A DNA stretch of 42,263 nucleotides from assembly GCA_001823055.1 (NCBI GenBank), contig MHTH01000006.1:1-42263 (forward strand). Reading direction: 5' to 3'. This DNA comes from Candidatus Vogelbacteria bacterium RIFOXYB1_FULL_42_16 (GTDB taxonomy: Bacteria > Patescibacteriota > Minisyncoccia > Phycocordibacterales > XYD1-FULL-46-19). A program made the translations under genes and the position numbers. This document shows positions 1 to 42,263 of this stretch, one piece after another. Each line of letters starts with the position of its first letter. The first letter of the stretch is position 1. The notes under the pieces are model-generated. The model had not been told where the DNA came from. It did not search any database and saw only the letters and a program-made list of their open reading frames with translations.

Positions 1-663
1 TTTGAAATTGAGTCCGGCCAGCTGATCATTGTCATAATAGAGCTGTTCATTGGAAATTAAAATTTTGGCTTCACTGGTGTGACCATAGCTGATTACTCGG
101 GCTTTCAATTTATCGGTCAAGTCTTTGATCACCGGATCATCAAAATTTAAAATCGCCCAGCCCGCTTCGGTCAATGATTTGACTAAAGAAGTTTTTTCTT
201 CCAAATATTGATGTTTGTTTTTAAAAAATTCAATATGAACCGGCACCGCCGGCAAACGGGTCAAAACACCGATATCAATCGGCAACCATTTCACCACATT
301 TTTGATATCGCCCGGCCGATCGGCACCCACTTCCAACACCAACCACTCCGGATATTTTTGACCAGAGATCGCCACCCATAAACCGCGCGCAATAATTTCT
401 AGCCAGCCAAGCGAACTATTCCAAGCACTTTTAGCCCCGATAATAGTCAGAGGTAGACCAAACTCGCTGTTATAACTTTTTTCGCTCTTTCTAACTTGAT
501 ATTTAACCGCTAAAACTTTGGCAATGGCGTCTTTGGTCGAAGTCTTGCCGACACTGCCGGTCACTCCGACCACTTTTGGTTGATAACGTTTGATAATTAG
601 TCGCGCTTCCAAACACAAGATTTTAGCGACAATTTTTTTAGCTAGATTTTTGATTAAAAACAT
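1..663 (-). CDS. murF: UDP-N-acetylmuramoyl-tripeptide--D-Ala-D-Ala ligase (5' part; runs off the window)
   Basis: Not in the ORF track. Manual translation from ATG at 663 gives MFLIKNLAKK...KVVGVTGSVGKTSTKDAI...KSYNSEFGLPLT (Mur ligase P-loop and MurF N-x-x-x-G-x-P-L-T motif); lies directly downstream of ftsI. Confidence 0.85.
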   Translation of the reverse strand, partial: MFLIKNLAKKIVAKILCLEARLIIKRYQPKVVGVTGSVGKTSTKDAIAKVLAVKYQVRKSEKSYNSEFGLPLTIIGAKSAWNSSLGWLEIIARGLWVAISGQKYPEWLVLEVGADRPGDIKNVVKWLPIDIGVLTRLPAVPVHIEFFKNKHQYLEEKTSLVKSLTEAGWAILNFDDPVIKDLTDKLKARVISYGHTSEAKILISNEQLYYDNDQLAGLNFK

Positions 664-666
664 ATT

Positions 667-2376
667 TTAGCGATCGGGCAAAACTTGATAATAATTGATC
701 AGAAAACGGTTCAGATTGATAAAAGGATCAGTCAAGGTTTGGGAAGAGTAGGTTGCTCCCTTGGGATAGACTGACATAAAAAAGATCAAAAAACGAGGGT
801 TGGTAGCCGGAAAATAGCCAAAAAAGGAATGCAGGTATCTGTCGTCATAATAACCGCCACTGGTCGTTTTGGCAATTTGAGCCGTACCGGTTTTAGCCGC
901 GATACTATAATGAGACATTTTGACTCGGCCATCGGCCAACTTGGTGTCAACCACTGTCGTCAACATTCGACTGATTTCTCGGCTAGTTTCCGGCTTGAGG
1001 ACATGTCGTTCTACGATGGTACCGATCTCGTCGACTAAAAGATTTTTATAATTTATCTGCTTGACTAAATGCGGACGCACCAATTTTCCACCATTAGCCA
1101 AAACCGACAAGGCGCGAACGGTTTGAATCGGAGTGACAGCAATCCCCTGACCGAAAGACATATTGGCGACTTCCACCTCCCGCGGTTTTTTATCTAAATT
1201 AGTCGTCAAACCGAGCACTTCGTCCGGCAAATCAATACTAGTTTTTTCGCCAAAACCGTAACCATGAAAATAATCGCGTAAATTTTTGGCGCCCAATTTC
1301 AAACCAACAAAAGCCGAGCCGGTATTGAGCGATTGGCTAAGCACTTCTTGCATCGGTATCACTCCGCGCGCCTTGCCGTCAAAATTGCACACTTTTTTGG
1401 TATTAAGAGTAATACAACCGGTATCTTTGTAAGTAGTGCTAGCCGTGACTAAATTTAAATCTAAAGCGGCCGCCATGGTCAATGGTTTGAAAATCGAACC
1501 CATCTCATAAAATTTTTCCACCAACTGATTATTCAAAACGGCAATATCGGTTTGTTTCTCACCCGGATCAAAATTTGGTCGACTGGCCACAGCGTAGATC
1601 TCGCCGGTTTGTGGATTGATAATAATGCCAGTCACCGAATCTGGTTGCCATTTACTGGTATAAGCATCCAATTCCTTTTCTAACATATTTTGTACCAAAG
1701 GTTCGATGGTCAAAACAATATCACCGGCCTGACCAACAGTTTTGCTTTTAACCGCCCGATTAAAATCGGAAAATAACTCGGCAAAGAAATTGACAAACAG
1801 GCCGTCACGATTGCGCGACAAAACCGATTCATATTGTTTTTCCAAACCGTAACGGCCATTATAGACATCACCTTTGTAACCTAAAAAGCCAATCGCATGA
1901 GAAGCGTTTCGGCCAGCCGGATAAAAACGCCATTTTTGTTTAAAAACACTGACGCCGGTAATTTTGGCTTGCTTGATTTTATCGGCCACTGTTTTGTCGA
2001 CATGAGTAGCAACTTCTTCGTAGGGATCGGTCTGATCCGCCACTTGGGCTAAAAATTTAACCTGATCCAAAGTCGGCAAAAAAACCGTTAATTTTTGCCA
2101 AGCGATTTCGGGATTGGTTATTTGTTGCGGATTGACAGCAACAATAAAACCGGTTTTCAAAGTCGCCGCCGACACTTGGACACCATCTTTGGTGGTGAAA
2201 AAAATCGAACCGCGATCAAATAGATTATTGGCTGGACGCAAATATTGATTGTCGGCCCTTTCGGTATAATCACTGCCATGAACAATCTGCAGATAAAACA
2301 AACGTGAAGCAAACAACAAAGCCACAACAATAAAAAACAGAGCGACAATTTTTATGCGAATAGAAAAATCTTTCAT
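667..2376 (-). CDS. ftsI: Class B penicillin-binding protein (FtsI/PBP3-like)
   Basis: N-terminal TM; GSIFKP (SxxK), SLN (SxN) and KTGTAQ motifs; mraZ-rsmH-ftsL-ftsI-murF order. Confidence 0.85.
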   Translation of the reverse strand: MKDFSIRIKIVALFFIVVALLFASRLFYLQIVHGSDYTERADNQYLRPANNLFDRGSIFFTTKDGVQVSAATLKTGFIVAVNPQQITNPEIAWQKLTVFLPTLDQVKFLAQVADQTDPYEEVATHVDKTVADKIKQAKITGVSVFKQKWRFYPAGRNASHAIGFLGYKGDVYNGRYGLEKQYESVLSRNRDGLFVNFFAELFSDFNRAVKSKTVGQAGDIVLTIEPLVQNMLEKELDAYTSKWQPDSVTGIIINPQTGEIYAVASRPNFDPGEKQTDIAVLNNQLVEKFYEMGSIFKPLTMAAALDLNLVTASTTYKDTGCITLNTKKVCNFDGKARGVIPMQEVLSQSLNTGSAFVGLKLGAKNLRDYFHGYGFGEKTSIDLPDEVLGLTTNLDKKPREVEVANMSFGQGIAVTPIQTVRALSVLANGGKLVRPHLVKQINYKNLLVDEIGTIVERHVLKPETSREISRMLTTVVDTKLADGRVKMSHYSIAAKTGTAQIAKTTSGGYYDDRYLHSFFGYFPATNPRFLIFFMSVYPKGATYSSQTLTDPFINLNRFLINYYQVLPDR

Positions 2377-2385
2377 TACAACCTT

Positions 2386-2718
2386 TTAGCGCAAAGACAG
2401 GGCCGGTTCTTGATTTTGCAATTTCGGACGATAAGCAAAGGTGCTGTCTTTGGGCGCCTCAATAAAACCATGAGCTAAAACAAAAGGCAGATCAATCGCC
2501 GATTGGGCCGAGAGATATTCTGTTTCCAGCAAAGCTAGTTCTGATTCGATTTGCGAGCCACCGTCTTCGGCGTCGGATCGAGCATTGACCAAAAAAACCG
2601 TCGTATTGACCAAATAAATATAAGCCACACCTAAAACCAAAAACAAAACTACCATGGCGGTAATAAAATTACTGCCATTCATATCATGATAATTAATGTT
2701 TAAAGTTTTGGTGTTCAT
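2386..2718 (-). CDS. FtsL-like cell division protein (TM + coiled coil)
   Basis: Single TM followed by a heptad-like segment; sits between rsmH and ftsI, the FtsL position. Confidence 0.6.
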   Translation of the reverse strand: MNTKTLNINYHDMNGSNFITAMVVLFLVLGVAYIYLVNTTVFLVNARSDAEDGGSQIESELALLETEYLSAQSAIDLPFVLAHGFIEAPKDSTFAYRPKLQNQEPALSLR

Positions 2719-2744
2719 TTTTTATTTTATCGATGATAAAAAAA

Positions 2745-3641
2745 TTAAAGTTTTTTGATGACCCGCAATTGAGCGCTTCGCGACCGAGGATTGGCCAACT
2801 CTTCAGTCCGATCCGGTTTGATCGCTTTTTTCGTCAGTAATTTTCCTTCGCCGGCAACAACTTTGGTTTTTAACCAATCTTTAACCAATCGGGCTTCCAG
2901 ACTATGAAAACTGATAACCGCCAATCGTCCACCGGAGTTTAAATGGCCCCAAATCTGTGGTAAAACCGCCTGTAAAGCGCCTAGCTCGTCGTTGACAGCG
3001 ATCCGCAAGGCCTGAAAAGTCTTGGTGGCTGGATGGATTTTCCGTCGGCGATACCAGATAGGCACCGCGCCCTCAATGATCGTTACTAATTGGCCAGTAG
3101 TAATAATTTCCTTAGCGGTGCGATAGTCGACGATGGCCTTGGCAATCCGGCGAGAAAAATGTTCTTCGCCAAAACCGTAGATAATATCGGCCAAACTGGT
3201 CTCACTCCAGCTATTAACCGCGTCTTTAGCGGTCACGAGTTGACCAAGAGTGTCATCGTTGGCTAAAGTCATCGAGAGAGGCTCGTCACGTAAAAAAGAA
3301 AACCCTCGACCGGATGATTCTAATTGATCAGAACTAAAACCCAAATCCAGCAAGACCGCGTCAATTTTTTTTACTTTCAGTTGATCTAAAATTTGATCAA
3401 AATAACGAAAATTATTTTTGACCACTTTGACCGGACAAGGACAAGTTTGCAGGTTGTGTTCCGCTTTTTTTACCGCTTCGCTGTCAGCATCAATTCCCAC
3501 CACCAGACCGGTTGAGCCCAGCAGTGGACAAAGAGCAATCGTGTGACCACCAGCATTGATAGTGCCATCAACAAAGACTTCGCCAGCTTGGAGATTTAAA
3601 TACTCAATTGTTGGTTTTAAAAGAACAGGGATATGGGCCAT
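2745..3641 (-). CDS. rsmH: 16S rRNA m4C1402 methyltransferase
   Basis: HIPVLL start, DLGFSSDQL, HPATKTFQALRIAVNDEL, ISFHSLE, NPRSRSAQLR motifs. Confidence 0.97.
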   Translation of the reverse strand: MAHIPVLLKPTIEYLNLQAGEVFVDGTINAGGHTIALCPLLGSTGLVVGIDADSEAVKKAEHNLQTCPCPVKVVKNNFRYFDQILDQLKVKKIDAVLLDLGFSSDQLESSGRGFSFLRDEPLSMTLANDDTLGQLVTAKDAVNSWSETSLADIIYGFGEEHFSRRIAKAIVDYRTAKEIITTGQLVTIIEGAVPIWYRRRKIHPATKTFQALRIAVNDELGALQAVLPQIWGHLNSGGRLAVISFHSLEARLVKDWLKTKVVAGEGKLLTKKAIKPDRTEELANPRSRSAQLRVIKKL

Positions 3642-3643
3642 TT

Positions 3644-4078
3644 TTAAAACATTCCTAGGTCGCCCATTTTCTCGGCCAAAACATCAGCTTGACCTTCTAT
3701 TCGCTTCGTATTGTCAGACCATTTGGCTTCATCCCAGATTTCCAGACGACGACTGACGCCGATGACCACCACCTTGGCGCCCAATTCAGCGAAATTTTTT
3801 AAAAAGTCCGGAATCAAGATTCGACCCAAACTGTCGATTTCGGTCTCGACCGCACCGGCAAAAACAAAACGATTCAAGTCGCGTGAGTCTATTCGTCCAA
3901 CCGGCATTTTTTCCAATTCTTCTGTAAACCGTTGCCACTCTTTGAGTGGGTGGACGAAGAGACATTTGTCAAAACCGCGACTAACAATCACTTTTTTACC
4001 CAACTCCTTGCGAAAACCGGCGGGCACAGAAACCCTCTTTTTTTCATCTAGATTGTGTCTGTATTCGCCGATTAACAT
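3644..4078 (-). CDS. mraZ: Division/cell wall cluster transcriptional repressor MraZ
   Basis: MLIGEYRHNLDEKKRVSVP and DSLGRILIP (two DxxxRxxxP-like motifs). The likely start is ATG at 4078, since the longer ORF start runs through the operator. Confidence 0.95.
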   Translation of the reverse strand: MLIGEYRHNLDEKKRVSVPAGFRKELGKKVIVSRGFDKCLFVHPLKEWQRFTEELEKMPVGRIDSRDLNRFVFAGAVETEIDSLGRILIPDFLKNFAELGAKVVVIGVSRRLEIWDEAKWSDNTKRIEGQADVLAEKMGDLGMF

Positions 4079-4120
4079 AAGTTGTTGGCAGAGGGAAAAA
4101 GACTGCCCAAAATCTTTCTC

Positions 4121-4165
4121 CCACTTTTTACCACTGCATATACATTTTACTCCACTTTCCCCCAC
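4121..4165 (-). promoter_or_regulatory. MraZ operator: four GTGG boxes
   Basis: CCAC on + at 4121, 4131, 4152 and 4162 (spacing 10/21/10) just upstream of mraZ; matches the known GTGG-N6 direct-repeat MraZ site. Confidence 0.8.
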
Positions 4166-4212
4166 CAAAGCAAACTCAAACTGTGGACAACTAGGTAGTA
4201 GATTTTAGACTC

Positions 4213-4350
4213 TTAAATTATAAAACTCGTTGAGGCAGAAACTTTTTAGGGGGTCGTGAGGCTGACGAGCTGAACGCTTCAGGATTTTCTAAGCTTCAGA
4301 AAATCCGTACCCTAAAAAGTTTGCTGGTGAGAAAGAGTTTTATAATTTAA
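4213..4350. repeat. Structured intergenic repeat, copy 1
   Basis: 16-bp outer IR (4213-4228/4335-4350) around a core AAACTTTTTAGGG...CCCTAAAAAGTTT; the core sequence recurs at about 27997-28203. Confidence 0.75.
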
Positions 4351-4359
4351 AAAGCAACG

Positions 4360-4394
4360 AAAAACCCGCTGGAACGCAAAAGCGTTCCAGCGGG
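4360..4394 (-). terminator. Intrinsic terminator of the 4410-4928 gene
   Basis: 13-bp perfect stem CCCGCTGGAACGC/GCGTTCCAGCGGG with a 4-nt loop, followed by a T5 tract on the minus strand. Confidence 0.85.
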
Positions 4395-4409
4395 AATCAA
4401 AGAGAAGAT

Positions 4410-4928
4410 CTAGGCGACCTGCTCTTTCACAAACAACATCGGCCGTCGGTCTTTGACATGATACTCCTCGTGGACAGAATGGACATCCAGATAATGCCGG
4501 CCCTTGCACGGTTCGATCGCCAGATGTTGGCCATGAGTCGGATCTTCGAGGACGACCACGGTATAATCATCCAAAACGATGCGTTCATTACTGTCGGAAA
4601 GCAGGAGGCCGGCCTTTTCTAGAAAAAGTCGGATGCCAACCTCAAATGGGCAGGGAACCAGTCCGTAGAGACGATGGACGAATTTCAAGAAATTCTGGAA
4701 GAGAATGTTTTCGGCATACTCTAACGTTGTCTTCAGTTCTGGCACCAAACAGACTACTTTCAAACCTCGTTGCGAGTTTGGCGTCGCATCGTCAAGACCG
4801 CGCCGTTCGATCAACTCCCAAACCCGTGGAGTGATCTGACTACCAGTCCGTTCCAACAAACTGATAACCACACTTTTCTCCTGATCGCCGACATTCAAGA
4901 CCTGCTGACCAACCACTTTTATGTTCAT
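4410..4928 (-). CDS. Hypothetical protein
   Basis: Open frame; AAAGGAGG SD lies 9 nt before ATG at 4928 (MNIKVVG); own terminator; no recognised family. Confidence 0.65.
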   Translation of the reverse strand: MNIKVVGQQVLNVGDQEKSVVISLLERTGSQITPRVWELIERRGLDDATPNSQRGLKVVCLVPELKTTLEYAENILFQNFLKFVHRLYGLVPCPFEVGIRLFLEKAGLLLSDSNERIVLDDYTVVVLEDPTHGQHLAIEPCKGRHYLDVHSVHEEYHVKDRRPMLFVKEQVA

Positions 4929-5025
4929 GATCCAAAACCTCCTTTGTTTGTAATCAAGATCGATTCTATCTTTATTTATACTCCCCAAAATTAGCCTTGT
5001 ATAGTGGACAATTGGCGCGTGATTT

Positions 5026-6501
5026 TTAGCTCAAATTTTCATTACCCTTCGGCCTCATCAGTGGAAAAATCTGAGTTTCGCGAGCCGGTTTATCACATAA
5101 AAAAGAAAAGAGACGTTCACTGACACCAAAACCAAAAGTTGGTGGCATCCCATACTCCAACGCCTCAACAAATTCATAATCATACCTCTGGGCTTCCTCA
5201 TCGCCCGCTTCCCGCAACTTGGCTTGGTCAGCAAAGCGACCGGCTTGGTCGAGCGGATCATTCAACTCACTAAAACCTTTACCATTTTCCGAACCGGCGA
5301 TAATCACTTGAAAACGTTCTACTAGCGCCGGATTTTCAGCCTGACGCTTGGCCAGCGGTTCCATGGTGACCGGCACATTAATCAAAAAACCCGGTCCGGC
5401 GATCTGTTTGCGACAATATTTCCAGAGATTATCGATCGCTCGAGTGAGATTAAAACCTTTTTGATCATAAACAATTCCTAATTCGCGCAATTTATTTTCC
5501 ATTACCCCTAAATCGGCCGATAAGATATCAATGTCAGTTTGCTCTTTGATGATGGCAACAAAATCGTAAGTCTCCCAATCCTTACTCAAATCAACTTCAA
5601 AACCGCGGATGGTAAATTTTTGGGTGCCAAAAGTCTTTTCAGCCACAAAACGATAAAGTTCTCGGACCAATTCCATCCCCTCCCGATAGTCAGAATAAGC
5701 GGAGTAAAATTCCAAAGCGGTATAATCCTGCAAATGTTCGGCGTCCATCCCCTCATTGCGAAATACTCGGCCAATCTCAAAAGTCTTGGGCAAACCGGCC
5801 ACCATTAATTTTTTCTGCCATAATTCACCGGTCGAAATGCGCAGGTAAACATCTAGATCCAGAGCATTGTGATGAGTAATAAAGGGTCGAGCTTCGGCGC
5901 CACCGGGGGTGTTTTCCAAAATCGGCGTATCCACTTCTAAAAAACCTTTGATCAACAAAAATTCGCGCATCGCTTGCCAAAATTGACTACGTTTGACTAT
6001 CAGCTGACGAGTCTCGTCATTGAGTAAAATATCCAAATAACGTTTGCGTAATCTTTCCTCGACATCTTGCAAACCAGCCCATTTGTCCGGTAGAGGATGT
6101 AAACTCTTGGCCAGAATCCGCCAACTGTCACCCTCGATTGTCTTTTCTCCTCGTTTGGTAATAAAAAAGGTGCCAGTCACTTCCACAAAATCACCGATAT
6201 CGATAGTATCGACAAATAAATCAAAAGTTTCGCCCAAGCTTTCTTTTTTCAATAAGGCCTGTAAACGAGCTGAGCCATCAAACAAATCAAAAAAAGCCAA
6301 TGCGCCCTGAATCCGAAGCGACATCACTCTCCCCCCAACAGTTTTTTTATCACCCGCCGTCGCCAATTTTTCAAAATCAGCCACAACGGTTTGTAAATCT
6401 AAATCAAGATGGCTTTGAGCCGGCCACGGTTCCTGACCAGCCTGCTTGAGCAAAGCCAGTTTTTTTAGCCTTTCGGCCCTAAGTTCTGGGAGAGAAGCCA
6501 T
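5026..6501 (-). CDS. lysS: Lysine--tRNA ligase (class II)
   Basis: OB-fold N-terminus, GGAEARPFITHHNALD, FRNEG, ALEYGMPPT. Confidence 0.97.
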   Translation of the reverse strand: MASLPELRAERLKKLALLKQAGQEPWPAQSHLDLDLQTVVADFEKLATAGDKKTVGGRVMSLRIQGALAFFDLFDGSARLQALLKKESLGETFDLFVDTIDIGDFVEVTGTFFITKRGEKTIEGDSWRILAKSLHPLPDKWAGLQDVEERLRKRYLDILLNDETRQLIVKRSQFWQAMREFLLIKGFLEVDTPILENTPGGAEARPFITHHNALDLDVYLRISTGELWQKKLMVAGLPKTFEIGRVFRNEGMDAEHLQDYTALEFYSAYSDYREGMELVRELYRFVAEKTFGTQKFTIRGFEVDLSKDWETYDFVAIIKEQTDIDILSADLGVMENKLRELGIVYDQKGFNLTRAIDNLWKYCRKQIAGPGFLINVPVTMEPLAKRQAENPALVERFQVIIAGSENGKGFSELNDPLDQAGRFADQAKLREAGDEEAQRYDYEFVEALEYGMPPTFGFGVSERLFSFLCDKPARETQIFPLMRPKGNENLS

Positions 6502-6519
6502 GTTTATTAAATTTAAATC

Positions 6520-6981
6520 TTATTTAACTTCTAGAACCGAGTAATTGACTAGTCCGCGCGGAGTGGACACGGTGACCTTGTCGCCCTTGCTCGAACCGAG
6601 AAGAGCCTCGCCAATCGGTGACTGATGAGAAATTTTACCACTCGCCATATCGGCGTCTTCGGAACCGACAATCATATATTCGGAAGATTCTCCTCCTTCT
6701 TTTTTAACGACCACTTTTGAGCCAACTTGGACCTTGCTACCATGATGTTCAGAAACAATTTCAGCACTTTTGAGCATCTCTTCAATTGTCGCAATACGAT
6801 CTTCAATATCGGCTTGTTTATCACGCGCTTCGTGATATTCGGCATTTTCCGACAAATCGCCCAAGGATTTGGCAAACTCGAGAGTCTCGGCCACCTCCTT
6901 TCTTTCTATCATTTTTAAATGTTCCAACTCGGTCTTTAACTCGTCGTATTTTTCACGACTAAGATATTGTTTATTATCCAT
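6520..6981 (-). CDS. greA: Transcription elongation factor GreA
   Basis: GDLSENAEYHEA and ISHQSPIGEALLG motifs. Confidence 0.97.
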   Translation of the reverse strand: MDNKQYLSREKYDELKTELEHLKMIERKEVAETLEFAKSLGDLSENAEYHEARDKQADIEDRIATIEEMLKSAEIVSEHHGSKVQVGSKVVVKKEGGESSEYMIVGSEDADMASGKISHQSPIGEALLGSSKGDKVTVSTPRGLVNYSVLEVK

Positions 6982-7024
6982 ATGGGCCTTATTTTACACG
7001 ATTTAAGATAACAGGCAAGATACC

Positions 7025-8716
7025 TCAATATATTTCTTTCAGGTATTCCGGTTCATAAACCGCCAACCAATCAAACATCTGTCTCATGACAAAAGTCGCG
7101 CCAATCGTATTGTGACGAGAACCCTTTTCCATCACCACGACAAAAGCGTAATGGGGCTTGGCATAAGGGAAAAAACCGGTCACCCAAGAATTGACCCGCT
7201 CTCGCGTTTCGCCCAATTCCGCCGTGCCGGTTTTGGCACCGACTTCCACTGCCGGCGTATTGAGACCCTTGGCCGTTCCTTCACGAACCGACAAACGCAT
7301 GCCTTCGCGAACGACTCGCAAATGTTCGGGATCAAGCGGTAAGATTTGACCGGGAGTAAATAAACCATCGGGACTTTTTAAAATCGTCGGGGTAATCATC
7401 CGACCGCCATTGGCAATAGCCGTAATTCCACGCAAAATTTGGAGAGGGGTTACCAAGACACCATATTGACCGATGGCCGTGTGATAAGTATTACCAACTC
7501 GCCACGGTTCACCGTCAAAATTTTTTGCTTTCCACTCCGGATTAGGAATAACTCCGGTTTCTTCCCCCGGTAAATTGATGCCAGTCTTTAAACTCAAGCC
7601 AAACAGTTTGGCATATTTTTCGATATTCATGATCCCGATCCCCTTTTGACTGCCAAAACCGCCACCAATTTGATAAAAATAGACATCGGAAGAAACGGCA
7701 ATCGCCCAACGCATGTCGACCGGCCCGTGAGCTTTCCAATCTTTGAAAATCGTCGGTTTAGACGGATCATAAGGATTAGGCACCACCAACTGACCGGTAC
7801 TGACAATCTGTTTTTTAGTATCGATAACATTTTGTTCCAAAGCGCCGACCGCCACAAACGGTTTAAAAACCGAACCGGGGGTATAGAGACCAGAGATAGT
7901 GCGATTAAGTAGGGGGAAATTTTTATTATTAAAATAATTGGAAATTTTTTCTTTATCTTTACCTTGAGACAAAATGTTTGGATTGTATTCCGGATAACTG
8001 ACCATCGCGATAATTTCACCGGTGTTGATATTCATGATCACTCCACTACCACCGCGAAAATCATATTGGGTGGCCACACTGCGCACGGTTTGATAAAATT
8101 TTTCCTGCACTTTGGCGTCAATCGCTAAGATCAATTCTTGACCGCTTTTAGGCTGACGAATAATATGATCGGAAATAATTCCGCCAATCGCGTTGGTTTC
8201 TTCGATCTTTAAACCTTTTTCACCGCCCAAAACCTGATTATAAAAAGCTTCCACCCCATCTCGCCCGATCAATTGTTTCGGATCCAAAAGTTGATTAGTG
8301 GATAATTCTTCTTCGCTCGGATAACCGACATAACCTAAAACATGAGCGAGACCTTCCTGATCGGCATAAAGACGATTGGGATTATTCCAAGCCAACATTT
8401 TTTTGTGACGATCATAGATGATGCCTCGTTCAGCATAAATCGGTGTATGTCTCAAAGTATTGTTGACCGATCGATCGGCATAAACCGTCCCCTGCGCCAC
8501 TTGCAGATTGAAAACTTGACCGATAAAAATCAGACCAATCAAACCAAAAAATAAACCGGAAAAAAACAAGATCTTTTTACTGATCGGCTTTTCTATTTGA
8601 CCTTCAAACTGTTGTTTATCAAAAGAAGGCAGATTGCTGTCGTCCAAAAAAATCTCGTCCGGATCGAGATCGCGGGACAGATTGCGACGACTTAAAAAAT
8701 GATGGCGTTTGAACAT
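7025..8716 (-). CDS. mrdA: Penicillin-binding protein 2 (elongasome transpeptidase)
   Basis: PGSVFKP, SSDVYFY, KTGTAE motifs; downstream of mreBC. The likely start ATG at 8716 overlaps the upstream stop codon. Confidence 0.88.
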   Translation of the reverse strand: MFKRHHFLSRRNLSRDLDPDEIFLDDSNLPSFDKQQFEGQIEKPISKKILFFSGLFFGLIGLIFIGQVFNLQVAQGTVYADRSVNNTLRHTPIYAERGIIYDRHKKMLAWNNPNRLYADQEGLAHVLGYVGYPSEEELSTNQLLDPKQLIGRDGVEAFYNQVLGGEKGLKIEETNAIGGIISDHIIRQPKSGQELILAIDAKVQEKFYQTVRSVATQYDFRGGSGVIMNINTGEIIAMVSYPEYNPNILSQGKDKEKISNYFNNKNFPLLNRTISGLYTPGSVFKPFVAVGALEQNVIDTKKQIVSTGQLVVPNPYDPSKPTIFKDWKAHGPVDMRWAIAVSSDVYFYQIGGGFGSQKGIGIMNIEKYAKLFGLSLKTGINLPGEETGVIPNPEWKAKNFDGEPWRVGNTYHTAIGQYGVLVTPLQILRGITAIANGGRMITPTILKSPDGLFTPGQILPLDPEHLRVVREGMRLSVREGTAKGLNTPAVEVGAKTGTAELGETRERVNSWVTGFFPYAKPHYAFVVVMEKGSRHNTIGATFVMRQMFDWLAVYEPEYLKEIY

Positions 8717-8979
8717 CAATGATAAAAAATTAAAGCTTTTTTGATCTGTTCCACCGACCAAACAATCAACAAAACCCCGATCGTCATGATAAATTGCTGG
8801 CCAAACCGACCGGCAACCGGCAAGCCGAAAAGAATATCATACCACAAAGCCGGCACTATCGGTTCCCAAAAATAAGAAAACTTAAGCGCTAAAATCAAGA
8901 CTAAAACCAGCCACCACCACCACGGCAAATAGAAAATCACTAACCATAATAAAATAAATAGCCCCCATCTAGTTTTCAT
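8716..8979 (-). CDS. Small membrane protein in the MreD position
   Basis: 87 aa, almost entirely hydrophobic, overlapping both mreC and mrdA. Confidence 0.6.
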   Translation of the reverse strand: MKTRWGLFILLWLVIFYLPWWWWLVLVLILALKFSYFWEPIVPALWYDILFGLPVAGRFGQQFIMTIGVLLIVWSVEQIKKALIFYH

Positions 8980-9778
8980 AAATTTCCACCCATTTTAGTT
9001 CATAGAGATTAATCGGTAGACGAAACAGAACACGAATGTAGGGATCGGAAGATTTAGCCTCGATGGCGCCGACACTACCGAGAAGCAAATTACGATAAGA
9101 ATTGGCAAAAACCGAATCGCCGACAGCGATCTCGGTGCCTCGAGGCAGAGATAAAGAAAAATTACCACTACCCAGACCCTTGGCAATGGCTGGGATTGAT
9201 TTGGGACCAATCGCCACAATCACCTGATCGCCAAAAGAAGTGAACAATTTGATCTTAGCGCTAGAGCGATAAATTTCCGCTACTCGTCCCAACAAAACTT
9301 GCCCACCACCGGTCGTAACCAAATCGCCAACTTTGATCAAACGACTCTGATCATCACCCAAAGACACGATCAAAATATCGTGAGGGGTGATAATCGGTCG
9401 AGCAGTGACCGCCAACAAAAGCGGTTTTTCGGACCGACTGTTCAAACCGACGATTTTCTTTAACTCCAAATTTTCCTGACTAATAGTTTGATTGGATTGC
9501 CAGATATTTTTTAATCGAAGATTTTCCAGTTTTAATTTTTGATTTTCGGCCACTAAACTTTTTTTGAAACGAACAAATTGTTTTAAATCGGTCGCCAAAT
9601 CAACCGTCACTTTACCCACCGCTAAAAAAGGCCGGCTGACTAAAGCAACCGGTCCATAAAACCAAGTCGATAATTTGGCTCCCCAGAAAACAATTCCTGA
9701 CAAAAACAAAATCAGAATAACCAAACTCCAACCAAAACGCCGAGGCGATCGACGTTCATCAGCGCGGCGGTAATTCAT
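8969..9778 (-). CDS. mreC: Rod shape-determining protein MreC
   Basis: TM, coiled coil (LVAENQKLKLEN), beta-rich C-terminus; follows mreB. The start could lie anywhere from 9778 to 9790. Confidence 0.88.
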   Translation of the reverse strand: MNYRRADERRSPRRFGWSLVILILFLSGIVFWGAKLSTWFYGPVALVSRPFLAVGKVTVDLATDLKQFVRFKKSLVAENQKLKLENLRLKNIWQSNQTISQENLELKKIVGLNSRSEKPLLLAVTARPIITPHDILIVSLGDDQSRLIKVGDLVTTGGGQVLLGRVAEIYRSSAKIKLFTSFGDQVIVAIGPKSIPAIAKGLGSGNFSLSLPRGTEIAVGDSVFANSYRNLLLGSVGAIEAKSSDPYIRVLFRLPINLYELKWVEIYEN

Positions 9779-10811
9779 CTTCATTATCAATTAAAATATC
9801 CCGATAACGTTCGACATCTTCTAAAATCACGCCGGCCCCCCGCACCACCGCCGTAATTGGATCATCTACAATATGAATAGGAATTTCTAGTTCTTTTTCC
9901 AACAATTCTTTTAAGCCTCGCATCCGCGCACCACCGCCCACCACCACAATACCCCGCAACATAATATCGGAAATCACTTCCGGCGGAGTCGATTCCAATA
10001 CTTCTTTGACGGCATCGACAAAAATCGCGATCGAAGAAGCAATAGCTTCGCGAATATCACTATCGGTAATCACCACTTCGCGTGGCAGACCGGTCACCAG
10101 ATCTCGCCCCCGAATAGTCGCCTCGAGCGAATCGGAAAATTTATAGACCGAACCGATAGTGACTTTGACATCTTCGGCAGTTTTTTCACCCAATAAAATT
10201 TTAAACTCATCGCGAACATAAGCGATAATATCTTGATTCAATTTTTCACCGGCCACATGCAAATTTTTTGATTTGACGATTCCACCCAGAGAAATCACAG
10301 CAATATCAGTCGTGCCCCCGCCAATATCAATGATCATACTGCCGACCGGATCATAAATCGGCAAACGAATACCGAGTGAGGCCGCCATTGGCTCTTCGAT
10401 AATATGTACTTCGCGAGCGCCAGCATTTTTGGCGGCATCGCGCACCGCTCGGCGTTCGACATTGGTAATATCCGATGGCACACCGATCACCAACCGCGGT
10501 CGAAAAAATTTTCTAGTCGATCTTTCCAACGCTCGACGAATAAAATAAGCCAGCATTTCTTCGGCCACTTCAAAATTGGAGACGACGCCGTTGACCAAAG
10601 GTTTGATAGCGCTGATGTGAGCTGGGGTCCGGCCGATCATTTGGCTAGCGTCGTTACCCACCGCTACCACCCGACCGGTTTTTTGGTTGATCGCGACAAT
10701 CGACGGTTCGACCGCTACAATACCCTGACCGCGAACATAAACAAGGGTCGTGGCGGTACCGAGATCAATCCCGATATCGCTGGAAAACATTTTGTACAGC
10801 TTCTCCATCAT
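9759..10811 (-). CDS. mreB: Rod shape-determining protein MreB (copy 1)
   Basis: IGIDLGTATT, IEEPMAA, IDIGGGTTD; ATG at 10811 overlaps the proS stop (ATGA). Confidence 0.95.
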   Translation of the reverse strand: MMEKLYKMFSSDIGIDLGTATTLVYVRGQGIVAVEPSIVAINQKTGRVVAVGNDASQMIGRTPAHISAIKPLVNGVVSNFEVAEEMLAYFIRRALERSTRKFFRPRLVIGVPSDITNVERRAVRDAAKNAGAREVHIIEEPMAASLGIRLPIYDPVGSMIIDIGGGTTDIAVISLGGIVKSKNLHVAGEKLNQDIIAYVRDEFKILLGEKTAEDVKVTIGSVYKFSDSLEATIRGRDLVTGLPREVVITDSDIREAIASSIAIFVDAVKEVLESTPPEVISDIMLRGIVVVGGGARMRGLKELLEKELEIPIHIVDDPITAVVRGAGVILEDVERYRDILIDNEDELPPR

Positions 10812-12058
10812 AGTCTTATCGTCTTTTCTACCCAAGCCGGAAATTCTTCCACGGGCACAAAATCGGTTTCGCCGGTCTGGCGATTTTTGATTTCATATTG
10901 ACCGGCCGACAGACCCTTGGCACTGACAACGACTCGGTATGGAACACCGAGCAAATCAGCATCGGCAAATTTAGCGCCGGCGGACAGATCACGATCATCG
11001 ATCAAGACTTCAATCCCCTTTTTAGTTAATTCATCATAAAGTTTAAGGGCTTCGTCATTTTTTTCTAACGAAATCAGATGCAATTGAAACGGCGCGACCG
11101 ACAGGGGCCAAATCAAACCTTGCTCATCGGCAAAAACTTCAGTCAAAAGACCCAACAAGCGACTAGGGCCAATCCCGTAACAGCCCATAATCACCGGTCG
11201 GCGCTCGCCTTTTTCATCACTAAAGAGTAAGCCGAGCGGTTCGGAGAAACGCGTGCCGAGTTTAAAGATATTACCAACTTCCACCGCTTTGACTTCCTCC
11301 ATTTTAGTTTTATCCAAACCTAATTTGGTCAAGACTTCTTCATTATAGACTTCCTTATTGACCGCAATTTTTTTAGCTCGATCCAGATAAATCGTATCCT
11401 CGCCAGTCTCGCAAATAGTTTGGTATTCATGACTAAATTCGGAAAAACTACCACCGCCAGCAAAAGTGACAAAAGTCTTGTCACCGATTCCCAAACGAGC
11501 GAAAACATTTTTATAAGCCTCTTGGGCCTTTAAATAAAATTCATCGAGACTGTTCGCGTCAGCATGAAAAGAATACAAGTCCTTCATTAAAAATTCTCGA
11601 CCCCGCATAATCCCACTTTTGGCACGCGCTTCATTTCTGAATTTGGTTTGAATCTGATAAATCGACAGCGGTAAATCTTTGTAGGAATTGATACTTTCGC
11701 TGGCAATAACCGTAATCGGCTCTTCGTGCGTAAAACCTAAACCGAGATCACCACCGGCTTTCAAAGACGTCTTAAACCAATTATCCACTTTGTCATCAGA
11801 CCAGCGGTCAGTTTTTTGCCACAGGTCAGCGCTCTGGAGAGCGGTCATTTGGATTTCATTCGCGCCTAGCTTGTTCATCTCATCGCGAATGATCGCGTTG
11901 ATTTTATTTAAAGTTTTGAGACCAAGCGGTAAGAGCGAGTAGGCACCCGCTAATTCCTTGTGAATATAACCCGCCCGGATTAAAAGCTTGGCATTTTTGG
12001 CGACCTCATCTTTGGGGTCTTCCCGTCGCGTTTTAACAAAAAGTTGAGATTGAAGCAT
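10808..12058 (-). CDS. proS: Proline--tRNA ligase, short form without the INS editing domain
   Basis: THEE, QIQTKFRNEARAKSGIMRGREFLMKDLYSFH, MGCYGIG, C-terminal anticodon domain; only 416 aa. Confidence 0.93.
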   Translation of the reverse strand: MLQSQLFVKTRREDPKDEVAKNAKLLIRAGYIHKELAGAYSLLPLGLKTLNKINAIIRDEMNKLGANEIQMTALQSADLWQKTDRWSDDKVDNWFKTSLKAGGDLGLGFTHEEPITVIASESINSYKDLPLSIYQIQTKFRNEARAKSGIMRGREFLMKDLYSFHADANSLDEFYLKAQEAYKNVFARLGIGDKTFVTFAGGGSFSEFSHEYQTICETGEDTIYLDRAKKIAVNKEVYNEEVLTKLGLDKTKMEEVKAVEVGNIFKLGTRFSEPLGLLFSDEKGERRPVIMGCYGIGPSRLLGLLTEVFADEQGLIWPLSVAPFQLHLISLEKNDEALKLYDELTKKGIEVLIDDRDLSAGAKFADADLLGVPYRVVVSAKGLSAGQYEIKNRQTGETDFVPVEEFPAWVEKTIRL

Positions 12059-12066
12059 ATGGGCTT

Positions 12067-12095
12067 ATCTTAAACTAAAAAGCCCAAGGGGTCAA
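12067..12095 (-). promoter_or_regulatory. Putative sigma70 promoter of proS (near-leaderless)
   Basis: TTGACC-N17-TAAGAT ending 8 nt before the ATG. Confidence 0.5.
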
Positions 12096-12138
12096 AGAGG
12101 AAAAAACCCTGATTTTAGGGGATGATATGAGATAGATT

Positions 12139-13251
12139 CTAAAACAACTTCAAAACGTCAAAAAAGGATACGATCAGCATCAGGCCGATCAGAAAAAAGA
12201 AGCCGAGCACATTGGCAATAGCGGTCATTTTTGGGGGTAGAGGCGAACCTTTGACCGCTTCGATCGCCAGAAAGAACAAGCGTCCACCATCGAGCGCGGG
12301 AAATGGCAACAAGTTGATGATAGCTAAATTGATCGACAAGATGGCAATAAAAGATAAGAGATAAACCAAGCCCATCTTGGAAGCGTCACCCACCAAACCA
12401 AAGAGGCCGACCGGACCGGCCACCGTATTGAAAGCTTCGCGACCGCTGGAAAATATCTGACCAAAAAATTGCTTCAAGCCTTTGCTGGTTTCAATCGTCA
12501 AGTAAACAGTTAATTTCAGACCATCATACGGAGCGCGATACCAAGCCGAACGAACTAAACCAATCCCCTCGATCCCCACTCCCACCAACGCCTTACCATT
12601 TTCGATTTTTGGCATGACCGAAACTTGCCGATCTTCCATTATTTCTGACTTCGCTGACTGTCGTTTTAAATTAAAAGTAATTTCCCGACCGATTTGAGTG
12701 CGGATGAAAGCGGTAGCTTCGGCCGAAGTTTGGGGAACAATTTCTTGACCACCGGCTTTGATGCCAACAATTTGGTCACCGGGCAAAAGACCAGCATCAC
12801 CGGCTGGATAATTTTTAAGAACCGAAGTTACAATCAACTGCCTATCTTTGACCTCACCAAAAAACTTTTCAGCCGAAGAACTTTCCACCGGTAAGCCAAA
12901 CAAGAGACTGGTCGAAAGTAGAAACCAAGCCAATAAAAAATTAAAAAAGACACCAGCAAACAAAACCCAAGCTTGAACCAATTTTGGTTTAGCGGTCAGA
13001 GCTCGAACCTGATCAACCGGCGACAAAAGTTCATCAGCATTTTCACCGAGAATTTTGACAAAACCGCCAAAAGGAATGGCATTGATGGAATAGGTCGTCT
13101 CGCCATATTTTTTGGACCAGAGTTTGGGTGGAAAACCAAAGCCAAATTCATCTACCCGAATCCCCGCTCGTTTAGCGGTTAAAAAATGCCCCAGCTCGTG
13201 CACCATAATGAGGAGCCCGAGAACTAATAAGAAAATAATTAGAGTTAACAA
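12139..13251 (-). CDS. rseP: Site-2 protease (M50) with PDZ domain
   Basis: HELGH, IPFGGFV, PDZ (PAGDAGLLPGDQI), NLLPFPALDGG. Confidence 0.93.
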   Translation of the reverse strand: MLTLIIFLLVLGLLIMVHELGHFLTAKRAGIRVDEFGFGFPPKLWSKKYGETTYSINAIPFGGFVKILGENADELLSPVDQVRALTAKPKLVQAWVLFAGVFFNFLLAWFLLSTSLLFGLPVESSSAEKFFGEVKDRQLIVTSVLKNYPAGDAGLLPGDQIVGIKAGGQEIVPQTSAEATAFIRTQIGREITFNLKRQSAKSEIMEDRQVSVMPKIENGKALVGVGIEGIGLVRSAWYRAPYDGLKLTVYLTIETSKGLKQFFGQIFSSGREAFNTVAGPVGLFGLVGDASKMGLVYLLSFIAILSINLAIINLLPFPALDGGRLFFLAIEAVKGSPLPPKMTAIANVLGFFFLIGLMLIVSFFDVLKLF

Positions 13252-13316
13252 AGTATTTTAAATTAAAATTAAAAAGTTTTCCCTATTTTGACATAGTTTC
13301 CGGTTTTTACCAAACC

Positions 13317-13343
13317 TATTGTCAAGGTGTCACCTTGACAATA
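13317..13343. repeat. Perfect palindrome with an AGGT-N3-ACCT core
   Basis: TATTGTCAAGGTG-T-CACCTTGACAATA. Confidence 0.7.
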
Positions 13344-13376
13344 AAATCGCTGGCAGTAAAACACCACCAGCGATTT
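13344..13376 (-). terminator. Putative terminator of the histidine phosphatase gene
   Basis: AAATCGCTGG...CCAGCGATTT stem, T-rich on the minus strand. Confidence 0.55.
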
Positions 13377-13393
13377 AGGATTATTGATTTATC

Positions 13394-14395
13394 CTACAGT
13401 CCGCGAGAAAGACAAAGAGACTCTAGCCATGGAATAAGCTGGCTCGGTCGACGATGTTGCTGACTATTCCATTCATTCGTCTCGGCACCATAGAAGACGT
13501 TGACCATGAAGCCTTCAACAACTTCAGCCAAATTGCCGACCGGCCGAAGATGCTCGTTGATGAAACCTTCGCCCGAAAGATAGAGAGCTTCATGCATATC
13601 GCAAGCGTCATCGTACGAATAGATCTTCAGCCTTTCTTTTGACTGGCCGAGCTTTCCGAGCAGTCCCCACCAGCGAACTGTTTTTGTAAAGTTTGCAAGG
13701 TCGTTGATGGCTTTGTTGATTTCGTCTGTCGTTGCTTGCCCCGAATCAATATCTTTTGGCAAAAAGTCATCGATTGTCAACTTCATCCCGTCATCCTTTT
13801 GCTCAAAGACGGTAATCGACGCGTTGCGAAATTTCTTTTCCTGATACCGTTTCTCGGCTTCGGCGATTGAGCGCCGACACATGATTCGCCAGAAAAAAAT
13901 CATCCACGTACCATGGCCAACGATAAGCACCCGCTTACCACTCCAGAACTCTCGCAGATCAGCAAGGAAAGAGTAGATCATCAAATCAACGTCCTGCCCG
14001 TTTTGTCCGCCGAACGCCCGATAATGATACCAACCTTCTCGCTCTTTGATTTTTGCTTCAGCCGGGTAAAGCTTCTCAACCTCTTCTTTTGACATGGTGT
14101 GCCAGATTCCTCTCCAGAATTCATCCAGCCGAGCATCAATTCTCGGTACGATCTTAGGGCACATCAAGTGCAAAGTTTGTTGCGCTCGCCAGAAGGTAGA
14201 GATAAAAGCGACATCAAATCCGAAAAACTCGCTATTCTTTCTCAAATATTCGCCTGTAACCAAAGCCTGGGCTTCGCCATTTTTGGTTAACGAGAACTGA
14301 TGGTTGGGAACTTGAGCCGAAGAATTATCGTCCATTTGGCGAATATTCCCCTCAGACTCGGCATGACGAACTACAATAATTTGTTTGGGCCACAT
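13394..14395 (-). CDS. Histidine phosphatase family protein with an extra C-terminal domain
   Basis: VRHAESEGN (RHG-type motif), RAQQT, LDE, VGHG; about 120 additional C-terminal residues; AAGGAG SD upstream. Confidence 0.8.
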   Translation of the reverse strand: MWPKQIIVVRHAESEGNIRQMDDNSSAQVPNHQFSLTKNGEAQALVTGEYLRKNSEFFGFDVAFISTFWRAQQTLHLMCPKIVPRIDARLDEFWRGIWHTMSKEEVEKLYPAEAKIKEREGWYHYRAFGGQNGQDVDLMIYSFLADLREFWSGKRVLIVGHGTWMIFFWRIMCRRSIAEAEKRYQEKKFRNASITVFEQKDDGMKLTIDDFLPKDIDSGQATTDEINKAINDLANFTKTVRWWGLLGKLGQSKERLKIYSYDDACDMHEALYLSGEGFINEHLRPVGNLAEVVEGFMVNVFYGAETNEWNSQQHRRPSQLIPWLESLCLSRGL

Positions 14396-14568
14396 AACTC
14401 TTTCTCCTTGTTTGTTAATGTCCGGTTTCTAGTATTAAAATAATCTTTCTAAAAAAATCGCGCTTGGGTTATAAGTCTTTATGGATGATGTTTTTAATTT
14501 TATCTAAACAATCCCATATTTTTAAAGCTTGATTTTATACAACATATGTACTAAATTAAGTACATATT

Positions 14569-15291
14569 ATGACAAATTACAAAAATCTCCTTAGACAGCT
14601 TGGCTTTAGTGCCTTGGCTGAAAATATCTATTTTACCTTAATCAGAAAAGGGTCTTGTTCGATTGCCGAGCTAGCTCAATTTAATGGCAAATTCCGGCCA
14701 GCAATCTATAGAGCGTTACCTGAACTTTTATCAGCCAATCTGATTAGCAAGATAATGAAAGGTAAAAGAATAATTTATAAAGCCGAATCACCCGTGGCTA
14801 TTTCGACCTTAATTAAAAAACAAACTAAAGATATCGAGGAAGTATTGCCAGAGCTCGTTAAATCTTTTCAGCAAAAAGATCGGAAACCAAAAATTTCTTT
14901 TTATGAAGGCAAGGAAGGTATTGCGACCGTTTATGAACAATTGATCTCCTCAACCAAAAAGGGTGGGGCGATCTGGCGCTATGAATCAGCCGAGGATTAC
15001 AAAAAGAATAAACGATATTATCCATCTCTTTATTGGAAGCGGGCCGGAGCTACTGGCGACATTGATAAATATGTCATCACCAATCTAAAAACTCATCAAA
15101 AAAGGCATAAAAATCTTAATCGTTTATCAAAAGCAGTAAATTTACCCTTTGAAGACAATATTACAGAGCTAATTGGTGATGGGAAGGTAATTTTTATTGA
15201 TTATGACACTGAAACCGCGATTGTGATTGAAAATGAACGCTTTGCCAATTTTCAGAAAACTATTTTTAAAATGTTTTTTGAAAAAATTTAG
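14569..15291 (+). CDS. TrmB-family HTH transcriptional regulator
   Basis: LRQLGFS...IYFTL...SIAELA...RPAIYRALPEL winged HTH; PKISFYEGKEGI linker typical of TrmB-like proteins. Confidence 0.8.
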   Translation: MTNYKNLLRQLGFSALAENIYFTLIRKGSCSIAELAQFNGKFRPAIYRALPELLSANLISKIMKGKRIIYKAESPVAISTLIKKQTKDIEEVLPELVKSFQQKDRKPKISFYEGKEGIATVYEQLISSTKKGGAIWRYESAEDYKKNKRYYPSLYWKRAGATGDIDKYVITNLKTHQKRHKNLNRLSKAVNLPFEDNITELIGDGKVIFIDYDTETAIVIENERFANFQKTIFKMFFEKI

Positions 15292-15839
15292 CCTTCGATC
15301 TCTTCCCTCTTTTTTGAAGCTAAACTGTCAAATTTAGTATTGCCATCGTCAACGATTTTTTGCAATTCATCTTTCAGACGAAATTTGACGTCCTCACCAA
15401 TGCCGCCATTTTTCTCCATCACTTGAATTTCATTCCAAACTTTTTCTCGTTCTTTGCGGAGAGAGACGCGCGCTTCTTCTAATTTTTCATTAGTCAACTT
15501 GGTCAGCATTTTGCGTCGTTCTTCGGTCAAAGTCGGAAAAATGACTCGAATCCCGTCGGAATCCGGCGCGGTCGACACGCCGATATTGGCGGCGGCAATC
15601 GCTGACTCAATCCCCTTGACTTGTGATTTGTCCCACGGCGTAATACGGAGAGTCAAGGCATCTTCAATACCGATCGCGGCCACATGCTTGATTGGCAATT
15701 TACTGCCATAGGAATCTACCAGCACTGAATCAAGCAAGGCCGGCGAAGCTTTGCCAGTCCGCACCCCACTGTATTCTCCGGCCAGCCAGACTTCGATGTC
15801 AGCGAGATGAGTTTTAAGTTCAGAAAAATTGTATGCCAT
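15288..15839 (-). CDS. frr: Ribosome recycling factor
   Basis: RTGKASPALLD, ITPWDKS, PTLTEERRK. Confidence 0.96.
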   Translation of the reverse strand: MAYNFSELKTHLADIEVWLAGEYSGVRTGKASPALLDSVLVDSYGSKLPIKHVAAIGIEDALTLRITPWDKSQVKGIESAIAAANIGVSTAPDSDGIRVIFPTLTEERRKMLTKLTNEKLEEARVSLRKEREKVWNEIQVMEKNGGIGEDVKFRLKDELQKIVDDGNTKFDSLASKKREEIEG

Positions 15840-15918
15840 GTTTCAAATTTAAAATTAAAAAATCAAAATTTAAAATTAATAAAGTAGTAAGCTTACCACG
15901 TGGCGAAGCTTTACGTGG

Positions 15919-16635
15919 TTACTTCGTTTTTCTTAAATTTGGCACGATCAGCGCTAAATACTCCAAAATCATTTTAGCGGAAGAACGTTGGTTGTTCAGA
16001 AGCTTTTTGGCGTTAACAATTTCTTTGAACACCAATACCAGATTATCAGAAATTCTGGTTAAATCAATTCGTTCGTGGATAAAAACTTCCAGCCGGTCGA
16101 GCCAATCGAGTAATTCGGCCCGATCTTTGATCTGACCATCATCTAAAAAACGCTTGAGCAGATGTTCACCCCGTTCCGCCACATCGAGACCGAGAAATTT
16201 TTCCAAATCATCAACCTCGCCATCGTTTGACCGATCAAATTTTAATTGATAAACCCGTGATAAAATTGTGGGCCGAAAAAATTCGGCCGTCGGTGCGACC
16301 AGAAAAAAATAGGTATTAGTGGCCGGCTCTTCCAAAGTCTTGAGTAAAACTTCTTGGGCTTCGCTGGCCATGGCCGAAAAAATCACCACTAGATATCGGC
16401 CTTGACCGGCAAAATCTTTGCCAGTTTGAAATTGGCGCAAAAAACGGGCGTCGTCTTTATCCAGTCGATCTTTGGTCAACCACAAAACATCGGGATGAAA
16501 TTTGGGATCGACCGTGGCCGGAAAAATCGATTGCAACAAACCAAGAAGTTCAGCTGTTATGATTTTAGATTCACCGATTAGAAGATAGGCGTGATGAAGA
16601 TGGTTAGATTTGAAATGATTTTGCAGTTCGGACAT
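15919..16635 (-). CDS. holB: DNA polymerase III delta' subunit-like (degenerate)
   Basis: HHAYLLIG, HPD, AQEVLLKTLEEP, PTILSR; no P-loop or Zn cysteines. Confidence 0.75.
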   Translation of the reverse strand: MSELQNHFKSNHLHHAYLLIGESKIITAELLGLLQSIFPATVDPKFHPDVLWLTKDRLDKDDARFLRQFQTGKDFAGQGRYLVVIFSAMASEAQEVLLKTLEEPATNTYFFLVAPTAEFFRPTILSRVYQLKFDRSNDGEVDDLEKFLGLDVAERGEHLLKRFLDDGQIKDRAELLDWLDRLEVFIHERIDLTRISDNLVLVFKEIVNAKKLLNNQRSSAKMILEYLALIVPNLRKTK

Positions 16636-16641
16636 AAACCA

Positions 16642-17655
16642 CTATCTCTTCGCGATAATACTCTTTTTATACGTCTCGAGATGATTCAAAGCTACGCCAG
16701 TCCCCTTGGCCACACAATAAAGAGCATCTTCGGCTAAATAAGCGCGGACACCGGTCCGACGATAGATTAACTCCGGCAGATTGCGTAAAATCGACGAGCC
16801 ACCAGTCATAATAATTCCTCGTTCAATAATATCAGCCGACAGCTCTGGTGGTGTATCTTGAAAAACCGTTTTAATGGCTTTGACCATTTCTCGCAATTCA
16901 CCATCGATAGCCTGGGCAATCTCATTGGTTTTGACTTCGACCGAGCGTGGTAAACCGGTTAAAAAATCTCGGCCTTTAATAATAAAAGATAGCTCATCTT
17001 CTACTGGCACCGCCGAACCGATGCTCATTTTGACATCTTCGGCGGTCTTATCTCCAATCGCCAAATTAAAAGATCGTTTGATGTAGTCAGCAATAGCTTG
17101 ATCGATTTTATTACCAGCATGTTTAACTGAAGTCGAAGCCACAATCCCTCCCAGTGAGATCACGGCTACATCGGTCGTGCCACCGCCGATATCCACCACC
17201 ATATGCCCCTTGGCTTCATAAATCGGAATACCCGCCCCAATCGCCGCCAAGATCGGCTCTTTGACCACATAAGCATTTCTGGCCCCCGCTTTCATTGTCG
17301 CTTCGATCACCGCCCGCCGTTCGGTCGAAGTAATACCAGCCGGGACCGAGACCATGACATCTGGTTTAAAGATATTAAATTTACCCAACGCTTTACCAAT
17401 GTAGTAGCGCAACATGGCTTCGGTTATCCGATAGTCCGCAATCACGCCGTCTTTCATCGGCTTGTAGGCAGTAATCGTGTCTGGCGTTTTTCCCACCATA
17501 TCTTTTGCCTCGGTTCCCACCGCCACCACTCTGTTGTCAGCCAAATTAACCGCCACCACGGACGGCTCATTGAGCACAATACCCTTGCCCGGCACATAAA
17601 CCAAAGTATTGGCCGTGCCCAAATCTACCCCTAATTTTCTGATGAAAAATGACAT
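16642..17655 (-). CDS. mreB: MreB/Mbl paralogue (copy 2)
   Basis: LGVDLGTANT, KEPILAAIGAG, VDIGGGTTD, TGGSS; follows murA, as mbl does near murA in Bacillota. Confidence 0.93.
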   Translation of the reverse strand: MSFFIRKLGVDLGTANTLVYVPGKGIVLNEPSVVAVNLADNRVVAVGTEAKDMVGKTPDTITAYKPMKDGVIADYRITEAMLRYYIGKALGKFNIFKPDVMVSVPAGITSTERRAVIEATMKAGARNAYVVKEPILAAIGAGIPIYEAKGHMVVDIGGGTTDVAVISLGGIVASTSVKHAGNKIDQAIADYIKRSFNLAIGDKTAEDVKMSIGSAVPVEDELSFIIKGRDFLTGLPRSVEVKTNEIAQAIDGELREMVKAIKTVFQDTPPELSADIIERGIIMTGGSSILRNLPELIYRRTGVRAYLAEDALYCVAKGTGVALNHLETYKKSIIAKR

Positions 17656-18962
17656 ATTGTTTCGTTTTCGAGATGAATTCTTTTGATTTTAGCGCCTAAA
17701 GCGGTTAATTTTCCTTCGATATTTTCATAGCCCCGATCAATATACCCGACATTATGGACTGTCGTCCGCCCTTTAGCAACCAAGCCAGCAATAATATAGG
17801 CCAAACCGGCACGCAGATCCGGACTGAACAATTCCCGACTATGCAGTTCATTGGGTCCATTGATAATCGCTCGATGAGCATCCAACAACTTAACTTTAGC
17901 GCCCATTTGTTCCAATGATTCCAAATGTCCCAAGCGTCCCTCGAAAATCGTTTCAAAAATAAAACTTTGACCGACGGCTTGAGTCAAAAAAACTGACATG
18001 GGCGCTTGCAGGTCGGTCGGGAAACCGGGATATTCGTGAGTTTTCAAATCACTAGCGATCAATTTGGGTTTTTTACGATTAATCACACGTAAAAAATTTT
18101 GGCCAACAATAATTTCGGCGCCGGCTTCGCGTAAAAAATCAATAACGGCGGTCAAATGTTTGGGTTCACAATCAGCGATAGTCACATCTTTGCCTGCCAA
18201 GGTCGCCAAAATCAAAAAACTGCCGGCCTCAATCCGATCTGGAATAGTGTGATAAATTTTTCCTTTAGCGTGTAATCTGGCACCACCTTCGATTTCAATC
18301 GTAGTAGTGCCCAAACCAGAAATTTTGGCTCCACATTTTTTCAAATATTCTCCCAAACTGATAATCTCTGGTTCCAAAGCGCAATTTTTCAACACGGTTT
18401 TTCCTTTGGCTAAAACTCCCGCCAATAAAAAAGTTTCGGTAGCGGTCACGCTCTGATTTTTGAAGAAAATTTCGGCGCCGATCAATTGACCATTTTTGGC
18501 TTTGATTTCATACAGATCATTTTTCAAAGTGACATTGGCCCCCAGAGCTTCAAATCCCGCCAAGAACAAATCAATTGGCCGGCGACCAATCACGCAACCG
18601 CCCGGATGCGGAAAACTAACCCGACCAAAGCGTGCCAACAACGGCCCAGTCAAAACAATCGAGGCGCGTAATTTTTTGGAAATTTCCGGCGTAATGACTG
18701 TCTTGGTCAGATTGGTGGTATCGATATCGCAAGTATGATCACCAGAAAAAGAAACTTCGGCGCCCAAATCGACTAAAAGTTCAGCGGTTCGACGGACATC
18801 CTCGATCTCGGGCACATTGGTCATCTTGACCCGATCGGCAAATAAAATTGTCGCCGACATCATCTTTAACACCGCATTTTTTGCTCCACCGACCTTAACC
18901 GTGCCAGCCAAAAATCGCCGACCCCGCAGACCCTCTATCTCTAGCCTTTCTTCAGTCTTCAT
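17631..18962 (-). CDS. murA: UDP-N-acetylglucosamine 1-carboxyvinyltransferase
   Basis: GAKNA, LRASI, PGGCVIGRRPIDL (catalytic Cys), PGFPTDLQ, DLRAG, IDRGYE. Confidence 0.97.
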   Translation of the reverse strand: MKTEERLEIEGLRGRRFLAGTVKVGGAKNAVLKMMSATILFADRVKMTNVPEIEDVRRTAELLVDLGAEVSFSGDHTCDIDTTNLTKTVITPEISKKLRASIVLTGPLLARFGRVSFPHPGGCVIGRRPIDLFLAGFEALGANVTLKNDLYEIKAKNGQLIGAEIFFKNQSVTATETFLLAGVLAKGKTVLKNCALEPEIISLGEYLKKCGAKISGLGTTTIEIEGGARLHAKGKIYHTIPDRIEAGSFLILATLAGKDVTIADCEPKHLTAVIDFLREAGAEIIVGQNFLRVINRKKPKLIASDLKTHEYPGFPTDLQAPMSVFLTQAVGQSFIFETIFEGRLGHLESLEQMGAKVKLLDAHRAIINGPNELHSRELFSPDLRAGLAYIIAGLVAKGRTTVHNVGYIDRGYENIEGKLTALGAKIKRIHLENETICHFSSEN

Positions 18963-18976
18963 CGACGGCTATTTTC

Positions 18977-20992
18977 TCATATGATGATGTCCTGATCAAG
19001 GACGCCCTTGGGCATAGCAAATGGTGCTGATTGATGAATTTTATGATAGGAACCATCGGGCATCTTTTCTTCGACGGTCAAATAATAAGTGCCGGGACGA
19101 ACCAAGACATACAGTCGGCCCAACTGATCGGTACTGGCCGACTTGATCGGCTGATCTATACCCGGCAAATATAGACGTACCAGAGAAAAAGCTAACGGCT
19201 CGCCGTTAGCGCGACGAATCGAAATAATTTTATGCTTGATAATTCGAACTTTCTGATAAACCAAAATACCGACATAGGCAATAAGCAAAGAAAAATCGAG
19301 CACCGAAGGCGCTACCACCACCTTAAACAGCGATAGGGCAAAACCGGTATAAAAAACGCCGGCCAAAACTCGACGACGAGTCGCTTCTTTTCTGGTGTAA
19401 ATTTGGAAAAAATTAATTTTGGTTTTGGCAAATTCGTTCCAATCAAAACCTATCGGATCCAGAGGTACATTCAATCTGATGATTTGATTTCCATCGTGCG
19501 CTAAAGGTGTGCCAAAATAAAGATTGTCATAAAGCTCGTCCTGCGTCTTGCCTTTTAAAGTGGTTGACGGAAAACGATAATTAGTTTTACCAACTTTGAT
19601 ATAGTAGACATCCTTGGGCAACAAAAAACCAAAACGACCATCAATATCAGTAATAGCGCTGGTGACTTCTTTACCCGTCCCATTTTCCACTGTCACATAA
19701 GCCGGATCGATCGGTTGTTTTGTCACCGCATCAAAAACCGTGCCCCATTCTGGCCGTTTACGTCTGATACCAAGCCATGATAAAAATGAATAGATTAGAC
19801 GCATTAAGAGTAAGTAAAGATCATAAACGGAATGGACATTGGTCGTCATTAAAATAATTTGCGATAAACCGGCGCCCAGGCCCATCATGGTCACAAGCGG
19901 ATCAATATATTTTTCCAAAGCGTCGATCAGGCCGGAAGTTCGTAAAAAAGAGACGCCGGCCACTTGCAAACTGCCAGTGATTTTTTTAACGGTTTGATCT
20001 TGATAATTGATGACATAGATCGTGACCGGAAAAACTCCGTTACGCCAAAAAGGTGATAGGTTGGCCAAATATCTACCCTCGCCATCATCACGCATAATAA
20101 AAGAAAAAGAGCGAGTAACATTTTTTGGATCGGAAATAACTACTCCGATCGTTTTTAGCACTGTCGGTAAAGAATTTTTATCAATCTCAATCATTAAATT
20201 TTTAGTTCCCTGAATTTTGACTTTGGCCCCAGCGCTAAAATATTTAGTCAATTCACCAATCTGGCGCAGAATAAAATCACTAATCGTGACAGTCGATTTA
20301 GCGCCAGGTAAAAAAGCAAATGGGTCACTGCCACAATTACCATCAGGACAGATTTCTCCTTCCTTTAAACCGATAGCGCTAGCCACCGCCCCAGAAGAAT
20401 ATTCCCCGGCCTGATTTTTAACGAAAGCGGTGTAATAATAACGCACCCTAAATTCAACCGCCGGATCAACCACGTTTTCAGCCGAACCTTCATAAACGAC
20501 CGCACCATCTTCCGGATTGGCGGGAATACCAAAAGTCGAACGGACAATCCGAACCGCTTCAAAACCCTCAAAATTGGGGTTGGACCAAGTTAAATAGATT
20601 TTTTGTTGATTAATATTAAATTCGGCTTGAAAATTGGAAACATTTGGCACGGTCTCACGATAAAGACAAGGCAAATCTTCACCATAATTGAAAGCTTGCC
20701 GATCTTCACATTTGGTCGAATAGACACAAGCCTCTTCCGCACCGTAATTGGTCGCTTTAGGATCATCACAAGTCAAACCACCACCCCCCCCTCCATAGGT
20801 ACAAGGCAAAGCCCCACCATAATTGTTGGCCAACGGATCGGTACAAGTCGTTGCTGTCGTCGCTGTAACACTCAAGCTGACATTGACCGCATCGGTAGCC
20901 GACCAAACAAAACCACCAATCAGCAATAAAGCAAGAACAACTGGTAAGATAAAAAAATAATTTGATTTTTTAAACATCTTTTTTAAAGACAT
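18977..20992 (-). CDS. Multidomain surface/membrane protein (Cys repeats, FN3-like, carboxypeptidase-regulatory-like domains)
   Basis: N-terminal signal/TM, three C-x-D-x-x-A-x-N-Y...C-x-Y repeats, LTWSNP...YYYTAF FN3-like segment, internal TMs, TDIDGRF and TDQLGRL beta-sandwich motifs. Confidence 0.65.
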   Translation of the reverse strand: MSLKKMFKKSNYFFILPVVLALLLIGGFVWSATDAVNVSLSVTATTATTCTDPLANNYGGALPCTYGGGGGGLTCDDPKATNYGAEEACVYSTKCEDRQAFNYGEDLPCLYRETVPNVSNFQAEFNINQQKIYLTWSNPNFEGFEAVRIVRSTFGIPANPEDGAVVYEGSAENVVDPAVEFRVRYYYTAFVKNQAGEYSSGAVASAIGLKEGEICPDGNCGSDPFAFLPGAKSTVTISDFILRQIGELTKYFSAGAKVKIQGTKNLMIEIDKNSLPTVLKTIGVVISDPKNVTRSFSFIMRDDGEGRYLANLSPFWRNGVFPVTIYVINYQDQTVKKITGSLQVAGVSFLRTSGLIDALEKYIDPLVTMMGLGAGLSQIILMTTNVHSVYDLYLLLMRLIYSFLSWLGIRRKRPEWGTVFDAVTKQPIDPAYVTVENGTGKEVTSAITDIDGRFGFLLPKDVYYIKVGKTNYRFPSTTLKGKTQDELYDNLYFGTPLAHDGNQIIRLNVPLDPIGFDWNEFAKTKINFFQIYTRKEATRRRVLAGVFYTGFALSLFKVVVAPSVLDFSLLIAYVGILVYQKVRIIKHKIISIRRANGEPLAFSLVRLYLPGIDQPIKSASTDQLGRLYVLVRPGTYYLTVEEKMPDGSYHKIHQSAPFAMPKGVLDQDIII

Positions 20993-20997
20993 AGTTT

Positions 20998-21753
20998 TTA
21001 TAGAGCGATAGCAATAATACTAACGACCGCTTGATAAGTGCCTCCGCTCAAACCACTACTGGCACCGGCTTGGGCACGCAATTTGATTGTCGTTGCGGTG
21101 CCACTGGGATTGTTATTGGAATTTCGCAAACTAATAGTTTTGGCCGAAGTCGAAAAATTCAACCAACATCTGTCGGTAGTCTCCAAAGCGCCAGTACCAC
21201 AAGTCGTGCCGTTATCCAAAAAAGAAGTCGCCACATCCGAACCTTCAGCTGTATAGCCGAAATAAGCTTGGTTGGTCGGCACACTCCAAGAAAAATCCGG
21301 CGTCCCCGCGACCGTCACTGGCAAATCGGTAAAACTTCCACCGGCTGAACGCAAAGCCGGACTGGCATCAGCCGAAAGTGTTAAAGAATAACCAGCCGGA
21401 CTATTGGTAGTTATCGTCCAAACCGCAGTCCCATCAGAAGTCCCGCCACCACTAGCATCAATCGCTGGACTAAGCGTCACGTCACTAGGAGAAGAGACGG
21501 TAAGATAAACATCTTCGCTCATCGCTTGATAACCGGCATGGAGATTGTAAGCGTCAGACGAGGTACCGGTGCCGATTTCACCCAAAGTATCTTCCATTTT
21601 ATAATTGGTCGAAGAAGACATTGAGCCACCAAAATTAACACTATCGGCTTGGAGACGATAATTGGGACTGCTGGCCACATAAGCCCCGACCGGTCCAGCC
21701 ATCAAGAGACAGAAAACAATTAAAGAAAAATTTCGAGTAATAAAATTAAACAT
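20998..21753 (-). CDS. Secreted S/T/G-rich beta protein, WxL-like/fimbrial-like
   Basis: Signal peptide; TTNSPAGYSLTLSA; terminal GTYQAVVSIIA strand; one Cys pair. Confidence 0.55.
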   Translation of the reverse strand: MFNFITRNFSLIVFCLLMAGPVGAYVASSPNYRLQADSVNFGGSMSSSTNYKMEDTLGEIGTGTSSDAYNLHAGYQAMSEDVYLTVSSPSDVTLSPAIDASGGGTSDGTAVWTITTNSPAGYSLTLSADASPALRSAGGSFTDLPVTVAGTPDFSWSVPTNQAYFGYTAEGSDVATSFLDNGTTCGTGALETTDRCWLNFSTSAKTISLRNSNNNPSGTATTIKLRAQAGASSGLSGGTYQAVVSIIAIAL

Positions 21754-22663
21754 TTTTTCTTAATTTAAAAACCGCGCGTAAAACCAATAAAAAGCTGGTC
21801 AACAAAATAAGTGTTTGCCACCAATTAGGCAAGACCGCAAAATAAAAAGATCGATCGATTAATTGATTTTGATAACCAAGATTTAAAAATAAATCCGCTC
21901 GATAAATACCCGGTAACCATAAAGGCGACAATTCCACTTCTCGCAGACGAATCGATCGTGGCAACACAAACCAAGGTTCAAGATATTTTGAAGCCAATTT
22001 CCGACCATAAAAACTTTTGAGATAAACGGCACCATAAGGATTGAGGTGGACATTGCCACTGTTTTTATAGGCAACTTGCAGACGCGTTTTCTCGCCCCAA
22101 GTCTGATACCAGGAATCGAGCAGACTAAATTTTTCTATCTGCCCCTCTTCTCGCGTTTGGCCGTTGACTCTAATCAAAAACAAAGCGCCCGCAGAAGTAT
22201 TTAACCGAGCATTGTGAAGATTATCGGTCTCGCTGTCGGTGCCGACAGTGACCAGACCGATAACCGAAGTCGCCGGCCAATCAAAGGGAATAGTGATCTT
22301 GACCGGCATAATGACCTCTTGACCATTGGCCACTTTTTTTGATCCAGCACTAAAACTGACGAGATTAGAAAAAGAAAAAGGGCCAGTGGAAGTCGTGGTA
22401 ATAAAACCTTCTTGACCATAAGCTTGAGGCAAAAGATTACTAACTCCGAGAGAAAAAGTTTTTTCTTGACCCAAAAAATTGGCCAAGCGAAGGTTAACGG
22501 TCTGTGATTGGCCGGGCGCCAACCTGATTTCTTTGCGCGCCGGTGCAATAGAAAAAGTTCCAGCCGTCTGCGGAAGCGCGACCGCCAGCGCTTGAGTAAA
22601 AGCCATCGGACAGAGACAAAACAAACTGATAATAACGATTTTTTTGAAACAAGAAGAAAACAT
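21746..22663 (-). CDS. DUF916/DUF3324-like (WxL-interacting, CscA-like) membrane-anchored protein
   Basis: Signal peptide, IAPARKEIRLAPGQSQTVNLRLAN, NSGNVHLNPYG, C-terminal TM with basic tail. Confidence 0.6.
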   Translation of the reverse strand: MFSSCFKKIVIISLFCLCPMAFTQALAVALPQTAGTFSIAPARKEIRLAPGQSQTVNLRLANFLGQEKTFSLGVSNLLPQAYGQEGFITTTSTGPFSFSNLVSFSAGSKKVANGQEVIMPVKITIPFDWPATSVIGLVTVGTDSETDNLHNARLNTSAGALFLIRVNGQTREEGQIEKFSLLDSWYQTWGEKTRLQVAYKNSGNVHLNPYGAVYLKSFYGRKLASKYLEPWFVLPRSIRLREVELSPLWLPGIYRADLFLNLGYQNQLIDRSFYFAVLPNWWQTLILLTSFLLVLRAVFKLRKNV

Positions 22664-22664
22664 T

Positions 22665-24398
22665 TTATTTTTTAATCGGCGTCAAAAGAAAAATATAATT
22701 TTCATTCGGGTTGAAGACCGGAGAAATTACTCCGGCTTTGCGACTGGCATCAAAGTCAACATTGATTCGATCAGAAAACATCTCTTGGATTTTGGTCTTT
22801 AATTTTTGATCATCTTCAGCCTTGCCGGACGAAGGCGCGACAATCAAACCCTCGACTCCGCCTTGGGATAAATTATTGGCGGAAGTTTTTTGAACCACTT
22901 CGGAGAATTCCTGACGCAAATCGTTACGTAATCGGTTGGTAATTTTTTCTTCTAATAATTTAACTTGGTCGGCGTTAATCGCTGTCGCCTGCGTCGCTTT
23001 CTTCAGATCTCTTTCGTCGTCATTATTAAGACCTAAAAATTGACCCCAATTTTTAACAACCGCTTGCCAAAGGCCTTGGACAAAACCAATACTCCAATGC
23101 CCAAAAGCTTTGAGACGATCGACAATAACTTGAAAAATTTCTACTGAAGTATCATAAACACCTAGAAACTTAATCGTTGCTAAAACATAAGATTGATCAG
23201 ATTGAAGTTGGACGGTGTTTTGAATTTTTTTGATTGGTTGGCCAATCAAATGGCCAACTTTTTGCCAAAAATCTATCACAGCCGTTTTGACTTTAATCAA
23301 GAAATCGACGGCCAGCGATGAAATTGAAGTCAAAGAAAAACTCGAGGAAATTTGTTTTTCGCTCGAAACGACGACGGGCTCAACATTTTCTGTCGCCACT
23401 TGACCAACCAAAGCGACTTCACCGGCGGTAAAGCGCGTTGTCAAATCGACTAAAGGTTGAAAAAATAGAATCGGAGCTAGGTGAATAATTTGTTGCGGTA
23501 AATCATAAACCACCGACCAAGCTTTTTCCGAAGCCAGATAAATCTTTCGATTAAATTTACTCGCCCCCTCCCCCAGGCCAGTAAAGACTTGTGCTAAAAA
23601 AAGAGTCGATCGCTGATCAAATTTATCCAAAGAAGAAATGGTGGCCACCATTTTTTCTTTCGGGACGACAGCAGAAGGAAGAGAAAAATCTGGCATTGAT
23701 AATTTGGCCAAAAAACTAAAATCAAACAAAGAAAAAGTTTGAGAAAAAACTTTTTTACCTAAATTGAAAGTAAGCAATGATTTTATCTGGAGTAAAGAAG
23801 AGGTCAGACGTTGCCAAACGATATCCCGACCTTGATCAACAGAATAAACCAACCAAGTTTTAGATTGATCGACAAAATAGACTAATCCTTTTTGACTTTG
23901 GCCGGCACTCTCGGCCAACCAATCGATCGAAGAGGCTAATTGATCCGCAGTAAATTCCCAAAGTTGATGACCAAATTTACCCAATTGAGACAAACTGATA
24001 AAAACCGAGGCTTCGAGCTCGTTCCAACTTTGGTTTAGACTCGGCAACGGTGAACTAATTTTTAAATCAAGATCTAAATTTACTCTTTCCAACGATCTTG
24101 GTAAAGATTGAGAAACCGTCGCTAAACCAACCGTGCTGATCGTTGACAATCTGGCGCTTAAATCAGGAAATTGAGGCCATAAAAAACCGCCGGCTTTTTG
24201 GCCAACCAAAAAAGAAAAAACCAAAACCGCAGAAACAACAACCAAAGGCAAAAAGTCGGGTTGTTGTTTTTTTTCCGCGAGCACAGGCAAGGATATTTTT
24301 GTCGTCAGTTGAGGGCTCAATGGCAAGGCACAAAAACCATTTCTATTGACGCCACGACAAACTGCCGATGTTTTCGATTGCTTACCGGAAACAGCCAT
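22665..24398 (-). CDS. Large membrane-anchored hypothetical protein
   Basis: N-terminal TM, long amphipathic helical region, coiled coil, small globular C-terminal domain; first gene of the surface cluster. Confidence 0.6.
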   Translation of the reverse strand: MAVSGKQSKTSAVCRGVNRNGFCALPLSPQLTTKISLPVLAEKKQQPDFLPLVVVSAVLVFSFLVGQKAGGFLWPQFPDLSARLSTISTVGLATVSQSLPRSLERVNLDLDLKISSPLPSLNQSWNELEASVFISLSQLGKFGHQLWEFTADQLASSIDWLAESAGQSQKGLVYFVDQSKTWLVYSVDQGRDIVWQRLTSSLLQIKSLLTFNLGKKVFSQTFSLFDFSFLAKLSMPDFSLPSAVVPKEKMVATISSLDKFDQRSTLFLAQVFTGLGEGASKFNRKIYLASEKAWSVVYDLPQQIIHLAPILFFQPLVDLTTRFTAGEVALVGQVATENVEPVVVSSEKQISSSFSLTSISSLAVDFLIKVKTAVIDFWQKVGHLIGQPIKKIQNTVQLQSDQSYVLATIKFLGVYDTSVEIFQVIVDRLKAFGHWSIGFVQGLWQAVVKNWGQFLGLNNDDERDLKKATQATAINADQVKLLEEKITNRLRNDLRQEFSEVVQKTSANNLSQGGVEGLIVAPSSGKAEDDQKLKTKIQEMFSDRINVDFDASRKAGVISPVFNPNENYIFLLTPIKK

Positions 24399-24449
24399 AA
24401 TTAGATTAATAATACATCAAAAAAGGGTTGAATTAAACCTTTTTTACAA

Positions 24450-24458
24450 TGTGGATAA
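24450..24458 (-). promoter_or_regulatory. Consensus DnaA box upstream of priA
   Basis: TGTGGATAA is the reverse complement of TTATCCACA and lies in the divergent intergenic region. Confidence 0.4.
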
Positions 24459-24488
24459 GTTTTGCTAAATGAGCTAGGATAAACCTGT

Positions 24489-26426
24489 ATGAAGATCATC
24501 ACTGTCGCCCCTTTATCAAAAGCGATTTTTAAAGAAAACCTAACTTATTTTAGCGCTCAAGATTTGGAGATCGGCTCGATCGTTCTGATTCCCCTACGTA
24601 ATAAGATTATCGAAGCCCTAGTCACTGAGACGCACGAGACGGAAAACCTGAAAAGCGAGTTGCGATCTTCTGATTATCCGCTAAAAAAAATTAAGGCGGT
24701 TAAATATAAAAATTTTTTTGCCCCCGGCTTTATCGAGACTGCTCAAAAAACCGCTGATTTCTTTGTCGTCCCCTTAGGCCAAGTAATTAAAAGTTTTACC
24801 CCCCTCGCCCTTCTTTCATCGTCCACCAGTAAAACCAAAGAACAAAAAAATGATCGTACCGAAAAAAACGAGAAAAATTCTGCCTCAAAAACCAAAATTG
24901 AAAAATTCGTCCTGCAAGAACCGGATGAAGATCGCTTAGCTTTGTATAAAAAATTGATTCGTGAAGCCTTTGCCCAAAAACAATCGGTCTTTCTTTGTGC
25001 TCCTACTAATCACGACATCGGTCGCTTGGCTCAAACCTTGAGTCGAGGAATCGAGGATTATGTTTTTGTTTTACGGAGTGACGATCCACCTAAAAAACAA
25101 CTGACTAATTGGAAAAAAACTGCCAGCGCCGATCATCCGATCTTGATTATTGCCACCCCACTCTTTCTCTCTCTGTCTCGACCAGACATAAAGACTTTTA
25201 TTGTTGAAAGAGAAAACGCCACCGCTTATAAACAATTAACCAGACCATTCATTGATGCTCGTTTTTTTATTGAAAAATTGGCCGAAAGCCAAAGAGTAAA
25301 AATTGTTTTGGGTGATATTCTTTTGCGCAGTGAGACGATCGAACGCAGCCGCAATGGTGAATTAGCGCCCCTGTCGCCGATCACCTACCGATCTTTTACC
25401 AGCGCTCAAAAACAAATTTTAATAAATTTAAAGGAAAAGAAAGCCCAAGCGATAGATTTTGGTCTGGCAGTCAGCGAAGAATTGGCCACCTTGATCAGCC
25501 AAACCGACCCCAACGAACGCTGGTTTATTTTTTCCGGCCGACGCGGTTTAAATCCTCTAACGGTCTGCGGTGATTGCGGTTATACTTTTTCTTGTCCTCA
25601 TTGTCATATTCCCCTCACCCTCCATCAACCCAAATCAAATATCAAGAAATCAACGGAAAATTATTTTCTCTGTCATAAATGCGGTCATGTTTCGTCACCA
25701 GAGGATAAATGTCGACATTGTGGTGGTTGGAAATTGGCCTTGCTCGGATCGGGCACGGAAAAAATCGAGGCGGAACTGAAAAAATTACTGCCTCAAGCTA
25801 AAATTTGGCGTTTGGACAGCGATCAAGTCAAGACTGGTCAAAAAACAGTTGAGATTATCCGTGATTTTTATTCTTCTCCCGGTGCTATTTTAATCGGCAC
25901 CGAGATGGCTCTTTTCCATCTGACAGAAAAAATCGAAAATATCGCTATCACTAGTATCGACGCCTATTTTTCCATTCCCGAATTTCGTATTAATGAAAAG
26001 GTCTTTAACATCCTCTTGCGCTTGCGCCATCTGGCTGTGAAAAATTTTGTCATCCAAACTCGCAATTCGGAAGAAGAAGTTTTAAGCTTGGCTTTAAATG
26101 GCAACTCGACCGAATTTCATCGGCGCGAATTATTGGAAAGAAAAAAACTAAAATATCCGCCTTTTTCTCTACTGATTAAAATTTCGGTCAAAAGTAGTCA
26201 CCTAGCGCTAGTAGAAGCGCTGGAAACTCTAAAAGAAGAGCATCTCACTCCGTGGCAGACCGTCATTTATGACAGTTTCGGACCGGCCTCTTTAAACCAT
26301 GAAGCCACCACCAATCTGCTTTTACGCTTGCCAACCACTGATTGGCCTAAAAAAGAAATTTTAGATCTCTTGCGCCAATTGCCACCGACTTTTGTGATCA
26401 ACGTCGATCCGGAAAATATCTTTTAA
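24489..26426 (+). CDS. priA: Primosomal protein N' with degenerate helicase motifs
   Basis: 3'-binding domain-like N-terminus, four CxxC pairs, GTEKIE, RLDSD, ILIGT, YPPF; priA-def-fmt synteny. Confidence 0.88.
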   Translation: MKIITVAPLSKAIFKENLTYFSAQDLEIGSIVLIPLRNKIIEALVTETHETENLKSELRSSDYPLKKIKAVKYKNFFAPGFIETAQKTADFFVVPLGQVIKSFTPLALLSSSTSKTKEQKNDRTEKNEKNSASKTKIEKFVLQEPDEDRLALYKKLIREAFAQKQSVFLCAPTNHDIGRLAQTLSRGIEDYVFVLRSDDPPKKQLTNWKKTASADHPILIIATPLFLSLSRPDIKTFIVERENATAYKQLTRPFIDARFFIEKLAESQRVKIVLGDILLRSETIERSRNGELAPLSPITYRSFTSAQKQILINLKEKKAQAIDFGLAVSEELATLISQTDPNERWFIFSGRRGLNPLTVCGDCGYTFSCPHCHIPLTLHQPKSNIKKSTENYFLCHKCGHVSSPEDKCRHCGGWKLALLGSGTEKIEAELKKLLPQAKIWRLDSDQVKTGQKTVEIIRDFYSSPGAILIGTEMALFHLTEKIENIAITSIDAYFSIPEFRINEKVFNILLRLRHLAVKNFVIQTRNSEEEVLSLALNGNSTEFHRRELLERKKLKYPPFSLLIKISVKSSHLALVEALETLKEEHLTPWQTVIYDSFGPASLNHEATTNLLLRLPTTDWPKKEILDLLRQLPPTFVINVDPENIF

Positions 26427-26495
26427 GTAAGTTTGAGATTCAAAATATAAAGTTCAAAACGGTAAATTTTTTAATTTTCAATTATTAAAGTTTCG

Positions 26496-26504
26496 TGTTA
26501 TAAT
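26496..26504 (+). promoter_or_regulatory. Extended -10 promoter for def-fmt
   Basis: TGTTATAAT about 30 nt upstream of the def ATG. Confidence 0.55.
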
Positions 26505-26533
26505 CTACCTATCTAAGTAAAAAGGTAAATTTG

Positions 26534-27043
26534 ATGGCAAAAATCCTCCAAAAAGACAATAAAATTTTGCGCGCTAAATCGGTCGAGATCGATCCGAAGT
26601 CAATTGGTGGCACCAAAATTAAAAAATTGCTGGCTGAAATGATTACGATCCTCGATGCTTGCCCAGACGGCGCCGCTCTCGCCGCCCCGCAAATCGGGGT
26701 CAATTGGCGAATTTTTGTAGTTTCCAAAAAAATCTTTACTGATCAAAATGACCAGCCAGATCCCAAAGCCAAAGATATCATTTTTATTAATCCTCGCTTG
26801 GTCAAAATTTCCAAGAAAAAGAAAAAGTTGGAAGAAGGTTGTTTGTCGGTGCGAGGCGTTTTTGGTGAAATCGATCGAGCCGAAAAAGCCACCGTTGAAG
26901 CCTATAATGAATTTGGTCAGAAATTTTCCTACACCGGCGCCGGCCTGATGGCGCAAATTTTTCAACACGAGTTGGATCACTTAGATGGTGTGTTGTTTAT
27001 CGATAAAGCTAAAAATCTGGCTCAAGTCGATCTCTTAAACTAG
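26534..27043 (+). CDS. def: Peptide deformylase
   Basis: GAALAAPQIG, EGCLS, QHELDHLDG. Confidence 0.97.
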   Translation: MAKILQKDNKILRAKSVEIDPKSIGGTKIKKLLAEMITILDACPDGAALAAPQIGVNWRIFVVSKKIFTDQNDQPDPKAKDIIFINPRLVKISKKKKKLEEGCLSVRGVFGEIDRAEKATVEAYNEFGQKFSYTGAGLMAQIFQHELDHLDGVLFIDKAKNLAQVDLLN

Positions 27044-27048
27044 ATTTT

Positions 27049-27972
27049 ATGTCTGACAATAAACCAACTTTTGTTTTTTTTGGCACCGATGAATTCAGTG
27101 TCCAAGTTCTAGAAACATTAAGAGAGGACAACCTAATCCCGTCTTTGATTATTACCGTACCCGACAAACCTAAAGGCCGAAAAATGGTTTTGACTCCACC
27201 GCCAGTTAAAACTTGGGCGGAAGCGAACGAAATTGAAGTAATCCAACCAGCCTCGCTAACTCACTTGGAGGTGAAACCTCCAAGTGAGTTAATCGAAAAG
27301 CTAAAAGTTTACCCCGTAGCGAAAAATTTAAATTTTTCTGGTACTGGGGCTATAACATATAACCTTTTCCTCGTAGCCTCTTACGGTCAGATTATTCCTC
27401 GAGCGATTTTGGATCTACCTAAAAACGACACCCTAAATATCCATCCCTCGCTCCTGCCAAAATATCGCGGTCCATCACCACTCGAAACAGTGATCCTAAA
27501 TGGTGACCGAGGAACCGGCGTCACGATTATCAAACTTGATGCGGAAATGGATCACGGACCGATTATTGCTCAAGAAAAATTTTCTTTAGACGATAAGAAT
27601 GATTTTATTAGCCTGCGCGATAAAAGCGCCAGACTGGGCGCGGAAATGTTAATAAAAATTTTACCGGCTTATCTAGCTGGAGAAATCGTCCCGCAAGAAC
27701 AAGATCATTCCCAAGCCACGCTGACCAAGAAATTCACTAAAGAAGATGGCTACTTAAATCCGAATGATACCGATTTGGTTAATTGGCGTAAAATTCTCGC
27801 TCTCAATCCTTGGCCCGGCGCTTATATTTTAATTGAAAAAGATGACCTTAAAATCCGTTTGGCGGTCAAATCAGCTCATCTTGATGACCAAGGTCAATTA
27901 ATCTACGATCGGGTAGTGCCAGCCGGAAAAAAAGAGATGTCTTGGTCTGATTTTCAGCACGGGTTAAAATAA
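27049..27972 (+). CDS. fmt: Methionyl-tRNA formyltransferase (with an in-frame palindromic insert)
   Basis: FFGTDEF, PDKPKGR, NIHPSLLPKYRGPSP, MDHGPI, PWPGAY. Confidence 0.95.
   Translation: MSDNKPTFVFFGTDEFSVQVLETLREDNLIPSLIITVPDKPKGRKMVLTPPPVKTWAEANEIEVIQPASLTHLEVKPPSELIEKLKVYPVAKNLNFSGTGAITYNLFLVASYGQIIPRAILDLPKNDTLNIHPSLLPKYRGPSPLETVILNGDRGTGVTIIKLDAEMDHGPIIAQEKFSLDDKNDFISLRDKSARLGAEMLIKILPAYLAGEIVPQEQDHSQATLTKKFTKEDGYLNPNDTDLVNWRKILALNPWPGAYILIEKDDLKIRLAVKSAHLDDQGQLIYDRVVPAGKKEMSWSDFQHGLK
27257..27291. repeat. Perfect 16-bp hairpin inside fmt (AGGT-GAA-ACCT core)
   Basis: TAACTCACTTGGAGGT-GAA-ACCTCCAAGTGAGTTA. Confidence 0.75.
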
Positions 27973-28237
27973 GACCAAAACTTGTCGAAGGCACACCTTT
28001 TTAGGGGGTCGTCCTCCTTCGCTTCCGCTACGGCGGGACAAGTGAGGTTGTTGAACTGATGTGCGAGATTGGATGTCGCACAAAATTTGTTAAAAAAACT
28101 TACTTAATTTCAAAATGGTTGGGCTTGGGTCTGGGTTTTGAAATTAAGTAAGTTTTTAAACAAATTTATTTCGTAGTGTAAGAAAAATCCGTACCCTAAA
28201 AAGGTGGTGCCGAGTAAAAAGTTTTGGTCTTATTTTA
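27965..28237. repeat. Structured intergenic repeat, copy 2 (expanded)
   Basis: 19-bp outer IR (27965-27983/28219-28237), the same CTTTTTAGGGGGTC...AAAATCCGTACCCTAAAAAG core as copy 1, plus internal hairpins. Confidence 0.75.
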
Positions 28238-28255
28238 GTCCGCTCTTCCTCTCGC

Positions 28256-28621
28256 CTACCCCCGCCAACCGCGAAAAAGATTTTTAATCGCTCGGCCACC
28301 ACGCCGAAAAATAGATTTTTGTCTTTTATCATACTTGTTGACTTCCCGCATCATCAGGTCTTTGGCACCATCAACCGCCAAATACATATCTTCATTTTCC
28401 GCTACCGTCCGCAACTGTTTACCGCGATAAACCAGATTCATTTCCGCTCGAAAAATTTGACCAGTTTTATGATGATGAGTAATCAAGCCAACTTCCACAT
28501 TGATTTGCGAATTATCTGCTTGGTCGCCGAGTCTTTTTTCCAGATTGGATATTTTTTCCCGAATATAACTATTCAGCGCCGGCGTCAATTCCAAACTCAA
28601 GGCCTTGATATTAGTAATCAT
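28256..28621 (-). CDS. hpf: Ribosome hibernation factor (HPF/RaiA)
   Basis: LELTPALNSYIREKI...FRAEMNL...EDMYLAVD pattern, 121 aa. Confidence 0.9.
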   Translation of the reverse strand: MITNIKALSLELTPALNSYIREKISNLEKRLGDQADNSQINVEVGLITHHHKTGQIFRAEMNLVYRGKQLRTVAENEDMYLAVDGAKDLMMREVNKYDKRQKSIFRRGGRAIKNLFRGWRG

Positions 28622-28675
28622 AGAGTTATTTTTTAAAAAAATTGTTAATTCCGACTCAAAAACTACCTCTTTTGA

Positions 28676-28909
28676 TTATAACACCAGATTGTCTGGTAAG
28701 GAAAAAATCTTGCTCGGACTATGATGCCCGCTAACAATTCTGATTTGGCCATCTTTCAGTCCCAATTCATGAGCCACGAGTTTTATAATACCCTGATTGG
28801 CCAAATTTCTCTCGGCTGGCGCCTGCACCCACACTCGCCAAGTGTCAGTCGAGATTTTTTCTATTTTATCTTCTTTGGCTTCGGGCACCGCCCGAATTTT
28901 TAAATACAC
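28676..28909 (-). CDS. DUF167 (YggU) family protein
   Basis: VPEAKED, V.APAERNLAN, IVSGHHSPSK; GTG start. Confidence 0.85.
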   Translation of the reverse strand: MYLKIRAVPEAKEDKIEKISTDTWRVWVQAPAERNLANQGIIKLVAHELGLKDGQIRIVSGHHSPSKIFSLPDNLVL

Positions 28910-28950
28910 GATATCAAAAAATTAATAATTAAAAAATTAGAGGCTTTTGA

Positions 28951-29763
28951 TTACAACGGGCTCTTGATATTTTTCAGCGCCGGATTGGTCACATGAGTGT
29001 AAATCTGCGTCGTACGGATATTGGCGTGACCCAAGAGTTCCTGAACGAAACGAATATCAGTGCCATTTTCCAATAAATGCGTAGCGAATGAATGCCGTAA
29101 ACTATGAAAAGTGGCTTCTTTATTGACGCTAGACAGTTTCAAAGCTCTTTCAAAAACCATTTGCGCTGTCCGTTCGGTTAGCTTGCCACCTCGTTCGCTC
29201 TCAAAAACGAAATCATCACCCGATTTGCCGGCAATTAAATTTCTCAAATTATTGACTAGCTTGTCCGGCACCAAAGTTATTCGGTCTTTCTTGCCCTTAG
29301 CTTCTTTAAGATGGATAGTAAGTTCTTCTAAATTCAAGTCCCTGACTTTCAAATTGATGGCTTCGCTTACTCGCAAACCGGCGCCGTAAGACAATGTTAA
29401 TAGTAAAAGGTGTTTGGCATTTTTAACTGTTGCAAGTAAATCCTGTATTTCCTGACGACTCAAGACAACTGGTAACGATTTATTGCGTTTGGCAAATCTG
29501 ATATTAAATGTCTCCGATGATCTGATTACATCATGATAAAAATATTTGATAGCATTGAGATAGAGGTTAATGGTTTGCGATGAGTAATCCTTGTCTTGTT
29601 TTGATAATAAATATTCTCTAATATTGCCTTGATCCAATTTGTCTAAATTTGATTGTTTATAATTAAAATAATCCTCCAAGCATGATAAATAAGCATCGAT
29701 TGTCTTAGGGCTGTAATTGCGTATTTTTAGCTCCGTTTTTACTCGTTCTAATAATTGTTGCAT
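28951..29763 (-). CDS. Tyrosine recombinase (short integron-integrase-like / Xer-like)
   Basis: RNYSPKTIDAY N-terminal SAM-like domain; catalytic R (GLRVSE), K (KGKKDR), HxxR (HSLRH), H (LGH), Y (TTQIYTHV); 270 aa. Confidence 0.93.
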   Translation of the reverse strand: MQQLLERVKTELKIRNYSPKTIDAYLSCLEDYFNYKQSNLDKLDQGNIREYLLSKQDKDYSSQTINLYLNAIKYFYHDVIRSSETFNIRFAKRNKSLPVVLSRQEIQDLLATVKNAKHLLLLTLSYGAGLRVSEAINLKVRDLNLEELTIHLKEAKGKKDRITLVPDKLVNNLRNLIAGKSGDDFVFESERGGKLTERTAQMVFERALKLSSVNKEATFHSLRHSFATHLLENGTDIRFVQELLGHANIRTTQIYTHVTNPALKNIKSPL

Positions 29764-29787
29764 GTATTTAGGGTTTATTGCTATAAT
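29758..29787 (+). promoter_or_regulatory. Pc-like cassette promoter
   Basis: TTGCAT (29758-29763)-N18-TATAAT (29782-29787) with a TGn extension, pointing into the cassette array. Confidence 0.6.
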
Positions 29788-29836
29788 TAGGTCATGGACA
29801 ATTTGTCTGCCATTCGTCTTTCATACGTCTATTAGT

Positions 29837-29845
29837 ATTATATCA
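29837..29845 (-). promoter_or_regulatory. Pint-like promoter of the recombinase
   Basis: TGATATAAT (extended -10) on the minus strand, about 75 nt upstream of the recombinase ATG. Confidence 0.55.
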
Positions 29846-29854
29846 CAAAACTAT

Positions 29855-29875
29855 TCGCATAGAAACTAGTTGGAC
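29855..29875 (+). other. attI-like primary recombination site
   Basis: TCGCATA-GAAACTA-GTTGGAC: the GTTRRRY core is complementary to GTCCAAC at the end of cassette 1; TCGCATA matches the right arm of attC2; no upstream hairpin arm. Confidence 0.7.
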
Positions 29876-29940
29876 GAAATAGCAAAAACCTCTTTACTTT
29901 TTATTAAAATTTTGACAGTTTATTATTAATCATACAAAAT

Positions 29941-30363
29941 ATGAAGACACCAGACCAAATGGTACCTTATCTAAAGGAGAAAAAAATGGACATCGAGAAA
30001 AAAGAGTTGCACCAGCCAGTCCTTCATATTTTAAAGGAAACGGCAGAAAAGTTTCGCTCTTTAGACCAGGAAGCAGATGTAGCCCTTCAAAGCAAGCGTG
30101 ACACTGCAACCTATAAGCAAAAACTTGAAGAACGAGCGAAACTTTTAATCAATCTTCCAAATCTTTTGTCGGGTAAATTGGAAGACCTTGATTCAGAAGT
30201 TAAGCAAAGAATTGTGCGTGATATTGAATGGTTTGCAACAAGTGCAAATGAAGCGTTGGAGAATAATAATGGTTTTGCGCTTGGAGTACTGCTCACGCAC
30301 CAAGGTAGTAAAAATACCGACAAAAACGATTTGGAAGAATTGATTGCCTTGCTTGAAAAATAA
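29941..30363 (+). CDS. Cassette 1 ORF: helical hypothetical protein
   Basis: Single ORF filling the cassette 29869-30597; charged helical composition; no recognised family. Confidence 0.75.
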   Translation: MKTPDQMVPYLKEKKMDIEKKELHQPVLHILKETAEKFRSLDQEADVALQSKRDTATYKQKLEERAKLLINLPNLLSGKLEDLDSEVKQRIVRDIEWFATSANEALENNNGFALGVLLTHQGSKNTDKNDLEELIALLEK

Positions 30364-30408
30364 ACTGTCAAAATTTCTTTTTTAATCGGAGTCGGCTTTT
30401 GCTACATC

Positions 30409-30604
30409 GTCCAACACGGGATAAGCGGTTCAGGATTGGCACTCATTTTATAAAATAATGTGTGTGCCAATCCTTCTCCCAAATTCGTTTCCCTTTTATT
30501 TCAAATACATCAATGATTAGTGTGTTTAAAATAATTGAGAAGTGTATATCAAGTTTAACAAATTAAATCGGGAAACGAACTTCGCTTATCCCGATACGTT
30601 ATAT
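30409..30604 (+). other. attC-like site 1 (196 nt)
   Basis: GTCCAAC-A-CGGGATAAGCG ... CGCTTATCCCG-ATAC-GTTATAT, with two internal hairpins. Confidence 0.8.
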
Positions 30605-30679
30605 GAAATAATGAAAAATTCTTTTTGCCCTACTGGGCAAAATTAATCGGGACAAATTTATTTTTAAAATTAAAATATT

Positions 30680-31345
30680 ATGAAAAAAATCGCAACTATC
30701 GTTTTAGTTATTGTGCTTTTAATCGTAGCTGGCACATTATCATTTTTAATATTTAACAAGCAAAAACCAAATAACCAAATTTCTTTAACTGGTATTGATT
30801 CATCACAAATCAGGCCGGAAATAAAAATTTATCTTGATGAATTATACGACAGCGAAATTACATCAATAGAACACACAACCGATAGTATAGAGGAAAGCAC
30901 AAGAAGGTTTCCTGATAATCCTAAAATTTTTGAAGCTGGCAGATTTAAAGTTGTTCTTAATAATGACGGCGATAAAAAAGTAATGATTTTTCAAACCGAA
31001 GAAAAAGTAGGCCATATCGCGCCAGTTATTCCCGGTAAAACTGATGTTGGCGGCTATGTTGAAATTCAAAGAAATCCAGAAAGTGACAATTCCGAGGATA
31101 TAGCGCATACGACCCAAAGTATTGAAAATCAAGATAAATTAAACAATATTGCTGATTTAAAACTAAATGAATTTGAACTGGATTATTTAATTAGAATATT
31201 GTACAAAAAGTTTGAAAAACCATTGACTGATGAGCAGGCGCAAAATTTAAATGAAATTAAAGATTATGCCCTGGCGATTAAATTTAGTGGCAGGGATGGC
31301 ATAACCCAATATCATAATAGTTTGGTTAATGAATTAAAAAAATAA
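30680..31345 (+). CDS. Cassette 2 ORF: N-terminally anchored exported protein
   Basis: MKK + hydrophobic helix then an acidic soluble domain; fills cassette 30598-31488. Confidence 0.75.
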   Translation: MKKIATIVLVIVLLIVAGTLSFLIFNKQKPNNQISLTGIDSSQIRPEIKIYLDELYDSEITSIEHTTDSIEESTRRFPDNPKIFEAGRFKVVLNNDGDKKVMIFQTEEKVGHIAPVIPGKTDVGGYVEIQRNPESDNSEDIAHTTQSIENQDKLNNIADLKLNEFELDYLIRILYKKFEKPLTDEQAQNLNEIKDYALAIKFSGRDGITQYHNSLVNELKK

Positions 31346-31399
31346 ATTTGTCCCGATGAATAATTCGCTAATCGCGAATTAAGAATTTTTCATTACATC

Positions 31400-31495
31400 A
31401 TATAACAGCGTGTATGCGGTTCGTGCTTGGCTCCGCCAAATACTCGCCCATATCCGCCTAAATCGGCGGACATCGCATACACGCGAACGTTAGGC
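31400..31495 (+). other. attC-like site 2 (96 nt)
   Basis: ATATAAC-A-GCGTGTATGCG ... CGCATACACGC-GAAC-GTTAGGC. Confidence 0.82.
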
Positions 31496-31528
31496 GAAAT
31501 TTAAATCCTCACTTAACCCATTCAATTT

Positions 31529-31834
31529 ATGAAAAAATATTTACTAATAGCATTTATCTTTTCCGCATTAGTATTGTTGATAGTTTTCGTATTTTTTAAG
31601 AAGGACTCTTTATCAAAAAAATCTGCCACGCCACTAAATAAAGAAATTCTTATTGAGTCATGTCACCAAACGGGTGGTACTTGGAAAGAAGAATCTAATC
31701 CTTGCGAACCTACTTGCGACTATCAACGTAAAAAATTAAAAGGTGAGAAGCTCACTTGTATTGCTCTGGTAGTGCCTAATTGCGAATGCGAAAAAGATAA
31801 ATGCTGGAATGGATCAAGTTGTGAGCCACTTTAA
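31529..31834 (+). CDS. Cassette 3 ORF: membrane-anchored eight-cysteine protein
   Basis: MKK + TM, then C..GGTW...C...C...C...C.C...CW...C (8 Cys). Confidence 0.78.
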   Translation: MKKYLLIAFIFSALVLLIVFVFFKKDSLSKKSATPLNKEILIESCHQTGGTWKEESNPCEPTCDYQRKKLKGEKLTCIALVVPNCECEKDKCWNGSSCEPL

Positions 31835-31849
31835 CCGGATTTAAACATC

Positions 31850-31927
31850 GCCTAACACGGCATATACGGTTTCATTACATTACACCCATATTGCTATTGC
31901 AACATCGTATATGCCGAAACGTTAACT
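31850..31927 (+). other. attC-like site 3 (78 nt)
   Basis: GCCTAAC-A-CGGCATATACG ... CGTATATGCCG-AAAC-GTTAACT. Confidence 0.8.
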
Positions 31928-31931
31928 CAAA

Positions 31932-31970
31932 CAACAAGCTTGGGAGAAAGATATTCTCCCAAGCTTGTTG
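31932..31970. terminator. 17-bp perfect hairpin between the array and the convergent SIMPL gene
   Basis: CAACAAGCTTGGGAGAA-AGATA-TTCTCCCAAGCTTGTTG. Confidence 0.65.
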
Positions 31971-31988
31971 AGACAATTTGAGAGGTTT

Positions 31989-32840
31989 CTACTTTAGAGC
32001 GTAGCGCACATTGACCGTCACCTCGATTTCTTGCGAACCAGCCTCGATAGCTGGCGCTGATTCAGCCACCATAGCATCACCGCCCATGCCTAGACCAAGG
32101 CTCTTGGCATACATCGGAATCGGTGAACCATATTCGTCAATAGCCAGAATTCTTCCTAATGATATGCCACTTTCTTTAGCCAGACGTTTGGCCTCAATTT
32201 TAGCTTTGGCAATCGCTTCAGCTTTGGCCAAGAGACGCGCGCCGGCCGGATCGTCCAATTCAAAACGCAATTGCGAAACATTATTCGCACCGTTAGTCAC
32301 CACGCCGGACAACAAAGTGCCGAGATTTTTTTGTTCAAAATCACGCACAGTTACCTCGACAGTATTGTTAAAACTATAACCGACAATATCAGCCGGTGGA
32401 CAAGGTTGCGGTTCGGCCAACCCAAAAGTCGGGGCACCAGCAGAACCACCGCTTGTGGCCAGACCAATACTAACGACCCCGCGGTTACCACAAGCATAAC
32501 TTTGATAGCGAGGTTCCATCGAATAACCAGTGGTTTTAATGTCTTCTTTTGGTACACCCTGCTTTTTTAGAAAAGCTACGATCTTATTTGATCGATCGTC
32601 GTTATCTTTTTTCGCTTTGGCAATATCTTTTCCACCCTCGGTTTTAATCGAATAAGAAAAGCGAGCGACATCCGGCTTGGCAATGACTTTACCAATACCA
32701 GTAATAGTGATCGCCGGACTATTCAAGGCCGTGGACTTGGCGTAGGCATCGGCATAAATAAAAACTCCCACCGCTCCAACGATCAAGGCCAGAGCCTTGA
32801 TGCCAGTGACAATCATTTTAATTTTTTCTTCTTTGTTCAT
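31989..32840 (-). CDS. SIMPL (DUF541) domain protein
   Basis: TM, ITITGIGKVIAKPDVA, GANNVSQLRFEL, AIAKAKIEAKRLA, IEAGSQEIEVTVNVRY. Confidence 0.9.
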   Translation of the reverse strand: MNKEEKIKMIVTGIKALALIVGAVGVFIYADAYAKSTALNSPAITITGIGKVIAKPDVARFSYSIKTEGGKDIAKAKKDNDDRSNKIVAFLKKQGVPKEDIKTTGYSMEPRYQSYACGNRGVVSIGLATSGGSAGAPTFGLAEPQPCPPADIVGYSFNNTVEVTVRDFEQKNLGTLLSGVVTNGANNVSQLRFELDDPAGARLLAKAEAIAKAKIEAKRLAKESGISLGRILAIDEYGSPIPMYAKSLGLGMGGDAMVAESAPAIEAGSQEIEVTVNVRYALK

Positions 32841-32912
32841 TTTTTTATTTTTTATCCGCTGAAATAAATTTATTTATAAATTTAGCTTGATTATTTCACC
32901 GAAGTTGTTATT

Positions 32913-34103
32913 TTAATACCTTTCGACTTTTGAACGCAAAGTGATCTTAACCACCTGCGGATCTATTTTAATTAATTTGACATAGGCCGGATAAGAGATA
33001 TTGTCATTTTTAATTTGAACATCTTGCCAGCCCGCCTCGGCTTTAGGTAAGTCAATTATAGCCTTGACTTGACCGGAATCAAGACCGCGCAAGTCTTTTT
33101 CATTACCCGTCACTGTCACCTTGATACTTTGAGGACTAACTTGCTCCACCACCAGATTTTCTCTGATGAATCGAGCTTCAATCGGCACCGACAGGGTCTT
33201 GGTCACTGTCCCGCCGGAAAAAACATAACTAAACCAAAAAATAAAAGCCAACGAAACCGAAACAACTTTCATCCAAGTATTGCGAGCTAAAAAATAATGC
33301 CAAAAACCAGTAGTCAAATGGGTGTTAACCTTGATATGATCGCTAATTTTAACTCTCAATTCATCGACAGAAGTTATCAATTGTAACTTACCATCTCGAG
33401 CAATCGAGATATCACCTCTTTCTTCGGAGACAATCACCGCCAGAGCGTCAGATCTTTCGGTGATACCGGCCCCAGCCCGATGACGAGTCCCCGCCTTATC
33501 AAAACTCTGATAATTTTCGGCCAGAGGCAAGTGAACTCCAAAACGATAGAGACGATTGTTGTCGATAATGACTGCGCCATCGTGACCCGGACTGGAAGTG
33601 TCAAAAATACTCAAAAGAAGCGGTGAACTGACTTTGCCGTCTAAAAGCCAACCTCCTTCGACTAAAGTATCAAGCGGATAGTCACCCGGAAAAACCAACA
33701 AAGCGCCAATCTTTTTCTTGGACATAATATCGACCGCTCGCATCACCGCTAACGAAACTTCGTCGGAAATAGTTTTTTTCTTTTCCCAAACTATTTTTTG
33801 ACCGGAAATAAAAAACCAATCAAAAAAACGTCGCAGATCTCGTTGAAAAATAATCGCCAGAAAAAAGATGGCGAAGGTCAAAAAAGGTTGAAAAATCTGT
33901 CGAGTCAAGCCTAAATCAAACTTGGTCGATAAAAAATAGATGCCCGAAATCAAGACAATCGCGTAAAAAATAAAATAGGACCGAGTCTGCCGAATAAAGA
34001 TCAAGGCAACATAAAAAAGTGAAGCAACAATTAAAACGTCTAGAAAATCCTTGAGTTCAATCAAAGATAGGAAGTGAGATAAGTAATTCTGGTAGTAAGC
34101 CAT
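32913..34103 (-). CDS. dacA: Diadenylate cyclase (CdaA/DacA type) fused to a YbbR-like domain
   Basis: N-terminal TMs, GALLV, HDGAVII (DGA), GTRHRA (RHR), VSEERG; then KVVSVSLAFIFW TM and a YbbR-like beta domain. Confidence 0.88.
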   Translation of the reverse strand: MAYYQNYLSHFLSLIELKDFLDVLIVASLFYVALIFIRQTRSYFIFYAIVLISGIYFLSTKFDLGLTRQIFQPFLTFAIFFLAIIFQRDLRRFFDWFFISGQKIVWEKKKTISDEVSLAVMRAVDIMSKKKIGALLVFPGDYPLDTLVEGGWLLDGKVSSPLLLSIFDTSSPGHDGAVIIDNNRLYRFGVHLPLAENYQSFDKAGTRHRAGAGITERSDALAVIVSEERGDISIARDGKLQLITSVDELRVKISDHIKVNTHLTTGFWHYFLARNTWMKVVSVSLAFIFWFSYVFSGGTVTKTLSVPIEARFIRENLVVEQVSPQSIKVTVTGNEKDLRGLDSGQVKAIIDLPKAEAGWQDVQIKNDNISYPAYVKLIKIDPQVVKITLRSKVERY

Positions 34104-34259
34104 AAATGAAAAACTGGGCTATTGGCCCTTTAAAATAGTAATACGTGCTCAAAAGAGCTTTTCTTTCAGGGCTATTTTAGCACAAAGGATATTTTCTGAC
34201 CACTATTTCTCCCCCAGACCGCAAGATGATATACTAGAGAATAAGCCGATTAAAAAATT

Positions 34260-35513
34260 ATGTCTCAAATAAAATCTATTATCGCTCGGGAAATTCTTGA
34301 TTCTCGTGGCTACCCCACCGTCGAAGTTGACCTAACTTTGGCTGATGGTTCTTTTGGTCGCGCCTCGGTCCCCTCCGGCGCTTCTACCGGCTCGCACGAG
34401 GCGATCGAATTGCGCGATGGCGACCAAAAACGTTATCACGGCAAAGGTGTCCTCCAAGCCGTCGAAAATATCAACCAAGAATTGACCGGCGCCTTGACCA
34501 GTCAAGACTTTGATCAAAACTCCCTCGATACTAAAATGATCGACCTTGACGGCACCGCCAACAAAAGTCGCTTGGGCGCCAACGCCATTTTAGGGATATC
34601 GTTAGCTTTTGCCAAAGCAGTCGCCCAATCACAAAAAATTCCTCTCTATCAATACTTCGCCGATTTAGGCGGGACATCATTACCTTTTAAATTACCTAGA
34701 CCACTGATGAATATTTTAAACGGTGGACAACACGCCACCCACTCGACCGACCTGCAAGAATTTATGATTATACCGATCAGCGCTCCTAATTTTCATGAAG
34801 CTTTACGTTATGGCGCCGAAACTTTTCAAGCTTTGAAAAAAATCCTTGAAGCCAGAGATTTGCGAACAACAGTCGGCGATGAGGGCGGTTTTGCCCCAAC
34901 TCTAACTTCTAATGCCGAAGCGATCGAGATTATTTTAGAGGCGATTAATTCTGCCGGTTTTAAACCGGGTCAAGATATCGCGCTGGCCATCGACGTCGCC
35001 GCTTCCGAACTTTACCTTGACAACAAATATCATTTAAAAACCGAGAATCGCCAGTTGACGAGTGAAGAAATGGTCGCTCTATTTGAAGATTGGATTGATA
35101 AATATCCGATTATTTTGATCGAAGACGGTCTAGCCGAAGATGATTGGGCTGATTACAAATTGATGACCGCCAAGCTGGGAGGAAAAATACAAATTGTCGG
35201 TGACGATCTCTTTGTCACCGATCCTGTTCGCCTGCAAATGGGCATCGATCAACAAGTCGCGACGAGTATTCTAATTAAACCAAACCAAATTGGCACCGTC
35301 ACCGAAACGATCAAAACAATCCAACTGGCTAAGAAAAATAATTATCAGACCATCATTTCTCACCGCTCGGGCGAAACCGAAGACACCACCATTGCCGACT
35401 TGGCTGTCGGTCTCAACGCTGATTATATAAAAACCGGCTCGCTTTGCCGGTCAGAAAGAATCTGTAAATACAATCAATTGCTTCGCATCGAAGAAGAATT
35501 GGAGAAAAAATAG
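34260..35513 (+). CDS. eno: Enolase
   Basis: [46 protein letters not shown]. Confidence 0.98.
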
Positions 35514-35548
35514 ACCCGACGTCGCTTGTTGCGCGTGACGCCGGGTCT
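35512..35548 (+). terminator. GC-rich hairpin at the eno stop codon
   Basis: AGACCCG...CGGGTCT outer stem with an imperfect inner stem; weak U tract. Confidence 0.45.
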
Positions 35549-35630
35549 TGGGGAGTGAAAGCCTGATCTGGTCTCACTGCCCTTTTTCAACTTTCGTTTT
35601 TGGTGGCGTGAAAATCATCGCCACCAAACT

Positions 35631-36044
35631 TCATTCGAGAGCAGTCGGATGCTCGAGATATGATTTGGCTTTGTCCGCCAAACAATACCGACCACCCGAC
35701 AGATCGTCGATAAAACCATTGGAGACCAACCATTGCCAGTTGATCTCGATGATCTCGACAAATTGACCGATATCGAGATTGCGCACTCGTCTCAGTTCGT
35801 CAAGCAAAAACGATTGCCAAGAAAAAAAGGCGTGAATCGCGCACAACAGATCAAAGCGATGGTCGCACAGATCTTCGGCAATCTTTTTTTCTCGCCAACC
35901 AGCCAACGAGACGACATTGGCTGGCAAGATCTTTTCAGCCAAATCAGCCTTGGGCTTAGCCTGTCCACTTTTCGACTTAGACGGCGGAAACATCCGTCTC
36001 GACCCCTTGGCGCTACCGGGCCAACGTCCTCTAAAGAACTTCAT
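35631..36044 (-). CDS. Hypothetical protein (possible winged-helix C-terminus)
   Basis: TTGCCT-N17-TATAAT promoter (36096-36068) and GAAAGGAGGA SD precede the ATG; WLVSNGFI...GRYCLADKAKSYL resembles a wHTH wing. Confidence 0.6.
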   Translation of the reverse strand: MKFFRGRWPGSAKGSRRMFPPSKSKSGQAKPKADLAEKILPANVVSLAGWREKKIAEDLCDHRFDLLCAIHAFFSWQSFLLDELRRVRNLDIGQFVEIIEINWQWLVSNGFIDDLSGGRYCLADKAKSYLEHPTALE

Positions 36045-36115
36045 AGGTTGTCCTCCTTTCTGCCAGTATTATAACATTTTAAACAAATTTAGGCAAGAAA
36101 AAAGTCCAGTAAAAA

Positions 36116-36724
36116 CTACCTCGTTTCTTTGTTTTTTATCTGGAGTGATTCGTCCAATTCATAAATTACCACTCCACCATTAGGGATTTCAAAATCAATG
36201 ATCGCTTCGTCGGCGATATTTTCCAAGTATTTAGCTAGAGCCCGTAAACTATTATGACTGGCCACAACCAAACAATTTTTGCCAGCTCGCAATTCCGGTT
36301 CGATAGCATTTTTATAATAAGGCACCACTCGCTCGTAGACATCTTGCAAACTTTCTCCTCCTTCCGGCTTGCCGGTCCAACTGCGACGTAAACGCCGATA
36401 TTCTTCCTCGCCATATTTTTGTTTGACAGCACCCTTGTCTAAACCTTGCCAAACGCCGTAATTTCTTTCATCAAAAGCTTTGTCAATTTTAATATCGGCA
36501 ATGTCTGGCCGATTTAAATATTTCAAGACCAATTCGGCCGTATTTTTGTTTCTGACTAGAGGTGAAGTAAAAACCAAATCAATTGGCTCGGCCATTAATT
36601 TATCGGCAATAATCGAAGCTTTTTCGATTCCTTCTTCACTCAAAAGCACATCGGTCCAACCGGTAAATTTATTTTCCTTGTTCCATTGCGACTGCAGATG
36701 TCGCAATAAGATAAGCTTTGCCAT
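36116..36724 (-). CDS. gpmA: 2,3-bisphosphoglycerate-dependent phosphoglycerate mutase
   Basis: LRHLQSQWNKENKFTGWTDV, ERNYG, GESL, SHNSLRAL. Confidence 0.9.
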   Translation of the reverse strand: MAKLILLRHLQSQWNKENKFTGWTDVLLSEEGIEKASIIADKLMAEPIDLVFTSPLVRNKNTAELVLKYLNRPDIADIKIDKAFDERNYGVWQGLDKGAVKQKYGEEEYRRLRRSWTGKPEGGESLQDVYERVVPYYKNAIEPELRAGKNCLVVASHNSLRALAKYLENIADEAIIDFEIPNGGVVIYELDESLQIKNKETR

Positions 36725-36746
36725 AATGGACTAGATTGTAACAATT

Positions 36747-37496
36747 TTAATCAGTTGAAACAACCACCAAACGCCAGCGACCAAATTGATCACGAGCGAA
36801 GCGCCACTGCGAATAATTTTCAGCCTTTAAAATTCTAGCGATTTTAGTTTTTTGTCCGACTCCAAATTCCAACCAGATTTGCCCCTTGGGTGCCAAATAT
36901 TTTTTAGCCGAGGCCAAAAAAGACCGAATAATATCCAGACCATCGGCACCAGCCCACAGAGCAGAAGCTGGTTCCCACCGGAGCGTAGTCCTTTGAACTT
37001 TACTACCTCGTCCTTGTTTGGCAACATAGGGCGGATTGGCCAGAATCAGATCAAATCGGCCAGACAAACCAGAAAAGATATCGGCTTTTTTGACTGAAAA
37101 CCTGGTCGGATCAAATCGATTCAAGCGTAAATTTTTTTTGATTTGACGGAGGCAATGATCTTCTACATCAGCCAAAGTCACTTTGGCCTTCGGACAATTT
37201 TTTAAGACCGCCAAACCGATGCAACCAGAACCGGAAAAAATATCCAGAATCTTGACTTGTCGCTGACCAATCTCTCCCACCACTTGTCTGACCCAAAATT
37301 CAGTTTCCTCTCGCGGAATCAATGGTCGTTCTGATAGATCGATTTTTACGCCTAAAAATTCTCGCCAACCAATAACATAATCCAGTGGTTCACCTTTGAC
37401 CAACCTCTCTAGATCGGCAAAAAAGGCCGGTGTTTCGATACCATGGTATTTATCCCGCAATAACCAATTTTTGTCTCTCTGATTCATTTTTAACAT
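36747..37496 (-). CDS. prmC: Release factor glutamine methyltransferase
   Basis: GEPLDYVIG, LIPREETE, DIFSGSGCIG, NPPY. The start is likely 37496 or 37487, since the longer ORF start lies in an intergenic IR. Confidence 0.9.
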   Translation of the reverse strand: MLKMNQRDKNWLLRDKYHGIETPAFFADLERLVKGEPLDYVIGWREFLGVKIDLSERPLIPREETEFWVRQVVGEIGQRQVKILDIFSGSGCIGLAVLKNCPKAKVTLADVEDHCLRQIKKNLRLNRFDPTRFSVKKADIFSGLSGRFDLILANPPYVAKQGRGSKVQRTTLRWEPASALWAGADGLDIIRSFLASAKKYLAPKGQIWLEFGVGQKTKIARILKAENYSQWRFARDQFGRWRLVVVSTD

Positions 37497-37509
37497 CAAA
37501 AAATTAGGT

Positions 37510-37618
37510 ATCTTTTTCCTAACTAAATTTTTTAACCTTGCGCAGCGCGACTGGCGCGAGCAGAGCAAAAATTCAGCAGAATTTTATGTGTGTTAAAAAA
37601 TTTAGTTAGGAAAAAGAT
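37510..37618. repeat. 27-bp perfect inverted repeat enclosing small hairpins
   Basis: ATCTTTTTCCTAACTAAATTTTTTAAC (37510-37536) / GTTAAAAAATTTAGTTAGGAAAAAGAT (37592-37618). Confidence 0.75.
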
Positions 37619-38337
37619 CATGAAAACCGCATCGAATCACGCCATTTTTCATAAAGCGCCTTGGTCGCCTCCAGATCACCGACATTATAACGAGCAATAT
37701 CCAAGTACTGTTTATTGGCAAAAAGTTCGGCCACATTATCACCGGAGACACCATCAGCCTTAGGACTTTTAATCCCGAGCGCTCGACACCATAAGTGCAA
37801 ACTCCCCTTGGACCGTGAAGCGCCATAAAAACTAAGCTGATCAAACAAATCGATATGAACCGCGCCAAAACGCTGACTACTCAAATAACGATTAGACATC
37901 AAATCTTTGGAAATTTTTACACCATTGACCATTGAACGCACCATCAAAAAAGGTACATCAAAAGCCCGACCATTAAAACTGATGAATTCACTATAACGCT
38001 TGGCTCCTTCCCAAAAATGCTCCAGCATTTCCTTTTCGGACATCGGTTTAAATTTAATTTTACCAGCCTCCGAGTCTTCGGCCGGCTGATTAGGCGCTTG
38101 ATAATACACCACGCCCTGATCTCGATCATAGTCCAGAACACCAATCGCCACGACTTGACCAGTCAAAGGCGAAAAGCCCAAACCATTTTTTATTTTTGTC
38201 AATTCTCGGTCGTAATCTTCTTCCGATTCGAAACCTTCTTTAATCCATTTGGTTAAAATTTCTTGCGTCGTCTCGTCTAGCTCATCAAAATTTTCCCCGA
38301 CGGTTTCAATATCAAAAACTAATTTACCGGTGCTCAT
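37618..38337 (-). CDS. Stand-alone DEDDy 3'-5' exonuclease (PolB-exo/RNase H-like)
   Basis: VFDIET (ExoI), FNGRAFD (ExoII), YNVGD (ExoIII). Confidence 0.85.
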   Translation of the reverse strand: MSTGKLVFDIETVGENFDELDETTQEILTKWIKEGFESEEDYDRELTKIKNGLGFSPLTGQVVAIGVLDYDRDQGVVYYQAPNQPAEDSEAGKIKFKPMSEKEMLEHFWEGAKRYSEFISFNGRAFDVPFLMVRSMVNGVKISKDLMSNRYLSSQRFGAVHIDLFDQLSFYGASRSKGSLHLWCRALGIKSPKADGVSGDNVAELFANKQYLDIARYNVGDLEATKALYEKWRDSMRFS

Positions 38338-39053
38338 ATTTTTTTATTATTAATTAGTAAAAAAGAACCGATGATCCCTGCCGTTTCGGCTCGAAGAGTA
38401 AAATCGGAAACTTTAGCAATAATCAAACCTCGATTTTTAGCCCACTTTATTTCTTCATCAGTCCAACCACCTTCCGGTCCGATAAAAATCGCTCGCGCCA
38501 CTGCTTGATCAAAAAAATCTGGCCGGAAGTCCATTCCCGATTGATCTAAAAAAATAGCAGTAGTTTCCGTCGACAAATCAGCTAGAGCCGTTTCCAATTT
38601 TACGACGGGATCGATGGCTGGCCTGATCACTTGTCCGGATTGTTCGCAGGCTTCTTTAACAATTTTTTCCAACCGATCTTGACGCAAGCCTAATTTGACA
38701 GTCCGCTCGGTCACTATCGGCACAATTCTCCCCACACCTAATTCTGTCGCTTTTTGAGCCACCAATTCAAAATTTTCTTTTTTTAAAATGGCACAAAATA
38801 AACTGGTCTCAAATTTTTTTTCGGTCTTAGCCGATTTGGATTCAACAATTTTTACTTTTAAAGAGTCTCGGCCCAATTTAGTGATCGTTACCACTGCTTC
38901 CTGACCAGTCGAATCAACCAAAGTGACCCGATCACCCACCCTAAGACGCAAAACGTTTCTAATTTGAGAAATCATTTCCTGATCGTCAATCTGAATCGGT
39001 TGTGAGGCTAAATCAAAATCACCTAAAAAACGATGTATTTTCATGATGATCAT
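38334..39053 (-). CDS. rsmE: 16S rRNA m3U1498 methyltransferase
   Basis: NVLRLRVGD, QKATELGV, EACEQS, IGPEGGW, LRAETA. Confidence 0.95.
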   Translation of the reverse strand: MIIMKIHRFLGDFDLASQPIQIDDQEMISQIRNVLRLRVGDRVTLVDSTGQEAVVTITKLGRDSLKVKIVESKSAKTEKKFETSLFCAILKKENFELVAQKATELGVGRIVPIVTERTVKLGLRQDRLEKIVKEACEQSGQVIRPAIDPVVKLETALADLSTETTAIFLDQSGMDFRPDFFDQAVARAIFIGPEGGWTDEEIKWAKNRGLIIAKVSDFTLRAETAGIIGSFLLINNKKI

Positions 39054-39077
39054 ATCATACCTGAAAATTCCTAATTT

Positions 39078-39128
39078 AAAAAATAACCTAAAAAACGGAC
39101 AGGGAGTCCGTTTTTTAGGTTATTTTTT
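39078..39128 (-). terminator. 23-bp perfect hairpin overlapping the stop codon of the 163-aa gene
   Basis: AAAAAATAACCTAAAAAACGGAC-AGGGA-GTCCGTTTTTTAGGTTATTTTTT. Confidence 0.7.
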
Positions 39129-39611
39129 CTTGGCTTCAGGAGCGGTTTTGGTCACAGGCTCAGCTGTCGGAACACTGTCATCATTCATTACCGGGCCAAC
39201 ATTGATCAATTTACCCGTCTTTTCGCTATAAAGAAAAGCTTTGCGGGCCTCGGTATAAATCAAGAGCTTATCGCCATTTTCAGCACCGGCAAAAAAAGGT
39301 TGCTGGGCTTTCAAAGAAGCGGCGTCTTTCACTGTCGCTAAAACTGGTTGTTCACCGGTCGGCAAAACAATCAAGCGACCGATTTTTTTAACCAGACTGG
39401 CAATTTCTTTAGTATCATCTTGTTTTCCAGGAGCAGAGGTATTCCCCTTTTGATAATAAGTATAGCCGGCAAAACCAGCCAGAGCGAGCAGGGCTAAAAC
39501 CACAATCGCGATAATTAATTTACTGCCACGAGATTTATTATTTGAACAAAAACTGCAACCACAATCCTTTTTCCCAGAACAAATTTCCGCTGAATTTTTC
39601 ATATTTTTCAA
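39120..39611 (-). CDS. Membrane-anchored hypothetical protein
   Basis: Cys-containing N-tail, single TM, LPTGEQPVLATV...FFAGAENGDKLLIY domain. Confidence 0.7.
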   Translation of the reverse strand: MKNMKNSAEICSGKKDCGCSFCSNNKSRGSKLIIAIVVLALLALAGFAGYTYYQKGNTSAPGKQDDTKEIASLVKKIGRLIVLPTGEQPVLATVKDAASLKAQQPFFAGAENGDKLLIYTEARKAFLYSEKTGKLINVGPVMNDDSVPTAEPVTKTAPEAKKK

Positions 39612-39703
39612 TTATTAATTTAATAAAATGATTTTAAATTAAAACTATTTTTTTGACAAATTTGACAAATTAGAAAGAAGTACAGAGGGATTATCTCAGA
39701 AAA

Positions 39704-40195
39704 TTAGATCAAAATCAATATCAGTAACAGAATGATAAAACCGATAGTGGAAAAAATCAGTTTCGGATATTGTCGACGAATCTCAATAAAAGTGTTCAGG
39801 CCCAAAGCCATTAAAGCCAGTAAAAGCAGAAACTTATAATAAAGCGAGCTAACCAGCAAGACATTATGCAAATCGAAAGACTTAGATTGCTTCATCAGAG
39901 AATACTGTTGAAATAAAGTTGGCTTAATCACTGGTAAATTTGCCCCATCGATATCGGTCGAGACGATATTTCTATTAATTTCTAAACTTTCCCCTTGACT
40001 TTGATTATTAGCAACACTGGGAACCAAAGAGACTGATAATGGAAACATGAAGATAACTCCAATAACAAAGATTTTTATTACTATCGATGTAATAATATAA
40101 AAAAGAATTCGAAAAGGGTTGAGGGCGTGTGGTTGGAAATTATTTCCACGATGAGGAATGAACAAATTTTTAATATTTACTTTCTTTCTAGGCAT
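39704..40195 (-). CDS. Membrane hypothetical protein (resembles the termini of CPR CAP-domain proteins)
   Basis: FIPHRGNNFQPHAL N-terminus, TM, short linker, two C-terminal TMs around IEIRRQYPKLI. Confidence 0.55.
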   Translation of the reverse strand: MPRKKVNIKNLFIPHRGNNFQPHALNPFRILFYIITSIVIKIFVIGVIFMFPLSVSLVPSVANNQSQGESLEINRNIVSTDIDGANLPVIKPTLFQQYSLMKQSKSFDLHNVLLVSSLYYKFLLLLALMALGLNTFIEIRRQYPKLIFSTIGFIILLLILILI

Positions 40196-40314
40196 AAAAA
40201 CAATAATTAAAAAATAAAGTGATTAATATAGACCAATACTTAAAATGATACCATGATCAAACATCAAGTCCAAGATCAGAAATCAACAAGCTCTGTTAAT
40301 CACTTTTAAATTTT

Positions 40315-41016
40315 CTAGGGTCGCCACAATTGGATAACTTCCGCAATAAACACTCTTCCCTCTTTGTCGTCGGTCCGTCCGATGATTTTAATTTTTGAGC
40401 CGTTTTTCGGTCTGGCTCCACCTAGCCAATCAATATCTTCTCCTATCACCAACCAATCTTGACCGTTAAAATCACGGACCAATAGATTCTTTTGATCGGC
40501 GACCGCGATAATTTCTCCACCCAACAGACCCTTGTCTGGATTTGACCACAATTTCAAATTAGCCGAATTAAAGTTCTGATAATGAGGAATCAAGCGGGCG
40601 GAAAAATTTTCCAATTCATCACCCCAACCGATAAAATAAGAAAAAGAACCGATGAAAAAACTTAGAGTCAAAATCACCCCGATTAATTTAGGCGTTTTTA
40701 ACTGATAACCCCGTCGAGTCAACTCTAGATTATGAGAGGCCAGCCAGACCGTAACCAAAATTACCACCAACCAAAACAGGGGCAGACTGGATAAAATATC
40801 GCTGACGCTCAAACCCATGACCGAACTATAAAGTCGCCAATCATTTTGGGCTAAATAAGAAATCGCTACCGACAAAACCAAACTGCCGACAAAAACCGCT
40901 CCGCCAAAAATCACCCACCAGACCCAATCCACCAGCAAGATCTGCCAACGAGGCTTGGGATGTAGAGACTCGGTTTTTATCTTGGTGATAATTTCATTTT
41001 TTAGATCATTGGTCAT
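40315..41016 (-). CDS. Membrane protein, putative anti-sigma partner
   Basis: Three TMs plus a C-terminal OB-like beta domain; starts 9 nt after the ECF sigma stop. Confidence 0.55.
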   Translation of the reverse strand: MTNDLKNEIITKIKTESLHPKPRWQILLVDWVWWVIFGGAVFVGSLVLSVAISYLAQNDWRLYSSVMGLSVSDILSSLPLFWLVVILVTVWLASHNLELTRRGYQLKTPKLIGVILTLSFFIGSFSYFIGWGDELENFSARLIPHYQNFNSANLKLWSNPDKGLLGGEIIAVADQKNLLVRDFNGQDWLVIGEDIDWLGGARPKNGSKIKIIGRTDDKEGRVFIAEVIQLWRP

Positions 41017-41025
41017 GATTTTATT

Positions 41026-41616
41026 TTATTGATTACTAAGACCTTTTTGTTCAGCTAATGTTTTTAATTTCTTTTTAGCACGATTGATCAGTGTCGCCAC
41101 CGTACCCAGCGGTTTTTTCATAATATCGGAAATTTCTTGATAATCTTTTTCTTCCAAAAAACGGAGAATGATCACCGCTCGATAATCCCCAGACAACTCG
41201 TCGATCAAAAGACGAACTTGAGAACCAAATTCCTGACGCCCAATTTCTTTTTCCAAATCCAATTCATCGGCCAGCGACGACCAAAAACCATCATCGGGAT
41301 CGACAGCGGTCATCGGTCGAGAACGACTTCGACGCCAGTAATCGATCACTTGATTATGGGCAATTCGATAAATCCAAGAAGAAAATTTCAAACTGTGGTC
41401 AAAATCGTTAAGATTGCGATAAATTTTAATGAAGATTTCTTGCAAAATATCTTTAATTTCATCTTCATCCACTCTGGTTAGCCGACGAATATAGCGAGCG
41501 AGAGCTTCGTTGTAACGATCAATAATCACGCCGAAAACTTCTGAGTTGGCCAGAACCAACGGGATTAAATCTTCATCTTTTTTCTTTGCCACTTCTGTTG
41601 TTAGAAGGCTACTCAT
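41026..41616 (-). CDS. ECF sigma factor (SigW/SigE-like)
   Basis: DILQEIFIKIY, FSSWIYRIAHNQVIDYWR (region 2), YQEISDIM..PLGTVATLINRAKKKL (region 4). Confidence 0.93.
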   Translation of the reverse strand: MSSLLTTEVAKKKDEDLIPLVLANSEVFGVIIDRYNEALARYIRRLTRVDEDEIKDILQEIFIKIYRNLNDFDHSLKFSSWIYRIAHNQVIDYWRRSRSRPMTAVDPDDGFWSSLADELDLEKEIGRQEFGSQVRLLIDELSGDYRAVIILRFLEEKDYQEISDIMKKPLGTVATLINRAKKKLKTLAEQKGLSNQ

Positions 41617-41628
41617 ATCAAAAAAATC

Positions 41629-42263
41629 CTACCGCAAAACTGACCAGAGATCCGGACTGCTTTCACCATCGACTTTAAACAAAGCTACCCCTTTCAAGCC
41701 GTATTTTTTGGCCATAGTTACTTTTTGAGCAATCGCTACCGGATCAGAAAAAGACACCACCCGCCATTTACCATCTTTCAAGTAAGTAAAACCTAATTCA
41801 CCGGCTTTATTGCGAGTGGGAGTAGCTTGATAATCACGAGCCAAATCCAACATCGTCTGATAAGTCAAAGCTTTTAATTTTTTGTAAGTATAAGAACCGT
41901 TTTTTTCCGTCACTTCATAAACATAACCATAATTAGCCACTCCCAACACAATTTTATTGGCCGGAATTTTATTAAGAGCGATATTGATAATTTTAGCTAC
42001 CCATTCAGCATCAGCCACCGGTGCATAATAACCATCTCGACTCTTTCTCTCGTTTAAACGCAAATCAATCGTCGTCTGATCATAAGCCATCAAACGCACT
42101 TCATCGCAAACTTTGGCTAAAACCACATAATCATTGGCAAAACGAATATCATCGGGAATCTTGTCAAAGCGCGAGGCATCGGGGGTTCGAGGCTCAATCG
42201 TGCAGATTAAAATTTTCTTCTCGGCGTGAAGTTTAGCCGACAATTCCGTCAAAAATTTAGAAA
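41629..42263 (-). CDS. Glycoside hydrolase family 18 protein (C-terminal part; starts outside the window)
   Basis: LMAYDQ, KIVLGVANYGY, AKKYGLKGVALF; the frame stays open to the window edge; the catalytic DxDxE motif is not visible. Confidence 0.75.
   Translation of the reverse strand, partial: SKFLTELSAKLHAEKKILICTIEPRTPDASRFDKIPDDIRFANDYVVLAKVCDEVRLMAYDQTTIDLRLNERKSRDGYYAPVADAEWVAKIINIALNKIPANKIVLGVANYGYVYEVTEKNGSYTYKKLKALTYQTMLDLARDYQATPTRNKAGELGFTYLKDGKWRVVSFSDPVAIAQKVTMAKKYGLKGVALFKVDGESSPDLWSVLR

What the first reader, a model, noticed from the sequence alone, without database searches (positions are those of the whole stretch)
28951..31927. Integron-like cassette system driven by a short tyrosine recombinase lacking the IntI signature domain
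Seen: full integron layout (divergent recombinase, attI-like site, three single-ORF cassettes). The start and end cores of each cassette are exact reverse complements (GTTGGAC/GTCCAAC, GTTATAT/ATATAAC, GTTAGGC/GCCTAAC), the footprint expected from integration of circular cassettes at G/TT. The recombinase is only 270 aa and runs from KGKKDR to FVF without the LPxALxRKYP-type insertion. Established: that insertion (I2 helix) defines IntI proteins and supports recombination of folded single-stranded attC. Inference: this is a distinct integron class using a Xer-like enzyme, which IntI-profile-based tools would likely miss.
Basis: partly seen in the sequence, partly recalled or inferred. Interest (0 to 1): 0.92.

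Follow-up and report, generated by a model that had tools for sequence, protein, structure and literature searches.

The report
Integron run by a domain-less integrase
A tiny groundwater bacterium carries a gene-capture platform built like an integron, but its recombinase lacks the extra domain thought to define and enable integron integrases, so a large hidden branch of such systems may exist in ultra-small bacteria and archaea.

Summary
A 270-aa tyrosine recombinase (28951-29763, minus strand) faces a conserved attI-like site and three single-ORF cassettes. The cassettes are separated by three attC-like imperfect palindromes.

The enzyme lacks the ~42-residue IntI insertion. It fails the integron-integrase profile (210 bits, cut-off 265) and just passes the archaeal XerA profile (224.6, cut-off 220). 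Its best solved-structure match, by sequence and by fold, is VchIntIA.

A covariance model of the attC sites found 32 matches in 875 kb. All lie upstream of, and opposite to, homologues of this enzyme. None lies next to 48 ordinary Xer genes.
- All 11 pairs of the inner stem covary.
- Cassette ends are mutually complementary across other arrays too.
- An attI motif recurs in 21 of 23 loci.
- Metagenome contigs diverge exactly at the R' boxes.

The enzyme is accessory: it occurs in 18 of 151 class genomes, against 128 of 151 for the ordinary Xer. No canonical IntI was found in 301 Patescibacteria genomes. In trees the family sits with DPANN XerA-like proteins, as sister to canonical IntI.

Verdict: a real integron variant that I did not find in print. 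Recombination itself is inferred, not shown.

The parts
28951..29763 (-). 270-aa tyrosine recombinase of the XerA/IntI-sister type. It lacks the IntI additional domain. The catalytic residues R131, K156, H220, R223, H246 and Y255 are all present, and the C-terminus ends in ...KSPL as in IntI.
   Evidence: AF2 model with pLDDT 87.3. Best Foldseek match is 2a3v_A, E 2e-18.
29779..29787 (+). TGCTATAAT, an extended -10-like box that points toward the cassettes. It is a candidate Pc promoter, by inference only.
   Evidence: Read. Similar TATAAT boxes lie at the same place in L001, L002, L027 and L032. The consensus promoter scan did not report it and was not enriched overall.
29810..29880 (+). attI-like region. 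Its core is TTCGCATAGAAACTA|GTTGGACGAAAT (29854-29880), with the putative crossover between G29869 and T29870. An upstream TTCG-containing repeat lies at 29813-29827.
   Evidence: The motif AAC[GTC]AGTT occurs once, 56-165 nt upstream of the integrase start, in 21 of 23 loci. The background rate is 0.013 per 230 nt. Sequence diverges right after GTT.
29870..30598 (+). Cassette 1. Its ORF is 29941-30363 (140 aa, no family). Its 5' and 3' ends form a long inverted repeat.
30409..30604 (+). attC1, 196 nt: GTCCAAC-A-CGGGATAAGCG ... CGCTTATCCCG-ATAC-GTTATAT.
   Evidence: R1 scores 56.9 bits.
30599..31489 (+). Cassette 2. Its ORF is 30680-31345 (221 aa, N-terminal membrane helix, no family).
   Evidence: Only 31 homologous clusters exist in 5.8 billion proteins, in MAGs labelled as four different phyla.
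31400..31495 (+). attC2, 96 nt: ATATAAC-A-GCGTGTATGCG ... CGCATACACGC-GAAC-GTTAGGC. Two inner hairpins are separated by CTCGCCCATAT.
   Evidence: R1 scores 99.6 bits.
31490..31921 (+). Cassette 3. Its ORF is 31529-31834 (101 aa, N-terminal hydrophobic segment, Cys-rich).
31850..31927 (+). attC3, 78 nt: GCCTAAC-A-CGGCATATACG ... CGTATATGCCG-AAAC-GTTAACT. This is the distal end of the array.
   Evidence: R1 scores 78.5 bits. Contigs of runs X12 and X14 match the right flank only from 31919 onward.

Best explanation
This is a chromosomal integron-type gene-cassette platform in a Patescibacteria (CPR) genome.

Inferred mechanism:
- The adjacent 270-aa tyrosine recombinase is a member of a large, uniform family. 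The family is sister to canonical IntI and allied with DPANN XerA-like proteins.
- This enzyme captures and excises circular single-ORF cassettes by recombining an attI site beside its own gene with folded attC hairpins.
- The exchange point lies at or next to G|TT of the R' box.

How the attC differs from the classical one:
- The R box pairs AAC with GTT.
- Three unpaired bases lie on the L'-R' arm.
- An 11-bp covarying L stem follows.
- Inside sits a three-way junction with conserved single-stranded motifs (GGTTC, CTCnCCCAWATT, AACWTC).

I infer that these features replace the extrahelical-base recognition that the IntI additional domain provides.

Shown: the anatomy, the association of enzyme and sites, the covariation, the cassette-end complementarity, the accessory and patchy distribution, and the divergence of strains at R' boxes.

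Inferred: that this enzyme is the catalyst, that single-stranded folded sites are the substrate, and which strand is used.
For: Protein
- No IntI insertion.
- TIGR02249 scores 210 against a cut-off of 265. NF040815 scores 224.6 against 220.
- All catalytic residues are invariant in 36 relatives.
- The best fold match is VchIntIA, TMq 0.74.
- By my count 104 of the 120 best clusters are 270-271 aa long.

Sites
- R1 gave 32 of 32 matches upstream of and opposite to homologues, in 14 of 32 close loci plus the window. It gave 0 matches in 48 ordinary Xer loci. Eleven of the 32 were the model's own seeds.
- 9 of the 10 CPR loci with more than 3 kb of upstream sequence have at least one site.
- L stem: 11 of 11 pairs show changes on both sides. 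92.2% of cells pair, against 72.9% in shuffles and about 30% when slid.
- Cassette-end cores are complementary at 3.14 of 4 positions, against 1.88 of 4 for the two boxes of one attC.
- The attI motif is present in 21 of 23 loci.

Co-occurrence in 151 class genomes
- attC in 22, enzyme in 18, both in 11, against 2.6 expected. Fisher p = 8e-7, but kin are not independent.

Accessory status
- The ordinary Xer is in 128 of 151 genomes.
- Canonical IntI is over the cut-off in 0 of 301 Patescibacteria genomes, against 78 of 251 and 90 of 251 in two other phyla.

Assembly and strains
- In 20 of 32 close loci the contig ends less than 1 kb upstream of, or inside, the gene. This is so for 1 of 48 Xer loci.
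- 5 attC matches are cut by contig ends.
- X12 and X14 contigs match the right flank from 31919 and then run on unlike the window for 84 and 199 nt. An X11 contig matches 29782-30611 and then runs on for 63 nt that do not lie on the window.

A larger array
- G096:C17 has 6 attC sites, with ORFs all on the attC strand.
Against: - No recombination product was seen. No circle junction and no joint bridging a deleted cassette appeared; only Logan contigs were available.
- 11 of 22 attC-bearing genomes showed no such enzyme, and 7 of 18 enzyme-bearing genomes showed no attC. The genomes are fragmented MAGs, so this may be an assembly effect.
- L016 has 3.2 kb of upstream sequence but no R1 match.
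- The domain that experiments showed to be necessary for IntI activity is absent (Messier and Roy 2001; I saw only its citation in PMC9668308). An ss-attC mechanism therefore needs another recognition mode.
- The promoter scan gave no support for a Pc.
- The covariation alignment was fitted to the model's structure, which favours pairing.
Confidence: 0.78

Rival explanations
1. The same cassette platform, but the XerA-like enzyme recombines double-stranded sites as Xer does at dif. The cassettes would then behave like the Xer-dependent pdif modules of Acinetobacter plasmids, not like ss-attC integron cassettes.
For: - The enzyme lacks the domain that in IntI reads extrahelical bases and passes the XerA profile.
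- Many cassettes are bracketed by long inverted repeats, much as pdif modules are bracketed by inverted sites (recalled).
- The sites carry more conserved sequence than classical attC: the ATA core, TCG, and GAAAT.
Against: - The L stem varies in sequence but keeps pairing in 11 of 11 positions. That is what a folded substrate predicts, and not what a protein-read duplex half-site predicts.
- No 11-6-11 inverted core is visible at attI (by eye).
- Both strands fold well below shuffles, z -2.9 to -6.5.
Confidence: 0.12
2. A decayed canonical integron. The recombinase would be an internally deleted, inactive IntI, and the array a fossil.
For: The closest solved structure is an integron integrase, and the C-terminal ...SPL tail is shared with IntI.
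Against: - The family is large and uniform in length, with invariant catalytic residues.
- It lies outside the IntI clade, which is monophyletic at 100/100. The family is sister to it at 95/84.
- No canonical IntI was found in 301 Patescibacteria genomes.
Confidence: 0.03
3. The protein is the cell's chromosome-dimer resolvase (XerA/Xer). The hairpins would be unrelated intergenic repeats or terminators.
For: NF040815 (XerA) is passed, narrowly. The hairpins sit after ORFs.
Against: - The protein is present in only 18 of 151 class genomes, while a separate Xer clade member is in 128 of 151, including this genome.
- The sites occur only beside this enzyme and in one orientation.
- The attI motif is conserved.
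- Cassette ends are complementary.
Confidence: 0.03

Closest known systems
Classical integrons (class 1 mobile integrons, Vibrio chromosomal integrons; IntI + attI + attC cassettes)
   Same: - The recombinase gene is divergent from the array, and attI lies beside it.
- Single-ORF cassettes all face one way.
- attC is an imperfect palindrome with ...AAC and GTT... boxes.
- The 5' end of a cassette is complementary to the inverse core at its 3' end.
- attC length is variable (78-196 nt here).
- The arrays break assemblies.
   Different: - The enzyme lacks the ~42-aa additional domain and falls outside the IntI clade.
- attC has an 11-bp L stem, and 3 unpaired bases on the L'-R' arm. By my recollection, classical extrahelical bases lie on the R''-L'' arm.
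- Two inner hairpins with conserved linkers replace a free variable loop.
- Complementarity of the cassette ends runs well beyond the R box.
Archaeal integrons (Ghaly et al. 2022, PMC9668308; passages read)
   Same: These are integron arrays in uncultivated lineages, Nanoarchaeota/DPANN among them, and most arrays have no detectable IntI: 539 attC sites but 6 IntIs in 75 genomes. Here one DPANN genome (G996) has an R1-type attC divergent from a XerA-like gene.
   Different: Those authors state that their archaeal IntIs carry the IntI-specific additional domain. The enzyme here does not.
Archaeal XerA / dif chromosome-dimer resolution (PDB 4a8e, 5hxy)
   Same: Size, domain layout without the insertion, and a pass of the XerA profile. 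The family groups with DPANN XerA-like proteins at 93/83.
   Different: In CPR the enzyme is patchy and accessory and lies beside cassette arrays. A separate Xer does the housekeeping.
Xer-dependent pdif/dif modules of Acinetobacter plasmids (recalled; PMC9455709 seen only in a search listing)
   Same: Discrete gene modules are bracketed by inverted recombinase sites and moved by a Xer-type enzyme that has no IntI domain.
   Different: Those sites are 28-bp duplex XerC/XerD sites without a covarying hairpin, and the enzymes are the host's housekeeping Xer. Here the sites are structured and a dedicated enzyme is encoded alongside.
'Cand' and 'integron-like' subgroups of simple tyrosine recombinases (Smyshlyaev et al. 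2021, PMC8138268; passages read)
   Same: That paper notes Xer-related recombinases specific to candidate phyla. [quoted passage not shown]
   Different: The passages I read describe no cassette arrays, attC or attI for such proteins. The Cand group is presented there as a possible Xer substitute. I could not map this protein to their subgroups.

Membership tests
Integron (functional definition) | An integrase gene with an adjacent attI insertion site | tested here: met
   A conserved AAC[GTC]A|GTT motif lies 56-165 nt upstream of the gene in 21 of 23 loci, and sequence diverges after GTT. No function was assayed.
Integron (functional definition) | An array of cassettes, each an ORF plus an attC imperfect palindrome with R''(..AAC)-L''...L'-R'(GTT..) | tested here: met
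Integron (functional definition) | Cassette mobility by recombination at G|TT | tested here: inconclusive
   The evidence is indirect. Cassette ends are complementary. Contigs of related strains diverge at 31919 and after 30611. No junction or circle was seen.
Integron (functional definition) | A Pc promoter that drives the cassettes | tested here: inconclusive
   TGCTATAAT at 29779-29787 was read by eye. The scan gave no support.
Classical attC | Extrahelical bases on the R''-L'' arm and an unpaired central spacer (feature recalled) | tested here: not met
   The L stems are mostly perfect 11-mers. The only regular asymmetry is 3 bases on the L'-R' arm.
IntI (TIGR02249 integron integrase) | Profile score at or above the curated cut-off | tested here: not met
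   210 bits in two stretches, against a cut-off of 265.
IntI (TIGR02249 integron integrase) | The IntI-specific additional domain between the beta-hairpin and patch III | tested here: not met
   A 42-residue gap against IntI1. VchIntIA residues 183-240 face residues 179-193 here. Relatives skip profile positions ~182-236.
IntI (TIGR02249 integron integrase) | Placement inside the IntI clade | tested here: not met
   IntI is monophyletic at 100/100. This family is outside it, as sister at 95/84.
Tyrosine recombinase (PF00589) | The catalytic R-K-H-R-H-Y set and a two-domain fold | tested here: met
   PF00589 E 1.8e-43 and PF13495 E 3.5e-14. Invariant residues. The model.
XerA (NF040815) | Profile score at or above the cut-off | tested here: met
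   224.6 bits against a cut-off of 220.
XerA (NF040815) | A housekeeping role: near-universal in its lineage and acting at dif | tested here: not met
   The family is in 18 of 151 class genomes. A different Xer is in 128 of 151. dif activity is not testable here.

The most novel reading that the evidence does not exclude
This is a functional lineage of integrons whose recombinase never had the IntI additional domain. It is sister to all canonical IntI and allied with archaeal XerA. It is shared between CPR bacteria and DPANN archaea. It reads folded three-way-junction attC sites by a recognition mode unlike IntI's.

Canonical integrons would then be a derived branch that gained the domain once. 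Many 'IntI-less' attC arrays (CALINs) in uncultivated lineages would in fact have their integrase.
Probability: 0.45. Interest if true: 0.9.

Novelty: new variant of a known kind. Interest (0 to 1): 0.82.

Why it matters
The additional domain is used both to define integron integrases and to find them. It is also held to be needed for recombining folded attC sites. A large, conserved family without the domain, yet tied to attI and attC arrays, has three consequences.

- Current surveys would under-count integrons in Patescibacteria and probably in DPANN archaea. These lineages are very abundant in groundwater.
- The origin of integrons becomes directly testable, because an insertion-less sister group now stands next to XerA.
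- It offers a natural experiment on how a tyrosine recombinase can select and recombine structured DNA without the I2 helix.

It also gives ultra-small symbionts with about 0.6-Mb genomes a dedicated route for gene gain and loss.

Tried and rejected
- **Rfam.** No family matched the attC sites or anything else in the window.
- **Promoter scan.** It found 5 promoter-like sites against 11.6 expected, so it gives no support for a Pc. A TTGACA-17-CAAAAT before the cassette 1 ORF is only a consensus match.
- **Synteny.** Neither the window's flanking genes nor its three cassette proteins recur in L001-L032, except fmt next to the integrase in L010 and L012. I therefore could not compare cassette content between species representatives.
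- **Missing cover in metagenome runs.** Cassettes 2 and 3 had no contig cover in X12 and X14, and cassette 1 had none in X14, while the flanks were covered. No joint bridging a deleted cassette and no circle junction was listed. All runs were Logan contigs, which cannot show rare forms.
- **Duplicate attC pair in G096:C17.** I hoped it would show which attC half travels with which ORF. It is a block duplication that spans both neighbours, so it was uninformative.
- **Crude palindrome scans.** They found no convincing arrays near the Persicobacter plasmid gene (L144) or the Pacearchaeota loci L029, L030, L146 and L149.
- **IntI1 as a search query.** It returned only close IntI1 relatives, so I took diverse IntIs from the genome search instead.
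- **Housekeeping-Xer and decayed-IntI readings.** I considered both and rejected them (see the rival explanations).
Full report
**What is there.** The window comes from a 611-kb, 23-contig genome that is 94.65% complete. Its relatives are Patescibacteria (CPR) MAGs.

The region lies between the housekeeping genes fmt, hpf and DUF167 on the left and SIMPL, a 396-aa membrane-protein ORF and enolase on the right. It holds:
- a 270-aa tyrosine recombinase on the minus strand (28951-29763);
- a 106-nt spacer;
- three + strand ORFs of 140, 221 and 101 aa, none with a Pfam family.

After each ORF lies an imperfect palindrome with one grammar: nnnnAAC-A-[11 nt]...[11 nt complementary]-nnAC-GTTnnnn. 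The array ends at GTTAACT (31921-31927), just before the terminator-like hairpin behind the convergent SIMPL gene.

**The enzyme.**
- It has PF00589 and the SAM-like N-domain, and all catalytic residues.
- Aligned with IntI1 of plasmid R46, it lacks a 42-residue block. Relatives in CPR and in Bacteroidota lack the same block.
- Against VchIntIA (2a3v) the match breaks into residues 3-178 and 194-270, opposite 4-182 and 241-317.
- It scores 210 bits on the integron-integrase model (cut-off 265), 224.6 on the archaeal XerA model (cut-off 220), and about 190 on XerC and XerD, far below their cut-offs.
- An AlphaFold2 model (pLDDT 87.3) finds VchIntIA as its best PDB match (E 2e-18, TMq 0.74). XerA comes next.
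- The C-terminal ...SPL tail is shared with IntI1 and VchIntIA. The genome's ordinary Xer does not have it.

**The family.**
- The protein search gave 7736 proteins at E <= 1e-20 among the 8000 candidates scored.
- By my count 104 of the 120 best clusters (63-100% identity) are 270 or 271 aa long.
- NCBI names several of them 'site-specific tyrosine recombinase/integron integrase', and JGI names some 'XerD'.
- In GTDB representative genomes, 50-78% identical homologues occur in MAGs labelled as many CPR phyla. Weaker ones (38-52% best-segment identity) occur in a Pacearchaeota MAG and a Bacteroidota MAG.

**Are the sites tied to the enzyme?** I built a covariance model (R1) from 11 sites.
- Over the window plus 80 loci (875 kb, both strands) it gave 32 matches at E <= 1. 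Eleven of these are its own seeds.
- Every match lies upstream of the recombinase gene and on the opposite strand. The matches fall in the window and in 14 of the 32 close loci.
- None lies in the 48 loci that hold ordinary Xer homologues.
- 9 of the 10 CPR loci with more than 3 kb of upstream sequence have a site. L016 has none.
- Five matches are cut by a contig end.
- In 20 of the 32 close loci the contig stops less than 1 kb upstream of the gene, or inside it. That is so for 1 of the 48 Xer loci. This is what variable, repeat-punctuated arrays do to assemblies.

In 151 genomes sampled from the class, the counts are:
- sites in 22;
- the enzyme (E <= 1e-40) in 18;
- both in 11, where 2.6 are expected.

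Fisher's test gives p = 8e-7, but kin are not independent. MAG fragmentation blurs both the 11 site-only and the 7 enzyme-only genomes.

**Are the sites structured?** On 74 aligned matches (69 distinct):
- All 11 pairs of the L stem show changes on both sides.
- 92.2% of cells pair, against 72.9% in shuffles and 29-37% when the partner is slid.
- The covariation score is 0.476 against 0.135.

The alignment was fitted to the model, which leans toward pairing. Even so, the many different stem sequences seen by eye say the same thing. Single-strand folds of five sites are 2.9-6.5 sd below shuffles on both strands. In 5 of 5 sites the bottom strand is 1.5-4.9 kcal/mol more stable than the top.

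The folds and alignments show a three-way junction:
- the L stem;
- then GGTTC;
- a first inner hairpin;
- a conserved unpaired CTCnCCCAWATT;
- a second hairpin (TTGC...GCAA, expanded in long sites);
- then AACWTC before L'.

**Do cassettes behave as units?** If cassettes enter as circles and are cut at G|TT, the first bases of a cassette should complement the inverse core at its own end. They should not complement the R'' box of the attC that precedes it.

I tested 50 of the 74 matches. I left out loci with a single match and loci that overlap another locus. Nine further matches were skipped because no GTT or AAC stood at the expected place; several of these have ATT or GCT instead.
- In 22 cassettes the four variable core positions are complementary at a mean of 3.14 of 4, with 12 of 22 perfect.
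- For the two boxes of one attC the mean is 1.88 of 4, with 2 of 41 perfect.
- In about half of the cassettes, complementarity continues for 14-22 of the next 30 positions. In the rest it is at chance level. I do not understand why there are two kinds.

**attI.** Read from the recombinase start toward the array, 21 of 23 loci have exactly one AAC[GTC]AGTT at 56-165 nt. It is embedded in ...TTCGyATAnAAAC-GA-GTT. The background rate is 0.013 per 230 nt. After GTT the sequences differ from locus to locus. The TCGyATA element also opens the L' box of the attC sites, and in many loci it recurs 40-60 nt further upstream (by eye). This recalls the extra integrase-binding repeats of attI1, which I cite from memory.

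**Variation among strains.** Fifteen public runs from six studies hold the stretch or part of it. Four were laid, and all four are Logan contigs.
- An X12 contig of 1446 nt and an X14 contig of 581 nt match the right flank from 31919 rightward. Position 31919 is two bases before the last G|TT. To the left of it they continue for 84 and 199 nt that do not lie on the window.
- X11 unitigs break at 31918 and 31947.
- An X11 contig matches 29782-30611, which ends just past the R' box of attC1, and then runs on for 63 nt that do not lie on the window.

So related strains share the flanks and depart from this array exactly at R' boxes. This also argues that the exchange point is at R' rather than at R''. 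No bridging joint or circle was seen.

**Not the housekeeping Xer and not a broken IntI.**
- The genome has a second recombinase on contig 7. That protein has homologues in 128 of 151 class genomes, almost always one per genome. It falls in a CPR clade inside bacterial Xer.
- The IntI model found nothing over its cut-off in 301 Patescibacteria genomes. It found 78 of 251 and 90 of 251 in the phyla of two other MAGs.

I built a careful IQ-TREE tree of 83 proteins. The insertion columns dropped out at the 50% fill filter. The tree shows (the quick trees agree):
- Bacterial Xer separates from everything else at 100/100.
- Canonical IntI is one clade at 100/100, on a long stem.
- The CPR family groups with DPANN XerA-like proteins at 93/83.
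- That pair is sister to IntI at 95/84.
- Two insertion-less Bacteroidota proteins branch below them.

Rooted on Xer, one gain of the domain on the IntI stem explains the pattern. Only DPANN XerA sequences were included, so the position of XerA as a whole is open.

**Beyond CPR.**
- XerA-profile proteins occur in 90 of 121 genomes of the Pacearchaeota MAG's phylum. Many genomes have extra copies a few hundred bases from a contig start.
- One of them (G996) has an R1-type attC divergent from the gene, 840 nt from the contig end. I cannot exclude a binning error.
- A Bacteroidota MAG (L031) has an insertion-less enzyme followed on the same strand by four classical-looking attC sites with complementary cassette ends.
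- A six-site array in G096 carries small enzymes, one or two ORFs per cassette, all on the attC strand.
- The cassette 2 protein has only 31 homologous clusters, in MAGs labelled Berkelbacteria, Falkowbacteria, Elusimicrobia and Omnitrophota.

**How it most likely works.** The enzyme binds the TCGyATA-containing attI and the folded attC. It exchanges strands at G|TT and so inserts circular cassettes at attI and excises them between neighbouring attC sites.

Three things probably do the work that extrahelical bases and the I2 helix do in IntI systems:
- the three-base bulge;
- the conserved unpaired linkers;
- the longer L stem.

This step is inference. A duplex, Xer-like mode remains a live rival (about 0.12).

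**Novelty.** Seven searches of the held library found no description of integrons in CPR, or of arrays served by an insertion-less integrase.
- Ghaly et al. 2022 (passages read) report 539 archaeal attC sites but only six IntIs, all with the domain.
- Smyshlyaev et al. 2021 (passages read) mention a 'Cand' Xer-like subgroup. They also say the integron insertion is 'not fully conserved'. The passages I read describe no arrays.

I rate this a new variant of a known kind, with high interest.

Noticed in passing
window 27960-28242: A nested palindromic element of about 284 bp lies between fmt and hpf, with four inverted-repeat pairs. Its centre has 280-616x summed contig depth in three of the four metagenome runs laid, against about 8x for the flanks. 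One X14 contig joins 27972 to 28257 and skips 284 nt. It looks like a MITE-like insertion polymorphism. No Rfam family matches it.
   Followed up: partly
L031 6001-10160 (Bacteroidota MAG): An insertion-less IntI-like recombinase is followed on the same strand by GTTAGTAG (~6933) and four classical-looking attC sites. Their cassette starts and ends are complementary. This is an integron with a short integrase outside CPR, in the 'same-strand' layout.
   Followed up: partly
L211 3779-3876 (G996:C8, DPANN phylum): An attC of the CPR type lies divergent from a XerA-like gene in a genome of the Pacearchaeota MAG's phylum. The contig ends 840 nt further on. This is either cross-domain sharing of the system or a binning error.
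   Followed up: partly
L004 and L015, first ~60 nt after attI: Very short ORF-less units sit right after attI. Their start and end cores are complementary, for example GTTATGCAAAAC...TTTTTGCATAAC. They look like empty cassettes.
   Followed up: no
L212 3250-3560 and 4638-4948 (G096:C17): An exact duplication of a block occurs at two places in one array. The block is made of about 45 nt of a cassette end, a whole attC, and about 110 nt of the next cassette.
   Followed up: partly
window 30680-31345: The cassette 2 protein (221 aa, membrane anchor) is rare: 31 clusters in 5.8 billion proteins. It occurs at 54-68% identity in MAGs labelled as four different phyla.
   Followed up: partly
G029 (contigs C2, C3, C7, C8): One class genome has eight attC matches spread over four contigs. 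Its copy of the recombinase carries an in-frame TAA. It may be a decaying or dispersed system.
   Followed up: no

What the first reader, a model, noticed from the sequence alone, without database searches (positions are those of the whole stretch)
29869..31856. Each cassette's 5' and 3' ends are long inverted repeats with an identical 2-nt mismatch
Seen: cassette 1 pairs 29869-29887 with 30397-30415 (17/19) plus an inner 18/18 stem (29907-29924 with 30359-30376). Cassette 2 pairs 30598-30623 with 31381-31406 (24/26) plus a 20/20 stem (30646-30665 with 31338-31357). Cassette 3 pairs 31489-31508 with 31837-31856 (18/20). In all three the only outer-stem mismatch is GA-AA-T versus A-CA-TC next to the core. 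The inner stems include the stop codons. Inference: the extension is continuous with the attC stem only in the excised circle, which could bias recombination toward integration. Alternatively it clamps the mRNA ends or records how cassettes are built around an ORF.
Basis: partly seen in the sequence, partly recalled or inferred. Interest (0 to 1): 0.85.

Follow-up and report, generated by a model that had tools for sequence, protein, structure and literature searches.

The report
Self-closing cassettes of a CPR integron
In a tiny groundwater bacterium, gene cassettes sit beside an integron-like recombinase that lacks the usual integron-specific domain, and each cassette's two ends pair with each other into a long stalk that rebuilds and extends the recombination hairpin, a design that ordinary resistance-gene cassettes did not show here.

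Summary
All five stems exist, and cassette 3 has a sixth one inside its ORF.

The locus is a three-cassette integron-like array. It lies next to a 270-aa Xer-type tyrosine recombinase that lacks the IntI-specific insertion.

The "identical 2-nt mismatch" is a conserved motif. ACATC precedes R'' in 48 of 88 sites, and GAAAT follows R' in 35 of 78. ACATC also precedes L'. It therefore looks like the outer part of a 12-bp recombinase arm.

Beyond that arm, cassette-specific complementarity recurs across the family:
- 18 of 39 internal cassettes and 20 of 34 first cassettes have it.
- Only 5 of 1478 non-cognate end pairs do.
- 0 of 18 class 1 cassettes do, though 6 of those 18 reach 11-13 nt.

Stems are kept by compensatory changes. 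Homologous leader and trailer pairs flank unrelated ORFs.

My reading is that the recombination module is a long split hairpin with the crossover in mid-stem, acting as single-stranded DNA. The bottom strand is favoured. Function is inferred, not shown. I rate it a new variant of a known kind.

The parts
28951..29763 (-). 270-aa tyrosine recombinase, Xer-type, without the IntI-specific insertion. It is divergent from the array.
   Evidence: Pfam gives Phage_integrase plus SAM_4. NCBIfam NF040815 scores 224.6 bits against a cut-off of 220. TIGR02249 scores 210 against a cut-off of 265. The TIGR02249 alignment covers model positions 1-177 and 236-313 only.
29855..29880 (+). attI-like junction. 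It consists of an L'-like arm, GAAAC, a 2-nt spacer, then G|TTGGAC and GAAAT.
   Evidence: The same junction motif, TCG(T/C)ATA(A/G)AAAC(G/T)A followed by GTT, stands at the start of first cassettes in many related loci.
29869..30415 (+). Cassette 1, from R' to R''. Outer stem 29869-29890 with 30394-30415. Inner stem 29907-29927 with 30356-30376. ORF 29941-30363.
30409..30604 (+). attC1, 196 nt. The order is R'' GTCCAAC, L'', branched loop, L', R' GTTATAT.
   Evidence: My scanner. Covariance model R1 gives 86.8 bits.
30598..31406 (+). Cassette 2. Outer stem 30598-30623 with 31381-31406. Two small local hairpins at 30623-30642 and 31361-31381. Inner stem 30642-30671 with 31332-31361. ORF 30680-31345.
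31400..31495 (+). attC2, 96 nt
   Evidence: R1 gives 91.5 bits.
31489..31856 (+). Cassette 3. Outer stem 31489-31508 with 31837-31856. Inner stem 31549-31569 with 31785-31805, inside ORF 31529-31834.
31850..31927 (+). attC3, 78 nt, the last site of the array. Its R' GTTAACT joins the chromosome.
   Evidence: R1 gives 77.9 bits. A contig of run X12 rejoins the window at 31919 after a different attC.
31932..31970 (-). 17-bp perfect hairpin followed by a T run. It looks like the terminator of the neighbouring SIMPL-family gene and is not part of the array.

Best explanation
The stems are the two halves of an enlarged recombination hairpin that integration splits apart. The array is integron-like and is run by a short Xer-type recombinase.

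Each cassette begins with R' (G|TTRRRY) and ends with R'' (RYYYAAC), followed by the rest of its attC. Strand exchange at G|TT puts the 5' leader and the 3' trailer of one cassette on opposite sides of the ORF.

As single-stranded DNA, the leader and trailer pair with each other. This happens in the free circle and also across the cassette within the array. The pairing does two things. It rebuilds a fully matched R box. It also continues into a cassette-specific stalk, made of an outer stem of 19-30 nt plus an inner stem of 13-30 nt, that reaches the ORF's start and stop.

The conserved GAAAT/ACATC pair is the outer five positions of a roughly 12-bp recombinase-binding arm. Its fixed A.C mismatch on the coding strand is a G.T wobble on the bottom strand, so the bottom strand folds better.

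Shown here: the anatomy, its recurrence in the family, covariation, the cognate-only specificity, and the fold energies.

Inferred: that the stalk serves to hold the weak, A+T-rich R arm closed for a recombinase that lacks the IntI I2 helix, and that in a single-stranded array it brings the two crossover points of a cassette together.
For: Anatomy:
- The stems start exactly at the crossover base and run into the R box.
- Circle folds form one continuous rod from the inner stem to the L box.

Specificity:
- 18 of 39 internal cassettes and 20 of 34 first cassettes show the extension, against 5 of 1478 non-cognate pairs.

The conserved arm:
- ACATC stands before R'' in 48 of 88 sites. GAAAT stands after R' in 35 of 78.
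- ACATC or ACTTC also stands before L'.
- Position 11 is A.C in 20 of 20 cassettes with an extension.

Strand preference:
- On the bottom strand the outer stems are continuous helices of 21, 25 and 19 bp. On the top strand they are broken.
- The bottom strand is the more stable in 22 of 24 circle forms. The circle form is more stable than the array form in 21 of 24.

R arm and L stem:
- In array form the R arm is paired in only 57.9% of cells.
- The L stem is paired in 97.3% of cells, with double changes at 8 of 10 pairs.

Maintenance:
- Three cassettes of 463, 809 and 973 nt share a leader and a trailer at 81-91% identity, and the inner stem is perfect in each despite substitutions and an indel.
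- Stems persist even inside coding sequence.

Crossover at R':
- L142 and G207 share leader, trailer and downstream attC but not the upstream attC.
- attI resembles the L'-R' half of attC.
- A strain variant breaks homology at 31919.

Classical comparison:
- 0 of 18 class 1 cassettes go beyond nt 12.
Against: - No recombination was observed. Nothing shows that the recombinase acts on single-stranded DNA, or on these sites at all.
- About half of the intervals lack the extension: 21 of 39 internal and 14 of 34 first cassettes. Some of these carry a small local hairpin or a 62-nt insert before R'' instead.
- Isolated mismatches inside the stems favour the bottom strand only weakly: 7 A.C against 2 G.T, p = 0.18.
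- Window cassette 3 is no more stable in circle form than in array form. A neighbouring terminator hairpin inflates the array value.
- The sequences are related, so the Wilcoxon p-values overstate significance.
- The class 1 control is small (18 cassettes) and comes from one integron class. No chromosomal integron was tested. Four of the automatic end assignments are doubtful.
Confidence: 0.55

Rival explanations
1. RNA-level function. The leader and trailer pair in the transcript. This would close each cistron into a loop that protects the mRNA ends, insulates cassettes from one another, or gates translation.
For: - The stalk encloses the ORF from just upstream of the start codon to the stop codon.
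- In several larger cassettes the inner stem pairs a purine-rich, Shine-Dalgarno-like stretch with its complement in the trailer.
- Cassette 2 has terminator-like hairpins followed by T runs at both ends.
- Covariation cannot distinguish DNA from RNA.
Against: - On the sense strand, position 11 is an A.C mismatch in 20 of 20 cassettes, and the outer helices are broken.
- The sense strand is the less stable in 22 of 24 cases.
- The outer stem is anchored at the DNA crossover base.
- Promoter-like hexamers lie inside the inner 5' arms of cassettes 1 and 2. Transcripts starting there would lack that arm. These are only consensus matches, and they are not enriched over shuffles.
Confidence: 0.15
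2. A scar of how cassettes are made, with no present function. The trailer would be a templated reverse-complement copy of the leader, or ORFs would have been inserted into the tip of an existing ORF-less hairpin cassette. The complementarity would then be decaying.
For: - Leader and trailer are collinear over up to about 150 nt. Their internal loops are of nearly equal length: 17 against 17 nt in cassette 1, and 22 against 23 nt in cassette 2.
- Homologous stalks surround unrelated ORFs. All 16 similar pairs among 51 cassettes are similar only in leaders or trailers.
- ORF-less mini-cassettes of 82-83 nt exist.
- The way cassettes form is stated to be largely unknown in PMC5371416 (passages read).
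Against: - Compensatory changes and a paired indel keep the inner stem perfect in three diverged copies.
- Stems are kept inside coding sequence.
- The conserved ACATC/GAAAT mismatch shows ongoing selection at the ends.
- A scar would not explain the bias toward the bottom strand.
- This origin is compatible with the best explanation. It competes only as "no present function".
Confidence: 0.15
3. Double-stranded Xer-type modules. The cassette ends would be inverted double-stranded recombinase sites, as in the dif modules of Acinetobacter plasmids, and no folding would be involved.
For: - The recombinase scores best as XerA-type.
- In double-stranded reading, the left half of each attC is two 11-nt arms around 6 nt. 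That this layout is Xer-like is my recollection and was not tested.
Against: - The junctions are imperfect palindromes of 78-196 nt with variable loops and a strongly covarying L stem. They are not 28-bp sites.
- The cassette-specific extension beyond the arms has no role in a double-stranded site.
- The strand asymmetry has no role either.
Confidence: 0.05

Closest known systems
Integrons (IntI, attI, attC gene cassettes)
   Same: - A divergent tyrosine recombinase stands next to the array, and an attI-like junction follows it.
- The cassettes are same-oriented, each a short ORF followed by an imperfect palindrome R''-L''...L'-R'.
- AAC and GTT are invariant (19 of 19). The L stem covaries and the loops vary in length.
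- The first six bases of a cassette are complementary to its own R''. That in the array the variable 4 bp of R' need not be complementary to R'' is stated in PMC5371416 (passage read).
- The bottom strand is predicted to fold better.
   Different: - The recombinase lacks the IntI-specific insertion that defines IntI. PMC9668308 and the abstract of PMC7790495 describe that domain as defining and as the step toward single-strand recombination (passages and abstract read).
- The arms carry a conserved extra 5 nt.
- The attC has a conserved inner box.
- Cognate end pairing goes on for 19-30 nt and is joined by an inner stem. By contrast, 0 of 18 class 1 cassettes go beyond nt 12.
Integration of the single-stranded CTX phage genome by XerCD (recalled, not tested here)
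   Same: A Xer-type recombinase without an I2 helix acts on a site that exists only when single-stranded DNA folds into a long imperfect hairpin. One strand is exchanged and replication completes the event. This is the precedent that an I2-less enzyme can use folded DNA.
   Different: That system concerns a phage genome entering dif. It has no array of cassettes, no attI, and no cassette-specific closing stems.
Vibrio-type chromosomal integrons with near-identical attC repeats around unrelated ORFs (recalled)
   Same: A conserved recombination module accompanies unrelated ORFs. Here L142 and G207 share leader, trailer and attC (77% identity in the attC) around unrelated ORFs of 294 aa, as called by my ORF finder, and 106 aa.
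   Different: Here the conserved module also extends onto the 5' side of the ORF, so that it brackets the ORF and is self-complementary.
dif modules of Acinetobacter plasmids (abstract of PMC7399989 seen in a search listing)
   Same: Genes are bracketed by inverted Xer-type sites.
   Different: Those sites are short double-stranded sites. Here a long hairpin site lies between cassettes, and the inverted ends are cassette-specific.

Membership tests
Integron | IntI with the IntI-specific additional domain (I2 helix near patch III) | tested here: not met
   TIGR02249 scores 210 bits, below the cut-off of 265. It aligns in two stretches. Model positions 178-235 have no counterpart. Relatives also match over about 810 nt only.
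Integron | attC sites: R''(RYYYAAC)-L''...L'-R'(GTTRRRY) imperfect palindromes of variable length | tested here: met
   There are three sites in the window and 88 in 40 loci. AAC/GTT is paired in 19 of 19. The L stem is 97.3% paired, with double changes at 8 of 10 pairs. IntegronFinder's own attC model was not available.
Integron | Cassette boundary at G|TT of R', so that the cassette's 5' TTRRRY matches its own R'' | tested here: met
   The R box is at least 6/7 cognate in 28 of 39 intervals. The module is shared with the downstream attC and not the upstream one. A strain variant breaks at 31919 (contigs only).
Integron | attI next to the integrase gene | tested here: met
   A conserved junction motif stands before the first cassette in the window and in many related loci. 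Its function was not tested.
Integron | Recombination of the folded bottom strand of attC | not testable with these tools
   Only predictions are available. The bottom strand is the more stable in 22 of 24 cases. Position 11 is a wobble on the bottom strand in 20 of 20.
Integron | Extrahelical bases and an unpaired central spacer in the folded site | tested here: inconclusive
   Between the R and L duplexes, 1-2 nt face 4-5 nt. Whether this asymmetry acts like extrahelical bases is unknown.
Xer/dif chromosome dimer resolution (XerA type) | Match to the XerA family model | tested here: met
   NF040815 scores 224.6 bits against a cut-off of 220, which is marginal. NCBI itself names that family "tyrosine recombinase/integron integrase".
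Xer/dif chromosome dimer resolution (XerA type) | Acts on one short dif site, not on arrays of hairpin sites with cassettes | tested here: not met
   The gene stands beside an array in 9 of the 12 related genome loci that have at least 1.5 kb of upstream sequence. A second tyrosine recombinase lies on contig C7.
dif modules | Modules bounded by 28-bp double-stranded XerC/XerD sites in alternating orientation | tested here: not met
   The junctions are structured palindromes of 78-196 nt.

The most novel reading that the evidence does not exclude
A natural integron works without the IntI I2 domain. In candidate-phyla-radiation bacteria, a 270-aa Xer-type recombinase would run cassette arrays whose recombination module is a split hairpin of roughly 150-300 nt with the crossover in mid-stem.

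The cassette-closing stalk would replace what the I2 helix and extrahelical bases do in classical integrons. In a single-stranded array it would rebuild perfect R arms across each cassette, and so set the two crossover points side by side as a pre-formed excision synapse.

The same stalk-plus-attC module is reused around unrelated ORFs. It would therefore be the template of cassette formation, which gives a concrete handle on the unsolved origin of cassettes.
Probability: 0.3. Interest if true: 0.85.

Novelty: new variant of a known kind. Interest (0 to 1): 0.72.

Why it matters
Integron biology holds that the I2 helix of IntI was the innovation that allowed recombination of folded single-stranded attC sites (abstract of PMC7790495). 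It also regards the way ORFs become joined to attC sites as largely unknown (PMC5371416, passage read).

This family offers a natural counter-example or precursor. It has attC-like hairpins, an attI, and cassettes with cognate ends, but a recombinase without that domain. It also has a recombination module that brackets the ORF on both sides.

If the stalk is functional, it shows a second way to make a structure-specific site. If the module is what gets copied when cassettes form, comparing stalks with their cargo makes cassette genesis testable.

It also means that programs which require the IntI domain will miss such arrays in these small-genome bacteria, or will report them as arrays without an integrase.

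Tried and rejected
- **Other arrays in the own genome.** Motif scans found only the three sites of the window.
- **Cassette ORF function.** Pfam, NCBIfam and PADLOC gave no significant family for the three window cassette ORFs. The only hit was one sub-threshold NCBIfam match for ORF2.
- **Promoter scan.** It found 5 sites against 8.9 expected, so there is no enrichment. Only the positions of two sites are suggestive.
- **Wobble bias inside the stems.** The count was 7 against 2, p = 0.18, which is inconclusive.
- **Column-wise covariation count on a MAFFT alignment of three stalks.** It undercounted because one row was shifted by one column. I read the stems from the printed rows instead.
- **DNA search with the cassette 2 leader in 401 genomes.** It gave one real extra copy, in G207. 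The other 46 genomes with matches had short A+T-rich matches at E of 1e-3 to 1e-2, which I treat as noise.
- **Sequencing runs.** No RNA holder was listed. All four runs laid were contigs, so they give no starts, ends or circle junctions. No joint showing an excised or deleted cassette was seen. The one joint listed (31422 to 31470, one contig at depth 3) lies inside attC2 and I do not interpret it. Parts without cover in X12 are not evidence of absence.
- **Transposon with terminal inverted repeats.** Rejected, because the stem sequences differ from cassette to cassette.
- **Terminator T-runs as the cause of the complementarity.** Rejected as a general explanation, because most outer stems are not A/T runs.
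- **Crossover at the R''-L'' half.** Rejected on the evidence of attI anatomy, shared modules and the X12 breakpoint.
- **Literature.** Searches found no paper describing integron-like arrays with an I2-less recombinase in Patescibacteria, or cassette-end pairing beyond the R box. Only the held library was searched.
- **No chromosomal (Vibrio-type) integron could be fetched.** The classical control therefore rests on class 1 cassettes only.
Full report
**What is there.** The window is contig C6 of a 611-kb, 23-contig genome. Its relatives are Patescibacteria (candidate phyla radiation) genomes assembled from metagenomes.

On the minus strand at 28951-29763 lies a 270-aa tyrosine recombinase. 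Its best family is NCBIfam NF040815, "XerA / integron integrase", at 224.6 bits against a cut-off of 220. The integron-integrase model TIGR02249 reaches only 210 bits against a cut-off of 265. It aligns to model positions 1-177 and 236-313, so the IntI-specific insertion is absent.

Downstream on the plus strand are three short ORFs (140, 221 and 101 aa) with no family match. Each is followed by an imperfect palindrome of 196, 96 or 78 nt. Each palindrome has the integron layout: R'' (RYYYAAC), L'', loop, L', R' (GTTRRRY).

**Check of the observation.** A further 21-nt stem lies inside ORF3. The outer stems begin at the G of GTTRRRY and end at the C of RYYYAAC. Their only mismatch is GAAAT against ACATC.

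**Is it a family trait or an accident of this array?** The recombinase has relatives at 50-86% identity in many Patescibacteria genomes and metagenome contigs. I aligned 19 attC sites and built covariance model R1 from them. R1 found 88 sites in 40 loci. It also found matches in 12 of the 151 genomes searched, which were G000 and 150 relatives.

ACATC precedes R'' in 48 of 88 sites. GAAAT follows R' in 35 of 78 sites. The commonest variants are ACAGC before R'' and GCAAT, AAAAT and others after R'. ACATC or ACTTC also precedes L' inside the attC. Both duplex arms of the folded site therefore read the same way toward the centre. This makes arms of about 12 bp. The "identical 2-nt mismatch" is thus a conserved part of the site.

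In the 20 internal cassettes with an extension, position 11 is always A facing C on the coding strand, which is a G.T wobble on the other strand. Position 10 is A.A in 15 of them.

Beyond nt 12 the sequence is specific to each cassette, yet complementary:
- 18 of 39 distinct attC-to-attC intervals score at least 7, against 5 of 1478 non-cognate end pairs.
- For first cassettes, I searched upstream of the first attC for the best partner. That search found such a stem in 20 of 34 loci. The partner sat at a conserved junction motif that I take to be attI.
- Some negatives have an explanation. In L008 a 62-nt insert separates the trailer from R''. Others carry a small local hairpin before R'' instead.

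**Classical control.** I fetched ten class 1 integron stretches from plasmids and used eight of them. Cassette ends were assigned from the annotated genes.

Of 18 distinct cassettes, none scores 7 or more beyond nt 12; the highest score is 5.5. Six are perfectly complementary for 11-13 nt: catB3, GES-24, aadA2, aadB, aac(6')-Il and VIM-1. A 12-bp R arm therefore seems to be shared with classical integrons, but the long stalk is not. Four of the automatic assignments are doubtful, one gene gave no pair, and no chromosomal integron was available.

**Structure.** I used DNA energy parameters. For the window's cassettes 1 and 2, the in-silico circle form (trailer plus attC plus the cassette's own leader) folds into one continuous rod. 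Its energy is -67.1/-72.3 kcal/mol (top/bottom strand) for cassette 1 and -67.2/-73.6 for cassette 2. The array form, with the next cassette's leader, gives -51.5/-51.9 and -31.2/-35.7. Cassette 3 shows no gain, because the array form includes the neighbouring terminator hairpin.

Over 24 cassettes of the family, the circle form is the more stable in 21, with a mean of -40.8 against -29.6 kcal/mol on the bottom strand. The bottom strand beats the top in 22 of the 24. The sequences are related, so the p-values overstate significance.

I also folded the whole array as a single strand. Each cassette's ends again pair with each other over 368-809 nt. They form continuous helices of 21, 25 and 19 bp on the bottom strand and broken helices on the top. 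The pairing is therefore not confined to the excised circle.

In the array-form alignment, the L stem is paired in 97.3% of cells, with double changes at 8 of 10 pairs. The non-cognate R arm is paired in only 57.9%.

**Leader and trailer as a module.** Alignment of each leader with the reverse complement of its trailer shows a two-block pattern in most cassettes. There is an outer stem and an inner stem of 13-30 nt, separated by loops or small hairpins.

Window cassette 2 (809 nt, ORF 221 aa), a cassette in L142 (973 nt, ORF called at 294 aa) and one in G207 (463 nt, ORF 106 aa) share about 63-91 nt of leader at 84-91% identity and about 64-67 nt of trailer at 81-84%. Nothing in between is similar by blastn, tblastx or blastp. 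Between window cassette 2 and L142, the similarity runs up to the start codon and resumes at the stop codon.

The inner stem is perfect in each of the three, although the three differ by several substitutions and one indel. A small trailer hairpin also changes on both sides together.

L142 and G207 also share the downstream attC (77% identity) but not the upstream one. Window cassette 2 has a different attC core.

Among 51 cassettes, all 16 similar pairs are similar only in leaders or trailers.

**Where the crossover is.** Three lines point to G|TT of R', as in integrons:
- The module travels with the downstream attC.
- attI resembles the L'-spacer-R' half of an attC.
- In run X12, a contig with a different last attC rejoins the window at 31919, two bases before the GTT of R' (contigs only, weak evidence).

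**Reading.** The effective recombination module is a long hairpin that brackets the ORF, and the crossover cuts it in mid-stem. The stalk rebuilds a perfect R arm and clamps it. I infer that it helps a recombinase without the I2 helix to find a stable folded site in A+T-rich DNA. I also infer that in a single-stranded array it places the two crossover points of a cassette at one junction. None of this is shown.

The rivals are a role in the transcript, a functionless scar of cassette formation, and double-stranded Xer-type modules. They are weighed in their own sections.

**What is known.** PMC9668308 (passages read) states that archaeal IntIs have the IntI-specific additional domain and treats it as defining. 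The abstract of PMC7790495 says IntI moved toward single-strand recombination by acquiring the I2 helix. [quoted passage not shown]

My searches found no description of this family or of cassette-closing stalks. Supplements were closed and may hold relevant lists. The parallels to CTX phage integration and to Vibrio repeats are recalled, not tested.

**Verdict.** I rate this a new variant of a known kind, of high interest mainly because of the I2-less recombinase and the reusable stalk module.

Noticed in passing
alignment A1; window 30470-30490, 31445-31455, 31883-31893: All attC sites of this family carry a conserved inner box, TC(A/T)CCCA(A/T)ATT. It lies between two variable sub-hairpins, so the site is branched rather than a simple hairpin. 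Classical attC loops are not conserved like this (recalled).
   Followed up: no
window 29855-29880 and the first cassettes of about 20 related loci: There is a conserved attI-like junction, TCG(T/C)ATA(A/G)AAAC(G/T)A followed by GTTRRRY GAAAT. It looks like the L'-spacer-R' half of an attC in double-stranded form.
   Followed up: partly
L010 (reverse-complement coordinates 8197-8279, 9142-9224, 10370-10452); L106 5852-5934; L019 14075 onward: There are ORF-less mini-cassettes of 82-83 nt. Their 5' end folds straight back on an R''-like copy. They repeat three times in one array, each followed by a degenerate attC with CTT in place of GTT. A 149-nt one sits in L019.
   Followed up: partly
L008 (reverse-complement) just before R'' at 14697; L104_6175; also L002, L013, L107, L113: There is a second class of 3' flank. 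A 62-nt insert or a small local hairpin stands directly before R'' in place of the long-range stem.
   Followed up: partly
window 28900-32600 in runs X7, X9, X11, X12: The array varies between strains. X12 contigs cover the recombinase and cassette 1 but not cassettes 2-3, and one contig rejoins the window at 31919 after a different attC. Low-depth contigs carry the same stem arms, or a G207-like trailer, in other contexts. These are contigs only.
   Followed up: partly
loci L001-L032 and L125-L171: Many contigs that carry this recombinase end within 1 kb upstream of it. This would fit assemblies breaking at variable arrays.
   Followed up: no
class 1 plasmid loci L121-L124, L225-L228: Six of 18 class 1 cassettes are perfectly complementary at their ends for 11-13 nt, which is 4-6 nt beyond the 7-nt R box.
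   Followed up: partly
leaders at about nt 40-150 and trailers at about 20-130 nt from the end, in L002, L003, L008, L019, L104, L154, L164: An element of about 75-115 nt is shared in the leaders and trailers of larger cassettes with unrelated cargo. It includes a purine-rich, Shine-Dalgarno-like stretch in the leader and its complement in the trailer.
   Followed up: no
G000 contig C7:20333-21016: A second tyrosine recombinase sits in a 352-aa open frame. It may be the genome's ordinary Xer enzyme.
   Followed up: no
window 30623-30642 (-) and 31361-31381 (+): Two terminator-like hairpins flank cassette 2 as mirror images. Each is followed by the same T-rich outer-stem arm.
   Followed up: no

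Follow-up and report, generated by a model that had tools for sequence, protein, structure and literature searches.

A probable integron-like gene-capture platform with its own family of attC-like sites in Patescibacteria

Candidatus Vogelbacteria bacterium RIFOXYB1_FULL_42_16, a tiny groundwater bacterium with a genome of 611 kb, carries three attC-like sites in a row on contig MHTH01000006.1. Are these ordinary attC sites of an ordinary integron, or do they follow other rules? The window, by which we mean the whole stretch of DNA analysed, spans 42,263 nucleotides of this contig. From the letters alone, the original prediction had read an atypical attC architecture with its own structural code, matched to an integrase that lacks the I2 helix. 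Our analysis makes it probable that the locus is a small chromosomal integron-like gene-capture platform, composed of a dedicated tyrosine recombinase, an attI-like site and cassettes ending in a distinct attC-like family, and that the bottom strand of each site folds to rebuild the attI core. We regard as established the layout, the signature of circular permutation in the cassettes, the covariation of the helices P1 and P2, the missing IntI insertion and the co-occurrence of sites and recombinase.

Direct sequence reading and a pattern search placed the three sites, S1 to S3, where they had been predicted, all on the plus strand and with the common formula AAC-A-(11-bp stem)-GTT...CCCAWAT-(hairpin)-ACWT-(stem)-RNAC-GTT. 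S1 (30413-30600) begins with AAC (30413-30415), A (30416), the 5' arm of P1 (30417-30427) and GTT (30428-30430), continues with a P3 hairpin, CCC and a long P2, and ends with ACTT (30579-30582), the 3' arm of P1 (30583-30593), ATAC (30594-30597) and GTT (30598-30600). S2 (31404-31491) consists of AAC (31404-31406), A (31407), P1 (31408-31418), GTT (31419-31421), an insert (31422-31446), CCC (31447-31449), ATAT (31450-31453), P2 (31454-31469), ACAT (31470-31473), P1' (31474-31484), GAAC (31485-31488) and GTT (31489-31491). In S3 (31854-31923) the same order is AAC (31854-31856), A (31857), P1 (31858-31868), GTT (31869-31871), an unstructured insert (31872-31884), CCC (31885-31887), ATAT (31888-31891), P2 (31892-31901), ACAT (31902-31905), P1' (31906-31916), AAAC (31917-31920) and GTT (31921-31923). 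As expected from the original prediction, all three sites have a perfect 11-bp stem, whose pairing is kept although its sequence varies from site to site, and AWAT/ACWT covaries through one compensating change (A-T in S1, T-A in S2 and S3) next to an invariant A.C mismatch. This A.C becomes G.T on the bottom strand, and a second and a third fixed position of the same kind were found as well. The claim of a conserved three-way junction stood in part only: the third helix, P3, is optional and absent from S3. The covariance model R1 scored S1, S2 and S3 at 81.1, 94.8 and 80.1 bits, and in the 611-kb genome the strict pattern matched S1-S3 only (three matches, against none for the reversed-pattern control). 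The S1 tail ATATGA complements the S2 head TCATAT and the S2 tail AGGCG complements the S3 head CGCCT; the S3 tail, AACTCAAAC, is atypical. Read contigs also contained two small 'skip' joints (31422/31428 to 31470, side 22-24 letters), which probably stem from related sites in other organisms.

The order in the window is a minus-strand recombinase gene, the attI-like site and then three same-strand cassettes, each with a terminal attC-like site. A divergent recombinase gene, an adjacent attI and same-oriented single-ORF cassettes are the layout of canonical integrons such as class 1 and the Vibrio superintegron. Profile and PDB alignment identified the gene product (28951-29763, 270 aa) as an IntI/XerA-like tyrosine recombinase without the IntI-specific insertion (I2 region). 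The attI-like double-stranded core of ~28 bp (29853-29880, plus strand), located by direct sequence reading, consists of a left arm with CGCATA, a centre of ~6 bp and the right arm TT-GGAC-GAAAT. Its GTT occupies 29869-29871, the attI-like GTTGGACGAAAT lying at 29869, and its tail GGAC pairs with the S1 head GTCC. Cassette 1 (29870-30598), delimited by GTT crossover logic and closed by S1, holds an ORF of 140 aa (29941-30363). Cassette 2 (30599-31489), closed by S2, encodes 221 aa (30680-31345), and cassette 3 (31490-31921), closed by S3, a Cys-rich product of 101 aa (31529-31834); both of these products have a hydrophobic N-terminus. All three cassettes are on the plus strand and look promoterless, and their ORFs belong to no family, with no match in Pfam or NCBIfam.

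The pairing of tails with heads recurs in other genomes. In 55 of 88 neighbour pairs, the four nucleotides that follow GTT in one site were complementary at every position to the four that precede AAC in the next, compared with 6 of 134 within a site and 5.2% of random pairs. An inverse core AAC...GTT whose variable post-GTT bases belong to the neighbouring cassette is shared with canonical integrons. Breakpoints fall at the same place: a whole cassette common to two genomes of different families (82% identity) has its 5' end exactly at the TT of GTT, and in two other runs there are contigs that agree with the right flank and depart from the window sequence at 31919, at a distance of 2 nt from the G of the GTT in S3. 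Cassette stretches without read cover in runs X12, X14 and X16 were not counted as absence. The inter-site units (n=171) have a median length of 818 bp, with the longest ORF on the array strand in 156. Arrays contain up to a dozen same-oriented single-gene cassettes, and the cargo in the family includes Fic, a DNA methylase, D-Ala-D-Ala ligase, LD-carboxypeptidase, a kinase-family protein and oxidoreductases.

Stable hairpins at the 3' ends of genes could also be structured intergenic repeats without a recombination role (terminators, RNA elements or REP-like sequences) that lie near a recombinase by accident. We regard this as extremely improbable. It leaves the head/tail permutation signature, the GTT breakpoints of the shared cassette and the variant contigs, and the strict divergent arrangement with the recombinase without a cause, and it would put the A.C mismatches on the mRNA-sense strand. 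No T-run follows the hairpin and no Rfam family matched; at E <= 10 Rfam returned only chance-level microRNA/snoRNA matches, none at gathering score.

The site family is widespread in Patescibacteria (CPR). In a phylum sample of 401 genomes the strict pattern gave 58 matches in 33 genomes and the reversed control four, and a structure-only scan (AAC-N-11-bp stem with at least 10 pairs ... N4-GTT) gave 55 matches versus one in shuffled sequence. When pairing was not required, the 51 distinct pattern matches had 11/11 stem pairs in 26 cases, 10 in 11, 9 in six, 8 in six and three or fewer in two. Sites and recombinase occurred together in 20 genomes, sites only in 13, recombinase only in 20 and neither in 348, corresponding to an odds ratio of 26.8 among 401 genomes of one phylum, which are not independent samples. 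Those 13 sites-only genomes had no recombinase at E <= 1e-60; canonical integrons likewise include some site clusters without a nearby recombinase. At the other recombinase loci R1 found at least one site in 20 of 27; all of these sites are upstream of the start of the recombinase gene, on the strand opposite to it, and at six of the seven site-less loci the contig ends within <1.6 kb. The less biased subset, recombinase-positive genomes without a pattern match, had sites at 10 of 17 loci.

In all, about 300 sites were collected. The training sites of R1 had been chosen by the pattern, and an alignment fitted to the model is biased towards its structure; complementary P1 was missing in 40 of 150 R1 matches. 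With a pattern restricted to the 3' half, 69 of 106 matches had a complementary 5' arm, versus 0 of 106 in the control. CCC-AWAT/ACWT is also conserved in additional sites whose selection did not depend on CCC or AWAT, as the original prediction anticipated for this element. Among the matches listed for the 3'-half pattern scan, 7 of 80 loci lacked model support and were taken as chance matches; their records include Zobellia, Mucilaginibacter, Pirellulaceae, Leptospirales and Micrarchaeota. Some model-confirmed loci carry non-CPR labels.

Across 150 sites from other genomes, 91.5% of cells were paired, compared with 68.3% in shuffles and 30-41% when the partner was slid. Double-sided changes were seen at 11 of 11 pairs of P1 and 8 of 9 of P2, and P1 and P2 together covaried at 19 of 20 variable pairs. 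Of 106 sites, 61 had the full 11 pairs of P1 and 31 had 10. In 98 of 106 sites a single A makes up the 5' spacer and the fully paired stem follows directly; on the 3' side, most spacers are the 4-nt NNAC. Conserved motifs are GAAAT, RTAWSNG and CCC-AWAT/ACWT, with CCC-AWAT, ACWT and GAAAT at least 90% conserved, and the CNSWTA motif of the attI left arm recurs in the distal part of the P1 3' arm. P3 is variable: 53 of 91 inserts of at least 13 nt self-fold, and the insert is only 0-2 nt long in 4 of 97 sites. An alternative helix, in which the GTT after P1 pairs with the AAC of AACWT, was rejected; its T is changed to C in 42 of 150 sites without compensation, the partner A being kept in 148 of 150.

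Which strand would be used? Top-strand A.C mismatches stand at three fixed places (137, 146 and 109 of 150 sites), each a G.T on the bottom strand, and the bias of scattered mismatches at other positions towards the bottom strand is only mild (57 versus 32). When both strands were folded, the bottom strand had the lower energy in 100 of 106 sites, with a mean difference of 2.74 kcal/mol. Because of the three fixed A.C positions and this energy difference, use of the bottom strand appears favoured, in line with the original prediction. In the minimum-energy folds P1 and P2 are coaxial, the R box and the G.T are present, and a 3-nt bulge sits on just one of the arms. Imperfect hairpin sites, a better-folding bottom strand and a variable distal structure are further features in common with canonical integrons.

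The 3' half of each site has both arm-like motifs in one duplex (stem 3' arm - RNAC-G - TT-n4-GAAAT), and duplex DNA is the normal substrate of Xer-type enzymes (Escudero 2020). Recombination might accordingly take place on this duplex, as in Xer-site-flanked plasmid modules, with the hairpins incidental or cruciforms. The 5' arm would then be needless, yet P1 and P2 covary, and the three fixed A.C/G.T positions are sensible only for one folded strand. The distance from CGCATA to GTT is 9 nt as duplex, compared with 7 at attI and 6 in the folded form. A duplex reaction therefore seems quite improbable to us.

The recombinase contains the Pfam domains Phage_integrase and SAM_4. It scored 224.6 bits with NF040815, the XerA family model, above the cut-off of 220, and 210 bits with TIGR02249, below the cut-off of 265 and with the match split into two stretches. 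Its best PDB match, VchIntIA (2a3v, IntI4; 6.4e-41), also aligned in two stretches: between query residues 178 and 194 and IntI4 residues 182 and 241, IntI4 residues 183-240 are skipped against 15 query residues. About 43 residues are thus absent where the IntI-specific insertion lies, and the enzyme lacks the IntI-specific additional domain (I2 region around patch III) as defined from the descriptions in Ghaly 2022 and Escudero 2020. Both split alignments bear out the predicted integrase without I2. An AlphaFold2 model built with 24 close homologues was too weak to use (mean pLDDT 66.6, pTM 0.36, catalytic domain mostly 50-70). Of the 401 genomes, 40 have orthologues with 40-77% identity and 349 have a second paralogue, which is XerD-like and 35% identical; we take the array-linked recombinase to be a dedicated enzyme because of this difference in distribution. 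Between 62 and 107 nt ahead of the recombinase start lies a recurrent attI-like motif, NATAnnAAC-nA-GTT-n4-GAAAT; a regular expression found it at 19 of 25 loci, three of these misplaced, and reading by eye at about 22 of 25. In the same-family genome G324, only the recombinase and ~120 bp upstream align; the flanks are not syntenic and therefore allow no empty-site comparison.

The attI core resembles an 11-6-11 site with partly inverted arms. Together with the score above the XerA cut-off, this raises the question of whether the recombinase is a dimer resolvase and 'attI' its dif site, hijacked as folded single strands by IMEX-like cassettes; folded single-stranded dif mimics are known for CTX phage (Escudero 2020). 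What we found does not look like a housekeeping Xer that acts at the replication terminus. The near-universal Xer gene is the separate XerD-like paralogue, this enzyme is patchy (40 of 401 genomes), and GC skew is negative from end to end of the window and does not switch at 29.8 kb. The non-syntenic flanks in the only same-family genome with the enzyme and the arrays of up to a dozen same-oriented single-gene cassettes also speak against a hijacked dif site, which we consider very improbable.

Canonical attC sites have, on each arm, a central spacer of 5-6 unpaired bases and, on the '' arm, extrahelical bases, namely G at position 16 and T at 23/24 (Nivina 2016). The present family has no such two-arm spacer; instead, 1 nt faces 4 nt (or a 3-nt bulge plus the G.T). 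With position numbering checked on the aadA1 site, where the unpaired G falls at 16, positions 9-19 of the family form a continuous helix, and unpaired bases begin at position 20 with the GTT...CCC insert. The 11-bp stem holds no unpaired base, which agrees with the predicted lack of a canonical extrahelical base. A surrogate attC model built from 8 class-1 sites (not that of IntegronFinder) gave the best family site 13.1 bits (E 0.86) and S3 10.7 bits (E 3.8), and S1 and S2 were not listed; a held-out class-1 attC reached 33.9 bits, and controls ranged from 33.9 to 68 bits. The surrogate rests on only 8 class-1 sites, and the standard attC model of IntegronFinder may report some of the family sites. 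Conversely, the family model found 0 of 4 class-1 sites. In contrast to canonical attC, the family thus combines unequal spacers, a fully paired 11-bp stem and conserved sequence motifs (GAAAT, RTAWSNG, CCC-AWAT/ACWT), and the class-1-trained surrogate and the family-trained model miss each other's sites. Missing two-arm spacer, fully paired stem and surrogate scores of at most 13.1 bits fit the proposal of a different structural code that accompanies an I2-less integrase.

Could this nevertheless be an ordinary integron with ordinary attC sites, differing within known variability (a partly paired spacer, a branched terminal structure) and already filed by standard tools? The window has a canonical R box, GCCTAAC ... 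GTTAGGC, and orientation, cassette size and permutation signature are all integron-like. Sedentary integrons can have long, branched terminal structures (Nivina 2016), the surrogate aligns family sites by taking the A and the first 4 stem bases as spacer, and 3 of 8 class-1 sites likewise end in AAAC-GTT. Against this stand the single-A spacer followed by a fully paired stem in nearly all sites, the mutual failure of the two models, and the at least 90% conservation of CCC-AWAT, ACWT and GAAAT, which are absent from the canonical description. Unlike in canonical integrons, the recombinase also lacks the IntI-specific domain, described as necessary for activity (Escudero 2020); IntegronFinder calls an integrase only with an IntI-specific profile match (Ghaly et al. 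2022). An ordinary integron is therefore unlikely.

For the gene-capture platform that we favour, we propose that the folded bottom strand of a site would recreate an 11-6-11 duplex core like that of attI. The R box (ATTTC-n4-AA/C paired with GTT-n4-GA, the slash marking the cleavage point) would be one 11-bp arm and would carry that point. The 6-bp centre would comprise a C:G pair, the G.T wobble and the four variable proximal P1 pairs, and bear the 3-nt bulge (TNY) on the cleaved strand only. Seven conserved distal P1 pairs (RTAWSNG) and four pairs at the base of P2 (AWAT/ACWT, with a bottom-strand G.T) would form the second 11-bp arm, bearing a CGCATA-like motif as in the attI left arm. CCCAWAT/ACWT would then, in our reading, be the outer part of a recombinase arm and not a separate junction element. 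The GTT...CCC insert, with or without P3, would break the second arm on the 3' ('') strand, roughly where canonical sites have their extrahelical bases. In canonical integrons, strand choice and the limit to a single exchange are assigned to the I2 helix reading extrahelical bases; here both might be encoded in the site, by bulge, wobbles and insert. The attI left arm and P1/P2 align off by one base, and the 11-6-11 reading is therefore a fit, not a measurement. The cleavage point within ACGTT cannot be placed from sequence because these bases never vary.

A related principle operates in CTX phage attP(+) and IMEX with XerCD at dif, where the substrate of a Xer-type enzyme without I2 is a folded single strand mimicking the duplex core site, and site asymmetry limits the reaction to one strand exchange (Escudero 2020). 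We infer the same combination of I2-less enzyme, folded core mimic and asymmetry-limited exchange for the Vogelbacteria system. In contrast to CTX/IMEX, the presumed enzyme here is a dedicated, patchy paralogue linked to arrays instead of the housekeeping Xer, no skew switch marks the target, and single-gene cassettes are stacked in arrays with a permutation signature. Archaeal integrons, described with 6 IntIs for 539 attCs, also form cassette arrays in metagenome-assembled genomes of uncultured small-genome lineages with few linked integrases (Ghaly et al. 2022). Their IntIs are reported with the IntI-specific domain and their attCs with bacterial folding structure; on that published description, the two systems differ in both integrase and sites. 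Some of the DPANN sites of Ghaly et al. 2022 may belong to the present site type. A literature search, supplementary files aside, returned no description of cassette arrays or attC-like sites in CPR/Patescibacteria. Acinetobacter plasmids carry 'dif modules', gene modules bounded by Xer-type 11-6-11 sites that are plain 28-bp duplexes in alternating orientation. We know of no hairpin, array polarity or dedicated recombinase in these modules.

With somewhat more doubt than belief, we suggest a wider reading: a natural, widespread I2-less integron-like lineage whose sites, when folded, mimic a Xer-type 11-6-11 core, their asymmetries (3-nt bulge, fixed G.T, insert) replacing I2 in strand choice and in blocking the second exchange. 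It could be a surviving pre-I2 stage or an independent invention from Xer, and may extend to DPANN archaea of the same habitat. In the view of the field, acquisition of the I2 helix let integron integrases recombine folded single strands; by the account of Escudero 2020, direct proof of this role is lacking because deletion of I2 kills IntI1. The Vogelbacteria locus would be a natural system with the whole integron logic, no I2 and its own site grammar, and therefore makes it testable whether I2 is needed for hairpin recombination or whether the site carries the information. Since IntegronFinder needs an IntI-specific profile, such platforms would be missed or reduced to orphan site clusters. 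Platforms overlooked by surveys in this way would lie in one of the largest bacterial radiations, with varied accessory-gene cargo.

The window is contig 6 of a genome of 611 kb (94.65% complete), placed in the Patescibacteria (CPR) by the names attached to its nearest relatives at protein level, and encodes a tyrosine recombinase of 270 aa (28951-29763, minus strand). On the plus strand, 105 nt upstream of the recombinase start codon, lies an attI-like sequence, GTTGGACGAAAT (29869-29880). Downstream of GTTGGACGAAAT are three plus-strand cassette ORFs of 140, 221 and 101 aa, and one of three attC-like sites follows each: S1 (30413-30600), S2 (31404-31491) and S3 (31854-31923). G+C content is 0.35 in the array region versus 0.41-0.45 in its surroundings. 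None of the three cassette products matched a Pfam or NCBIfam family. The products of 30680-31345 and 31529-31834 both start with a hydrophobic stretch and the latter, of 101 aa, is Cys-rich, with 10 Cys in its final 57 residues; these features point to small proteins, secreted or in the membrane. Between S3 and the stop codon of a convergent SIMPL-family gene (31989-32840, minus strand), a perfect inverted repeat of 16 bp (AACAAGCTTGGGAGAA ... TTCTCCCAAGCTTGTT; 31933-31969) looks like a terminator; an Rfam search of the repeat gave chance-level matches only.

The formula shared by the sites is AAC-A-[11-bp stem P1]-GTT...CCCAWAT-[hairpin P2]-ACWT-[P1 3' arm]-RNAC-GTT. S1-S3 all fit, and are the only three matches genome-wide, with a reversed-pattern control giving 0. 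P1 is a perfect 11 bp in each site and its sequence differs from site to site, at the second P2 pair S1 has A-T where S2 and S3 have T-A (the AWAT/ACWT covariation noticed originally), and the third P2 position is always A opposite C. The deeper P2 stems have three mutually unrelated sequences. Folded as single strands with DNA parameters, the sites reach z-scores between -2.7 and -3.9, and folding is better on the bottom strand.

Neighbouring sites are linked by their flanks: the S1 tail ATATGA complements the S2 head TCATAT, and the S2 tail AGGCG the S3 head CGCCT, but the tail and head of the same site do not pair. The S1 head GTCC likewise complements GGAC after the GTT at 29869. Complementarity between one tail and the next head is the mark of circular permutation left by integron cassettes that recombine within AAC/GTT. 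Across arrays of other genomes the 4-nt tail of a site fully complements the head of the next in 55 of 88 neighbour pairs, compared with 6/134 for a site's own head and tail and 5.2% for random pairs.

The strict pattern had 58 matches (reversed control 4) in 33 of 401 Patescibacteria genomes sampled across the phylum, and was not found in any of the 23 further genomes sampled from the class to which the window belongs; the distribution is patchy and mobile-looking. The 401-genome tallies, here and below, include one genome flagged unpublished (G154). A covariance model, R1, built from 31 sites, detected exactly S1-S3 in the window and had 120 matches across 365 kb of locus sequence from other genomes, with 30 more around recombinase genes in genomes lacking the strict pattern.

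An independent set comprised 150 sites from 73 loci, chosen among the matches listed for a pattern covering only the 3' half and then confirmed by the model. Standard pairs occupied 91.5% of pair cells, versus 68.3% when shuffled and 30-41% with partners slid, and two-sided changes occurred at 11/11 P1 and 8/9 P2 pairs. Because the 3'-half pattern left the 5' arm unconstrained, that arm offers a fair test; 69 of 106 pattern matches are preceded by an AAC-N-11-mer that is complementary to within one mismatch, versus 0/106 in the control. Conservation extends to unpaired or otherwise notable positions: A after AAC (147/148 sites), C before GTT (140/148), G-(T/C)-T after P1, and GAAAT four bases past GTT. 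With CCC preceding AWAT in 136-141 of the 150 sites and A opposite C at the third P2 pair in 146, the CCCAWAT/ACWT element is kept in examples beyond the window. In the three-way junction noticed originally, the third helix is not required. The P2 base was located in 97 sites, of which 91 have an insert of at least 13 nt separating P1 from P2, and 53 of these inserts fold alone; in four sites the insert is 0-2 nt. A recurrent 13-nt P2 loop of the form TCCGCTWYGCTMC (for example L033:7055-7166 and L047:2498-2598 among the fetched loci), was scored in 16/97 sites by strict regex and in more by eye, and marks a site subfamily; comparable words, CGCTC/CACTC, turn up repeatedly in hairpin-less inserts.

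Three fixed positions are A.C or C.A on the top strand and G.T on the bottom strand: next to AAC/GTT (137/150 sites), at the third P2 pair (146/150) and in the outer R box (109/150). Of 106 sites, 100 had a lower minimum free energy on the bottom strand than on the top (mean difference 2.74 kcal/mol). The A.C mismatches sit on the mRNA-sense strand, a point against an RNA element. Bottom-strand folds stack P1 on P2 in one long helix, the R box being lengthened by the G.T and followed by a 3-nt bulge on the 5' arm only.

Canonical attC sites, as defined by Nivina et al. (2016), have an unpaired spacer of 5-6 bases per arm, extrahelical G16 and T23/24 (at times also 20) on the '' arm, and a terminal structure that varies. 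In folds made likewise, four class-1 sites displayed spacer loops and 3'-arm bulges. In contrast, the present family has no unpaired base at positions 9-19, and unpaired bases set in at 20, with the insert; continuous pairing across 9-19, position 16 included, bears out the absence of the canonical extrahelical base noticed originally. R1 found none of the four class-1 sites (best match 12.9 bits, elsewhere). Conversely, a surrogate attC model of eight class-1 sites, standing in for that of IntegronFinder, scored its training sites at 41-68 bits and a held-out class-1 site at 33.9 bits, and reached at most 13.1 bits (E 0.86) on 93.8 kb of window and CPR arrays covering S1-S3 and at least 25 family sites in three other loci. 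The original observation on attC architecture is confirmed, and its interpretation as a different structural code, matched to an integrase without the IntI-specific I2 helix, is supported.

Among solved structures the recombinase comes closest to VchIntIA (6.4e-41), level with Pyrococcus XerA (7.2e-41). As anticipated, the IntI insertion is absent: the VchIntIA alignment breaks at IntI4 residues 183-240, where the query has only 15 residues. The IntI family model gave 210 bits for the array-linked enzyme versus 127.8 for the housekeeping paralogue, and both passed the XerA model. Since IntegronFinder needs an IntI-specific profile (Ghaly 2022), the enzyme would not be reported by it as an integrase. 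Orthologues (E ≤ 1e-60; 40-77% identity) occur in 40/401 genomes. Sites and enzyme were found together in 20 genomes, sites alone in 13 and enzyme alone in 20 (odds ratio 26.8, related genomes not being independent). Outside the window, 20 of 27 recombinase loci have at least one site, and every site sits on the strand opposite to the recombinase and upstream of its start; at six of the seven site-less loci the sequence ends <1.6 kb upstream. Recombinase-positive, pattern-negative genomes had sites at 10 of 17 loci. The window's genome also encodes a 328-aa XerD-like paralogue, 35% identical to the array-linked enzyme. As this paralogue is present in 349/401 genomes versus 40/401, the array-linked enzyme is predicted to be an accessory, dedicated recombinase. 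Two orthologues carry in-frame stops (G052:C12:9320-10126, one TAG; G188:C26:19993-20796, three TAA) and are possibly decaying copies, beside or away from arrays.

Several observations bear on mobility. One whole cassette is common to genomes of two families (82% identity), and the first aligned bases are precisely the TT within the upstream GTT. L033:15246-15526 and L052:9306-9586, from genomes of two different families, share 281 bp (a site and its upstream 170 bp) at 99.6% identity, which points to very recent transfer. Contigs of two further groundwater runs (one other study) match the window's right flank, with 0 differences in one and 15 in the other, and turn unlike at 31919, two bases away from the G in the S3 GTT; in the run that contains the window's own strain, the breaks in unitigs fall at 30601 and 31918. 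At L055, in a genome of the window's family, a recombinase that is 77% identical has, together with its attI, other genomic surroundings and two other cassettes, and alignment to the window is limited to the recombinase and ~120 bp upstream. Inter-site units (n=171) have a median of 818 bp; in 156 of them the array strand carries the longest ORF. The ten cassette products tested included Fic, a DNA methylase, a D-Ala-D-Ala ligase, an LD-carboxypeptidase, a kinase-family protein and oxidoreductases; three of the ten had no family. R1-confirmed sites also lie on contigs labelled archaeal, DPANN or other (L086, L114, L133, L154) and Omnitrophota, Bdellovibrionales or Gammaproteobacteria (including L079, L095, L124, L139 and L146), in genomes of 0.8-2.7 Mb, several with recombinase homologues 41-56% identical. 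Mis-binning, mislabelling or real cross-lineage spread may each account for these.

The attI region follows the consensus (A)TTCG[C/T]ATA-n-AAAC-nA-GTT-n4-GAAAT upstream of ~22/25 recombinase genes, from which we infer two partly inverted 11-bp arms around ~6 bp. Within the sites its left-arm motif reappears as ACWT-CNSWTAY, made up of the P2 base and the seven distal bases of the P1 3' arm. The folded bottom strand would then rebuild an attI-like core, in a register against attI uncertain by one base, with an R arm of 11 bp, a centre of 6 bp (C:G, G.T and the four P1 pairs that vary) plus a surplus of three bases on the cleaved strand, and an L arm of 7 + 4 = 11 bp broken on the '' strand by the GTT...CCC insert. 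Such a core would account for the 11-bp length of P1, for conservation being confined to its distal part and for the conservation of AWAT/ACWT. With the bulge on one side only, a second cleavage site at the proper spacing would be lacking, which could limit the reaction to a single strand exchange; Escudero (2020) ascribes this restriction to I2 in canonical integrons.

In 40 of the 150 model matches (for example L035:10189-10326, L037:6865-6970 and L073:12839-12947) the site is hybrid or decayed: P1 cannot form, its 5' and 3' arms coming from different site types or having drifted. Full-text literature searches gave no account of such arrays or sites in CPR/Patescibacteria; the supplementary tables of Ghaly (2022) might hold DPANN examples. 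Smyshlyaev (2021), where it lists a subgroup 'Cand' comprising Xer-related recombinases of candidate phyla, makes no link to cassettes. The system, its function putative, would be a variant on the integron plan. The hybrid or decayed sites may have arisen when conserved cores of adjacent sites recombined homologously, in which case two cassettes would be frozen together.
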